From Auanema rhodensis (Eukaryota; Animalia; Nematoda), in contig OZ059899.1 in the NCBI GenBank assembly GCA_964057225.1, positions 4,030,001 to 4,094,000 on the forward strand: a stretch of 64,000 nucleotides of DNA, in the 5' to 3' direction. The translations under genes and the position numbers were made by a program. The notes under the pieces were generated by a model, which worked only from the letters and a program-made list of their open reading frames with translations, was not told the DNA's origin and did no database searches. This document shows, piece after piece, positions 1 to 64,000 of the stretch; position 1 is the first letter of the stretch; each line of letters starts with the position of its first letter.

Positions 1-3000
1 AATTTTTTCGTTGAATAACATTGTCCATCGTCTTTGCCTTGAAAAAAGGAATCTAAAAACATCTACTTTTTGCTAAATTATTCCGAAATTTCTCGAAAAA
101 ATTTTTGTCAAAATGTTTTTGGAAGCAATGTTGAGTGTACATGGAAACTCAACATACACTAATGCATCATTTTTCAAACGATCATAACTAATTTTTGTAT
201 TAAGCGTTTCTCAATGTAGTATAGTGCATTCGATGCGGATTTTTAAGCTGCGTCGATCTGTGTTATCAGATTTGCGCTAGCTTAAAAATGCACCGAGATA
301 TCAACTGATATAAGTTTACACTTATATCCTCGATTTTCACCCTGAAGAATTAATTTTTTCGTTGAATAGCATTGTCCATCGTCTTTGCCTTGAAAAAAGG
401 AATCTAAAAACATCTACTTTTTGCTAAATTATTTTAAAATTTTTCGAAAAAATTTTTGTCAAAATGTTTTTGGAAGCAATGTTGAGTGTACATGGAAACT
501 CAACATACACTAATGCATCATTTTTCAAACGATCATAACTAATTTTTGTATTAAGCGTTTCTCAATGTAGTATAGTGCATTCGATGCGGATTTTTAAGCT
601 GCGTCGATCTGTGTTATCAGATTTGCGCTAGCTTAAAAATGCACCGAGATATCAACTGATATAAGTTCACACTTATATCCTCGATTTTCACCCTGAAGAA
701 TTGATTTTTTCGTTGAATAACATTGTCCATCGTCTTTGCCTTGAAAAATGGAATCTAAAAACATCTACTTTTTGCTAAATTATTTTGAAATTTTTCGAAA
801 AAAGTTTTGTCAAAATGTTTTTGGAAGCAATGTTGAGTGTACATGGAAACTCAACATACACTAATGCATCATTTTTCAAACGATCATAACTAATTTTTGT
901 ATTAAGCGTTTCTCAATGTAGTATAGTGCATTCGATGCGGATTTTTAAGCTGCGTCGTTCTGTGTTATTAGATTTGCGCTAGCTTAAAAATGCAACGAGA
1001 TATCAACTGATATAAGTTCACACTTATATCCTCGATTTTCACCCTGAAGAATTAATTTTTTCGTTGAATAACATTGTCCATCGTCTTTGCCTTGAAAAAA
1101 GGAATCTAAAAACATCTACTTTTTGCTAAATTATTCCGAAATTTCTCGAAAAAATTTTTGTCAAAATGTTTTTGGAAGCAATGTTGAGTGTACATGGAAA
1201 CTCAACATACACTAATGCATCATTTTTCAAACGATCATAACTAATTTTTGTATTAAGCGTTTCTCAATGTAGTATAGTGCATTCGATGCGGATTTTTAAG
1301 CTGCGTCGATCTGTGTTATCAGATTTGCGCTAGCTTAAAAATGCACCGAGATATCAACTGATATAAGTTCACACTTATATCCTCGATTTTCACCCTGAAG
1401 AATTGATTTTTTCGTTGAATAACATTGTCCATCGTCTTTGCCTTGAAAAATGGAATCTAAAAACATCTACTTTTTGCTAAATTATTTTGAAATTTTTCGA
1501 AAAAATTTTTGTCAAAATGTTTTTGGAAGCAATGTTGAGTGTACATGGAAACTCAACATACACTAATGCATCATTTTTCAAACGATCATAACTAATTTTT
1601 GTATTAAGCATTTCTCAATGTAGTATAGTGCATTCGATGCGGATTTTTAAGCTGCGTCGATCTATGTTATCAGATTTGCGCTAGCTTAAAAATGCACCAA
1701 GATATCAACTGATATAAGTTCACACTTATATCCTCGATTTTCACCCTGAAGAATTAATTTTTTCGTTGAATAACATTGTCCATCGTCTTTGCCTTGAAAA
1801 AAGGAATCTAAAAACATCTACTTTTTGCTAAATTATTCCGAAATTTCTCGAAAAAATTTTTGTCAAAATGTTTTTGGAAGCAATGTTGAGTGTACATGGA
1901 AACTCAACATACACTAATGCATCATTTTTCAAACGATCATAACTAATTTTTGTATTAAGCGTTTCTCAATGTAGTATAGTGCATTCGATGCGGATTTTTA
2001 AGCTGCGTCGATCTGTGTTATCAGATTTGCGCTAGCTTAAAAATGCACCGAGATATCAACTGATATAAGTTCACACTTATATCCTCGATTTTCACCCTGA
2101 AGAATTGATTTTTTCGTTGAATAACATTGTCCATCGTCTTTGCCTTGAAAAATGGAATCTAAAAACATCTACTTTTTGCTAAATTATTTTGAAATTTTTC
2201 GAAAAAAGTTTTGTCAAAATGTTTTTGGAAGCAATGTTGAGTGTACATGGAAACTCAACATACACTAATGCATCATTTTTCAAACGATCATAACTAATTT
2301 TTGTATTAAGCGTTTCTCAATGTAGTATAGTGCATTCGATGCGGATTTTTAAGCTGCGTCGTTCTGTAATATCAGATTTGCGCTAGCTTAAAAATGCAAC
2401 GAGATATCAACTGATATAAGTTCACACTTATATCCTCGATTTTCACCCTGAAGAATTAATTTTTTCGTTGAATAACATTGTCCATCGTCTTTGCCTTGAA
2501 AAAAGGAATCTAAAAACATCTACTTTTTGCTAAATTATTTCGAAATTTCTCGAAAAAATTTTTGTCAAAATGTTTTTGGAAGCAATGTTGAGTGTACATG
2601 GAAACTCAACATACACTAATGCATCATTTTTCAAACGATCATAACTAATTTTTGTATTAAGCGTTTCTCAATGTAGTATAGTGCATTCGATGCGGATTTT
2701 TAAGCTGCGTCGATCTGTGTTATCAGATTTGCGCTAGCTTAAAAATGCACCGAGATATCAACTGATATAAGTTCACACTTATATCCTCGATTTTCACCCT
2801 GAAGAATTGATTTTTTCGTTGAATAACATTGTCCATCGTCTTTGCCTTGAAAAATGGAATCTAAAAACATCTACTTTTTGCTAAATTATTTTGAAATTTT
2901 TCGAAAAAAGTTTTGTCAAAATGTTTTTGGAAGCAATGTTGAGTGTACATGGAAACTCAACATACACTAATGCATCATTTTTCAAACGATCATAACTAAT

Positions 3001-5930
3001 TTTTGTATTAAGCGTTTCTCAATGTAGTATAGTGCATTCGATGCGGATTTTTAAGCTGCGTCGATCTGTGTTATCAGATTTGCGCTAGCTTAAAAATGCA
3101 CCGAGATATCAACTGATATAAGTTCACACTTATATCCTCGATTTTCACCCTGAAGAATTGATTTTTTCGTTGAATAACATTGTCCATCGTCTTTGCCTTG
3201 AAAAATGGAATCTAAAAACATCTACTTTTTGCTAAATTATTTTGAAATTTTTCGAAAAAAGTTTTGTCAAAATGTTTTTGGAAGCAATGTTGAGTGTACA
3301 TGGAAACTCAACATACACTAATGCATCATTTTTCAAACGATCATAACTAATTTTTGTATTAAGCGTTTCTCAATGTAGTATAGTGCATTCGATGCGGATT
3401 TTTAAGCTGCGTCGTTCTGTGTTATCAGATTTGCGCTAGCTTAAAAATGCAACGAGATATCAACTGATATAAGTTCACACTTATATCCTCGATTTTCACC
3501 CTGAAGAATTAATTTTTTCGTTGAATAACATTGTCCATCGTCTTTGCCTTGAAAAAAGGAATCTAAAAACATCTACTTTTTGCTAAATTATTTCGAAATT
3601 TCTCGAAAAAATTTTTGTCAAAATGTTTTTGGAAGCAATGTTGAGTGTACATGGAAACTCAACATACACTAATGCATCATTTTTCAAACGATCATAACTA
3701 ATTTTTGTATTAAGCGTTTCTCAATGTAGTATAGTGCATTCGATGCGGATTTTTAAGCTGCGTCGATCTGTGTTATCAGATTTGCGCTAGCTTAAAAATG
3801 CACCGAGATATCAACTGATATAAGTTCACACTTATATCCTCGATTTTCACCCTGAAGAATTGATTTTTTCGTTGAATAACATTGTCCATCGTCTTTGCCT
3901 TGAAAAATGGAATCTAAAAACATCTACTTTTTGCTAAATTATTTTGAAATTTTTCGAAAAAAGTTTTGTCAAAATGTTTTTGGAAGCAATGTTGAGTGTA
4001 CATGGAAACTCAACATACACTAATGCATCATTTTTCAAACGATCATAACTAATTTTTGTATTAAGCGTTTCTCAATGTAGTATAGTGCATTCGATGCGGA
4101 TTTTTAAGCTGCGTCGATCTGTGTTATCAGATTTGCGCTAGCTTAAAAATGCACCGAGATATCAACTGATATAAGTTCACACTTATATCCTCGATTTTCA
4201 CCCTGAAGCATTGATTTTTTCGTTGAATAACATTGTCCATCGTCTTTGCCTTGAAAAATGGAATCTAAAAACATCTACTTTTTGCTAAATTATTTTGAAA
4301 TTTTTCGAAAAAAGTTTTGTCAAAATGTTTTTGGAAGCAATGTTGAGTGTACATGGAAACTCAACATACACTAATGCATCATTTTTCAAACGATCATAAC
4401 TAATTTTTGTATTAAGCGTTTCTCAATGTAGTATAGTGCATTCGATGCGGATTTTTAAGCTGCGTCGATCTGTGTTATCAGATTTGCGCTAGCTTAAAAA
4501 TGCACCGAGATATCAACTGATATAAGTTCACACTTATATCCTCGATTTTCACCCTGAAGAATTGATTTTTTCGTTGAATAACATTGTCCATCGTCTTTGC
4601 CTTGAAAAATGGAATCTAAAAACATCTACTTTTTGCTAAATTATTTTGAAATTTTTCGAAAAAAGTTTTGTCAAAATGTTTTTGGAAGCAATGTTGAGTG
4701 TACATGGAAACTCAACATACACTAATGCATCATTTTTCAAACGATCATAACTAATTTTTGTATTAAGCGTTTCTCAATGTAGTATAGTGCATTCGATGCG
4801 GATTTTTAAGCTGCGTCGATCTGTGTTATCAGATTTGCGCTAGCTTAAAAATGCACCGAGATATCAACTGATATAAGTTCACACTTATATCCTCGATTTT
4901 CACCCTGAAGCATTGATTTTTTCGTTGAATAACATTGTCCATCGTCTTTGCCTTGAAAAATGGAATCTAAAAACATCTACTTTTTGCTAAATTATTTTGA
5001 AATTTTTCGAAAAAAGTTTTGTCAAAATGTTTTTGGAAGCAATGTTGAGTGTACATGGAAACTCAACATACACTAATGCATCATTTTTCAAACGATCATA
5101 ACTAATTTTTGTATTAAGCGTTTCTCAATGTAGTATAGTGCATTCGATGCGGATTTTTAAGCTGCGTCGATCTGTGTTATCAGATTTGCGCTAGCTTAAA
5201 AATGCACCGAGATATCAACTGATATAAGTTCACACTTATATCCTCGATTTTCACCCTGAAGAATTAATTTTTTCGTTGAATAACATTGTCCATCGTCTTT
5301 GCCTTGAAAAAAGGAATCTAAAAACATCTACTTTTTGCTAAATTATTTTGAAATTTTTCGAAAAAAGTTTTGTCAAAATGTTTTTGGAAGCAATGTTGAG
5401 TGTACATGGAAACTCAACATACACTAATGCATCATTTTTCAAACGATCATAACTAATTTTTGTATTAAGCGTTTCTCAATGTAGTATAGTGCATTCGATG
5501 CGGATTTTTAAGCTGCGTCGTTCTGTGTTATCAGATTTGCGCTAGCTTAAAAATGCACCGAGATATGAACTGATATAAGTTCACACTTATATCCTCGATT
5601 TTCACCCTGAAGAATTAATTTTTTCGTTGAATAACATTGTCCATCGTCTTTGCCTTGAAAAAAGGAATCTAAAAACATCTACTTTTTGCTAAATTATTTT
5701 GAAATTTTTCGAAAAAAGTTTTGTCAAAATGTTTTTGGAAGCAATGTTGAGTGTACATGGAAACTCAACATACACTAATGCATCATTTTTCAAACGATCA
5801 TAACTAATTTTTGTATTAAGCGTTTCTCAATGTAGTATAGTGCATTCGATGCGGATTTTTAAGCTGCGTCGTTCTGTGTTATCAGATTTGCGCTAGCTTA
5901 AAAATGCAACGAGATATCAACTGATATAAG
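1..5930. repeat. 351-bp tandem satellite array, left arm (16 full monomers plus the interrupted 17th)
   Basis: The motif [a/g]attttttcgttgaata recurs at 1, 352, 703, 1054 and onward with an exact 351-bp period. Monomers differ by only a few substitutions. The array runs off the left edge of the window. Confidence 0.99.
5927..5930. other. Target-site duplication, left copy (TAAG)
   Basis: The empty satellite site reads gatataagttcac. The left junction is gatataag|agtc and the right junction is gaca|taagttcac. Confidence 0.85.
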
Positions 5931-6410
5931 AGTCAAAAGACTGTATAATAAAAAAGGAAAAAAAATAAAAAAATAAAAGAATTTATTAAAAAATTAGAAA
6001 AATAAAAGACAGACTTAAACTGATTAAAATATATCACAATTATCTTATATCAACAATTTTAGGTAAACAATTGATCTTATCACTAATCTTAGATGTGCAT
6101 GCTTGATAATCTGATTACGGTAGTTGATCTTGGCAACATGCCCAAAGTTGTAACTTTGTTAGAACTTGTCTAAATGAAATAAGAATGATATATTCGTGCT
6201 TGTCGTTGCAAGACGAATTCAACTGTACTATATTCATGTAGTTAACTATATGTAGTTAAGTATGTGATTTTATATGATATAGGTTTTATCAATGTTTTAC
6301 ATACTTCTCAAGATAATATAATGTTTAACGTACTCAACAGAGTGTTTGTGGATAACTATACGTTATATACCACATGAAACATAGGTGGGTAACTATAGCC
6401 AACTGCGACA
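5931..6410 (-). repeat. 3' LTR (480 bp)
   Basis: Direct repeat of 10694-11173, preceded on the minus strand by the purine tract AGGACGGGGA. Confidence 0.96.
5982..5987 (-). terminator. Candidate polyadenylation signal AATAAA in the 3' LTR
   Basis: Minus-strand AATAAA about 50 nt from the LTR end, followed by a long T-rich tract. The 5' LTR copy is at 10745-10750. Confidence 0.55.
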
Positions 6411-6420
6411 TCCCCGTCCT
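6411..6420 (-). promoter_or_regulatory. Polypurine tract (plus-strand primer)
   Basis: Minus strand AGGACGGGGA (9 of 10 purines) abuts the TGT start of the 3' LTR. Confidence 0.85.
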
Positions 6421-6521
6421 ACAAAAAATTCTCGTCCTCGAGAAATAAATTCTCTTTATTAACGTAATAGACATATAAAACAAGACATAGCAACCTTGTA
6501 CAAGAAAAAAATTAACATCAA

Positions 6522-9500
6522 TCAATGTTTATGAAAGGGTGTGTGGCGGGATTTGAAAGAAACATTTTGTTTCACGTGGTGTAATTGATTATTTGCGCGC
6601 TTTGGAACATTTTGAGCGCTAGTGCGTTTTTTGCGATCCACCCTGTTAAACATAGTGGCCATACCAAGCCCTAAAAGGTTTTTCTTGAGCATAGTTGTAT
6701 AATTTTTCAAATCATCAACTCTTATACGGTCAGTTGATTTATTATAAGGTAATGGGCCACCCGAATGCCAAAAATGAGTAATTAAAGGTAAATCGTTTTT
6801 ACGACAACCAACATACTGAACGAAACAAGACTCATTAAGAGAATGTAACTGGAATTTCAAAAGCTCCGTTTCTTTTTCCCACACTTCCATTGAGTCAAAA
6901 AATTTATGATCGTCGTAGCGACATAAAGGACTCAGTAATACTATATGCGCTTGCAACACTACCCCCAAACGTGACAAAATTCTCAAAATTTCTTGAATTT
7001 CGGAAGTATTTGTAATCATTGGTAGTGTTACAAAAGCATATTTCAAATTTACTTTGTTCAGTAAATATCGTGGGATATCTTCTTTCATTGAAGAATATTC
7101 AACTGAACGACCATAAGGAAATTCAAATTCTGTTAACCCGCTATAGTTTTTAGGGTAGAAGAAAATATCTTCTTTAACTCTCTTTTCTTCCCGAGAAATT
7201 TTTCCTAACGATAAAAGAAAAGCTTTTGAGGCGTTGTCTTCTGACATTCCGAAAAGGGCGCATTCTGTGAATGTTAGATGATAATTCTCTAACAATGGAT
7301 AATCTATTTTAGCGTGTAAACAATTTTTCCGTTGAATACAAAATGCTTCAGCCATGCTTGTTGCTTGCGGCATGACTTGCATACGATTAATAACATTGAG
7401 TTTTTGATCAATCCATATTTTTGGATTCTCTAAAACTTCGATAAACTGGGCCAGACGATATGTATTTGAAATTTGTAGTCCTTTGAGTGGTATCGGACAT
7501 TTCTCTCCAAAAATGGAGCCATAAGTTGCTGTTTTCCAACTGCACTGTTCTTCATATCCGTCGTTTCTTTGTATTTTTCCCGAACATTTATACAAAGGGT
7601 GGCAGGCTTGATCAGGAGTTATGATCAGGTTTCTGAAACAAATACGATTACACTTTTTTTTTCTGTTACGTTTTGTTTCAGCAGTTACTACTCCCAAATT
7701 ATCAGGGATTTTATGTAGTAGATCTGTTTGAACTTTTAGAGGTTCATTATTTTCCTCTAGTTCATTAATAAATGCAGAAGTGTTATATTTTGATATCACT
7801 CTGTACGGTCCTCGAAAATCGAAAGCTTGTTTCTTATTCGGATCACCTCTTTTTTCAAAAGGTGTTTTAATGAAAACTCGATCACTTATTTTTGGTGAAT
7901 CGGATTTTTTCTCACTCTTTTTATCAGAGTATGATTTAAACCTTTTTTTGGTTTTATCATTCCTATTTTTATTTTCTATTGAAACAATAGGAAGAGCCAT
8001 AGCACTATTGCTAGGTTCATTCAATCTCTTGTTTAGAAGATTTTTGAAAACCTTCTTAAATCCGTTCCTGACTCTAATAGGAACAGGTCGAACTTTCAAT
8101 CTGATTGGTTTTGTGACCATATCAGTATGTGTTAGGTCGGCTTCATTTAGAGCAACCTGCACATTATTTTTAACTAACCCCAAATTGGGAGCTTTAAACT
8201 TTTGACTCTCAAAAGTTCGTTTATCCAATCGGTAAGAGTCCTGATGCTGTATTTCGCATTCGTGTTCAGGTTTTTCTCTCAAACTGATCTTTTTTATCGC
8301 TGGATTTGGCTCTATTGTTTCAAAACCAAATCTCCAGTGACCTATAAATTCTCCTGCCTTAATCATCACAGGGTTGTCCGTGTTATTATGTAAATTCACG
8401 GTTGATATATTATCTTTGATGGGATATATTCCCGAAACTGCAACAGCAGTTAGAGCGTTAAAAAACATTTCTCTTTTTATTGAAATCGCGTCACAAGAAA
8501 CTAACACTTGATTTTGCGAAAAAGGAGGTAAATACACTCTTTTTAGAGTCATTGCTTTAGTTTTATTGAACTTTAAGCATATGTCTAAAGAATTCAAACA
8601 ATTTGTACCCAATATCATTTGATTTTCTTTGTTTTTGCTGACTAAAAAGTCAACAATTGCCTCTTTGTGGTTTTCATCACACAAAACAGACATTCGCACG
8701 GCGCCAACAAAATGCATTTGATCACCTGATGCGTTAACTATGAACTTTTTATTAGTCCATGGTAATTCCACTATTCTTTCATCTGCGTTGATTTTTTTTT
8801 GTTTCAACGAATCGATTACTCGAACTAGCAATGATGAACTGATGACCGAAATTTGCGATCCAGTATCTAGTAATGCATCATGCATATGGACTTGACATAA
8901 AGTCATTCTCCCTAATGCTGGTTTACCAAACAATGGGGGGTTTCTCAAATCACTTGAAGTGATTTGGATTGCTCGATTCCAACTCTCAGCTTTTCTGTTA
9001 ATGCTGGGTGGTTCTCGAGGAGTATTAAGTCTACTTTCATTCTCTATTCTCTCATTTTGTCTTTTAAAACATACGTTTGCAGTATGTCCTTTTTTATTAC
9101 AGTTCACACAAATAATTTCATTATTATTAGTGTTTCTCACTCTTCTCTCATCGGAGATATGTGGATATTGTTTCCGGCTCAAGTTTTGTTTCTGCTCGGA
9201 TTCATTGGATTGATTGATTGAACGAGTTAACTTATTTCGTTCACATCTGAGGGCGATTTGTTTTACTTTTTCGTAAATTTCTTCGTCCTCCTCATCCTCT
9301 ATTTTTTCAAGGATGGAAACTCCACAAGAACAATTACAAAGTTCTTGGTACAGTTTATTTGCTCTTTCGAACGATAATAAACCAGGAATTAAATCTGGAT
9401 TAGCCAGTTGAGTCAGTTTTTCTAACTCATCGCAGTAATTTACTAACGACTGGGATCTATTCCATTTCAAACTTTTCAAGTTTTCAGTAGCCTGCATTCT

Positions 9501-10280
9501 TCCCTGTCTTTGTGAAACGGTTGACTCTCTACGTAAACTGTTCACTATGACATCTAAGGAACTTTGCTTTATGGCTTCAGGTAACTCTCTATAGCGATTT
9601 CTGATCTCGCCTTGGAGTTTATTGATGAATAAAAGTTTTTTTTCACGTTGAGAAAAAACATCATCTGGGTATTTATAGTTAAATCGTTCTGTGAAATCAA
9701 CGAATTCACTATACGATCCACCCTTATAAGCCTCAACCTCAGGTAGTAACTGGGTTTTCATGAGTTTTGCAATATCGTAAAAGGACTTACCCTGATAACT
9801 GCACTCCTGGCTGTAAAGTTTGTTCTTTCTTGCTGAGCTCTTCAGCTGTAAAGAAGAAAAGGATTTATTCAGTTTAGAATTTACTAACGAACCTTTTTCA
9901 CTATCTGTAATTGACAGATTCATAAATTTTTCATCGGTTACTTGTTCAACCTGTAAAAAATCATGTTTAATATTATGATTAATCAAATTTTCAATTTTAA
10001 TCAAAACATTATCATTGTTAGAATCACAGATGTTGTGGATCTGATTTAACAAATCAATCTCTTTTTGAAAATTTTTTATTTCAGAACTAGAGATTTTTAA
10101 ATTCTTAGCTATTTTAGCTAGATTTTTCTCGGCTTCGACTCTTGGTCTACAACCGGTTTTAGTATGATTTAAAATCAAACTTTGAGCAAAAGATAAAATG
10201 TTATCTATATTACTCTCAAATTTATCAAAATTAAAAGGTAGTCTTACCTCGTTCATTTCGATATCCAGTTCCTCACTCAT
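6522..10280 (-). CDS. Gag-protease polyprotein with internally deleted Pol (RT N-terminal remnant fused to the integrase C-terminal GPY/F region) and a C-terminal extension, 1252 aa
   Basis: Capsid-like segment LPEVEAYKGGSYSEFVDFTERFNYKY. Zinc knuckle CVNCNKKGHTANVC (9069-9110). Aspartic protease LLDTGSQISVI (DTG at 8859-8867) plus ILGTNCL. RT-start remnant PIRLKVRPVP...EPSNSAMALPIV (about 7968-8114). IN C-terminal ISDRVF...FRGPYRV (GPY at 7803-7811). No YxDD, RNase H, HHCC or DDE region is visible. Confidence 0.92.
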   Translation of the reverse strand: MSEELDIEMNEVRLPFNFDKFESNIDNILSFAQSLILNHTKTGCRPRVEAEKNLAKIAKNLKISSSEIKNFQKEIDLLNQIHNICDSNNDNVLIKIENLINHNIKHDFLQVEQVTDEKFMNLSITDSEKGSLVNSKLNKSFSSLQLKSSARKNKLYSQECSYQGKSFYDIAKLMKTQLLPEVEAYKGGSYSEFVDFTERFNYKYPDDVFSQREKKLLFINKLQGEIRNRYRELPEAIKQSSLDVIVNSLRRESTVSQRQGRMQATENLKSLKWNRSQSLVNYCDELEKLTQLANPDLIPGLLSFERANKLYQELCNCSCGVSILEKIEDEEDEEIYEKVKQIALRCERNKLTRSINQSNESEQKQNLSRKQYPHISDERRVRNTNNNEIICVNCNKKGHTANVCFKRQNERIENESRLNTPREPPSINRKAESWNRAIQITSSDLRNPPLFGKPALGRMTLCQVHMHDALLDTGSQISVISSSLLVRVIDSLKQKKINADERIVELPWTNKKFIVNASGDQMHFVGAVRMSVLCDENHKEAIVDFLVSKNKENQMILGTNCLNSLDICLKFNKTKAMTLKRVYLPPFSQNQVLVSCDAISIKREMFFNALTAVAVSGIYPIKDNISTVNLHNNTDNPVMIKAGEFIGHWRFGFETIEPNPAIKKISLREKPEHECEIQHQDSYRLDKRTFESQKFKAPNLGLVKNNVQVALNEADLTHTDMVTKPIRLKVRPVPIRVRNGFKKVFKNLLNKRLNEPSNSAMALPIVSIENKNRNDKTKKRFKSYSDKKSEKKSDSPKISDRVFIKTPFEKRGDPNKKQAFDFRGPYRVISKYNTSAFINELEENNEPLKVQTDLLHKIPDNLGVVTAETKRNRKKKCNRICFRNLIITPDQACHPLYKCSGKIQRNDGYEEQCSWKTATYGSIFGEKCPIPLKGLQISNTYRLAQFIEVLENPKIWIDQKLNVINRMQVMPQATSMAEAFCIQRKNCLHAKIDYPLLENYHLTFTECALFGMSEDNASKAFLLSLGKISREEKRVKEDIFFYPKNYSGLTEFEFPYGRSVEYSSMKEDIPRYLLNKVNLKYAFVTLPMITNTSEIQEILRILSRLGVVLQAHIVLLSPLCRYDDHKFFDSMEVWEKETELLKFQLHSLNESCFVQYVGCRKNDLPLITHFWHSGGPLPYNKSTDRIRVDDLKNYTTMLKKNLLGLGMATMFNRVDRKKRTSAQNVPKRANNQLHHVKQNVSFKSRHTPFHKH

Positions 10281-10311
10281 GATGGAGATATAGGCAATGA
10301 CTGTTTGTCAA

Positions 10312-10323
10312 CTGGAAATAAAA
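10312..10323 (-). promoter_or_regulatory. Candidate 3' splice or trans-splice acceptor upstream of the gag ATG
   Basis: Minus strand TTTTATTTCCAG ends 31 nt before the ATG at 10280 and resembles the nematode TTTTCAG/TTTCCAG acceptor consensus. Confidence 0.4.
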
Positions 10324-10649
10324 TTATTAGTTTTCTATACGAAAAAATAATTTAAAATATTGTCAAAAAAATTCTATACGAACAATGACAAAAAATTTTG
10401 ATTTCTTCTCGAAATCAAAAGTGAAAGTTTCAACTCTCTCAAGTTTCTCCGAAAAAAAAATTCTGTTAACACCTAATCAGTGTTTAGCAAAATTTTTTTT
10501 TTTCCTCTTTTTTTTTTTTTCACAAAAAATTTTATGAAAAAAAAAAAATTCAGAAAAAATCGGAAAAACCCTATACGGGAGAGTTGTGACTAAATCACCA
10601 AGAGCTATACGCTCAAAAATAGGTTAAGAAACTATACGTTTCCCTATTT
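10321..10649 (-). promoter_or_regulatory. 5' leader cluster of five stem-loops sharing a C-GUAUA-G loop (candidate packaging or protein-binding signal)
   Basis: Plus-strand CTATACG at 10335, 10374, 10571, 10605 and 10632, each flanked by a different self-complementary stem. Confidence 0.7.
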
Positions 10650-10678
10650 AACAAAAAAACAATCAATCGAGCAGAGAA

Positions 10679-10693
10679 CCGGTTCGGCCCCCA
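10679..10693 (-). promoter_or_regulatory. Primer-binding site, tRNA-Pro
   Basis: Minus strand TGGGGGCCGAACCGG directly after the 5' LTR. It is complementary to a tRNA 3' end ...CCGGTTCGGCCC-CCA, which I recall as the Caenorhabditis-type tRNA-Pro 3' end. Confidence 0.88.
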
Positions 10694-11173
10694 AGTCAAA
10701 AGACTGTATAATAAAAAAGGAAAAAAAATAAAAAAATAAAAGAATTTATTAAAAAATTAGAAAAATAAAAGACAGACTTAAACTGATTAAAATATATCAC
10801 AATTATCTTATATCAACAATTTTAGGTAAACAATTGATCTTATCACTAATCTTAGATGTGCATGCTTGATAATCTGATTACGGTAGTTGATCTTGGCAAC
10901 ATGCCCAAAGTTGTAACTTTGTTAGAACTTGTCTAAATGAAATAAGAATGATATATTCGTGCTTGTCGTTGCAAGACGAATTCAACTGTACTATATTCAT
11001 GTAGTTAACTATATGTAGTTAAGTATGTGATTTTATATGATATAGGTTTTATCAATGTTTTACATACTTCTCAAGATAATATAATGTTTAACGTACTCAA
11101 CAGAGTGTTTGTGGATAACTATACGTTATATACCACATGAAACATAGGTGGGTAACTATAGCCAACTGCGACA
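10694..11173 (-). repeat. 5' LTR (480 bp)
   Basis: Direct repeat of 5931-6410 with no mismatch found by eye. The minus strand reads TGTCGCAG...TTTTGACT and is followed directly by the PBS. Confidence 0.96.
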
Positions 11174-11177
11174 TAAG
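11174..11177. other. Target-site duplication, right copy (TAAG)
   Basis: Same four bases as 5927-5930. A 5-bp ATAAG reading is formally possible but would remove the terminal T of the TG LTR end. Confidence 0.85.
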
Positions 11178-14100
11178 TTCACACTTATATCCTCGATTTT
11201 CACCCTGAAGAATTAATTTTTTCGTTGAATAACATTGTCCATCGTCTTTGCCTTGAAAAAAGGAATCTAAAAACATCTACTTTTTGCTAAATTATTTTGA
11301 AATTTTTCGAAAAAAGTTTTGTCAAAATGTTTTTGGAAGCAATGTTGAGTGTACATGGAAACTCAACATACACTAATGCATCATTTTTCAAACGATCATA
11401 ACTAATTTTTGTATTAAGCGTTTCTCAATGTAGTATAGTGCATTCGATGCGGATTTTTAAGCTGCGTCGTTCTGTGTTATCAGATTTGCGCTAGCTTAAA
11501 AATGCAACGAGATATCAACTGATATAAGTTCACACTTATATCCTCGATTTTCACCCTGAAGAATTAATTTTTTCGTTGAATAACATTGTCCATCGTCTTT
11601 GCCTTGAAAAAAGGAATCTAAAAACATCTACTTTTTGCTAAATTATTTTGAAATTTTTCGAAAAAAGTTTTGTCAAAATGTTTTTGGAAGCAATGTTGAG
11701 TGTACATGGAAACTCAACATACACTAATGCATCATTTTTCAAACGATCATAACTAATTTTTGTATTAAGCGTTTCTCAATGTAGTATAGTGCATTCGATG
11801 CGGATTTTTAAGCTGCGTCGTTCTGTGTTATCAGATTTGCGCTAGCTTAAAAATGCAACGAGATATCAACTGATATAAGTTCACACTTATATCCTCGATT
11901 TTCACCCTGAAGAATTAATTTTTTCGTTGAATAACATTGTCCATCGTCTTTGCCTTGAAAAAAGGAATCTAAAAACATCTACTTTTTGCTAAATTATTTT
12001 GAAATTTTTCGAAAAAAGTTTTGTCAAAATGTTTTTGGAAGCAATGTTGAGTGTACATGGAAACTCAACATACACTAATGCATCATTTTTCAAACGATCA
12101 TAACTAATTTTTGTATTAAGCGTTTCTCAATGTAGTATAGTGCATTCGATGCGGATTTTTAAGCTGCGTCGTTCTGTGTTATCAGATTTGCGCTAGCTTA
12201 AAAATGCAACGAGATATCAACTGATATAAGTTCACACTTATATCCTCGATTTTCACCCTGAAGAATTAATTTTTTCGTTGAATAACATTGTCCATCGTCT
12301 TTGCCTTGAAAAAAGGAATCTAAAAACATCTACTTTTTGCTAAATTATTTTAAAATTTTTCGAAAAAATTTTTGTCAAAATGTTTTTGGAAGCAATGTTG
12401 AGTGTACATGGAAACTCAACATACACTAATGCATCATTTTTCAAACGATCATAACTAATTTTTGTATTAAGCGTTTCTCAATGTAGTATAGTGCATTCGA
12501 TGCGGATTTTTAAGCTGCGTCGATCTGTGTTATCAGATTTGCGCTAGCTTAAAAATGCACCAAGATATCAACTGATATAAGTTCACACTTATATCCTCGA
12601 TTTTCACCCTGAAGAATTGATTTTTTCGTTGAATAACATTGTCCATCGTCTTTGCCTTGAAAAATGGAATCTAAAAACATCTACTTTTTGCTAAATTATT
12701 TTGAAATTTTTCGAAAAAAGTTTTGTCAAAATGTTTTTGGAAGCAATGTTGAGTGTACATGGAAACTCAACATACACTAATGCATCATTTTTCAAACGAT
12801 CATAACTAATTTTTGTATTAAGCGTTTCTCAATGTAGTATAGTGCATTCGATTCGGATTTTTAAGCTGCGTCGATCTGTGTTATCAGATTTGCGCTAGCT
12901 TAAAAATGCACCGAGATATCAACTGATATAAGTTCACACTTATATCCTCGATTTTCACCCTGAAGAATTAATTTTTTCGTTGAATAACATTGTCCATCGT
13001 CTTTGCCTTGAAAAAAGGAATCTAAAAACATCTACTTTTTGCTAAATTATTTCGAAATTTCTCGAAAAAATTTTTGTCAAAATGTTTTTGGAAGCAATGT
13101 TGAGTGTACATGGAAACTCAACATACACTAATGCATCATTTTTCAAACGATCATAACTAATTTTTGTATCAAGCGTTTCTCAATGTAGTATAGTGCATTC
13201 GATGCGGATTTTTAAGCTGCGTCGATCTGTGTTATCAGATTTGCGCTAGCTTAAAAATGCACCGAGATATCAACTGATATAAGTTCACACTTATATCCTC
13301 GATTTTCACCCTGAAGAATTGATTTTTTCGTTGAATAACATTGTCCATCGTCTTTGCCTTGAAAAATGAAATCTAAAAACATCTACTTTTTGCTAAATTA
13401 TTTTGAAATTTTTCGAAAAAAGTTTTGTCAAAATGTTTTTGGAAGCAATGTTGAGTGTACATGGAAACTCAACATACACTAATGCATCATTTTTCAAACG
13501 ATCATAACTAATTTTTGTATTAAGCGTTTCTCAATGTAGTATAGTGCATTCGATGCGGATTTTTAAGCTGCGTCGTTCTGTGTTATCAGATTTCCGCTAG
13601 CTTAAAAATGCAACGAGATATCAACTGATATAAGTTCACACTTATATCCTCGATTTTCACCCTGAAGAATTAATTTTTTCGTTGAATAACATTGTCCATC
13701 GTCTTTGCCTTGAAAAAAGGAATCTAAAAACATCTACTTTTTGCTAAATCATTTTAAAATTTTTCGAAAAAATTTTTGTCAAAATGTTTTTGGAAGCAAT
13801 GTTGAGTGTACATGGAAACTCAACATACACTAATGCATCATTTTTCAAACGATCATAACTAATTTTTGTATTAAGCATTTCTCAATGTAGTATAGTGCAT
13901 TCGATGCGGATTTTTAAGCTGCGTCGATCTGTGTTATCAGATTTGCGCTAGCTTAAAAATGCACCAAGATATCAACTGATATAAGTTCACACTTATATCC
14001 TCGATTTTCACCCTGAAGAATTAATTTTTTCGTTGAATAACATTGTCCATCGTCTTTGCCTTGAAAAAAGGAATCTAAAAACATCTACTTTTTGCTAAAT

Positions 14101-17100
14101 TATTTTAAAATTTTTCGAAAAAATTTTTGTCAAAATGTTTTTGGAAGCAATGTTGAGTGTACATGGAAACTCAACATACACTAATGCATCATTTTTCAAA
14201 CGATCATAACTAATTTTTGTATTAAGCATTTCTCAATGTAGTATAGTGCATTCGATGCGGATTTTTAAGCTGCGTCGATCTGTGTTATCAGATTTGCGCT
14301 AGCTTAAAAATGCACCAAGATATCAACTGATATAAGTTCACACTTATATCCTCGATTTTCACCCTGAAGAATTGATTTTTTCGTTGAATAACATTGTCCA
14401 TCGTCTTTGCCTTGAAAAAAGGAATCTAAAAACATCTACTTTTTGCTAAATTATTTTAAAATTTTTCCAAAAAATTTTTGTCAAAATGTTTTTGGAAGCA
14501 ATGTTGAGTGTACATGGAAACTCAACATACACTAATGCATCATTTTTCAAACGATCATAACTAATTTTTGTATCAAGCGTTTCTCAATGTAGTATAGTGC
14601 ATTCGATGCGGATTTTTAAGCTGCGTCGATCTGTGTTATCAGATTTGCGCTAGCTTAAAAATGCACCGAGATATCAACTGATATAAGTTCACACTTATAT
14701 CCTCGATTTTCACCCTGAAGAATTGATTTTTTCGTTGAATAACATTGTCCATCGTCTTTGCCTTGAAAAATGAAATCTAAAAACATCTACTTTTTGCTAA
14801 ATTATTTTGAAATTTTTCGAAAAAAGTTTTGTCAAAATGTTTTTGGAAGCAATGTTGAGTGTACATGGAAACTCAACATACACTAATGCATCATTTTTCA
14901 AACGATCATAACTAATTTTTGTATTAAGCGTTTCTCAATGTAGTATAGTGCATTCGATGCGGATTTTTAAGCTGCGTCGTTCTGTGTTATCAGATTTGCG
15001 CTAGCTTAAAAATGCAACGAGATATCAACTGATTAAAGTTCACACTTATATCCTCGATTTTCACCCTGAAGAATTAATTTTTTCGTTGAATAACATTGTC
15101 CATCGTCTTTGCCTTGAAAAAAGGAATCTAAAAACATCTACTTTTTGCTAAATTATTTTAAAATTTTTCGAAAAAATTTTTGTCAAAATGTTTTTGGAAG
15201 CAATGTTGAGTGTACATGGAAACTCAACATACACTAATGCATCATTTTTCAAACGATCATAACTAATTTTTGTATTAAGCATTTCTCAATGTAGTATAAT
15301 GCATTCGATGCGGATTTTTAAGCTGCGTCGATCTGTGTTATCAGATTTGCGCTAGCTTAAAAATGCACCAAGATATCAACTGATATAAGTTCACACTTAT
15401 ATCCTCGATTTTCACCCTGAAGAATTGATTTTTTCGTTGAATAACATTGTCCATCGTCTTTGCCTTGAAAAATGGAATCTTAAAACATCTACTTTTTGCT
15501 AAATTATTTTGAAATTTTTCGAAAAAAGTTTTGTCAAAATGTTTTTGGAAGCAATGTTGAGTGTACATGGAAACTCAACATACACTAATGCATCATTTTT
15601 CAAACGATCATAACTAATTTTTGTATTAAGCGTTTCTCAATGTAGTATAGTGCATTCGATGCGGATTTTTAAGCTGCGTCGATCTGTGTTATCAGATTTG
15701 CGCTAGCTTAAAAATGCACCGAGATATCAACTGATATAAGTTCACACTTAAAACCTCGATTTTCACCCTGAAGAATTGATTTTTTCGTTGAATAACATTG
15801 TCCATCGTCTTTGCCTTGAAAAAAGGAATCTAAAAACATCTACTTTTTGCTAAATTATTTTGAAATTTTTCGAAAAAATTTTTGTCAAAATGTTTTTGGA
15901 AGCAATGTTGAGTGTACATGGAAACTCAACATACACTAATGCATCATTTTTCAAACGATCATAACTAATTTTTGTATTAAGCATTTCTCAATGTAGTATA
16001 GTGCATTCGATGCGGATTTTTAAGCTGCGTCGATCTGTGTTATCAGATTTGCGCTAGCTTAAAAATGCACCAAGATATCAACTGATATAAGTTCACACTT
16101 ATATCCTCGATTTTCACCCTGAAGAATTAATTTTTTCGTTGAATAACATTGTCCATCGTCTTTGCCTTGAAAAAAGGAATCTAAAAACATCTACTTTTTG
16201 CTAAATTATTTCGAAATTTCTCGAAAAAATTTTTGTCAAAATGTTTTTGGAAGCAATGTTGAGTGTACATGGAAACTCAACATACACTAATGCATCATTT
16301 TTCAAACGATCATAACTAATTTTTGTATTAAGCATTTCTCAATGTAGTATAGTGCATTCGATGCGGATTTTTAAGCTGCGTCGATCTGTGTTATCAGATT
16401 TGCGCTAGCTTAAAAATGCACCAAGATATCAACTGATATAAGTTCACACTTATATCCTCGATTTTCACCCTGAAGAATTGATTTTTTCGTTGAATAACAT
16501 TGTCCATCGTCTTTGCCTTGAAAAAAGGAATCTAAAAACATCTACTTTTTGCTAAATTATTTTAAAATTTTTCGAAAAAATTTTTGTCAAAATGTTTTTG
16601 GAAGCAATGTTGAGTGTACATGGAAACTCAACATACACTAATGCATCATTTTTCAAACGATCATAACTAATTTTTGTATTAAGCATTTCTCAATGTAGTA
16701 TAGTGCATTCGATGCGGATTTTTAAGCTGCGTCGATCTGTGTTATCAGATTTGCGCTAGCTTAAAAATGCACCAAGATATCAACTGATATAAGTTCACAC
16801 TTATATCCTCGATTTTCACCCTGAAGAATTAATTTTTTCGTTGAATAACATTGTCCATCGTCTTTGCCTTGAAAAAAGGAATCTAAAAACATCTACTTTT
16901 TGCTAAATTATTTTAAAATTTTTCGAAAAAATTTTTGTCAAAATGTTTTTGGAAGCAATGTTGAGTGTACATGGAAACTCAACATACACTAATGCATCAT
17001 TTTTCAAACGATCATAACTAATTTTTGTATTAAGCATTTCTCAATGTAGTATAGTGCATTCGATGCGGATTTTTAAGCTGCGTCGATCTGTGTTATCAGA

Positions 17101-20100
17101 TTTGCGCTAGCTTAAAAATGCACCAAGATATCAACTGATATAAGTTCACACTTATATCCTCGATTTTCACCCTGAAGAATTGATTTTTTCGTTGAATAAC
17201 ATTGTCCATCGTCTTTGCCTTGAAAAAAGGAATCTAAAAACATCTACTTTTTGCTAAATTATTTTAAAATTTTTCCAAAAAATTTTTGTCAAAATGTTTT
17301 TGGAAGCAATGTTGAGTGTACATGGAAACTCAACATACACTAATGCATCATTTTTCAAACGATCATAACTAATTTTTGTATTAAGCATTTCTCAATGTAG
17401 TATAGTGCATTCGATGCGGATTTTTAAGCTGCGTCGATCTGTGTTATCAGATTTGCGCTAGCTTAAAAATGCACCAAGATATCAACTGATATAAGTTCAC
17501 ACTTATATCCTCGATTTTCACCCTGAAGAATTGATTTTTTCGTTGAATAACATTGTCCATCGTCTTTGCCTTGAAAAAAGGAATCTAAAAACATCTACTT
17601 TTTGCTAAATTATTTTGAAATTTTTCGAAAAAATTTTTGTCAAAATGTTTTTGGAAGCAATGTTGAGTGTACATGGAAACTCAACATACACTAATGCATC
17701 ATTTTTCAAACGATCATAACTAATTTTTGTATTAAGCATTTCTCAATGTAGTATAGTGCATTCGATGCGGATTTTTAAGCTGCGTCGATCTGTGTTATCA
17801 GATTTGCGCTAGCTTAAAAATGCACCAAGATATCAACTGATATAAGTTCACACTTATATCCTCGATTTTCACCCTGAAGAATTAATTTTTTCGTTGAATA
17901 ACATTGTCCATCGTCTTTGCCTTGAAAAAAGGAATCTAAAAACATCTACTTTTTGCTAAATTATTTCGAAATTTCTCGAAAAAATTTTTGTCAAAATGTT
18001 TTTGGAAGCAATGTTGAGTGTACATGGAAACTCAACATACACTAATGCATCATTTTTCAAACGATCATAACTAATTTTTGTATCAAGCGTTTCTCAATGT
18101 AGTATAGTGCATTCGATGCGGATTTTTAAGCTGCGTCGATCTGTGTTATCAGATTTGCGCTAGCTTAAAAATGCACCGAGATATCAACTGATATAAGTTC
18201 ACACTTATATCCTCGATTTTCACCCTGAAGAATTGATTTTTTCGTTGAATAACATTGTCCATCGTCTTTGCCTTGAAAAATGGAATCTAAAAACATCTAC
18301 TTTTTGCTAAATTATTTTGAAATTTTTCGAAAAAATTTTTGTCAAAATGTTTTTGGAAGCAATGTTGAGTGTACATGGAAACTCAACATACACTAATGCA
18401 TCATTTTTCAAACGATCATAACTAATTTTTGTATTAAGCATTTCTCAATGTAGTATAGTGCATTCGATGCGGATTTTTAAGCTGCGTCGATCTGTGTTAT
18501 CAGATTTGCGCTAGCTTAAAAATGCACCAAGATATCAACTGATATAAGTTCACACTTATATCCTCGATTTTCACCCTGAAGAATTAATTTTTTCGTTGAA
18601 TAACATTGTCCATCGTCTTTGCCTTGAAAAAAGGAATCTAAAAACATCTACTTTTTGCTAAATTATTTCGAAATTTCTCGAAAAAATTTTTGTCAAAATG
18701 TTTTTGGAAGCAATGTTGAGTGTACATGGAAACTCAACATACACTAATGCATCATTTTTCAAACGATCATAACTAATTTTTGTATCAAGCGTTTCTCAAT
18801 GTAGTATAGTGCATTCGATGCGGATTTTTAAGCTGCGTCGATCTGTGTTATCAGATTTGCGCTAGCTTAAAAATGCACCGAGATATCAACTGATATAAGT
18901 TCACACTTATATCCTCGATTTTCACCCTGAAGAATTGATTTTTTCGTTGAATAACATTGTCCATCGTCTTTGCCTTGAAAAATGGAATCTAAAAACATCT
19001 ACTTTTTGCTAAATTATTTTGAAATTTTTCGAAAAAAGTTTTGTCAAAATGTTTTTGGAAGCAATGTTGAGTGTACATGGAAACTCAACATACACTAATG
19101 CATCATTTTTCAAACGATCATAACTAATTTTTGCATTAAGCGTTTCTCAATGTAGTATAGTGCATTCGATGCGGATTTTTAAGCTGCGTCGATCTGTGTT
19201 ATCAGATTTGCGCTAGCTTAAAAATGCACCGAGATATCAACTGATATAAGTTCACACTTATATCCTCGATTTTCACCCTGAAGAATTAATTTTTTCGTTG
19301 AATAACATTGTCCATCGTCTTTGCCTTGAAAAAAGGAATCTAAAAACATCTACTTTTTGCTAAATTATTTCGAAATTTCTCGAAAAAATTTTTGTCAAAA
19401 TGTTTTTGGAAGCAATGTTGAGTGTACATGGAAACTCAACATACACTAATGCATCATTTTTCAAACGATCATAACTAATTTTTGTATCAAGCGTTTCTCA
19501 ATGTAGTATAGTGCATTCGATGCGGATTTTTAAGCTGCGTCGATCTGTGTTATCAGATTTGCGCTAGCTTAAAAATGCACCGAGATATCAACTGATATAA
19601 GTTCACACTTATATCCTCGATTTTCACCCTGAAGAATTGATTTTTTCGTTGAATAACATTGTCCATCGTCTTTGCCTTGAAAAATGAAATCTAAAAACAT
19701 CTACTTTTTGCTAAATTATTTTGAAATTTTTCGAAAAAAGTTTTGTCAAAATGTTTTTGGAAGCAATGTTGAGTGTACATGGAAACTCAACATACACTAA
19801 TGCATCATTTTTCAAACGATCATAACTAATTTTTGTATTAAGCGTTTCTCAATGTAGTATAGTGCATTCGATGCGGATTTTTAAGCTGCGTCGTTCTGTG
19901 TTATCAGATTTGCGCTAGCTTAAAAATGCAACGAGATATCAACTGATATAAGTTCACACTTATATCCTCGATTTTCACCCTGAAGAATTAATTTTTTCGT
20001 TGAATAACATTGTCCATCGTCTTTGCCTTGAAAAAAGGAATCTAAAAACATCTACTTTTTGCTAAATTATTTTAAAATTTTTCGAAAAAATTTTTGTCAA

Positions 20101-23100
20101 AATGTTTTTGGAAGCAATGTTGAGTGTACATGGAAACTCAACATACACTAATGCATCATTTTTCAAACGATCATAACTAATTTTTGTATTAAGCATTTCT
20201 CAATGTAGTATAGTGCATTCGATGCGGATTTTTAAGCTGCGTCGATCTGTGTTATCAGATTTGCGCTAGCTTAAAAATGCACCAAGATATCAACTGATAT
20301 AAGTTCACACTTATATCCTCGATTTTCACCCTGAAGAATTGATTTTTTCGTTGAATAACATTGTCCATCGTCTTTGCCTTGAAAAATGGAATCTTAAAAC
20401 ATCTACTTTTTGCTAAATTATTTTGAAATTTTTCGAAAAAAGTTTTGTCAAAATGTTTTTGGAAGCAATGTTGAGTGTACATGGAAACTCAACATACACT
20501 AATGCATCATTTTTCAAACGATCATAACTAATTTTTGTATTAAGCGTTTCTCAATGTAGTATAGTGCATTCGATGCGGATTTTTAAGCTGCGTCGATCTG
20601 TGTTATCAGATTTGCGCTAGCTTAAAAATGCACCGAGATATCAACTGATATAAGTTCACACTTATATCCTCGATTTTCACCCTGAAGAATTGATTTTTTC
20701 GTTGAATAACATTGTCCATCGTCTTTGCCTTGAAAAAAGGAATCTAAAAACATCTACTTTTTGCTAAATTATTTTAAAATTTTTCGAAAAAATTTTTGTC
20801 AAAATGTTTTTGGAAGCAATGTTGAGTGTACATGGAAACTCAACATACACTAATGCATCATTTTTCAAACGATCATAACTAATTTTTGTATTAAGCATTT
20901 CTCAATGTAGTATAGTGCATTCGATGCGGATTTTTAAGCTGCGTCGATCTGTGTTATCAGATTTGCGCTAGCTTAAAAATGCACCAAGATATCAACTGAT
21001 ATAAGTTCACACTTATATCCTCGATTTTCACCCTGAAGAATTAATTTTTTCGTTGAATAACATTGTCCATCGTCTTTGCCTTGAAAAAAGGAATCTAAAA
21101 ACATCTACTTTTTGCTAAATTATTTTAAAATTTTTCGAAAAAATTTTTGTCAAAATGTTTTTGGAAGCAATGTTGAGTGTACATGGAAACTCAACATACA
21201 CTAATGCATCATTTTTCAAACGATCATAACTAATTTTTGTATTAAGCATTTCTCAATGTAGTATAGTGCATTCGATGCGGATTTTTAAGCTGCGTCGATC
21301 TGTGTTATCAGATTTACGCTAGCTTAAAAATGCACCAAGATATCAACTGATATAAGTTCACACTTATATCCTCGATTTTCACCCTGAAGAATTGATTTTT
21401 TCGTTGAATAACATTGTCCATCGTCTTTGCCTTGAAAAAAGGAATCTAAAAACATCTACTTTTTGCTAAATTATTTTAAAATTTTTCCAAAAAATTTTTG
21501 TCAAAATGTTTTTGGAAGCAATGTTGAGTGTACATGGAAACTCAACATACACTAATGCATCATTTTTCAAACGATCATAACTAATTTTTGTATCAAGCGT
21601 TTCTCAATGTAGTATAGTGCATTCGATGCGGATTTTTAAGCTGCGTCGATCTGTGTTATCAGATTTGCGCTAGCTTAAAAATGCACCGAGATATCAACTG
21701 ATATAAGTTCACACTTATATCCTCGATTTTCACCCTGAAGAATTGATTTTTTCGTTGAATAACATTGTCCATCGTCTTTGCCTTGAAAAATGAAATCTAA
21801 AAACATCTACTTTTTGCTAAATTATTTTGAAATTTTTCGAAAAAAGTTTTGTCAAAATGTTTTTGGAAGCAATGTTGAGTGTACATGGAAACTCAACATA
21901 CACTAATGCATCATTTTTCAAACGATCATAACTAATTTTTGTATTAAGCGTTTCTCAATGTAGTATAGTGCATTCGATGCGGATTTTTAAGCTGCGTCGT
22001 TCTGTGTTATCAGATTTGCGCTAGCTTAAAAATGCAACGAGATATCAACTGATATAAGTTCACACTTATATCCTCGATTTTCACCCTGAAGAATTAATTT
22101 TTTCGTTGAATAACATTGTCCATCGTCTTTGCCTTGAAAAAAGGAATCTAAAAACATCTACTTTTTGCTAAATTATTTTAAAATTTTTCGAAAAAATTTT
22201 TGTCAAAATGTTTTTGGAAGCAATGTTGAGTGTACATGGAAACTCAACATACACTAATGCATCATTTTTCAAACGATCATAACTAATTTTTGTATTAAGC
22301 ATTTCTCAATGTAGTATAATGCATTCGATGCGGATTTTTAAGCTGCGTCGATCTGTGTTATCAGATTTGCGCTAGCTTAAAAATGCACCAAGATATCAAC
22401 TGATATAAGTTCACACTTATATCCTCGATTTTCACCCTGAAGAATTGATTTTTTCGTTGAATAACATTGTCCATCGTCTTTGCCTTGAAAAATGGAATCT
22501 TAAAACATCTACTTTTTGCTAAATTATTTTGAAATTTTTCGAAAAAAGTTTTGTCAAAATGTTTTTGGAAGCAATGTTGAGTGTACATGGAAACTCAACA
22601 TACACTAATGCATCATTTTTCAAACGATCATAACTAATTTTTGTATTAAGCGTTTCTCAATGTAGTATAGTGCATTCGATGCGGATTTTTAAGCTGCGTC
22701 GATCTGTGTTATCAGATTTGCGCTAGCTTAAAAATGCACCGAGATATCAACTGATATAAGTTCACACTTAAAACCTCGATTTTCACCCTGAAGAATTGAT
22801 TTTTTCGTTGAATAACATTGTCCATCGTCTTTGCCTTGAAAAAAGGAATCTAAAAACATCTACTTTTTGCTAAATTATTTTGAAATTTTTCGAAAAAATT
22901 TTTGTCAAAATGTTTTTGGAAGCAATGTTGAGTGTACATGGAAACTCAACATACACTAATGCATCATTTTTCAAACGATCATAACTAATTTTTGTATTAA
23001 GCATTTCTCAATGTAGTATAGTGCATTCGATGCGGATTTTTAAGCTGCGTCGATCTGTGTTATCAGATTTGCGCTAGCTTAAAAATGCACCAAGATATCA

Positions 23101-26100
23101 ACTGATATAAGTTCACACTTATATCCTCGATTTTCACCCTGAAGAATTAATTTTTTCGTTGAATAACATTGTCCATCGTCTTTGCCTTGAAAAAAGGAAT
23201 CTAAAAACATCTACTTTTTGCTAAATTATTTTAAAATTTTTCGAAAAAATTTTTGTCAAAATGTTTTTGGAAGCAATGTTGAGTGTACATGGAAACTCAA
23301 CATACACTAATGCATCATTTTTCAAACGATCATAACTAATTTTTGTATTAAGCATTTCTCAATGTAGTATAGTGCATTCGATGCGGATTTTTAAGCTGCG
23401 TCGATCTGTGTTATCAGATTTGCGCTAGCTTAAAAATGCACCAAGATATCAACTGATATAAGTTCACACTTATATCCTCGATTTTCACCCTGAAGAATTG
23501 ATTTTTTCGTTGAATAACATTGTCCATCGTCTTTGCCTTGAAAAAAGGAATCTAAAAACATCTACTTTTTGCTAAATTATTTTAAAATTTTTCCAAAAAA
23601 TTTTTGTCAAAATGTTTTTGGAAGCAATGTTGAGTGTACATGGAAACTCAACATACACTAATGCATCATTTTTCAAACGATCATAACTAATTTTTGTATT
23701 AAGCATTTCTCAATGTAGTATAGTGCATTCGATGCGGATTTTTAAGCTGCGTCGATCTGTGTTATCAGATTTGCGCTAGCTTAAAAATGCACCAAGATAT
23801 CAACTGATATAAGTTCACACTTATATCCTCGATTTTCACCCTGAAGAATTAATTTTTTCGTTGAATAACATTGTCCATCGTCTTTGCCTTGAAAAAAGGA
23901 ATCTAAAAACATCTACTTTTTGCTAAATTATTTTAAAATTTTTCGAAAAAATTTTTGTCAAAATGTTTTTGGAAGCAATGTTGAGTGTACATGGAAACTC
24001 AACATACACTAATGCATCATTTTTCAAACGATCATAACTAATTTTTGTATTAAGCATTTCTCAATGTAGTATAGTGCATTCGATGCGGATTTTTAAGCTG
24101 CGTCGATCTGTGTTATCAGATTTGCGCTAGCTTAAAAATGCACCAAGATATCAACTGATATAAGTTCACACTTATATCCTCGATTTTCACCCTGAAGAAT
24201 TGATTTTTTCGTTGAATAACATTGTCCATCGTCTTTGCCTTGAAAAAAGGAATCTAAAAACATCTACTTTTTGCTAAATTATTTTAAAATTTTTCCAAAA
24301 AATTTTTGTCAAAATGTTTTTGGAAGCAATGTTGAGTGTACATGGAAACTCAACATACACTAATGCATCATTTTTCAAACGATCATAACTAATTTTTGTA
24401 TTAAGCATTTCTCAATGTAGTATAGTGCATTCGATGCGGATTTTTAAGCTGCGTCGATCTGTGTTATCAGATTTGCGCTAGCTTAAAAATGCACCAAGAT
24501 ATCAACTGATATAAGTTCACACTTATATCCTCGATTTTCACCCTGAAGAATTGATTTTTTCGTTGAATAACATTGTCCATCGTCTTTGCCTTGAAAAATG
24601 GAATCTAAAAACATCTACTTTTTGCTAAATTATTTTGAAATTTTTCGAAAAAAGTTTTGTCAAAATGTTTTTGGAAGCAATGTTGAGTGTACATGGAAAC
24701 TCAACATACACTAATGCATCATTTTTCAAACGATCATAACTAATTTTTGTATTAAGCGTTTCTCAATGTAGTATAGTGCATTCGATGCGGATTTTTAAGC
24801 TGCGTCGATCTGTGTTATCAGATTTGCGCTAGCTTAAAAATGCACCGAGATATCAACTGATATAAGTTCACACTTATATCCTCGATTTTCACCCTGAAGA
24901 ATTAATTTTTTCGTTGAATAACATTGTCCATCGTCTTTGCCTTGAAAAAAGGAATCTAAAAACATCTACTTTTTGCTAAATTATTTCGAAATTTCTCGAA
25001 AAAATTTTTGTCAAAATGTTTTTGGAAGCAATGTTGAGTGTACATGGAAACTCAACATACACTAATGCATCATTTTTCAAACGATCATAACTAATTTTTG
25101 TATCAAGCGTTTCTCAATGTAGTATAGTGCATTCGATGCGGATTTTTAAGCTGCGTCGATCTGTGTTATCAGATTTGCGCTAGCTTAAAAATGCACCGAG
25201 ATATCAACTGATATAAGTTCACACTTATATCCTCGATTTTCACCCTGAAGAATTGATTTTTTCGTTGAATAACATTGTCCATCGTCTTTGCCTTGAAAAA
25301 TGGAATCTAAAAACATCTACTTTTTGCTAAATTATTTTGAAATTTTTCGAAAAAAGTTTTGTCAAAATGTTTTTGGAAGCAATGTTGAGTGTACATGGAA
25401 ACTCAACATACACTAATGCATCATTTTTCAAACGATCATAACTAATTTTTGTATTAAGCGTTTCTCAATGTAGTATAGTGCATTCGATGCGGATTTTTAA
25501 GCTGCGTCGATCTGTGTTATCAGATTTGCGCTAGCTTAAAAATGCACCGAGATATCAACTGATATAAGTTCACACTTATATCCTCGATTTTCACCCTGAA
25601 GAATTAATTTTTTCGTTGAATAACATTGTCCATCGTCTTTGCCTTGAAAAAAGGAATCTAAAAACATCTACTTTTTGCTAAATTATTTCGAAATTTCTCG
25701 AAAAAATTTTTGTCAAAATGTTTTTGGAAGCAATGTTGAGTGTACATGGAAACTCAACATACACTAATGCATCATTTTTCAAACGATCATAACTAATTTT
25801 TGTATCAAGCGTTTCTCAATGTAGTATAGTGCATTCGATGCGGATTTTTAAGCTGCGTCGATCTGTGTTATCAGATTTGCGCTAGCTTAAAAATGCACCG
25901 AGATATCAACTGATATAAGTTCACACTTATATCCTCGATTTTCACCCTGAAGAATTGATTTTTTCGTTGAATAACATTGTCCATCGTCTTTGCCTTGAAA
26001 AAAGGAATCTAAAAACATCTACTTTTTGCTAAATTATTTTAAAATTTTTCCAAAAAATTTTTGTCAAAATGTTTTTGGAAGCAATGTTGAGTGTACATGG

Positions 26101-29100
26101 AAACTCAACATACACTAATGCATCATTTTTCAAACGATCATAACTAATTTTTGTATCAAGCGTTTCTCAATGTAGTATAGTGCATTCGATGCGGATTTTT
26201 AAGCTGCGTCGATCTGTGTTATCAGATTTGCGCTAGCTTAAAAATGCACCGAGATATCAACTGATATAAGTTCACACTTATATCCTCGATTTTCACCCTG
26301 AAGAATTGATTTTTTCGTTGAATAACATTGTCCATCGTCTTTGCCTTGAAAAATGAAATCTAAAAACATCTACTTTTTGCTAAATTATTTTGAAATTTTT
26401 CGAAAAAAGTTTTGTCAAAATGTTTTTGGAAGCAATGTTGAGTGTACATGGAAACTCAACATACACTAATGCATCATTTTTCAAACGATCATAACTAATT
26501 TTTGTATTAAGCGTTTCTCAATGTAGTATAGTGCATTCGATGCGGATTTTTAAGCTGCGTCGTTCTGTGTTATCAGATTTGCGCTAGCTTAAAAATGCAA
26601 CGAGATATCAACTGATATAAGTTCACACTTATATCCTCGATTTTCACCCTGAAGAATTAATTTTTTCGTTGAATAACATTGTCCATCGTCTTTGCCTTGA
26701 AAAAAGGAATCTAAAAACATCTACTTTTTGCTAAATTATTTTAAAATTTTTCGAAAAAATTTTTGTCAAAATGTTTTTGGAAGCAATGTTGAGTGTACAT
26801 GGAAACTCAACATACACTAATGCATCATTTTTCAAACGATCATAACTAATTTTTGTATTAAGCATTTCTCAATGTAGTATAATGCATTCGATGCGGATTT
26901 TTAAGCTGCGTCGATCTGTGTTATCAGATTTGCGCTAGCTTAAAAATGCACCAAGATATCAACTGATATAAGTTCACACTTATATCCTCGATTTTCACCC
27001 TGAAGAATTGATTTTTTCGTTGAATAACATTGTCCATCGTCTTTGCCTTGAAAAATGGAATCTTAAAACATCTACTTTTTGCTAAATTATTTTGAAATTT
27101 TTCGAAAAAAGTTTTGTCAAAATGTTTTTGGAAGCAATGTTGAGTGTACATGGAAACTCAACATACACTAATGCATCATTTTTCAAACGATCATAACTAA
27201 TTTTTGTATTAAGCGTTTCTCAATGTAGTATAGTGCATTCGATGCGGATTTTTAAGCTGCGTCGATCTGTGTTATCAGATTTGCGCTAGCTTAAAAATGC
27301 ACCGAGATATCAACTGATATAAGTTCACACTTAAAACCTCGATTTTCACCCTGAAGAATTGATTTTTTCGTTGAATAACATTGTCCATCGTCTTTGCCTT
27401 GAAAAAAGGAATCTAAAAACATCTACTTTTTGCTAAATTATTTTGAAATTTTTCGAAAAAATTTTTGTCAAAATGTTTTTGGAAGCAATGTTGAGTGTAC
27501 ATGGAAACTCAACATACACTAATGCATCATTTTTCAAACGATCATAACTAATTTTTGTATTAAGCATTTCTCAATGTAGTATAGTGCATTCGATGCGGAT
27601 TTTTAAGCTGCGTCGATCTGTGTTATCAGATTTGCGCTAGCTTAAAAATGCACCAAGATATCAACTGATATAAGTTCACACTTATATCCTCGATTTTCAC
27701 CCTGAAGAATTAATTTTTTCGTTGAATAACATTGTCCATCGTCTTTGCCTTGAAAAAAGGAATCTAAAAACATCTACTTTTTGCTAAATTATTTTAAAAT
27801 TTTTCGAAAAAATTTTTGTCAAAATGTTTTTGGAAGCAATGTTGAGTGTACATGGAAACTCAACATACACTAATGCATCATTTTTCAAACGATCATAACT
27901 AATTTTTGTATTAAGCATTTCTCAATGTAGTATAGTGCATTCGATGCGGATTTTTAAGCTGCGTCGATCTGTGTTATCAGATTTGCGCTAGCTTAAAAAT
28001 GCACCAAGATATCAACTGATATAAGTTCACACTTATATCCTCGATTTTCACCCTGAAGAATTGATTTTTTCGTTGAATAACATTGTCCATCGTCTTTGCC
28101 TTGAAAAAAGGAATCTAAAAACATCTACTTTTTGCTAAATTATTTTAAAATTTTTCCAAAAAATTTTTGTCAAAATGTTTTTGGAAGCAATGTTGAGTGT
28201 ACATGGAAACTCAACATACACTAATGCATCATTTTTCAAACGATCATAACTAATTTTTGTATTAAGCATTTCTCAATGTAGTATAGTGCATTCGATGCGG
28301 ATTTTTAAGCTGCGTCGATCTGTGTTATCAGATTTGCGCTAGCTTAAAAATGCACCAAGATATCAACTGATATAAGTTCACACTTATATCCTCGATTTTC
28401 ACCCTGAAGAATTAATTTTTTCGTTGAATAACATTGTCCATCGTCTTTGCCTTGAAAAAAGGAATCTAAAAACATCTACTTTTTGCTAAATTATTTTAAA
28501 ATTTTTCGAAAAAATTTTTGTCAAAATGTTTTTGGAAGCAATGTTGAGTGTACATGGAAACTCAACATACACTAATGCATCATTTTTCAAACGATCATAA
28601 CTAATTTTTGTATTAAGCATTTCTCAATGTAGTATAGTGCATTCGATGCGGATTTTTAAGCTGCGTCGATCTGTGTTATCAGATTTGCGCTAGCTTAAAA
28701 ATGCACCAAGATATCAACTGATATAAGTTCACACTTATATCCTCGATTTTCACCCTGAAGAATTGATTTTTTCGTTGAATAACATTGTCCATCGTCTTTG
28801 CCTTGAAAAAAGGAATCTAAAAACATCTACTTTTTGCTAAATTATTTTAAAATTTTTCCAAAAAATTTTTGTCAAAATGTTTTTGGAAGCAATGTTGAGT
28901 GTACATGGAAACTCAACATACACTAATGCATCATTTTTCAAACGATCATAACTAATTTTTGTATTAAGCATTTCTCAATGTAGTATAGTGCATTCGATGC
29001 GGATTTTTAAGCTGCGTCGATCTGTGTTATCAGATTTGCGCTAGCTTAAAAATGCACCAAGATATCAACTGATATAAGTTCACACTTATATCCTCGATTT

Positions 29101-32100
29101 TCACCCTGAAGAATTGATTTTTTCGTTGAATAACATTGTCCATCGTCTTTGCCTTGAAAAATGGAATCTAAAAACATCTACTTTTTGCTAAATTATTTTG
29201 AAATTTTTCGAAAAAAGTTTTGTCAAAATGTTTTTGGAAGCAATGTTGAGTGTACATGGAAACTCAACATACACTAATGCATCATTTTTCAAACGATCAT
29301 AACTAATTTTTGTATTAAGCGTTTCTCAATGTAGTATAGTGCATTCGATGCGGATTTTTAAGCTGCGTCGATCTGTGTTATCAGATTTGCGCTAGCTTAA
29401 AAATGCACCGAGATATCAACTGATATAAGTTCACACTTATATCCTCGATTTTCACCCTGAAGAATTAATTTTTTCGTTGAATAACATTGTCCATCGTCTT
29501 TGCCTTGAAAAAAGGAATCTAAAAACATCTACTTTTTGCTAAATTATTTCGAAATTTCTCGAAAAAATTTTTGTCAAAATGTTTTTGGAAGCAATGTTGA
29601 GTGTACATGGAAACTCAACATACACTAATGCATCATTTTTCAAACGATCATAACTAATTTTTGTATCAAGCGTTTCTCAATGTAGTATAGTGCATTCGAT
29701 GCGGATTTTTAAGCTGCGTCGATCTGTGTTATCAGATTTGCGCTAGCTTAAAAATGCACCGAGATATCAACTGATATAAGTTCACACTTATATCCTCGAT
29801 TTTCACCCTGAAGAATTGATTTTTTCGTTGAATAACATTGTCCATCGTCTTTGCCTTGAAAAATGGAATCTAAAAACATCTACTTTTTGCTAAATTATTT
29901 TGAAATTTTTCGAAAAAAGTTTTGTCAAAATGTTTTTGGAAGCAATGTTGAGTGTACATGGAAACTCAACATACACTAATGCATCATTTTTCAAACGATC
30001 ATAACTAATTTTTGTATTAAGCGTTTCTCAATGTAGTATAGTGCATTCGATGCGGATTTTTAAGCTGCGTCGATCTGTGTTATCAGATTTGCGCTAGCTT
30101 AAAAATGCACCGAGATATCAACTGATATAAGTTCACACTTATATCCTCGATTTTCACCCTGAAGAATTAATTTTTTCGTTGAATAACATTGTCCATCGTC
30201 TTTGCCTTGAAAAAAGGAATCTAAAAACATCTACTTTTTGCTAAATTATTTCGAAATTTCTCGAAAAAATTTTTGTCAAAATGTTTTTGGAAGCAATGTT
30301 GAGTGTACATGGAAACTCAACATACACTAATGCATCATTTTTCAAACGATCATAACTAATTTTTGTATCAAGCGTTTCTCAATGTAGTATAGTGCATTCG
30401 ATGCGGATTTTTAAGCTGCGTCGATCTGTGTTATCAGATTTGCGCTAGCTTAAAAATGCACCGAGATATCAACTGATATAAGTTCACACTTATATCCTCG
30501 ATTTTCACCCTGAAGAATTGATTTTTTCGTTGAATAACATTGTCCATCGTCTTTGCCTTGAAAAATGGAATCTAAAAACATCTACTTTTTGCTAAATTAT
30601 TTTGAAATTTTTCGAAAAAAGTTTTGTCAAAATGTTTTTGGAAGCAATGTTGAGTGTACATGGAAACTCAACATACACTAATGCATCATTTTTCAAACGA
30701 TCATAACTAATTTTTGTATTAAGCGTTTCTCAATGTAGTATAGTGCATTCGATGCGGATTTTTAAGCTGCGTCGTTCTGTGTTATCATATTTGCGCTAGC
30801 TTAAAAATGCAACGAGATATCAACTGATATAAGTTCACACTTATATCCTCGATTTTCACCCTGAAGAATTGATTTTTTCGTTGAATAACATTGTCCATCG
30901 TCTTTGCCTTGAAAAAAGGAATCTAAAAACATCTACTTTTTGCTAAATTATTTTAAAATTTTTCGAAAAAATTTTTGTCAAAATGTTTTTGGAAGCAATG
31001 TTGAGTGTACATGGAAACTCAACATACACTAATGCATCATTTTTCAAACGATCATAACTAATTTTTGTATTAAGCGTTTCTCAATGTAGTATAGTGCATT
31101 CGATGCGGATTTTTAAGCTGCGTCGTTCTGTGTTATCAGATTTGCGCTAGCTTAAAAATGCAACGAGATATCAACTGATATAAGTTCACACTTATATCCT
31201 CGATTTTCACCCTGAAGAATTAATTTTTTCGTTGAATAACATTGTCCATCGTCTTTGCCTTGAAAAAAGGAATCTAAAAACATCTACTTTTTGCTAAATT
31301 ATTTTAAAATTTTTCGAAAAAATTTTTGTCAAAATGTTTTTGGAAGCAATGTTGAGTGTACATGGAAACTCAACATACACTAATGCATCATTTTTCAAAC
31401 GATCATAACTAATTTTTGTATTAAGCGTTTCTCAATGTAGTATAGTGCATTTGATGCGGATTTTTAAGCTGCGTCGTTCTGTGTTATCAGATTTGCGCTA
31501 GCTTAAAAATGCAACGAGATATCAACTGATATAAGTTCACACTTATATCCTCGATTTTCACCCTGAAGAATTAATTTTTTCGTTGAATAACATTGTCCAT
31601 CGTCTTTGCCTTGAAAAAAGGAATCTAAAAACATCTACTTTTTGCTAAATTATTTTGAAATTTTTCGAAAAAATTTTTGTCAAAATGTTTTTGGAAGCAA
31701 TGTTGAGTGTACATGGAAACTCAACATACACTAATGCATCATTTTTCAAACGATCATAACTAATTTTTGTATTAAGCATTTCTCAATGTAGTATAGTGCA
31801 TTCGATGCGGATTTTTAAGCTGCGTCGATCTGTGTTATCAGATTTGCGCTAGCTTAAAAATGCACCAAGATATCAACTGATATAAGTTCACACTTATATC
31901 CTCGATTTTCACCCTGAAGAATTAATTTTTTCGTTGAATAACATTGTCCATCGTCTTTGCCTTGAAAAAAGGAATCTAAAAACATCTACTTTTTGCTAAA
32001 TTATTCCGAAATTTCTCGAAAAAATTTTTGTCAAAATGTTTTTGGAAGCAATGTTGAGTGTACATGGAAACTCAACATACACTAATGCATCATTTTTCAA

Positions 32101-35100
32101 ACGATCATAACTAATTTTTGTATTAAGCGTTTCTCAATGTAGTATAGTGCATTCGATTCGGATTTTTAAGCTGCGTCGTTCTGTGTTATCAGATTTGCGC
32201 TAGCTTAAAAATGCAACGAGATATCAACTGATATAAGTTCACACTTATATCCTCGATTTTCACCCTGAAGAATTAATTTTTTCGTTGAATAACATTGTCC
32301 ATCGTCTTTGCCTTGAAAAAAGGAATCTAAAAACATCTACTTTTTGCTAAATTATTTTAAAATTTTTCGAAAAAATTTTTGTCAAAATGTTTTTGGAAGC
32401 AATGTTGAGTGTACATGGAAACTCAACATACACTAATGCATCATTTTTCAAACGATCATAACTAATTTTTGTATTAAGCATTTCTCAATGTAGTATAGTG
32501 CATTCGATGCGGATTTTTAAGCTGCGTCGATCTGTGTTATCAGATTTGCGCTAGCTTAAAAATGCACCAAGATATCAACTGATATAAGTTCACACTTATA
32601 TCCTCGATTTTCACCCTGAAGAATTAATTTTTTCGTTGAATAACATTGTCCATCGTCTTTGCCTTGAAAAAAGGAATCTAAAAACATCTACTTTTTGCTA
32701 AATTATTTCGAAATTTCTCGAAAAAATTTTTGTCAAAATGTTTTTGGAAGCAATGTTGAGTGTACATGGAAACTCAACATACACTAATGCATCATTTTTC
32801 AAACGATCATAACTAATTTTTGTATTAAGCGTTTCTCAATGTAGTATAGTGCATTCGATGCGGATTTTTAAGCTGCGTCGATCTGTGTTATCAGATTTGC
32901 GCTAGCTTAAAAATGCACCGAGATATCAACTGATATAAGTTCACACTTATATCCTCGATTTTCACCCTGAAGAATCAATTTTTTCGTTGAATAACATTGT
33001 CCATCGTCTTTGCCTTGAAAAAAGGAATCTAAAAACATCTACTTTTTGCTAAATTATTTCGAAATTTTTCGGGAAAATTTTTGTCAAAATGTTTTTGGAA
33101 GCAATGTTGAGTGTACATGGAAACTCAACATACACTAATGCATCATTTTTCAAACGATCATAACTAATTTTTGTATTAAGCGTTTCTCAATGTAGTATAG
33201 TGCATTCGATGCGGATTTTTAAGCTGCGTCGATCTGTGTTATCAGATTTGCGCTAGCTTAAAAATGCACCGAGATATCAACTGATATAAGTTTACACTTA
33301 TATCCTCGATTTTCACCCTGAAGAATTAATTTTTTCGTTGAATAGCATTGTCCATCGTCTTTGCCTTGAAAAAAGGAATCTAAAAACATCTACTTTTTGC
33401 TAAATTATTTTAAAATTTTTCGAAAAAATTTTTGTCAAAATGTTTTTGGAAGCAATGTTGAGTGTACATGGAAACTCAACATACACTAATGCATCATTTT
33501 TCAAACGATCATAACTAATTTTTGTATCAAGCGTTTCTCAATGTAGTATAGTGCATTCGATGCGGATTTTTAAGCTGCGTCGATCTGTGTTATCAGATTT
33601 GCGCTAGCTTAAAAATGCACCGAGATATCAACTGATATAAGTTCACACTTATATCCTCGATTTTCACCCTGAAGAATTGATTTTTTCGTTGAATAACATT
33701 GTCCATCGTCTTTGCCTTGAAAAATGGAATCTAAAAACATCTACTTTTTGCTAAATTATTTTGAAATTTTTCGAAAAAAGTTTTGTCAAAATGTTTTTGG
33801 AAGCAATGTTGAGTGTACATGGAAACTCAACATACACTAATGCATCATTTTTCAAACGATCATAACTAATTTTTGTATTAAGCATTTCTCAATGTAGTAT
33901 AGTGCATTCGATGCGGATTTTTAAGCTGCGTCGATCTGTGTTATCAGATTTGCGCTAGCTTAAAAATGCACCAAGATATCAACTGATATAAGTTCACACT
34001 TATATCCTCGATTTTCACCCTGAAGAATTAATTTTTTCGTTGAATAACATTGTCCATCGTCTTTGCCTTGAAAAAAGGAATCTAAAAACATCTACTTTTT
34101 GCTAAATTATTCCGAAATTTCTCGAAAAAATTTTTGTCAAAATGTTTTTGGAAGCAATGTTGAGTGTACATGGAAACTCAACATACACTAATGCATCATT
34201 TTTCAAACGATCATAACTAATTTTTGTATTAAGCGTTTCTCAATGTAGTATAGTGCATTCGATGCGGATTTTTAAGCTGCGTCGTTCTGTGTTATCAGAT
34301 TTGCGCTAGCTTAAAAATGCAACGAGATATCAACTGATATAAGTTCACACTTATATCCTCGATTTTCACCCTGAAGAATTAATTTTTTCGTTGAATAACA
34401 TTGTCCATCGTCTTTGCCTTGAAAAAAGGAATCTAAAAACATCTACTTTTTGCTAAATTATTTTAAAATTTTTCGAAAAAATTTTTGTCAAAATGTTTTT
34501 GGAAGCAATGTTGAGTGTACATGGAAACTCAACATACACTAATGCATCATTTTTCAAACGATCATAACTAATTTTTGTATTAAGCATTTCTCAATGTAGT
34601 ATAGTGCATTCGATGCGGATTTTTAAGCTGCGTCGATCTGTGTTATCAGATTTGCGCTAGCTTAAAAATGCACCAAGATATCAACTGATATAAGTTCACA
34701 CTTATATCCTCGATTTTCACCCTGAAGAATTAATTTTTTCGTTGAATAACATTGTCCATCGTCTTTGCCTTGAAAAAAGGAATCTAAAAACATCTACTTT
34801 TTGCTAAATTATTTCGAAATTTCTCGAAAAAATTTTTGTCAAAATGTTTTTGGAAGCAATGTTGAGTGTACATGGAAACTCAACATACACTAATGCATCA
34901 TTTTTCAAACGATCATAACTAATTTTTGTATTAAGCGTTTCTCAATGTAGTATAGTGCATTCGATGCGGATTTTTAAGCTGCGTCGATCTGTGTTATCAG
35001 ATTTGCGCTAGCTTAAAAATGCACCGAGATATCAACTGATATAAGTTCACACTTATATCCTCGATTTTCACCCTGAAGAATTGATTTTTTCGTTGAATAA

Positions 35101-38100
35101 CATTGTCCATCGTCTTTGCCTTGAAAAATGGAATCTAAAAACATCTACTTTTTGCTAAATTATTTTGAAATTTTTCGAAAAAAGTTTTGTCAAAATGTTT
35201 TTGGAAGCAATGTTGAGTGTACATGGAAACTCAACATACACTAATGCATCATTTTTCAAACGATCATAACTAATTTTTGTATTAAGCGTTTCTCAATGTA
35301 GTATAGTGCATTCGATGCGGATTTTTAAGCTGCGTCGATCTGTGTTATCAGATTTGCGCTAGCTTAAAAATGCACCGAGATATCAACTGATATAAGTTTA
35401 CACTTATATCCTCGATTTTCACCCTGAAGAATTAATTTTTTCGTTGAATAGCATTGTCCATCGTCTTTGCCTTGAAAAAAGGAATCTAAAAACATCTACT
35501 TTTTGCTAAATTATTTTAAAATTTTTCGAAAAAATTTTTGTCAAAATGTTTTTGGAAGCAATGTTGAGTGTACATGGAAACTCAACATACACTAATGCAT
35601 CATTTTTCAAACGATCATAACTAATTTTTGTATCAAGCGTTTCTCAATGTAGTATAGTGCATTCGATGCGGATTTTTAAGCTGCGTCGATCTGTGTTATC
35701 AGATTTGCGCTAGCTTAAAAATGCACCGAGATATCAACTGATATAAGTTCACACTTATATCCTCGATTTTCACCCTGAAGAATTGATTTTTTCGTTGAAT
35801 AACATTGTCCATCGTCTTTGCCTTGAAAAATGGAATCTAAAAACATCTACTTTTTGCTAAATTATTTTGAAATTTTTCGAAAAAAGTTTTGTCAAAATGT
35901 TTTTGGAAGCAATGTTGAGTGTACATGGAAACTCAACATACACTAATGCATCATTTTTCAAACGATCATAACTAATTTTTGTATTAAGCATTTCTCAATG
36001 TAGTATAGTGCATTCGATGCGGATTTTTAAGCTGCGTCGATCTGTGTTATCAGATTTGCGCTAGCTTAAAAATGCACCAAGATATCAACTGATATAAGTT
36101 CACACTTATATCCTCGATTTTCACCCTGAAGAATTAATTTTTTCGTTGAATAACATTGTCCATCGTCTTTGCCTTGAAAAAAGGAATCTAAAAACATCTA
36201 CTTTTTGCTAAATTATTCCGAAATTTCTCGAAAAAATTTTTGTCAAAATGTTTTTGGAAGCAATGTTGAGTGTACATGGAAACTCAACATACACTAATGC
36301 ATCATTTTTCAAACGATCATAACTAATTTTTGTATTTAGCTTTTCTCAATGTAGTATAGTGCATTCGATGCGGATTTTTAAGCTGCGTCGATCTGTGTTA
36401 TCAGATTTGCGCTAGCTTAAAAATGCACCGAGATATCAACTGATATAAGTTCACACTTATATCCTCGATTTTCACCCTGAAGAATTGATTTTTTCGTTGA
36501 ATAACATTGTCCATCGTCTTTGCCTTGGAAAATGGAATCTAAAAACATCTACTTTTTGCTAAATTATTTTGAAATTTTTCGAAAAAAGTTTTGTCAAAAT
36601 GTTTTTGGAAGCAATGTTGAGTGTACATGGAAACTCAACATACACTAATGCATCATTTTTCAAACGATCATAACTAATTTTTGTATTAAGCGTTTCTCAA
36701 TGTAGTATAGTGCATTCGATGCGGATTTTTAAGCTGCGTCGTTCTGTGTTATCAGATTTGCGCTAGCTTAAAAATGCAACGAGATATCAACTGATATAAG
36801 TTCACACTTATATCCTCGATTTTCACCCTGAAGAATTAATTTTTTCGTTGAATAACATTGTCCATCGTCTTTGCCTTGAAAAAAGAAATCTAAAAACATC
36901 TACTTTTTGCTAAATTATTCCGAAATTTCTCGAAAAAATTTTTGTCAAAATGTTTTTGGAAGCAATGTTGAGTGTACATGGAAACTCAACATACACTAAT
37001 GCATCATTTTTCAAACGATCATAACTAATTTTTGTATTTAGCTTTTCTCAATGTAGTATAGTGCATTCGATGCGGATTTTTAAGCTGCGTCGATCTGTGT
37101 TATCAGATTTGCGCTAGCTTAAAAATGCACCGAGATATCAACTGATATAAGTTCACACTTATATCCTCGATTTTCACCCTGAAGAATTGATTTTTTCGTT
37201 GAATAACATTGTCCATCGTCTTTGCCTTGGAAAATGGAATCTAAAAACATCTACTTTTTGCTAAATTATTTTGAAATTTTTCGAAAAAAGTTTTGTCAAA
37301 ATGTTTTTGGAAGCAATGTTGAGTGTACATGGAAACTCAACATACACTAATGCATCATTTTTCAAACGATCATAACTAATTTTTGTATTAAGCGTTTCTC
37401 AATGTAGTATAGTGCATTCGATGCGGATTTTTAAGCTGCGTCGTTCTGTGTTATCAGATTTGCGCTAGCTTAAAAATGCAACGAGATATCAACTGATATA
37501 AGTTCACACTTATATCCTCGATTTTCACGCTGAAGAATTAATTTTTTCGTTGAATAACATTGTCCATCGTCTTTGCCTTGAAAAAAGAAATCTAAAAACA
37601 TCTACTTTTTGCTAAATTATTTTAAAATTTTTCGAAAAAATTTTTGTCAAAATGTTTTTGGAAGCAATGTTGAGTGTACATGGAAACTCAACATACACTA
37701 ATGCATCATTTTTCAAACGATCATAACTAATTTTTGTATTGAGCATTTCTCAATGTAGTATAGTGCATTCGATGCGGATTTTTAAGCTGCGTCGTTCTGT
37801 GTTATCAGATTTGCGCTAGCTTAAAAATGCAACGAGATATCAACTGATATAAGTTCACACTTATATCCTCGATTTTCACCCTGAAGAATTAATTTTTTCG
37901 TTGAATAACATTGTCCATCGTCTTTGCCTTGAAAAAAGGAATCTAAAAACATCTACTTTTTGCTAAATTATTTTAAAATTTTTCGAAAAAATTTTTGTCA
38001 AAATGTTTTTGGAAGCAATGTTGAGTGTACATGGAAACTCAACATACACTAATGCATCATTTTTCAAACGATCATAACTAATTTTTGTATTAAGCATTTC

Positions 38101-41100
38101 TCAATGTAGTATAGTGCATTCGATGCGGATTTTTAAGCTGCGTCGATCTGTGTTATCAGATTTGCGTTAGCTTAAAAATGCACCAAGATATCAACTGATA
38201 TAAGTTCACACTTATATCCTCGATTTTCACCCTGAAGAATTAATTTTTTCGTTGAATAACATTGTCCATCGTCTTTGCCTTGAAAAAAGGAATCTAAAAA
38301 CATCTACTTTTTGCTAAATTATTCCGAAATTTCTCGAAAAAATTTTTGTCAAAATGTTTTTGGAAGCAATGTTGAGTGTACATGGAAACTCAACATACAC
38401 TAATGCATCATTTTTCAAACGATCATAACTAATTTTTGTATTAAGCGTTTCTCAATGTAGTATAGTGCATTCGATGCGGATTTTTAAGCTGCGTCGATCT
38501 GTGTTATCAGATTTGCGCTAGCTTAAAAATGCACCGAGATATCAACTGATATAAGTTCACACTTATATCCTCGATTTTCACCCTGAAGAATTGATTTTTT
38601 CGTTGAATAACATTGTCCATCGTCTTTGCCTTGAAAAATGGAATCTAAAAACATCTACTTTTTGCTAAATTATTTTGAAATTTTTCGAAAAAAGTTTTGT
38701 CAAAATGTTTTTGGAAGCAATGTTGAGTGTACATGGAAACTCAACATACACTAATGCATCATTTTTCAAACGATCATAACTAATTTTTGTATTAAGCGTT
38801 TCTCAATGTAGTATAGTGCATTCGATGCGGATTTTTAAGCTGCGTCGTTCTGTGTTATCAGATTTGCGCTAGCTTAAAAATGCAACGAGATATCAACTGA
38901 TATAAGTTCACACTTATATCCTCGATTTTCACCCTGAAGAATTGATTTTTTCGTTGAATAACATTGTCCATCGTCTTTGCCTTGAAAAAAGGAATCTAAA
39001 AACATCTACTTTTTGCTAAATTATTTTAAAATTTTTCGAAAAAATTTTTGTCAAAATGTTTTTGGAAGCAATGTTGAGTGTACATGGAAACTCAACATAC
39101 ACTAATGCATCATTTTTCAAACGATCATAACTAATTTTTGTATTGAGCATTTCTCAATGTAGTATAGTGCATTCGATGCGGATTTTTAAGCTGCGTCGAT
39201 CTGTGTTATCAGATTTGCGCTAGCTTAAAAATGCGCCGAGATATCAACTGATATAAGTTCACACTTATATCCTCGATTTTCACCCTGAAGAATTAATTTT
39301 TTTCGTTGAATAACATTGTCCATCGTCTTTGCCTTGAAAAAAGGAATCTAAAAACATCTACTTTTTGCTAAATTATTTCGAAATTTCTCGAAAAAATTTT
39401 TGTCAAAATGTTTTTGGAAGCAATGTTGAGTGTACATGGAAACTCAACATACACTAATGCATCATTTTTCAAACGATCATAACTAATTTTTGTATTAAGC
39501 GTTTCTCAATGTAGTATAGTGCATTCGATGCGGATTTTTAAGCTGCGTCGATCTGTGTTATCAGATTTGCGCTAGCTTAAAAATGCACCGAGATATCAAC
39601 TGATATAAGTTCACACTTATATCCTCGATTTTCACCCTGAAGAATTAATTTTTTCGTTGAATAACATTGTCCATCGTCTTTGCCTTGAAAAAAGGAATCT
39701 AAAAACATCTACTTTTTGCTAAATTATTCCGAAATTTCTCGAAAAAATTTTTGTCAAAATGTTTTTGGAAGCAATGTTGAGTGTACATGGAAACTCAACA
39801 TACACTAATGCATCATTTTTCAAACGATCATAACTAATTTTTGTATTTAGCTTTTCTCAATGTAGTATAGTGCATTCGATGCGGATTTTTAAGCTGCGTC
39901 GATCTGTGTTATCAGATTTGCGCTAGCTTAAAAATGCACCGAGATATCAACTGATATAAGTTCACACTTATATCCTCGATTTTCACCCTGAAGAATTGAT
40001 TTTTTCGTTGAATAACATTGTCCATCGTCTTTGCCTTGGAAAATGGAATCTAAAAACATCTACTTTTTGCTAAATTATTTTGAAATTTTTCGAAAAAAGT
40101 TTTGTCAAAATGTTTTTGGAAGCAATGTTGAGTGTACATGGAAACTCAACATACACTAATGCATCATTTTTCAAACGATCATAACTAATTTTTGTATTAA
40201 GCGTTTCTCAATGTAGTATAGTGCATTCGATGCGGATTTTTAAGCTGCGTCGTTCTGTGTTATCAGATTTGCGCTAGCTTAAAAATGCAACGAGATATCA
40301 ACTGATATAAGTTCACACTTATATCCTCGATTTTCACCCTGAAGAATTAATTTTTTCGTTGAATAACATTGTCCATCGTCTTTGCCTTGAAAAAAGAAAT
40401 CTAAAAACATCTACTTTTTGCTAAATTATTTTAAAATTTTTCGAAAAAATTTTTGTCAAAATGTTTTTGGAAGCAATGTTGAGTGTACATGGAAACTCAA
40501 CATACACTAATGCATCATTTTTCAAACGATCATAACTAATTTTTGTATTGAGCATTTCTCAATGTAGTATAGTGCATTCGATGCGGATTTTTAAGCTGCG
40601 TCGTTCTGTGTTATCAGATTTGCGCTAGCTTAAAAATGCAACGAGATATCAACTGATATAAGTTCACACTTATATCCTCGATTTTCACCCTGAAGAATTA
40701 ATTTTTTCGTTGAATAACATTGTCCATCGTCTTTGCCTTGAAAAAAGGAATCTAAAAACATCTACTTTTTGCTAAATTATTCCGAAATTTCTCGAAAAAA
40801 TTTTTGTCAAAATGTTTTTGGAAGCAATGTTGAGTGTACATGGAAACTCAACATACACTAATGCATCATTTTTCAAACGATCATAACTAATTTTTGTATT
40901 AAGCGTTTCTCAATGTAGTATAGTGCATTCGATGCGGATTTTTAAGCTGCGTCGATCTGTGTTATCAGATTTGCGCTAGCTTAAAAATGCACCGAGATAT
41001 CAACTGATATAAGTTCACACTTATATCCTCGATTTTCACCCTGAAGAATTGATTTTTTCGTTGAATAACATTGTCCATCGTCTTTGCCTTGAAAAATGGA

Positions 41101-44100
41101 ATCTAAAAACATCTACTTTTTGCTAAATTATTTTGAAATTTTTCGAAAAAAGTTTTGTCAAAATGTTTTTGGAAGCAATGTTGAGTGTACATGGAAACTC
41201 AACATACACTAATGCATCATTTTTCAAACGATCATAACTAATTTTTGTATTAAGCGTTTCTCAATGTAGTATAGTGCATTCGATGCGGATTTTTAAGCTG
41301 CGTCGTTCTGTGTTATCAGATTTGCGCTAGCTTAAAAATGCAACGAGATATCAACTGATATAAGTTCACACTTATATCCTCGATTTTCACCCTGAAGAAT
41401 TAATTTTTTCGTTGAATAACATTGTCCATCGTCTTTGCCTTGAAAAAAGGAATCTAAAAACATCTACTTTTTGCTAAATTATTTTAAAAGTTTTCGAAAA
41501 AATTTTTGTCAAAATGTTTTTGGAAGCAATGTTGAGTGTACATGGAAACTCAACATACACTAATGCATCATTTTTCAAACGATCATAACTAATTTTTGTA
41601 TTGAGCATTTCTCAATGTAGTATAGTGCATTCGATGCGGATTTTTAAGCTGCGTCGATCTGTGTTATCAGATTTGCGCTAGCTTAAAAATGCAACGAGAT
41701 ATCAACTGATATAAGTTCACACTTATATCCTCGATTTTCACCCTGAAGAATTAATTTTTTCGTTGAATAACATTGTCCATCGTCTTTGCCTTGAAAAAAG
41801 GAATCTAAAAACATCTACTTTTTGCTAAATTATTCCGAAATTTCTCGAAAAAATTTTTGTCAAAATGTTTTTGGAAGCAATGTTGAGTGTACATGGAAAC
41901 TCAACATACACTAATGCATCATTTTTCAAACGATCATAACTAATTTTTGTATTAAGCGTTTCTCAATGTAGTATAGTGCATTCGATGCGGATTTTTAAGC
42001 TGCGTCGATCTGTGTTATCAGATTTGCGCTAGCTTAAAAATGCACCGAGATATCAACTGATATAAGTTCACACTTATATCCTCGATTTTCACCCTGAAGA
42101 ATTGATTTTTTCGTTGAATAACATTGTCCATCGTCTTTGCCTTGAAAAATGGAATCTAAAAACATCTACTTTTTGCTAAATTATTTTGAAATTTTTCGAA
42201 AAAAGTTTTGTCAAAATGTTTTTGGAAGCAATGTTGAGTGTACATGGAAACTCAACATACACTAATGCATCATTTTTCAAACGATCATAACTAATTTTTG
42301 TATTAAGCGTTTCTCAATGTAGTATAGTGCATTCGATGCGGATTTTTAAGCTGCGTCGTTCTGTGTTATCAGATTTGCGCTAGCTTAAAAATGCAACGAG
42401 ATATCAACTGATATAAGTTCACACTTATATCCTCGATTTTCACCCTGAAGAATTAATTTTTTCGTTGAATAACATTGTCCATCGTCTTTGCCTTGAAAAA
42501 AGGAATCTAAAAACATCTACTTTTTGCTAAATTATTTTAAAATTTTTCGAAAAAATTTTTGTCAAAATGTTTTTGGAAGCAATGTTGAGTGTACATGGAA
42601 ACTCAACATACACTAATGCATCATTTTTCAAACGATCATAACTAATTTTTGTATTGAGCATTTCTCAATGTAGTATAGTGCATTCGATGCGGATTTTTAA
42701 GCTGCGTCGATCTGTGTTATCAGATTTGCGCTAGCTTAAAAATGCACCGAGATATCAACTGATATAAGTTCACACTTATATCCTCGATTTTCACCCTGAA
42801 GAATTGATTTTTTCGTTGAATAACATTGTCCATCGTCTTTGCCTTGAAAAATGGAATCTAAAAACATCTACTTTTTGCTAAATTATTTTGAAATTTTTCG
42901 AAAAAAGTTTTGTCAAAATGTTTTTGGAAGCAATGTTGAGTGTACATGGAAACTCAACATACACTAATGCATCATTTTTCAAACGATCATAACTAATTTT
43001 TGTATTAAGCGTTTCTCAATGTAGTATAGTGCATTCGATGCGGATTTTTAAGCTGCGTCGTTCTGTGTTATCAGATTTGCGCTAGCTTAAAAATGCACCG
43101 AGATATCAACTGATATAAGTTCACACTTATATCCTCGATTTTCACCCTGAAGAATTAATTTTTTCGTTGAATAACATTGTCCATCGTCTTTGCCTTGAAA
43201 AATGGAATCTAAAAACATCTACTTTTTGCTAAATTATTTTGAAATTTTTCGAAAAAAGTTTTGTCAAAATGTTTTTGGAAGCAATGTTGAGTGTACATGG
43301 AAACTCAACATACACTAATGCATCATTTTTCAAACGATCATAACTAATTTTTGTATTGAGCATTTCTCAATGCAGTATAGTGCATTCGATGCGGATTTTT
43401 AAGCTGCGTCGATCTGTGTTATCAGATTTGCGCTAGCTTAAAAATGCAACGAGATATCAACTGATATAAGTTCACACTTATATCCTCGATTTTCACCCTG
43501 AAGAATTAATTTTTTCGTTGAATAACATTGTCCATCGTCTTTGCCTTGAAAAAAGGAATCTAAAAACATCTACTTTTTGCTAAATTATTCCGAAATTTCT
43601 CGAAAAAATTTTTGTCAAAATGTTTTTGGAAGCAATGTTGAGTGTACATGGAAACTCAACATACACTAATGCATCATTTTTCAAACGATCATAACTAATT
43701 TTTGTATTAAGCGTTTCTCAATGTAGTATAGTGCATTCGATGCGGATTTTTAAGCTGCGTCGATCTGTGTTATCAGATTTGCGCTAGCTTAAAAATGCAC
43801 CGAGATATCAACTGATATAAGTTCACACTTATATCCTCGATTTTCACCCTGAAGAATTGATTTTTTCGTTGAATAACATTGTCCATCGTCTTTGCCTTGA
43901 AAAATGGAATCTAAAAACATCTACTTTTTGCTAAATTATTTTGAAATTTTTCGAAAAAAGTTTTGTCAAAATGTTTTTGGAAGCAATGTTGAGTGTACAT
44001 GGAAACTCAACATACACTAATGCATCATTTTTCAAACGATCATAACTAATTTTTGTATTAAGCGTTTCTCAATGTAGTATAGTGCATTCGATGCGGATTT

Positions 44101-47100
44101 TTAAGCTGCGTCGTTCTGTGTTATCAGATTTGCGCTAGCTTAAAAATGCAACGAGATATCAACTGATATAAGTTCACACTTATATCCTCGATTTTCACCC
44201 TGAAGAATTAATTTTTTTCGTTGAATAACATTGTCCATCGTCTTTGCCTTGAAAAAAGGAATCTAAAAACATCTACTTTTTGCTAAATTATTTCGAAATT
44301 TCTCGAAAAAATTTTTGTCAAAATGTTTTTGGAAGCAATGTTGAGTGTACATGGAAACTCAACATACACTAATGCATCATTTTTCAAACGATCATAACTA
44401 ATTTTTGTATTAAGCGTTTCTCAATGTAGTATAGTGCATTCGATGCGGATTTTTAAGCTGCGTCGATCTGTGTTATCAGATTTGCGCTAGCTTAAAAATG
44501 CACCGAGATATCAACTGATATAAGTTCACACTTATATCCTCGATTTTCACCCTGAAGAATTAATTTTTTCGTTGAATAGCATTGTCCATCGTCTTTGCCT
44601 TGAAAAAAGGAATCTAAAAACATCTACTTTTTGCTAAATTATTTTAAAATTTTTCGAAAAAATTTTTGTCAAAATGTTTTTGGAAGCAATGTTGAGTGTA
44701 CATGGAAACTCAACATACACTAATGCATCATTTTTCAAACGATCATAACTAATTTTTGTATTAAGCATTTCTCAATGTAGTATAGTGCATTCGATGCGGA
44801 TTTTTTAGCTGCGTCGATCTGTGTTATCAGATTTGCGCTAGCTTAAAAATGCACCAAGATATCAACTGATATAAGTTCACACTTATATCCTCGATTTTCA
44901 CCCTGAAGAATTAATTTTTTCGTTGAATAACATTGTCCATCGTCTTTGCCTTGAAAAAAGGAATCTAAAAACATCTACTTTTTGCTAAATTATTTTAAAA
45001 TTTTTCGAAAAAATTTTTGTCAAAATGTTTTTGGAAGCAATGTTGAGTGTACATGGAAACTCAACATACACTAATGCATCATTTTTCAAACGATCATAAC
45101 TAATTTTTGTATTAAGCATTTCTCAATGTAGTATAGTGCATTCGATGCGGATTTTTAAGCTGCGTCGATCTGTGTTATCAGATTTGCGCTAGCTTAAAAA
45201 TGCACCAAGATATCAACTGATATAAGTTCACACTTATATCCTCGATTTTCACCCTGAAGAATTAATTTTTTCGTTGAATAACATTGTCCATCGTCTTTGC
45301 CTTGAAAAAAGGAATCTAAAAACATCTACTTTTTGCTAAATTATTTCGAAATTTCTCGAAAAAATTTTTGTCAAAATGTTTTTGGAAGCAATGTTGAGTG
45401 TACATGGAAACTCAACATACACTAATGCATCATTTTTCAAACGATCATAACTAATTTTTGTATTAAGCGTTTCTCAATGTAGTATAGTGCATTCGATGCG
45501 GATTTTTAAGCTGCGTCGATCTGTGTTATCAGATTTGCGCTAGCTTAAAAATGCACCGAGATATCAACTGATATAAGTTCACACTTATATCCTCGATTTT
45601 CACCCTGAAGAATTGATTTTTTCGTTGAATAACATTGTCCATCGTCTTTGCCTTGAAAAATGGAATTTAAAAATATCTACTTTTTGCTAAATTATTTTGA
45701 AATTTTTCGAAAAAAGTTTTGTCAAAATGTTTTTGGAAGCAATGTTGAGTGTACATGGAAACTCAACATACACTAATGCATCATTTTTCAAACGATCATA
45801 ACTAATTTTTGTATTAAGCGTTTCTCAATGTAGTATAGTGCATTCGATGCGGATTTTTAAGCTGCGTCGTTCTGTGTTATCAGATTTGCGCTAGCTTAAA
45901 AATGCAACGAGATATCAACTGATATAAGTTCACACTTATATCCTCGATTTTCACCCTGAAGAATTAATTTTTTCGTTGAATAACATTGTCCATCGTCTTT
46001 GCCTTGAAAAAAGGAATCTAAAAACATCTACTTTTTGCTAAATTATTTTGAAATTTTTCGAAAAAAGTTTTGTCAAAATGTTTTTGGAAGCAATGTTGAG
46101 TGTACATGGAAACTCAACATACACTAATGCATCATTTTTCAAACGATCATAACTAATTTTTGTATTAAGCGTTTCTCAATGTAGTATAGTGCATTCGATG
46201 CGGATTTTTAAGCTGCGTCGTTCTGTGTTATCAGATTTGCGCTAGCTTAAAAATGCAACGAGATATCAACTGATATAAGTTCACACTTATATCCTCGATT
46301 TTCACCCTGAAGAATTAATTTTTTCGTTGAATAACATTGTCCATCGTCTTTGCCTTGAAAAAAGGAATCTAAAAACATCTACTTTTTGCTAAATTATTTT
46401 AAAATTTTTCGAAAAAATTTTTGTCAAAATGTTTTTGGAAGCAATGTTGAGTGTACATGAAAACTCAACATACACTAATGCATCATTTTTCAAACGATCA
46501 TAACTAATTTTTGTATTGAGCATTTCTCAATGTAGTATAGTGCATTCGATGCGGATTTTTAAGCTGCGTCGTTCTGTGTTATCAGATTTGCGCTAGCTTA
46601 AAAATGCAACGAGATATCAACTGATATAAGTTCACACTTATATCCTCGATTTTCACCCTGAAGAATTAATTTTTTCGTTGAATAACATTGTCCATCGTCT
46701 TTGCCTTGAAAAAAGGAATCTAAAAACATCTACTTTTTGCTAAATTATTTTAAAATTTTTCGAAAAAATTTTTGTCAAAATGTTTTTGGAAGCAATGTTG
46801 AGTGTACATGGAAACTCAACATACACTAATGCATCATTTTTCAAACGATCATAACTAATTTTTGTATTAAGCATTTCTCAATGTAGTATAGTGCATTCGA
46901 TGCGGATTTTTAAGCTGCGTCGATCTGTGTTATCAGATTTGCGCTAGCTTAAAAATGCACCAAGATATCAACTGATATAAGTTCACACTTATATCCTCGA
47001 TTTTCACCCTGAAGAATTAATTTTTTCGTTGAATAACATTGTCCATCGTCTTTGCCTTGAAAAAAGGAATCTAAAAACATCTACTTTTTGCTAAATTATT

Positions 47101-50100
47101 TCGAAATTTCTCGAAAAAATTTTTGTCAAAATGTTTTTGGAAGCAATGTTGAGTGTACATGGAAACTCAACATACACTAATGCATCATTTTTCAAACGAT
47201 CATAACTAATTTTTGTATTAAGCGTTTCTCAATGTAGTATAGTGCATTCGATGCGGATTTTTAAGCTGCGTCGATCTGTGTTATCAGATTTGCGCTAGCT
47301 TAAAAATGCACCGAGATATCAACTGATATAAGTTCACACTTATATCCTCGATTTTCACCCTGAAGAATTGATTTTTTCGTTGAATAACATTGTCCATCGT
47401 CTTTGCCTTGAAAAATGGAATTTAAAAATATCTACTTTTTGCTAAATTATTTTGAAATTTTTCGAAAAAAGTTTTGTCAAAATGTTTTTGGAAGCAATGT
47501 TGAGTGTACATGGAAACTCAACATACACTAATGCATCATTTTTCAAACGATCATAACTAATTTTTGTATTAAGCGTTTCTCAATGTAGTATAGTGCATTC
47601 GATGCGGATTTTTAAGCTGCGTCGTTCTGTGTTATCAGATTTGCGCTAGCTTAAAAATGCAACGAGATATCAACTGATATAAGTTCACACTTATATCCTC
47701 GATTTTCACCCTGAAGAATTAATTTTTTCGTTGAATAACATTGTCCATCGTCTTTGCCTTGAAAAAAGGAATCTAAAAACATCTACTTTTTGCTAAATTA
47801 TTTTAAAATTTTTCGAAAAAATTTTTGTCAAAATGTTTTTGGAAGCAATGTTGAGTGTACATGGAAACTCAACATACACTAATGCATCATTTTTCAAACG
47901 ATCATAACTAATTTTTGTATTAAGCATTTTTCAATGTAGTATAGTGCATTCGATGCGGATTTTTAAGCTGCGTCGATCTGTGTTATCAGATTTGCGCTAG
48001 CTTAAAAATGCACCAAGATATCAACTGATATAAGTTCACACTTATATCCTCGATTTTCACCCTGAAGAATTAATTTTTTCGTTGAATAACATTGTCCATC
48101 GTCTTTGCCTTGAAAAAAGGAATCTAAAAACATCTACTTTTTGCTAAATTATTCCGAAATTTCTCGAAAAAATTTTTGTCAAAATGTTTTTGGAAGCAAT
48201 GTTGAGTGTACATGGAAACTCAACATACACTAATGCATCATTTTTCAAACGATCATAACTAATTTTTGTATTAAGCGTTTCTCAATGTAGTATAGTGCAT
48301 TCGATGCGGATTTTTAAGCTGCGTCGATCTGTGTTATCAGATTTGCGCTAGCTTAAAAATGCACCGAGATATCAACTGATATAAGTTCACACTTATATCC
48401 TCGATTTTCACCCTGAAGAATTGATTTTTTCGTTGAATAACATTGTCCATCGTCTTTGCCTTGAAAAATGGAATCTAAAAACATCTACTTTTTGCTAAAT
48501 TATTTTGAAATTTTTCGAAAAAAGTTTTGTCAAAATGTTTTTGGAAGCAATGTTGAGTGTACATGGAAACTCAACATACACTAATGCATCATTTTTCAAA
48601 CGATCATAACTAATTTTTGTATTAAGCGTTTCTCAATGTAGTATAGTGCATTCGATGCGGATTTTTAAGCTGCGTCGTTCTGTGTTATCAGATTTGCGCT
48701 AGCTTAAAAATGCAACGAGATATCAACTGATATAAGTTCACACTTATATCCTCGATTTTCACCCTGAAGAATTAATTTTTTCGTTGAATAACATTGTCCA
48801 TCGTCTTTGCCTTGAAAAAAGGAATCTAAAAACATCTACTTTTTGCTAAATTATTTTAAAATTTTTCGAAAAAATTTTTGTCAAAATGTTTTTGGAAGCA
48901 ATGTTGAGTGTACATGAAAACTCAACATACACTAATGCATCATTTTTCAAACGATCATAACTAATTTTTGTATTGAGCATTTCTCAATGTAGTATAGTGC
49001 ATTCGATGCGGATTTTTAAGCTGCGTCGTTCTGTGTTATCAGATTTGCGCTAGCTTAAAAATGCAACGAGATATCAACTGATATAAGTTCACACTTATAT
49101 CCTCGATTTTCACCCTGAAGAATTAATTTTTTCGTTGAATAACATTGTCCATCGTCTTTGCCTTGAAAAAAGGAATCTAAAAACATCTACTTTTTGCTAA
49201 ATTATTTTAAAATTTTTCGAAAAAATTTTTGTCAAAATGTTTTTGGAAGCAATGTTGAGTGTACATGGAAACTCAACATACACTAATGCATCATTTTTCA
49301 AACGATCATAACTAATTTTTGTATTAAGCATTTCTCAATGTAGTATAGTGCATTCGATGCGGATTTTTAAGCTGCGTCGATCTGTGTTATCAGATTTGCG
49401 CTAGCTTAAAAATGCACCAAGATATCAACTGATATAAGTTCACACTTATATCCTCGATTTTCACCCTGAAGAATTAATTTTTTCGTTGAATAACATTGTC
49501 CATCGTCTTTGCCTTGAAAAAAGAAATCTAAAAACATCTACTTTTTGCTAAATTATTCCGAAATTTCTCGAAAAAATTTTTGTCAAAATGTTTTTGGAAG
49601 CAATGTTGAGTGTACATGGAAACTCAACATACACTAATGCATCATTTTTCAAACGATCATAACTAATTTTTGTATTAAGCGTTTCTCAATGTAGTATAGT
49701 GCATTCGATGCGGATTTTTAAGCTGCGTCGATCTGTGTTATCAGATTTGCGCTAGCTTAAAAATGCACCGAGATATCAACTGATATAAGTTCACACTTAT
49801 ATCCTCGATTTTCACCCTGAAGAATTGATTTTTTCGTTGAATAACATTGTCCATCGTCTTTGCCTTGAAAAATGGAATCTAAAAACATCTACTTTTTGCT
49901 AAATTATTTTGAAATTTTTCGAAAAAAGTTTTGTCAAAATGTTTTTGGAAGCAATGTTGAGTGTACATGGAAACTCAACATACACTAATGCATCATTTTT
50001 CAAACGATCATAACTAATTTTTGTATTAAGCGTTTCTCAATGTAGTATAGTGCATTCGATGCGGATTTTTAAGCTGCGTCGTTCTGTGTTATCAGATTTG

Positions 50101-53100
50101 CGCTAGCTTAAAAATGCAACGAGATATCAACTGATATAAGTTCACACTTATATCCTCGATTTTCACCCTGAAGAATTAATTTTTTCGTTGAATAACATTG
50201 TCCATCGTCTTTGCCTTGAAAAAAGGAATCTAAAAACATCTACTTTTTGCTAAATTATTTTAAAATTTTTCGAAAAAATTTTTGTCAAAATGTTTTTGGA
50301 AGCAATGTTGAGTGTACATGGAAACTCAACATACACTAATGCATCATTTTTCAAACGATCATAACTAATTTTTGTATTAAGCGTTTCTCAATGTAGTATA
50401 GTGCATTCGATGCGGATTTTTAAGCTGCGTCGATCTGTGTTATCAGATTTGCGCTAGCTTAAAAATGCACCGAGATATCAACTGATATAAGTTCACACTT
50501 ATATCCTCGATTTTCACCCTGAAGAATTAATTTTTTCGTTGAATAACATTGTCCATCGTCTTTGCCTTGAAAAAAGGAATCTAAAAACATCTACTTTTTG
50601 CTAAATTATTTTGAAATTTTTCGAAAAAATTTTTGTCAAAATGTTTTTGGAAGCAATGTTGAGTGTACATGGAAACTCAACATACACTAATGCATCATTT
50701 TTCAAACGATCATAACTAATTTTTGTATTAAGCATTTCTCAATGTAGTATAGTGCATTCGATGCGGATTTTTAAGCTGCGTCGATCTGTGTTATCAGATT
50801 TGCGCTAGCTTAAAAATGCACCAAGATATCAACTGATATAAGTTCACACTTATATCCTCGATTTTCACCCTGAAGAATTAATTTTTTCGTTGAATAACAT
50901 TGTCCATCGTCTTTGCCTTGAAAAAAGGAATCTAAAAACATCTACTTTTTGCTAAATTATTTTGAAATTTTTCGAAAAAATTTTTGTCAAAATGTTTTTG
51001 GAAGCAATGTTGAGTGTACATGGAAACTCAACATACACTAATGCATCATTTTTCAAACGATCATAACTAATTTTTGTATTAAGCGTTTCTCAATGTAGTA
51101 TAGTGCATTCGATGCGGATTTTTAAGCTGCGTCGATCTGTGTTATCAGATTTGCGCTAGCTTAAAAATGCACCAAGATATCAACTGATATAAGTTCACAC
51201 TTATATCCTCGATTTTCACCCTGAAGAATTAATTTTTTCGTTGAATAACATTGTCCATCGTCTTTGCCTTGAAAAATGGAATCTAAAAACATCTACTTTT
51301 TGCTAAATTATTTTGAAATTTTTCGAAAAAATTTTTGTCAAAATGTTTTTGGAAGCAATGTTGAGTGTACATGGAAACTCAACATACACTAATGCATCAT
51401 TTTTCAAACGATCATAACTAATTTTTGTATCAAGCATTTCTCAATGTAGTATAGTGCATTCGATGCGGATTTTTAAGCTGCGTCGATCTGTGTTATCAAA
51501 TTTGCGCTAGCTTAAAAATGCACCAAGATATCAACTGATATAAGTTCACACTTATATCCTCGATTTTCACCCTGAAGAATTAATTTTTTCGTTGAATAAC
51601 ATTGTCCATCGTCTTTGCCTTGAAAAAAGGAATCTAAAAACATCTACTTTTTGCTAAATTATTTTGAAATTTCTCGAAAAAATTTTTGTCAAAATGTTTT
51701 TGGAAGCAATGTTGAGTGTACATGGAAAGTCAACATACACTAATGCATCATTTATCAAACGATCATAACTAATTTTTGTATTAAGCATTTCTCAATGTAG
51801 TATAGTGCATTCGATGCGGATTTTTAAGCTGCGTCGATCTGTGTTATCAGATTTGCGCTAGCTTAAAAAAGCACCAAGATATCAACTGATATAAGTTCAC
51901 ACTTATATCCTCGATTTTCACCCTGAAGAATTAATTTTTTCGTTGAATAACATTGTCCATCGTCTTTGCCTTGAAAAAAGGAATCTAAAAACATCTACTT
52001 TTTGCTAAATTATTTTGAAATTTCTCGAAAAAATTTTTGTCAAAATGTTTTTGGAAGCAATGTTGAGTGTACATGGAAACTCAACATACACTAATGCATC
52101 ATTTTTCAAACGATCATAACTAATTTTTGTATTAAGCGTTTCTCAATGTAGTATAGTGCATTCGATGCGAATTTTTAAGCTGCGTCGATCTGTGTTATCA
52201 GATTTGCGCTAGCTTAAAAATGCACCGAGATATCAACTGATATAAGTTCACACTTATATCCTCGATTTTCACCCTGAAGAATTAATTTTTTCGTTGAATA
52301 ACATTGTCCATCGTCTTTGCCTTGAAAAATGGAATCTAAAAACATCTACTTTTTGCTAAATTATTTTGAAATTTTTCGAAAAAATTTTTGTCAAAATGTT
52401 TTTGGAAGCAATGTTGAGTGTACATGGAAACTCAACATACACTAATGCATCATTTTTCAAACGATCATAACTAATTTTTGTATTAAGCATTTCTCAATGT
52501 AGTATAGTGCATTCGATGCGGATTTTTAAGCTGCGTCGATCTGTGTTATCAGATTTGCGCTAGCTTAAAAATGCACCAAGATATCAACTGATATAAGTTC
52601 ACACTTATATCCTCGATTTTCACCCTGAAGAATTAATTTTTTCGTTGAATAACATTGTCCATCGTCTTTGCCTTGAAAAAAGGAATCTAAAAACATCTAC
52701 TTTTTGCTAAATTATTTTGAAATTTTTCGAAAAAATTTTTGTCAAAATGTTTTTGGAAGCAATGTTGAGTGTACATGGAAACTCAACATACACTAATGCA
52801 TCATTTTTCAAACGATCATAACTAATTTTTGTATTAAGCGTTTCTCAATGTAGTATAGTGCATTCGATGCGGATTTTTAAGCTGCGTCGATCTGTGTTAT
52901 CAGATTTGCGCTAGCTTAAAAATGCACCGAGATATCAACTGATATAAGTTTACACTTATATCCTCGATTTTCACCCTGAAGAATTAATTTTTTCGTTGAA
53001 TAACTTTGTCCATCGTCTTTGCCTTGAAAAAAGGAATCTAAAAACATCTACTTTTCGCTAAATTATTTTGAAATTTTTCGAAAAAATTTTTGTCAAAATG

Positions 53101-56100
53101 TTTTTGGAAGCAATGTTGAGTGTACATGGAAACTCAACATACACTAATGCATCATTTTTCAAACGATCATAACTAATTTTTGTATTAAGCGTTTCTCAAT
53201 GTAGTATAGTGCATTCGATGCGGATTTTTAAGCTGCGTCGATCTGTGTTATCAGATTTGCGCTAGCTTAAAAATGCACCGAGATATCAACTGATATAAGT
53301 TTACACTTATATCCTCGATTTTCACCCTGAAGAATTAATTTTTTCGTTGAATAACTTTGTCCATCGTCTTTGCCTTGTAAAAAGGAATCTAAAAACATCT
53401 ACTTTTCGCTAAATTATTTTGAAATTTTTCGAAAAAATTTTTGTCAAAATGTTTTTGGAAGCAATGTTGAGTGTACATGGAAACTCAACATACACTAATG
53501 CATCATTTTTCAAACGATCATAACTAATTTTTGTATTAAGCGTTTCTCAATGTAGTATAGTGCATTCGATGCGGATTTTTAAGCTGCGTCGATCTGTGTT
53601 ATCAGATTTGCGCTAGCTTAAAAATGCACCGAGATATCAACTGATATAAGTTCACACTTATATCCTCGATTTTCACCCTGAAGAATTAATTTTTTCGTTG
53701 AATAACATTGTCCATCGTCTTTGCCTTGAAAAAAGGAATCTAAAAACATCTACTTTTTGCTAAATTATTTTGAAATTTTTCGAAAAAATTTTTGTCAAAA
53801 TGTTTTTGGAAGCAATGTTGAGTGTACATGGAAACTCAACATACACTAATGCATCATTTTTCAAACGATCATAACTAATTTTTGTATTAAGCATTTCTCA
53901 ATGTAGTATAGTGCATTCGATGCGGATTTTTAAGCTGCGTCGATCTGTGTTATCAGATTTGCGCTAGCTTAAAAATGCACCAAGATATCAACTGATATAA
54001 GTTCACACTTATATCCTCGATTTTCACCCTGAAGAATTAATTTTTTCGTTGAATAACATTGTCCATCGTCTTTGCCTTGAAAAAAGGAATCTAAAAACAT
54101 CTACTTTTTGCTAAATTATTTTGAAATTTTTCGAAAAAATTTTTGTCAAAATGTTTTTGGAAGCAATGTTGAGTGTACATGGAAACTCAACATACACTAA
54201 TGCATCATTTTTCAAACGATCATAACTAATTTTTGTATTAAGCATTTCTCAATGTAGTATAGTGCATTCGATGCGGATTTTTAAGCTGCGTCGATCTGTG
54301 TTATCAGATTTGCGCTAGCTTAAAAATGCACCAAGATATCAACTGATATAAGTTCACACTTATATCCTCGATTTTCACCCTGAAGAATTAATTTTTTCGT
54401 TGAATAACATTGTCCATCGTCTTTGCCTTGAAAAAAGGAATCTAAAAACATCTACTTTTTGCTAAATTATTTTGAAATTTTTCGAAAAAATTTTTGTCAA
54501 AATGTTTTTGGAAGCAATGTTGAGTGTACATGGAAACTCAACATACACTAATGCATCATTTTTCAAACGATCATAACTAATTTTTGTATTAAGCGTTTCT
54601 CAATGTAGTATAGTGCATTCGATGCGGATTTTTAAGCTGCGTCGATCTGTGTTATCAGATTTGCGCTAGCTTAAAAATGCACCAAGATATCAACTGATAT
54701 AAGTTCACACTTATATCCTCGATTTTCACCCTGAAGAATTAATTTTTTCGTTGAATAACATTGTCCATCGTCTTTGCCTTGAAAAAAGGAATCTAAAAAC
54801 ATCTACTTTTTGCTAAATTATTTTGAAATTTTTCGAAAAAATTTTTGTCAAAATGTTTTTGGAAGCAATGTTGAGTGTACATGGAAACTCAACATACACT
54901 AATGCATCATTTTTCAAACGATCATAACTAATTTTTGTATTAAGCGTTTCTCAATGTAGTATAGTGCATTCGATGCGGATTTTTAAGCTGCGTCGATCTG
55001 TGTTATCAGATTTGCGCTAGCTTAAAAATGCACCGAGATATCAACTGATATAAGTTCACACTTATATCCTCGATTTTCACCCTGAAGAATTAATTTTTTC
55101 GTTGAATAACATTGTCCATCGTCTTTGCCTTGAAAAAAGGAATCTAAAAACATCTACTTTTTGCTAAATTATTTTGAAATTTTTCGAAAAAATTTTTGTC
55201 AAAATGTTTTTGGAAGCAATGTTGAGTGTACATGGAAACTCAACATACACTAATGCATCATTTTTCAAACGATCATAACTAATTTTTGTATTAAGCGTTT
55301 CTCAATGTAGTATAGTGCATTCGATGCGGATTTTTAAGCTGCGTCGATCTGTGTTATCAGATTTGCGCTAGCTTAAAAATGCACCAAGATATCAACTGAT
55401 ATAAGTTCACACTTATATCCTCGATTTTCACCCTGAAGAATTAATTTTTTCGTTGAATAACATTGTCCATCGTCTTTGCCTTGAGAAAAGGAATCTAAAA
55501 ACATCTACTTTTTGCTAAATTATTCTGAAATTTTTCGAAAAAATTTTTGTCAAAATGTTTTTGGAAGCAATGTTGAGTGTACATGGAAACTCAACATACA
55601 CTAATGCATCATTTTTCAAACGATCATAACTAATTTTTGTATTAAGCATTTCTCAATGTAGTATAGTGCATTCGATGCGGATTTTTAAGCTGCGTCGATC
55701 TGTGTTATCAGATTTGCGCTAGCTTAAAAATGCACCAAGATATCAACTGATATAAGTTCACACTTATATCCTCGATTTTCACCCTGAAGAATTAATTTTT
55801 TCGTTGAATAACATTGTCCATCGTCTTTGCCTTGAAAAAAGGAATCTAAAAACATCTACTTTTTGCTAAATTATTTTGAAATTTTTCGAAAAAATTTTTG
55901 TCAAAATGTTTTTGGAAGCAATGTTGAGTGTACATGGAAACTCAACATACACTAATGCATCATTTTTCAAACGATCATAACTAATTTTTGTATTAAGCGT
56001 TTCTCAATGTAGTATAGTGCATTCGATGCGGATTTTTCAGCTGCCTCGATCTGTGTTATCAGATTTGCGCTAGCTTAAAAATGCACCAAGATATCAACTG

Positions 56101-59100
56101 ATATAAGTTCACACTTATATCCTCGATTTTCACCCTGAAGAATTAATTTTTTCGTTGAATAACATTGTCCATCGTCTTTGCCTTGAAAAAAGGAATCTAA
56201 AAACATCTACTTTTTGCTAAATTATTTTGAAATTTTCCGAAAAAATTTTTGTCAAAATGTTTTTGGAAGCAATGTTGAGTGTACATGGAAACTCAACATA
56301 CACTAATGCATCATTTTTCAAACGATCATAACTAATTTTTGTATTAAGCGTTTCTCAATGTAGTATAGTGCATTCGATGCGGATTTTTAAGCTGCGTCGA
56401 TCTGTGTTATCAGATTTGCGCTAGCTTAAAAATGCACCGAGATATCAACTGATATAAGTTCACACTTATATCCTCGATTTTCACCCTGAAGAATTAATTT
56501 TTTCGTTGAATAACATTGTCCATCGTCTTTGCCTTGAAAAAAGGAATCTAAAAACATCTACTTTTTGCTAAATTATTTTGAAATTTTTCGAAAAAATTTT
56601 TGTCAAAATGTTTTTGGAAGCAATGTTGAGTGTACATGGAAACTCAACATACACTAATGCATCATTTTTCAAACGATCATAACTAATTTTTGTATTAAGC
56701 GTTTCTCAATGTAGTATAGTGCATTCGATGCGGATTTTTAAGCTGCGTCGATCTGTGTTATCAGATTTGCGCTAGCTTAAAAATGCACCAAGATATCAAC
56801 TGATATAAGTTCACACTTATATCCTCGATTTTCACCCTGAAGAATTAATTTTTTCGTTGAATAACATTGTCCATCGTCTTAGCCTTGAAAAAAGAAATCT
56901 AAAAACATCTACTTTTTGCTAAATTATTTTGAAATTTTTCGAAAAAATTTTTGTCAAAATGTTTTTGGAAGCAATGTTGAGTGTACATGGAAACTCAACA
57001 TACACTAATGCATCATTTTTCAAACGATCATAACTAATTTTTGTATTAAGCGTTTCTCAATGTAGTATAGTGCATTCGATGCGGATTTTTAAGCTGCGTC
57101 GATCTGTGTTATCAGATTTGCGCTAGCTTAAAAATGCACCGAGATATCAACTGATATAAGTTCACACTTATATCCTCGATTTTCACCCTGAAGAATTAAT
57201 TTTTTCGTTGAATAACATTGTCCATCGTCTTTGCCTTGAAAAAAGGAATCTAAAAACATCTACTTTTTGCTAAATTATTTTGAAATTTTTCGAAAAAATT
57301 TTTGTCAAAATGTTTTTGGAAGCAATGTTGAGTGTACATGGAAACTCAACATACACTAATGCATCATTTTTCAAACGATCATAACTAATTTTTGTATTAA
57401 GCGTTTCTCAATGTAGTATAGTGCATTCGATGCGGATTTTTAAGCTGCGTCGATCTGTGTTATCAGATTTGCGCTAGCTTAAAAATGCACCAAGATATCA
57501 ACTGATATAAGTTCACACTTATATCCTCGATTTTCACCCTGAAGAATTAATTTTTTCGTTGAATAACATTGTCCATCGTCTTAGCCTTGAAAAAAGGAAT
57601 CTAAAAACATCTACTTTTTGCTAAATTATTTTGAAATTTTTCGAAAAAATTTTTGTCAAAATGTTTTTGGAAGCAATGTTGAGTGTACATGGAAACTCAA
57701 CATACACTAATGCATCATTTTTCAAACGATCATAACTAATTTTTGTATTAAGCGTTTCTCAATGTGGTATAGTGCATTCGATGCGGATTTTTAAGCTGCG
57801 TCGATCTGTGTTATCAGATTTGCGCTAGCTTAAAAATGCACCGAGATATCAACTGATATAAGTTTACACTTATATCCTCGATTTTCACCCTGAAGAATTA
57901 ATTTTTTCGTTGAATAACTTTGTCCATCGTCTTTGCCTTGAAAAAAGGAATCTAAAAACATCTACTTTTCGCTAAATTATTTTGAAATTTTTCGAAAAAA
58001 TTTTTGTCAAAATGTTTTTGGAAGCAATGTTGAGTGTACATGGAAACTCAACATACACTAATGCATCATTTTTCAAACGATCATAACTAATTTTTGTATT
58101 AAGCGTTTCTCAATGTAGTATAGTGCATTCGATGCGGATTTTTAAGCTGCGTCGATCTGTGTTATCAGATTTGCGCTAGCTTAAAAATGCACCGAGATAT
58201 CAACTGATATAAGTTTACACTTATATCCTCGATTTTCACCCTGAAGAATTAATTTTTTCGTTGAATAACTTTGTCCATCGTCTTTGCCTTGTAAAAAGGA
58301 ATCTAAAAACATCTACTTTTCGCTAAATTATTTTGAAATTTTTCGAAAAAATTTTTGTCAAAATGTTTTTGGAAGCAATGTTGAGTGTACATGGAAACTC
58401 AACATACACTAATGCATCATTTTTCAAACGATCATAACTAATTTTTGTATTAAGCGTTTCTCAATGTAGTATAGTGCATTCGATGCGGATTTTTAAGCTG
58501 CGTCGATCTGTGTTATCAGATTTGCGCTAGCTTAAAAATGCACCAAGATATCAACTGATATAAGTTCACACTTATATCCTCGATTTTCACCCTGAAGAAT
58601 TAATTTTTTCGTTGAATAACATTGTCCATCGTCTTTGCCTTGAAAAAAGGAATCTAAAAACATCTACTTTTTGCTAAATTATTTTGAAATTTTTCGAAAA
58701 AATTTTTGTCAAAATGTTTTTGGAAGCAATGTTGAGTGTACATGGAAACTCAACATACACTAATGCATCATTTTTCAAACGATCATAACTAATTTTTGTA
58801 TTAAGCGTTTCTCAATGTAGTATAGTGCATTCGATGCGGATTTTTAAGCTGCGTCGATCTGTGTTATCAGATTTGCGCTAGCTTAAAAATGCACCGAGAT
58901 ATCAACTGATATAAGTTCACACTTATATCCTCGATTTTCACCCTGAAGAATTAATTTTTTCGTTGAATAACATTGTCCATCGTCTTTGCCTTGAAAAAAG
59001 GAATCTAAAAACATCTACTTTTTGCTAAATTATTTTGAAATTTTTCGAAAAAATTTTTGTCAAAATGTTTTTGGAAGCAATGTTGAGTGTACATGGAAAC

Positions 59101-62100
59101 TCAACATACACTAATGCATCATTTTTCAAACGATCATAACTAATTTTTGTATTAAGCGTTTCTCAATGTAGTATAGTGCATTCGATGCGGATTTTTAAGC
59201 TGCGTCGATCTGTGTTATCAGATTTGCGCTAGCTTAAAAATGCACCAAGATATCAACTGATATAAGTTCACACTTATATCCTCGATTTTCACCCTGAAGA
59301 ATTAATTTTTTCGTTGAATAACATTGTCCATCGTCTTTGCCTTGAAAAAAGGAATCTAAAAACATCTACTTTTTGCTAAATTATTTTGAAATTTTTCGAA
59401 AAAATTTTTGTCAAAATGTTTTTGGAAGCAATGTTGAGTGTACATGGAAACTCAACATACACTAATGCATCATTTTTCAAACGATCATAACTAATTTTTG
59501 TATTAAGCATTTCTCAATGTAGTATAGTGCATTCGATGCGGATTTTTAAGCTGCGTCGATCTGTGTTATCAGATTTGCGCTAGCTTAAAAATGCACCAAG
59601 ATATCAACTGATATAAGTTCACACTTATATCCTCGATTTTCACCCTGAAGAATTAATTTTTTCGTTGAATAACATTGTCCATCGTCTTTGCCTTGAAAAA
59701 AGGAATCTAAAAACATCTACTTTTTGCTAAATTATTTTGAAATTTTTCGAAAAAATTTTTGTCAAAATGTTTTTGGAAGCAATGTTGAGTGTACATGGAA
59801 ACTCAACATACACTAATGCATCATTTTTCAAACGATCATAACTAATTTTTGTATTAAGCGTTTCTCAATGTAGTATAGTGCATTCGATGCGGATTTTTCA
59901 GCTGCGTCGATCTGTGTTATCAGATTTGCGCTAGCTTAAAAATGCACCAAGATATCAACTGATATAAGTTCACACTTATATCCTCGATTTTCACCCTGAA
60001 GAATTAATTTTTTCGTTGAATAACATTGTCCATCGTCTTTGCCTTGAAAAAAGGAATCTAAAAACATCTACTTTTTGCTAAATTATTTTGAAATTTTTCG
60101 AAAAAATTTTTGTCAAAATGTTTTTGGAAGCAATGTTGAGTGTACATGGAAACTCAACATACACTAATGCATCATTTTTCAAACGATCATAACTAATTTT
60201 TGTATTAAGCGTTTCTCAATGTAGTATAGTGCATTCGATGCGGATTTTTAAGCTGCGTCGATCTGTGTTATCAGATTTGCGCTAGCTTAAAAATGCACCG
60301 AGATATCAACTGATATAAGTTCACACTTATATCCTCGATTTTCACCCTGAAGAATTAATTTTTTCGTTGAATAACATTGTCCATCGTCTTTGCCTTGAAA
60401 AAAGGAATCTAAAAACATCTACTTTTTGCTAAATTATTTTGAAATTTTTCGAAAAAATTTTTGTCAAAATGTTTTTGGAAGCAATGTTGAGTGTACATGG
60501 AAACTCAACATACACTAATGCATCATTTTTCAAACGATCATAACTAATTTTTGTATTAAGCGTTTCTCAATGTAGTATAGTGCATTCGATGCGGATTTTT
60601 AAGCTGCGTCGATCTGTGTTATCAGATTTGCGCTAGCTTAAAAATGCACCAAGATATCAACTGATATAAGTTCACACTTATATCCTCGATTTTCACCCTG
60701 AAGAATTAATTTTTTCGTTGAATAACATTGTCCATCGTCTTTGCCTTGAAAAAAGGAATCTAAAAACATCTACTTTTTGCTAAATTATTTTGAAATTTTT
60801 CGAAAAAATTTTTGTCAAAATGTTTTTGGAAGCAATGTTGAGTGTACATGGAAACTCAACATACACTAATGCATCATTTTTCAAACGATCATAACTAATT
60901 TTTGTATTAAGCGTTTCTCAATGTAGTATAGTGCATTCGATGCGAATTTTTAAGCTGCGTCGTTCTGTGTTATCAGATTTGCGCTAGCTTAAAAATGCAC
61001 CGAGATATCAACTGATATAAGTTCACACTTATATCCTCGATTTTCACCCTGAAGAATTAATTTTTTCGTTGAATAACATTGTCCATCGTCTTTGCCTTGA
61101 AAAATGGAATCTAAAAACATCTACTTTTTGCTAAATTATTTCGAAATTTTTCGAAAAAATTTTTGTCAAAATGTTTTTGGAAGCAATGTTGAGTGTACAT
61201 GGAAACTCAACATACACTAATGCATCATTTTTCAAACGATCATAACTAATTTTTGTATTAAGCGTTTCTCAATGTAGTATAGTGCATTCGATGCGAATTT
61301 TTAAGCTGCGTCGTTCTGTGTTATCAGATTTGCGCTAGCTTAAAAATGCACCGAGATATCAACTGATATAAGTTTACACTTATATCCTCGATTTTCACCC
61401 TGAAGAATTAATTTTTTCGTTGAATAACTTTGTCCATCGTCTTTGCCTTGAAAAAAGGAATCTAAAAACATCTACTTTTCGCTAAATTATTTTGAAATTT
61501 TTCGAAAAAATTTTTGTCAAAATGTTTTTGGAAGCAATGTTGAGTGTACATGGAAACTCAACATACACTAATGCATCATTTTTCAAACGATCATAACTAA
61601 TTTTTGTATTAAGCGTTTCTCAATGTAGTATAGTGCATTCGATGCGAATTTTTAAGCTGCGTCGTTCTGTGTTATCAGATTTGCGCTAGCTTAAAAATGC
61701 ACCGAGATATCAACTGATATAAGTTCACACTTATATCCTCGATTTTCACCCTGAAGAATTAATTTTTTCGTTGAATAACATTGTCCATCGTCTTTGCCTT
61801 GAAAAAAGGAATCTAAAAACATCTACTTTTTGCTAAATTATTTTGAAATTTTTCGAAAAAATTTTTGTCAAAATGTTTTTGGAAGCAATGTTGAGTGTAC
61901 ATGGAAACTCAACATACACTAATGCATCATTTTTCAAACGATCATAACTAATTTTTGTATTAAGCGTTTCTCAATGTAGTATAGTGCATTCGATGCGGAT
62001 TTTTAAGCTGCGTCGATCTGTGTTATCAGATTTGCGCTAGCTTAAAAATGCACCGAGATATCAACTGATATAAGTTCACACTTATATCCTCGATTTTCAC

Positions 62101-64000
62101 CCTGAAGAATTAATTTTTTCGTTGAATAACATTGTCCATCGTCTTTGCCTTGAAAAAAGGAATCTAAAAACATCTACTTTTTGCTAAATTATTTTGAAAT
62201 TTTTCGAAAAAATTTTTGTCAAAATGTTTTTGGAAGCAATGTTGAGTGTACATGGAAACTCAACATACACTAATGCATCATTTTTCAAACGATCATAACT
62301 AATTTTTGTATTAAGCGTTTCTCAATGTAGTATAGTGCATTCGATGCGGATTTTTAAGCTGCGTCGATCTGTGTTATCAGATTTGCGCTAGCTTAAAAAT
62401 GCACCGAGATATCAACTGATATAAGTTCACACTTATATCCTCGATTTTCACCCTGAAGAATTAATTTTTTCGTTGAATAACATTGTCCATCGTCTTTGCC
62501 TTGAAAAAAGGAATCTAAAAACATCTACTTTTTGCTAAATTATTTTGAAATTTTTCGAAAAAATTTTTGTCAAAATGTTTTTGGAAGCAATGTTGAGTGT
62601 ACATGGAAACTCAACATACACTAATGCATCATTTTTCAAACGATCATAACTAATTTTTGTATTAAGCGTTTCTCAATGTAGTATAGTGCATTCGATGCGG
62701 ATTTTTAAGCTGCGTCGATCTGTGTTATCAGATTTGCGCTAGCTTAAAAATGCACCGAGATATCAACTGATATAAGTTCACACTTATATCCTCGATTTTC
62801 ACCCTGAAGAATTAATTTTTTCGTTGAATAACATTGTCCATCGTCTTTGCCTTGAAAAAAGGAATCTAAAAACATCTACTTTTTGCTAAATTATTTTGAA
62901 ATTTTTCGAAAAAATTTTTGTCAAAATGTTTTTGGAAGCAATGTTGAGTGTACATGGAAACTCAACATACACTAATGCATCATTTTTCAAACGATCATAA
63001 CTAATTTTTGTATTAAGCGTTTCTCAATGTAGTATAGTGCATTCGATGCGGATTTTTAAGCTGCGTCGATCTGTGTTATCAGATTTGCGCTAGCTTAAAA
63101 ATGCACCAAGATATCAACTGATATAAGTTCACACTTATATCCTCGATTTTCACCCTGAAGAATTAATTTTTTCGTTGAATAACATTGTCCATCGTCTTTG
63201 CCTTGAAAAAAGGAATCTAAAAACATCTACTTTTTGCTAAATTATTTTGAAATTTTTCGAAAAAATTTTTGTCAAAATGTTTTTGGAAGCAATGTTGAGT
63301 GTACATGGAAACTCAACATACACTAATGCATCATTTTTCAAACGATCATAACTAATTTTTGTATTAAGCGTTTCTCAATGTAGTATAGTGCATTCGATGC
63401 GAATTTTTAAGCTGCGTCGTTCTGTGTTATCAGATTTGCGCTAGCTTAAAAATGCACCGAGATATCAACTGATATAAGTTCACACTTATATCCTCGATTT
63501 TCACCCTGAAGAATTAATTTTTTCGTTGAATAACATTGTCCATCGTCTTTGCCTTGAAAAATGGAATCTAAAAACATCTACTTTTTGCTAAATTATTTCG
63601 AAATTTTTCGAAAAAATTTTTGTCAAAATGTTTTTGGAAGCAATGTTGAGTGTACATGGAAACTCAACATACACTAATGCATCATTTTTCAAACGATCAT
63701 AACTAATTTTTGTATTAAGCGTTTCTCAATGTAGTATAGTGCATTCGATGCGAATTTTTAAGCTGCGTCGTTCTGTGTTATCAGATTTGCGCTAGCTTAA
63801 AAATGCACCGAGATATCAACTGATATAAGTTTACACTTATATCCTCGATTTTCACCCTGAAGAATTAATTTTTTCGTTGAATAACTTTGTCCATCGTCTT
63901 TGCCTTGAAAAAAGGAATCTAAAAACATCTACTTTTCGCTAAATTATTTTGAAATTTTTCGAAAAAATTTTTGTCAAAATGTTTTTGGAAGCAATGTTGA
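11174..64000. repeat. 351-bp tandem satellite array, right arm (about 150.5 monomers)
   Basis: The same monomer resumes in register after the insertion. Monomer starts at 11215 and 63867 are 52,652 bp apart (150 x 351 + 2), matching two single-T insertions near 39301 and 44218. The array runs off the right edge. Confidence 0.99.

What the first reader, a model, noticed from the sequence alone, without database searches (positions are those of the whole stretch)
5931..11173. Recently mobile non-autonomous Gypsy element that keeps Gag-PR and the integrase tail but has lost RT, RNase H and the IN core in frame
Seen: one uninterrupted 1252-codon ORF. The RT start remnant (aa about 723-771) joins the IN C-terminal region (KSYSDKK...ISDRVF...FRGPYRV) near 7960-7970. 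Established: Gypsy Pol has the full RT, RNase H and IN core between these points. The remnants are decayed against the Gypsy consensus (GIIEPSxSPWASPIVLV appears as RLNEPSNSAMALPIVSI; VGDRV appears as ISDRV). This suggests the deletion is old, yet the LTRs are identical and the frame is still open through about 480 further codons. Inference: a lineage that makes its own capsid, protease and C-terminal domain but borrows RT and IN from a helper, analogous to plant TR-GAG elements. It might also produce RNA-carrying virus-like particles.
Basis: partly seen in the sequence, partly recalled or inferred. Interest (0 to 1): 0.85.

Follow-up and report, generated by a model that had tools for sequence, protein, structure and literature searches.

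The report
Deleted nematode Cer1-like retrotransposon in satellite
[quoted passage not shown] Its capsid, protease and accessory tail stay intact while the leftover RT stub has decayed, so it probably belongs to a helper-dependent lineage, a kind of element already known elsewhere.

Summary
Window 5931-11173 is a 5,243-bp LTR element on the minus strand. It has two identical 480-bp LTRs, a 4-bp target duplication (CTTA), a PBS, a PPT and one 1,252-codon ORF. It sits in a 351-bp satellite that fills the rest of the window.

Against about 40 full-length relatives, including C. elegans Cer1, the ORF is collinear except for one break at aa 773-776. About 730-745 residues are missing there: RT, RNase H, the IN zinc finger and the IN core.

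The roughly 370 codons after the IN remnant are not a novelty. They match the tail of full-length strongylid relatives, which sits where Cer1 encodes the second half of CERV. The tail folds into a Cys-rich domain plus a G-protein/SGNH-like alpha/beta domain.

The RT stub is a clear outlier. Its conservation relative to Gag and PR is 1.21, against 1.79-2.67 in all 23 full-length relatives compared. Gag, PR and the invariant tail residues are kept. With identical LTRs, this decay predates the insertion, which favours a trans-mobilised, non-autonomous lineage.

I could not test for several copies sharing the junction, or for the helper, because no close relative exists in any searchable collection. 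Apparent RT-less relatives in public proteomes proved to be gene-model artefacts. This is a new member of a known kind, of moderate interest. The contig is nematode-like, not human.

The parts
11174..11177 (-). Upstream copy of the 4-bp target-site duplication (CTTA)
   Evidence: Read. The empty site is present in 166 satellite units.
10694..11173 (-). 5' LTR, 480 bp, starts TGTCGC and ends TTGACT
   Evidence: It has 0 of 480 mismatches to the 3' LTR.
10676..10693 (-). Primer-binding site TGGGGGCCGAACCGGTTC, directly after the 5' LTR
   Evidence: Read. It starts with TGG. From memory, its first bases match the classical tRNA-Pro PBS; this was not tested against a nematode tRNA.
10281..10675 (-). 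Leader (5' UTR) with five copies of CGTATAG and long A and T runs
   Evidence: The window holds 8 matches, all on the element's sense strand, against 1.9 expected.
6522..10280 (-). Single ORF of 1252 codons plus stop: Gag, PR, RT stub, IN C-terminus, CERV-like tail
9201..9773 (-). Gag capsid-like region (aa 170-360)
   Evidence: It is matched by more than 100 nematode relatives. ORF 160-389 aligns to Cer1 355-579, which overlaps the CA-like domain of Cer1 Gag (aa 372-541, PMC10309623). The ORF keeps 24 of 27 relative-conserved columns.
9069..9110 (-). Nucleocapsid CCHC zinc knuckle (aa 391-404)
   Evidence: The CX2CX4HX4C motif is read. There is a weak match to the Air2 zinc knuckle in the PDB. 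Relatives carry zf-CCHC here.
8556..8918 (-). Aspartyl protease (aa 455-575), with LLDTGS at aa 470-475 and ILGTN at 556-560
   Evidence: Pfam gag-asp_proteas E=4e-4, below the gathering score. The ORF keeps 19 of 23 relative-conserved columns.
7959..8183 (-). Remnant of the RT N-terminus (aa 700-774); the last 29 aa are decayed and a 9-aa segment is missing at aa 722/723
7950..7965 (-). Deletion junction (aa 773-776): RT fingers joined to the IN C-terminal region, with about 730-745 aa missing
7641..7949 (-). IN C-terminal remnant (aa 778-880), including the SH3-like domain
   Evidence: Pfam SH3_Tf2-1 E=0.012. Alignment to the post-rve region of relatives.
7284..7631 (-). Tail domain 1 (aa 884-999): Cys-rich, mostly helical; keeps the relative-invariant C899, C913, C987 and H989
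   Evidence: (pLDDT about 90).
6669..7283 (-). Tail domain 2 (aa 1000-1204): three-layer alpha/beta domain, G-protein/SGNH-hydrolase-like, with no conserved catalytic residues
6525..6668 (-). Basic, low-confidence C-terminal end (aa 1205-1252)
   Evidence: pLDDT below 50. Relatives also end in basic, P/R-rich tails.
6411..6420 (-). Polypurine tract AGGACGGGGA, directly before the 3' LTR
   Evidence: Read.
5931..6410 (-). 3' LTR, 480 bp
5927..5930 (-). Downstream copy of the target-site duplication (CTTA)

Best explanation
This is a copy of a non-autonomous, internally deleted derivative of a nematode Cer1-clade Ty3/Gypsy retrotransposon.

Shown:
- It has intact cis signals: identical LTRs, PBS, PPT and a 4-bp TSD.
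- Its single ORF still encodes Gag (capsid-like region plus CCHC knuckle), an aspartyl protease, a stub of RT, the C-terminal part of IN, and the family's post-IN tail.
- The tail sits where Cer1 encodes the second half of CERV, a protein needed for nuclear export of Cer1 genomic RNA.
- RT, RNase H and the IN catalytic core are absent, so the element cannot copy or integrate itself.

Inferred:
- Its RNA is transcribed from the LTR and translated into the fusion polyprotein.
- The RNA is packaged by its own and/or a helper's Gag.
- It is reverse-transcribed and integrated by RT and IN supplied in trans by a full-length relative in the same genome.
- The RT stub has decayed at sites invariant in 23 full-length relatives, while Gag, PR and the tail's invariant residues are kept and 1252 codons stay open. 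The deleted (or at least RT-dead) form has therefore most likely been replicating for some time under selection for its remaining proteins. It is probably not a deletion made in the last cycle.
For: Structure and recency:
- 0 of 480 LTR mismatches, a clean TSD, and an undisturbed satellite phase.

Deletion:
- collinear with about 40 full-length relatives, always breaking at aa 773-776.

Clade:
- the RT-IN of the relative P0003 is 43-45% identical to strongylid elements. It is 38-40% identical to Caenorhabditis elements, including Cer1 Q17329, and about 32% to other metazoan Gypsy elements.
- the ORF matches Cer1 Gag, the RT start and the IN end.

Relaxed RT stub:
- the ORF keeps 65 of 74 relative-conserved columns in Gag, NC, PR, linker and early RT-N. 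It keeps only 8 of 16 in aa 746-774 (Fisher p=0.0017).
- identity to 16 strongylid relatives is higher for the ORF than for Caenorhabditis elements in Gag (.26 vs .21) and PR (.28 vs .20). It is much lower in the stub (.32 vs .52).
- the stub/(Gag,PR) ratio is 1.21 for the ORF and 1.79-2.67 for all 23 full-length relatives.

Tail is ancestral and kept:
- a profile of 23 strongylid tails hits ORF aa 870-1223 at E=2.5e-13.
- the invariant Cys, His and Pro residues are kept.
- the tail gives a confident two-domain fold.

Known precedent for helper-dependent forms that encode a fusion protein: IAP I-delta-1 (PMC6466679).
Against: - Only one copy is available. No second copy with the same junction and no helper element could be found, because nothing closer than about 29% identity is in the searchable collections.
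- The relaxation test rests on 29 residues and on distant relatives. A same-genome autonomous element with an equally odd RT start would cancel it.
- The three apparent RT-less relatives that could be checked are gene-model artefacts, so there is no independent sign of such a lineage in other nematodes.
- Selection on Gag, PR and the tail is inferred from kept conserved residues and an open frame, not from dN/dS.
- The IN remnant looks mildly relaxed.
Confidence: 0.6

Rival explanations
1. This is a one-off deletion. A full-length autonomous element lost 2.2 kb either by template switching during the very reverse-transcription cycle that made this copy, or by a genomic deletion just after insertion. 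The frame is open only because the copy is young, and the deletion is in frame by chance (about 1 in 3).
For: Identical LTRs mean the copy is too young for its open frame to say anything by itself. Only one copy has been seen. Internal deletions of LTR elements are common (general knowledge; see also 10.1101/2025.09.22.674508 for clade V nematodes).
Against: The RT stub differs from all 23 full-length relatives at half of their conserved positions and lacks a 9-aa segment. Gag and PR are not unusually diverged. A parent with a working RT is not expected to carry these changes.
Confidence: 0.27
2. This is a host gene derived from a retrotransposon (a domesticated Gag-PR-tail protein) that only looks mobile.
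For: The pattern is right for it: an open frame, kept Gag and PR residues, and decayed enzymatic remnants. The same pattern is seen in domesticated Gag-PR genes (general knowledge).
Against: The element has identical LTRs, PBS, PPT and a fresh 4-bp TSD inside a satellite array. Domesticated genes lack these features and sit at conserved single-copy loci.
Confidence: 0.03
3. This is an assembly artefact: a collapse or chimera inside a repeat-rich region created the apparent deletion.
For: The locus lies in more than 58 kb of near-identical satellite, which is a difficult region to assemble.
Against: The junction is in frame. The flanks are in perfect satellite phase with a TSD. The stub's decay cannot come from a collapse.
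Confidence: 0.02

Closest known systems
Cer1 of Caenorhabditis elegans (Ty3/Gypsy, Cer1 clade; polyprotein Q17329, 2272 aa) and its full-length strongylid relatives
   Same: Both have a single long ORF in the order Gag (CA-like, CCHC), PR, RT, RNase H, IN, then a long post-IN tail. The ORF matches Cer1 Gag 355-579, the RT start at 1026-1076 and the IN end at 1818-1923. The tail lies where Cer1 encodes the second half of CERV. As described for CERV (PMC10309623), it is predicted to form a Cys-rich domain followed by a G-protein-like alpha/beta domain. Strongylid and Caenorhabditis tail profiles match at 93.8% probability over 46 columns.
   Different: About 740 residues are missing (RT, RNase H, IN zinc finger and core). 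The element is 5.2 kb long. Identity to Cer1 is only about 20% in Gag and PR. Direct sequence similarity of the ORF tail to Cer1 CERV was not detected, and a spliced CERV-type mRNA has not been shown.
Mouse IAP I-delta-1 proviruses
   Same: An internal deletion leaves one ORF encoding a fusion protein. The form is non-autonomous and mobilised in trans by full-length elements, yet it is the most active subtype, and its fusion protein acts in cis (PMC6466679). This is the closest known working model.
   Different: IAP is a vertebrate betaretrovirus-like ERV, unrelated in sequence. Its deletion removes part of gag and part of pol rather than RT through the IN core. Trans-mobilisation is shown by experiment there and only inferred here.
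Plant TR-GAG elements (terminal-repeat retrotransposons with a GAG domain)
   Same: They are non-autonomous LTR elements that keep capsid coding capacity and rely on a helper for RT and IN (my own knowledge of Chaparro et al. 2015; the term is used in PMC13570524 and PMC8704663).
   Different: TR-GAG elements keep only gag. This element also keeps PR, enzyme remnants and an accessory tail in one frame. The host kingdom and clade differ. It is an analogy, not membership.

Membership tests
Ty3/Gypsy LTR retrotransposon, nematode Cer1 clade | Two LTRs in direct orientation flanked by a short target-site duplication | tested here: met
   480-bp LTRs with 0 mismatches. TSD CTTA against an empty site seen 166 times.
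Ty3/Gypsy LTR retrotransposon, nematode Cer1 clade | PBS next to the 5' LTR and a polypurine tract next to the 3' LTR | tested here: met
   TGG-starting 18-mer at 10676-10693 and AGGACGGGGA at 6411-6420. The priming tRNA was not identified.
Ty3/Gypsy LTR retrotransposon, nematode Cer1 clade | Gag with a capsid-like domain and CCHC knuckle, followed by a D-T/S-G protease | tested here: met
   The Pfam protease match is below the gathering score (E=4e-4), but the relative alignments are strong (E down to 1e-49).
Ty3/Gypsy LTR retrotransposon, nematode Cer1 clade | Pol with RT, RNase H and IN in that order | tested here: not met
   No RVT_1, RNase H or rve. Only an RT-start stub and an IN C-terminal remnant remain, in the Gypsy order. 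It is a deleted derivative, not a complete member.
Ty3/Gypsy LTR retrotransposon, nematode Cer1 clade | Nearest relatives by sequence belong to the clade | tested here: met
   All named hits are nematode elements. The RT-IN of the relative P0003 is nearer to strongylid and Caenorhabditis Cer1-type elements than to other Gypsy elements.
Non-autonomous LTR retrotransposon lineage (helper-dependent family) | Lacks RT/IN but keeps the cis signals for replication | tested here: met
Non-autonomous LTR retrotransposon lineage (helper-dependent family) | Several copies share the same deletion junction at different sites | not testable with these tools
   Only 64 kb of the genome is available. There is no close relative in the protein, metagenome or viral collections.
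Non-autonomous LTR retrotransposon lineage (helper-dependent family) | An autonomous partner shares LTR ends and PBS in the same genome | not testable with these tools
   Same reason. The PBS is not found in the four relative loci fetched.
Non-autonomous LTR retrotransposon lineage (helper-dependent family) | Transposition took place after the loss of RT function | tested here: inconclusive
   The support is indirect. The stub is decayed at relative-invariant sites although the LTRs are identical. The test rests on one copy and 29 residues.
CERV-type accessory protein region of Cer1 elements | [quoted passage not shown] | tested here: met
   ORF aa 881-1252. It is homologous to the same region of full-length strongylid relatives (E=2.5e-13).
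CERV-type accessory protein region of Cer1 elements | Cys-rich M domain followed by a Rossmann-type, G-protein-like G domain without catalytic residues (PMC10309623) | tested here: inconclusive
   AF2 model with mean pLDDT 70: a Cys-rich helical domain plus an alpha/beta domain. The best PDB matches are PAF-AH/SGNH folds, TM about 0.5, E=4e-4. There is no conserved Ser/Asp/His. This is compatible with CERV but not specific to it.
CERV-type accessory protein region of Cer1 elements | Sequence homology to Caenorhabditis CERV | tested here: inconclusive
   The strongylid-tail profile against the Caenorhabditis-tail profile gives 93.8% probability, E=1.7e-7, but over only 46 columns. There is no direct ORF-Cer1 tail match.
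CERV-type accessory protein region of Cer1 elements | Made from a spliced mRNA that joins N-terminal gag exons to the tail | not testable with these tools
   This needs RNA data. Splice-like sites exist at aa 164 and aa 883, but their direct join is out of frame.
Plant TR-GAG | Internal region encodes Gag only | tested here: not met
   PR, an RT stub, an IN remnant and the tail are also encoded.

The most novel reading that the evidence does not exclude
This is a long-lived 'parasite of a parasite' within the Cer1 clade. The lineage has discarded all nucleic-acid enzymes but is selected to keep its own capsid, protease and CERV-like RNA-export module as one in-frame fusion. Its RNA would then be exported and packaged preferentially in cis while it uses a helper's RT and IN. 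The retained IN C-terminus or the tail might also contribute to satellite targeting.
Probability: 0.25. Interest if true: 0.65.

Novelty: new member of a known kind. Interest (0 to 1): 0.45.

Why it matters
If the lineage reading holds, it gives the Cer1 clade its first helper-dependent form that keeps capsid, protease and the CERV-like module. Cer1's capsids and CERV protein are under active study in C. elegans. Such a form would be a natural separation-of-function variant, showing which proteins act in cis on the element's own RNA.

The work also extends the post-IN tail from Caenorhabditis to strongylid-type elements, with a confident two-domain model. It further warns that 'RT-less' Gag-PR-IN-tail proteins in public nematode proteomes can be gene-model artefacts.

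If the copy is a one-off deletion, it is ordinary.

Tried and rejected
1. A word-indexed search of 5.8 billion proteins with the whole ORF gave no hit. The exhaustive HMMER search was needed.
2. An exact-protein look-up of the ORF found nothing on record.
3. Rfam on 4000-13000 found nothing.
4. The PDB sequence search gave only a zinc-knuckle echo.
5. Apparent RT-less relatives (P0015, P0055, P0103) first looked like independent support for a lineage. I rejected them because their genomic loci L001, L003 and L004 encode RT, RNase H and IN inside the predicted 'introns'. P0005, P0007 and P0074 could not be checked (no contig on record).
6. Metagenome scans with the junction-spanning protein and with the LTR-end/PBS 22-mer found nothing. 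The viral-contig scan found nothing.
7. The first AF2 run on the tail, with 10 sequences, was too poor to use (pLDDT 45). The run with 21 sequences was usable.
8. I tested a CERV-like splice from the donor at aa 164 to the acceptor at aa 883. The join hits a stop at once.
9. The PBS was not found in relative loci, and there are no tRNA genes there.
10. A literature search for a 351-bp nematode satellite found nothing useful, so the host species remains unidentified.
11. I considered an esterase function for the SGNH-like domain. I rejected it because relatives have no conserved catalytic residues.

Full report
**What is there**

The whole window is one 351-bp satellite array (2-5930 and 11173-64000, 98% matches, GC about 31%). 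A single 5,243-bp element on the minus strand interrupts it.

- The LTRs are 5931-6410 and 10694-11173, each 480 bp, with no mismatch.
- The uninterrupted satellite reads GTGTGAACTTATATCAG in 166 units. At the element, CTTA is present on both sides.
- Satellite spacing across the element is 5598 = 351 + 5243 + 4. This is a clean integration with a 4-bp duplication.
- A TGG-starting 18-mer follows the 5' LTR, and AGGACGGGGA precedes the 3' LTR.
- One ORF of 1252 codons runs from 10280 to 6522.
- The sequence is nematode-like, not human.

**Domain content**

Pfam finds no RVT_1, RNase H or rve. It finds only a weak protease and a weak Tf2-type SH3 domain at aa 800-841. The word-indexed protein search found nothing. 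An exhaustive HMMER search of 1.84 billion representatives gave 328 hits, the best at only 29% identity. Every hit whose name was looked up is from a nematode, nearly all from strongylids.

The full-length relative P0003 (Gag-PR-RT-RH-IN by Pfam) aligns to the ORF in two collinear blocks:
- ORF 386-774 aligns to P0003 588-1014, where RVT_1 starts at 1008.
- ORF 775-879 aligns to P0003 1748-1856, after rve at 1549-1646.

Every alignment from the N-terminal side stops at ORF 768-795, most at 772-778. A further search with the RT-IN of P0003 brought in about 40 full-length relatives with matches on both sides. These include the C. elegans Cer1 polyprotein (Q17329, 2272 aa). All show the same break, with about 730-745 residues missing.

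The RT-IN of P0003 is 43-45% identical to strongylid elements. It is 38-40% identical to Caenorhabditis Cer1-type elements and about 32% identical to other metazoan Gypsy elements. The element is therefore an internally deleted member of the nematode Cer1 clade. The deletion runs from the RT fingers, just after the position of the KKDG motif, to the K..YD motif about 100 residues past the IN core.

**The codons after the junction**

These are not a special feature of this copy.
- ORF 778-880 is the IN C-terminal SH3-like region.
- ORF 881-990 matches the post-IN region of full-length relatives.
- A profile of 23 strongylid tails hits ORF 870-1223 at E=2.5e-13.

[quoted passage not shown] CERV has a Cys-rich M domain and a G-protein-like G domain, is made from a spliced mRNA, and is needed for nuclear export of genomic RNA (PMC10309623).

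With 21 aligned tails, AlphaFold gives a model with mean pLDDT 70. It has a Cys-rich, mainly helical domain (pLDDT about 90) and an alpha/beta domain. The best PDB matches for the alpha/beta domain are PAF acetylhydrolase Ib and other SGNH-fold proteins (TM about 0.5, E=4e-4). From my own knowledge, PAF-AH Ib was described as G-protein-like.

Relatives have no conserved Ser/Asp/His in this domain, so it is not an esterase. The ORF keeps the relative-invariant C899, C913, C987, H989, P1043, P1087 and P1118. Strongylid and Caenorhabditis tail profiles match at 93.8% probability over the central beta-alpha-beta segment.

I read the tail as CERV-like by position and fold. Homology to CERV is plausible but not proven.

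**One-off or lineage?**

Identical LTRs mean the copy is too young for its open frame to be informative on its own. The informative feature is the RT stub.

All 23 full-length relatives compared, from Strongylida and Caenorhabditis, keep the S.S.W..P.VLV.KK motif (20 of them followed by D-G or D-N) and a 9-aa segment before the P-I/V-R/K motif. The ORF has SNSAMALPIVSIENKNRN and lacks the 9 aa.

Three tests point the same way:
- At relative-conserved columns, the ORF keeps 65 of 74 residues in Gag, NC, PR, linker and early RT-N, but only 8 of 16 in aa 746-774 (Fisher p=0.0017).
- I used Caenorhabditis elements as controls of similar or greater divergence. The ORF is closer to strongylid relatives than they are in Gag (.26 vs .21) and PR (.28 vs .20), but far less similar in the stub (.32 vs .52).
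- The stub/(Gag,PR) identity ratio is 1.21 for the ORF and 1.79-2.67 for every full-length relative.

The IN remnant is at the low edge of the range as well (1.19 against 1.23-1.81).

These changes cannot have arisen since an insertion whose LTRs are still identical. They were already in the RNA that was copied. If the stub drifted neutrally that far, an unconstrained AT-rich ORF of 3.7 kb would be expected to have collected many stop codons. That is an inference, a rough estimate and not a computed test. Selection on the remaining coding capacity is therefore likely.

This favours a helper-dependent lineage. The same logic was shown by experiment for mouse IAP I-delta-1 (PMC6466679).

**Limits**

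- Only one copy exists in the data.
- I could not look for other copies with the junction or for the helper. No relative closer than about 29% identity is in any searchable collection.
- Public proteins that seemed to share the RT-less architecture are artefacts. For P0015, P0055 and P0103, the genomic loci encode RT, RNase H and IN within predicted introns.
- The relaxation signal rests on a short segment and on distant relatives.
- A same-genome autonomous element with the same odd RT start would overturn it.

**Verdict**

The best explanation is a trans-mobilised, non-autonomous Cer1-clade derivative that keeps Gag, PR and a CERV-like tail (confidence about 0.6). The main rival is a one-off recent deletion (about 0.27).

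The kind is known: deleted, helper-dependent LTR elements that encode a fusion protein. This would be a new member in nematodes, of moderate interest.

Noticed in passing
window 2-5930 and 11174-64000: The entire window apart from the element is one 351-bp satellite array: about 167 units, 98% identical, GC about 31%, with a recurrent G-to-A variant in a few units. The host species and the chromosomal role of the satellite are unknown, and no paper on a 351-bp nematode satellite was found.
   Followed up: partly
window 10335-10638 (leader), plus 6356, 9709 and 11119: The heptamer CGTATAG occurs 8 times in the window, always on the element's sense strand, with five copies in the 413-nt leader (1.9 expected by chance). 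It might be a packaging, dimerisation or protein-binding motif.
   Followed up: partly
L001:6634-8928, L003:5985-7763, L004:4071-6380: Public strongylid gene models look like Gag-PR fused to the IN tail: O. dentatum KHJ97017.1, N. brasiliensis VDL78193.1 and Cooperia KAK6056865.1. Each has 'introns' that in fact encode RT, RNase H and IN, some with frameshifts. They are annotation artefacts that mimic RT-less elements.
   Followed up: yes
window 9790 and 7632 (minus strand): A consensus-like splice donor (AG|GTAAGT) lies at ORF aa 164, at the end of the Gag N-terminal region. An acceptor (TTTGTTTCAG|) lies at aa 883, at the start of the tail. This recalls the spliced cerv mRNA of Cer1. The direct join is out of frame and stops at once.
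   Followed up: partly
window 10440-10570 (minus strand): The leader holds long homopolymer runs (T11, A13, A11) between the PBS and the start codon.
   Followed up: no
window 7780-8205 (+ strand): A 141-codon GTG-started ORF lies antisense to the RT-stub/IN-remnant region. It is probably a chance ORF and was not examined.
   Followed up: no
P0160-P0183, P0079, P0154 (tails after IN): Full-length strongylid Cer1-type elements carry a 350-450-aa post-IN tail. It has invariant Cys residues and a predicted alpha/beta domain, and it weakly matches the Caenorhabditis Cer1 tail profile. PMC10309623 states that CERV has no obvious homology outside nematodes and compares it only among Caenorhabditis species. 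A CERV-like module therefore seems wider in clade V nematodes.
   Followed up: partly

Follow-up and report, generated by a model that had tools for sequence, protein, structure and literature searches.

Five hairpins that carry the same loop and closing pair, C-GUAUA-G, on different stems lie in the leader of an LTR retroelement of the nematode Auanema rhodensis. Are they a signal at the RNA level, and if so what would read it? The window (the whole stretch of 64,000 nt that was analysed, positions 4,030,001 to 4,094,000 of contig OZ059899.1) is filled by a 351-bp satellite, with 167 copies that are 97–100% alike and the LTR element as the single interruption. The satellite spans window positions 1-5930 and 11174-64000, where read depth is 1e6-3e7 as compared to tens to thousands over the element, which shows that the 351-bp array is very large. 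The element lies on the minus strand and is flanked by a 4-nt target duplication, TAAG, within the satellite. Its two 480-nt LTRs are identical, and the insertion is therefore recent. It is laid out as follows:

10694..11173, minus strand: 5′ LTR of 480 nt, with the same sequence as the 3′ LTR (direct repeat comparison)
10679..10693, minus strand: primer binding site (PBS) TGGGGGCCGAACCGG, whose leading 14 nt equal the Cer1 tRNA-Pro(TGG) PBS (sequence match)
6522..10280, minus strand: single ORF, from Gag to a Cys-rich C-terminal domain (ORF translation, protein alignment)
6411..6420, minus strand: polypurine tract (PPT) (sequence)
5931..6410, minus strand: 3′ LTR, in which the LTR hairpin described below recurs (6347-6374) (direct repeat comparison)

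The ORF encodes, in order, Gag (a capsid-like region and one CCHC knuckle), protease, an N-terminal remnant of RT, the C-terminal (GPY) region of integrase and the Cys-rich domain, and the RT remnant is fused in frame to the integrase region. ORF residues 151-781 align with residues 224-910 of one full polyprotein and residues 769-873 with 1627-1729 of the same polyprotein, indicating that an RT/RNase H/integrase core of ~715 residues was deleted in frame. In each of three DNA runs contigs bridge the gap in pol, and among the rows listed none shows a loose end at this place. No RT-bearing family copy at 80% identity or above was seen among the DNA-run contigs, which cannot prove absence. Among 7,993 scored candidates, the protein search returned two matches, both strongylid nematode gypsy proteins (E 5e-34), and it is strongylid gypsy proteins that the Gag-protease part and the pol remnants resemble. 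Four strongylid database proteins (P0004, P0006, P0007, P0008) likewise lack RT between Gag-protease and the C-terminal domain; they may be comparable elements without pol or artefacts of the gene models.

In the available text of PMC10309623 (also PMC3315495), the family mark of Cer1 is a tRNA-Pro PBS, TGGGGGCCGAACCG, that adjoins the 5′ LTR. The Auanema element has a tRNA-Pro PBS, TGGGGGCCG, directly beside its 5′ LTR (10679-10693) and direct terminal repeats of more than 100 bp (the 480-nt LTRs), with the target duplication and PPT. As far as the available text of PMC3315495 and PMC10309623 goes, the element shares with the Cer1 family (Ty3/gypsy, C. elegans) the PBS, one long ORF and an acceptor-like site ahead of the ATG, and with Cer1 a post-integrase domain that is led by TTTCAG and is of similar size (~388 aa here; Cer1 residues 1871-2272). 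Unlike Cer1 it has no RT, RNase H and integrase core in frame, and its C-terminal domain is too divergent to be identified as CERV, the post-integrase protein of Cer1. With this core absent and the proteins compared being those of strongylid gypsy elements, we file the element as a Cer1-like non-autonomous derivative.

The five hairpins, proposed in an earlier note on this DNA, exist at the coordinates given there, between the PBS and the ATG. With the ORF running on the minus strand, the sense-strand loop reads C-GUAUA-G:

10617..10649, minus strand: HP1, C-GUAUA-G, 5 + 7 pairs (pairing)
10602..10614, minus strand: HP2, C-GUAUA-G, 4 pairs (pairing)
10569..10579, minus strand: HP3, C-GUAUA-G, 3 pairs, predicted to lose out in context (folding)
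10360..10391, minus strand: HP4, C-GUAUA-G, 4 (one G-U) + 6 pairs, with a rebuilt stem in a sister subfamily (pairing)
10321..10353, minus strand: HP5, C-GUAUA-G, 5 + 8 pairs, ending 3 nt from a putative splice acceptor (pairing)

Counting the closing C-G, the contiguous Watson-Crick pairs number 5 in HP1, 4 in HP2, 3 in HP3, 3 (plus one G-U) in HP4 and 5 in HP5. The window has 8 copies of the heptamer CTATACG, every one within the element and in one orientation, and shuffled windows held a mean of 2.0, with none of 100 reaching 8. In dinucleotide shuffles of the 398-nt leader, any 5-nt loop and closing pair recurred five times on stems of at least 3 pairs in 0 of 20,000 cases and four times in 2 of 20,000. 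With stems ignored, some 7-mer occurred at least 5 times in 55 of 20,000 shuffles, so most of the signal comes from the stems. Given five heptamers, flanks that pair equally well have a frequency of ~6.5e-6. Of the 27 chance loci from prokaryote genomes, 1 had a stem of at least 3 pairs. The one heptamer within the ORF (9709-9715) has the closing pair only, and was rightly called stemless in the earlier note.

That note also read the array as internal covariation and not simple duplication, and the arms of the hairpins bear this out. Native arms of all six hairpins (6/6, including one in the LTR) give 2-4 pairs beyond the closing pair; swapped arms give none in 26 of 30 combinations and 2 pairs in the other 4. 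In an alignment of the six hairpins and the ORF control, both sides change in each of the four pairs below the closing pair, and the covariation score is 0.667 vs 0.242 (0/500 shuffles), with the slid control being lenient because the structure was derived from the same sequences as the alignment. The claim that the stems share nothing beyond the C-G stands in part: there are five different stems, of which HP4 and HP5 share UUC/GAA, and HP1 shares AAC/GUU with the LTR hairpin. G-U pairs favour the sense strand (HP4, −7.2 vs −3.4 kcal/mol on the other strand), and the entire leader region folds with a z of −8.4. The weak member is HP3, which in context has a pair probability of 0.05, and a fold constrained to contain all five hairpins is 5.2 kcal/mol less favourable. 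When the whole LTR is included, HP1 and HP2 fall to 0.53 and 0.42, and HP4 and HP5 remain at 0.98-0.99. A predicted long-range helix between window positions 10430-10445 and 10567-10585 competes with HP3 and could be a conformational switch. The array is a real and statistically strong RNA-structure feature of a young non-autonomous Cer1-like element, and the hairpins presumably form in vivo.

The leader and LTR contain further hairpins, two of which (in the LTR and at 10396..10420) belong to the same class of loops and had gone unmentioned in the earlier note:

11110..11137, minus strand: sixth C-GUAUA-G hairpin, in the LTR, with a 5-pair upper stem at 11115-11129 (pairing)
10501..10559, minus strand: long U/A-rich hairpin with 3 G-U pairs in the sense RNA (−18.3 kcal/mol, as compared to −12.2 for the opposite strand)
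10423..10438, minus strand: hairpin without the motif
10396..10420, minus strand: C-GAGAA-G hairpin of 10 Watson-Crick pairs, GNRNA loop class

Two of the eight CTATACG heptamers are in the LTRs (11119-11125 and 6356-6362), each on a 5-pair stem, and a GUAUA hairpin of this kind arose in 5 of 20,000 LTR shuffles. The C-GAGAA-G hairpin was matched in 0 of 20,000 shuffles, and there is no C-GNRNA-G hairpin with at least 3 pairs within the ORF. Near the position of the motif-less hairpin, one diverged contig contains another inverted repeat, of different sequence and paired throughout (loose end at 10420). Directly before the PPT (window 6444-6460) is an A-GAGAA-U hairpin with 6 Watson-Crick pairs and a GNRNA loop. 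The LTR also contains three TATAGTTA sub-repeats (window 11006-11160), possibly promoter elements, one of which is overlapped by the LTR hairpin.

Natural variants of the family were sought in contigs of six DNA runs and one RNA run (7 of the 12 listed), the RNA run contributing none, and differences are reported from the rows listed in the variant tables. A sister subfamily (runs X3, X7, X6 and partly X8) has ~10 differences within 10310-10420 and none in the loops of HP4 and HP5. By hand reading, its HP4 upper stem goes from 3 Watson-Crick pairs and one G-U to 5 Watson-Crick pairs, and its HP5 lower stem is changed on both arms yet forms 6 A-U pairs. The 14 unchanged loop positions are not significant alone at the divergence of this subfamily (~0.27 as estimated by hand). 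Since stems made of A and U are readily formed anew, the subfamily gives modest support. Gag contigs that are ~85% identical occur in X6, X8 and X9 and are physically unlinked to the sister-subfamily leader.

Other variants lack some of the copies. A 220-nt deletion (window 10459-10678) that starts just after the PBS removes HP1-3 and keeps the GAGAA hairpin, HP4 and HP5; it is present in 4 of 6 DNA runs (X1, X6, X7, X8). Two of four runs contain an LTR variant whose closing pair is broken, and in a single X8 contig one pair of the GAGAA stem is altered. These three variants speak against a strict need for all hairpin copies. A further class of copies skips 6463-7654, which is the whole C-terminal domain plus its putative acceptor, and has 33 other letters instead. 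The skip was found in all 3 DNA runs with contigs there, at joint depths of 98, 15.5 and 16.6 vs ~51, 6-12 and 12.5 inside the C-terminal domain, depth not being equal to copy number. The family has forms both with and without the domain at the CERV position. A single X6 contig skips 3,541 nt (window 6440-9980), leaving little beyond the 5′ end of gag.

The earlier note knew of no description of the motif; for the loop there is one. CGUAUAG is the solved pentaloop of the Csy4 CRISPR hairpin (PDB 2XLK), where it is bound to the endoribonuclease and, in the available text of PMC9830547, defines the CGYAYAG family within GNRNA. In that fold, taken from the protein-bound CRISPR hairpin, the G of the loop is paired to its last A, with the fourth base extruded (PMC9830547, available text). 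Six distinct hairpins of the element have the C-G-Y-A-Y-A-G arrangement on a closing stem. They share the identical loop and closing pair with the Csy4/Cas6f hairpin (PDB 2XLK; CGYAYAG in the available text of PMC9830547), which differs in having one fixed stem, CUGCC/GGCAG, that is cleaved; the element has varying stems and no Cas6 domain in its ORF. The possibility that the hairpins are a Csy4 (Cas6f) substrate or CRISPR repeat was rejected, as the stems differ, Rfam gives no CRISPR match and the ORF has no Cas domain, and the likeness is best read as convergence on one fold. The lambda boxB hairpin has a GNRNA pentaloop, as in the element. We found no report of a CGUAUAG or GUAUA pentaloop in an LTR retroelement in a literature search that covered mainly open-access journals, with papers on CGUAUAG judged by the titles listed. 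The array is a known fold in a new setting, the loop being already known and its use in a retroelement not previously found.

Related sequences were also sought beyond the element. A metagenome scan with the Gag-protease alignment gave 4 loci among 603 candidate stretches, of which L001-L003 look copia-type; PBS and heptamer are both absent from all 4. The copia-type coding sequence of L001 contains four GTATA (572-696), which are stemless and were set aside as unrelated. In viral contigs, the PBS and heptamer together gave 0 loci and the protein query 0 of 4; the PBS alone gave 120 matches, one of them GC-rich with a downstream heptamer. A triple heptamer was found at 119 viral loci, 7 of which had at least 2 short stems; these lie in near-identical tandem-like repeats and were rejected. 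The prokaryote genomes gave 27 loci, all attributed to chance, and tblastn of the collected proteins against the loci from L005 onward gave no match. Rfam gave 2 weak matches (E 2.7 and 4.9), both outside the leader.

Besides Gag, the ORF offers its C-terminal domain as a candidate reader. According to the available text of PMC10309623, CERV has a Cys-loop M domain and a Rossmann-like G domain after integrase and is made from a spliced mRNA whose last cerv exon (exon 5) starts at TTTCAG. CERV is needed for export of Cer1 genomic RNA and gathers on that RNA in the nucleus, for which an Arg and three Cys are needed; it is predicted to form rings of 5-8 subunits (5 or more) and has no recognised arginine-rich RNA-binding motif (PMC10309623, available text). 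In Cer1, too, the ATG is preceded by an acceptor, an SL1 site at which the 8-kb RNA is not trans-spliced (PMC3315495 and PMC10309623, available text). Matching sites can be placed on the Auanema element:

10312..10317, minus strand: TTCCAG, putative (trans-)splice acceptor, downstream of the hairpins and upstream of the ATG (pattern)
7633..7638, minus strand: TTTCAG, putative acceptor opening the C-terminal domain, compare cerv exon 5 (pattern)
6522..7632, minus strand: C-terminal domain at the position of CERV M/G, candidate CERV-like by position, absent in many family copies

The element has only three TT(T/C)CAG on its sense strand: ahead of the ATG, at the start of the C-terminal domain and inside that domain. 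All five leader hairpins are 5′ of the sole one that precedes the ATG, with HP5 3 nt away. Neither of the canonical donors reaches the last acceptor in frame without an additional exon. Judged by pattern, TTCCAG and TTTCAG may be used as splice acceptors.

The C-terminal domain fits CERV in position, size, acceptor and cysteines, and the sequence and structure tests are weak or blank. Searches for homology of the domain to CERV gave 0 matches among 1.84 billion representatives and 0 among 1,681 candidates, and hhalign gave a probability of 0.7%. Residues 880-1010 align with six strongylid C-terminal domains at z = 3.6 (2 of 300 shuffles equally good), with 12 invariant residues within 908-998, and the remainder has no signal. 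Structure models of the domain are of low confidence (pLDDT 37), and an Atlas search with a homologue of the ORF protein gave matches of 0.82 at most. One short PDB sequence match of the domain (E 0.008) was disregarded. The domain may be a CERV homologue, and the link between the two is the weak one in the explanation that we rank first.

The earlier note had proposed an RNA-level multivalent signal in the PBS-gag interval of a pol-less LTR element, and the stem covariation, the sense-strand G-U bias and the sister subfamily all support it. That the leader hairpins are a multivalent tag of some kind on the genomic RNA is likely. As to the reader, Csy4 presumably binds with an arginine-rich helix, and arginine-rich motifs reportedly read GNRNA loops (Legault, 1998). 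Zinc knuckles prefer exposed guanines, and the CCHC knuckle that the earlier note had reading the loop G is a poor fit, since this G pairs with the last A in the solved fold; a protein could open the loop despite the paired G. This bears on the possibility, which we hold only tentatively, that the array is a packaging signal (psi), with Gag binding several hairpins cooperatively and selecting full-length RNA, pol-less copies included; in the earlier note this was possibly how the element competes for helper particles. The interval between PBS and gag is the textbook position of a packaging signal, and the array sits in it; the array would be confined to unspliced RNA if the predicted acceptor is used, and the LTR copy would also be on spliced RNA. 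Nucleocapsid knuckles read psi elements, and Gag is intact with its one CCHC knuckle and is retained in copies without the C-terminal domain; the paired and stacked G of the solved fold is unlike the exposed G that knuckles bind. In MLV psi, tandem GACG hairpins are linked to packaging. MLV psi and coronavirus SL5 are like the element in having several one-loop hairpins in the 5′ leader of a genomic RNA and unlike it in their loop; here the copies number five or six, their stems are unrelated, and one lies in the LTR as well. The repeated same-loop hairpins of SL5 are linked to packaging in the available text of PMC7217285, and Cer1 Gag joins the genomic RNA directly after export. Improbable in our view is a host germline RNA-binding protein that reads the loops, be it to export, localise or translate the RNA or to protect it from silencing. 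In some retroviruses export depends on an RNA structure to which host NXF1 binds, and copies without the C-terminal domain occur, but no host candidate was found and Rfam gives no leader match.

Two readings do without an RNA-binding protein. The loops could be docking modules of the GNRA type, their RNA-RNA contacts compacting or dimerising the genome with no specific protein reader. Their fold is GNRA-like, and loops of the same class occur in the GAGAA hairpin of the leader and in another before the PPT; no receptor motif was identified, however, and all five loop bases, the extruded U included, are identical on six stems, which would be more than docking needs. We consider docking no less improbable than a host reader. 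Kissing through the UAUA palindrome was rejected, as it would make four A-U pairs only. Finally, the heptamers could be bound as DNA or be relics of duplication within the element, with the hairpins incidental. The LTR copy lies inside one of the three TATAGTTA sub-repeats, all eight heptamers have the same orientation, and the deletion and LTR variants without some copies exist. However, pairing is largely confined to a copy's own flanks and mostly fails between copies, the covariation score and the strand bias of the G-U pairs argue for RNA, and stems are rare at chance loci. This reading is disfavoured and, of those weighed here, the one we consider very unlikely.

We rank a CERV-type response element first and Gag packaging second because the hairpins adjoin the putative acceptor and because of the biology of CERV; the two are not mutually exclusive. 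By analogy with Cer1, the tag may be read by a CERV-like (Rev-like) nuclear protein of the element, a serious possibility that falls somewhat short of probable. Such an export and splice-protection factor is at least as good a candidate reader as Gag, and was absent from the earlier note. Under this explanation the five same-loop hairpins would be a multi-copy tag on the unspliced genomic RNA, which they would mark exclusively since all five lie 5′ of the putative acceptor, if it is used. Trans-splicing at TTCCAG would remove the PBS, and full-length RNA would therefore need protection. The CERV-like protein would bind the loops, shield the neighbouring putative acceptor and license export of the genomic RNA, and copies without the C-terminal domain would use such a factor in trans. 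That five or six loops match a ring of five or more subunits is suggestive only. Perhaps the array is the missing response element of a nematode Rev analogue, made of Csy4/boxB-type GUAUA pentaloops. Each loop would dock on one subunit of a CERV-like ring of 5-8 subunits, which would block trans-splicing and export the genomic RNA, and a pol-less family would keep the array so that copies with and without the C-terminal domain could share the factor in trans; in this full form the proposal is speculative and more doubtful than either of the two leading readings. HIV Rev/RRE and its kin, in which a structured element on unspliced RNA is bound by a reader from a spliced mRNA, would be the parallel. 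There is no sequence relation to Rev/RRE or to lambda N/boxB, and in place of one large fold the element has small loops, all identical, arrayed along its 5′ leader.

In the available main text of PMC10309623, stem-loop, cis-acting and RRE are not mentioned, and the available parts of PMC3315495 and PMC10309623 describe no RNA structure in the Cer1 leader. The array may bear on how Cer1-type elements separate genomic from spliced RNA, a step for which the available text of PMC10309623 names no RNA element. If Gag is the reader, the array would give a nematode LTR element a defined packaging signal, and our searches found no such signal in print. Whichever reader holds, a retroelement appears to have reached independently the pentaloop that Csy4 reads, and a 7-nt loop on swappable stems beside an acceptor makes a small, mutable target.
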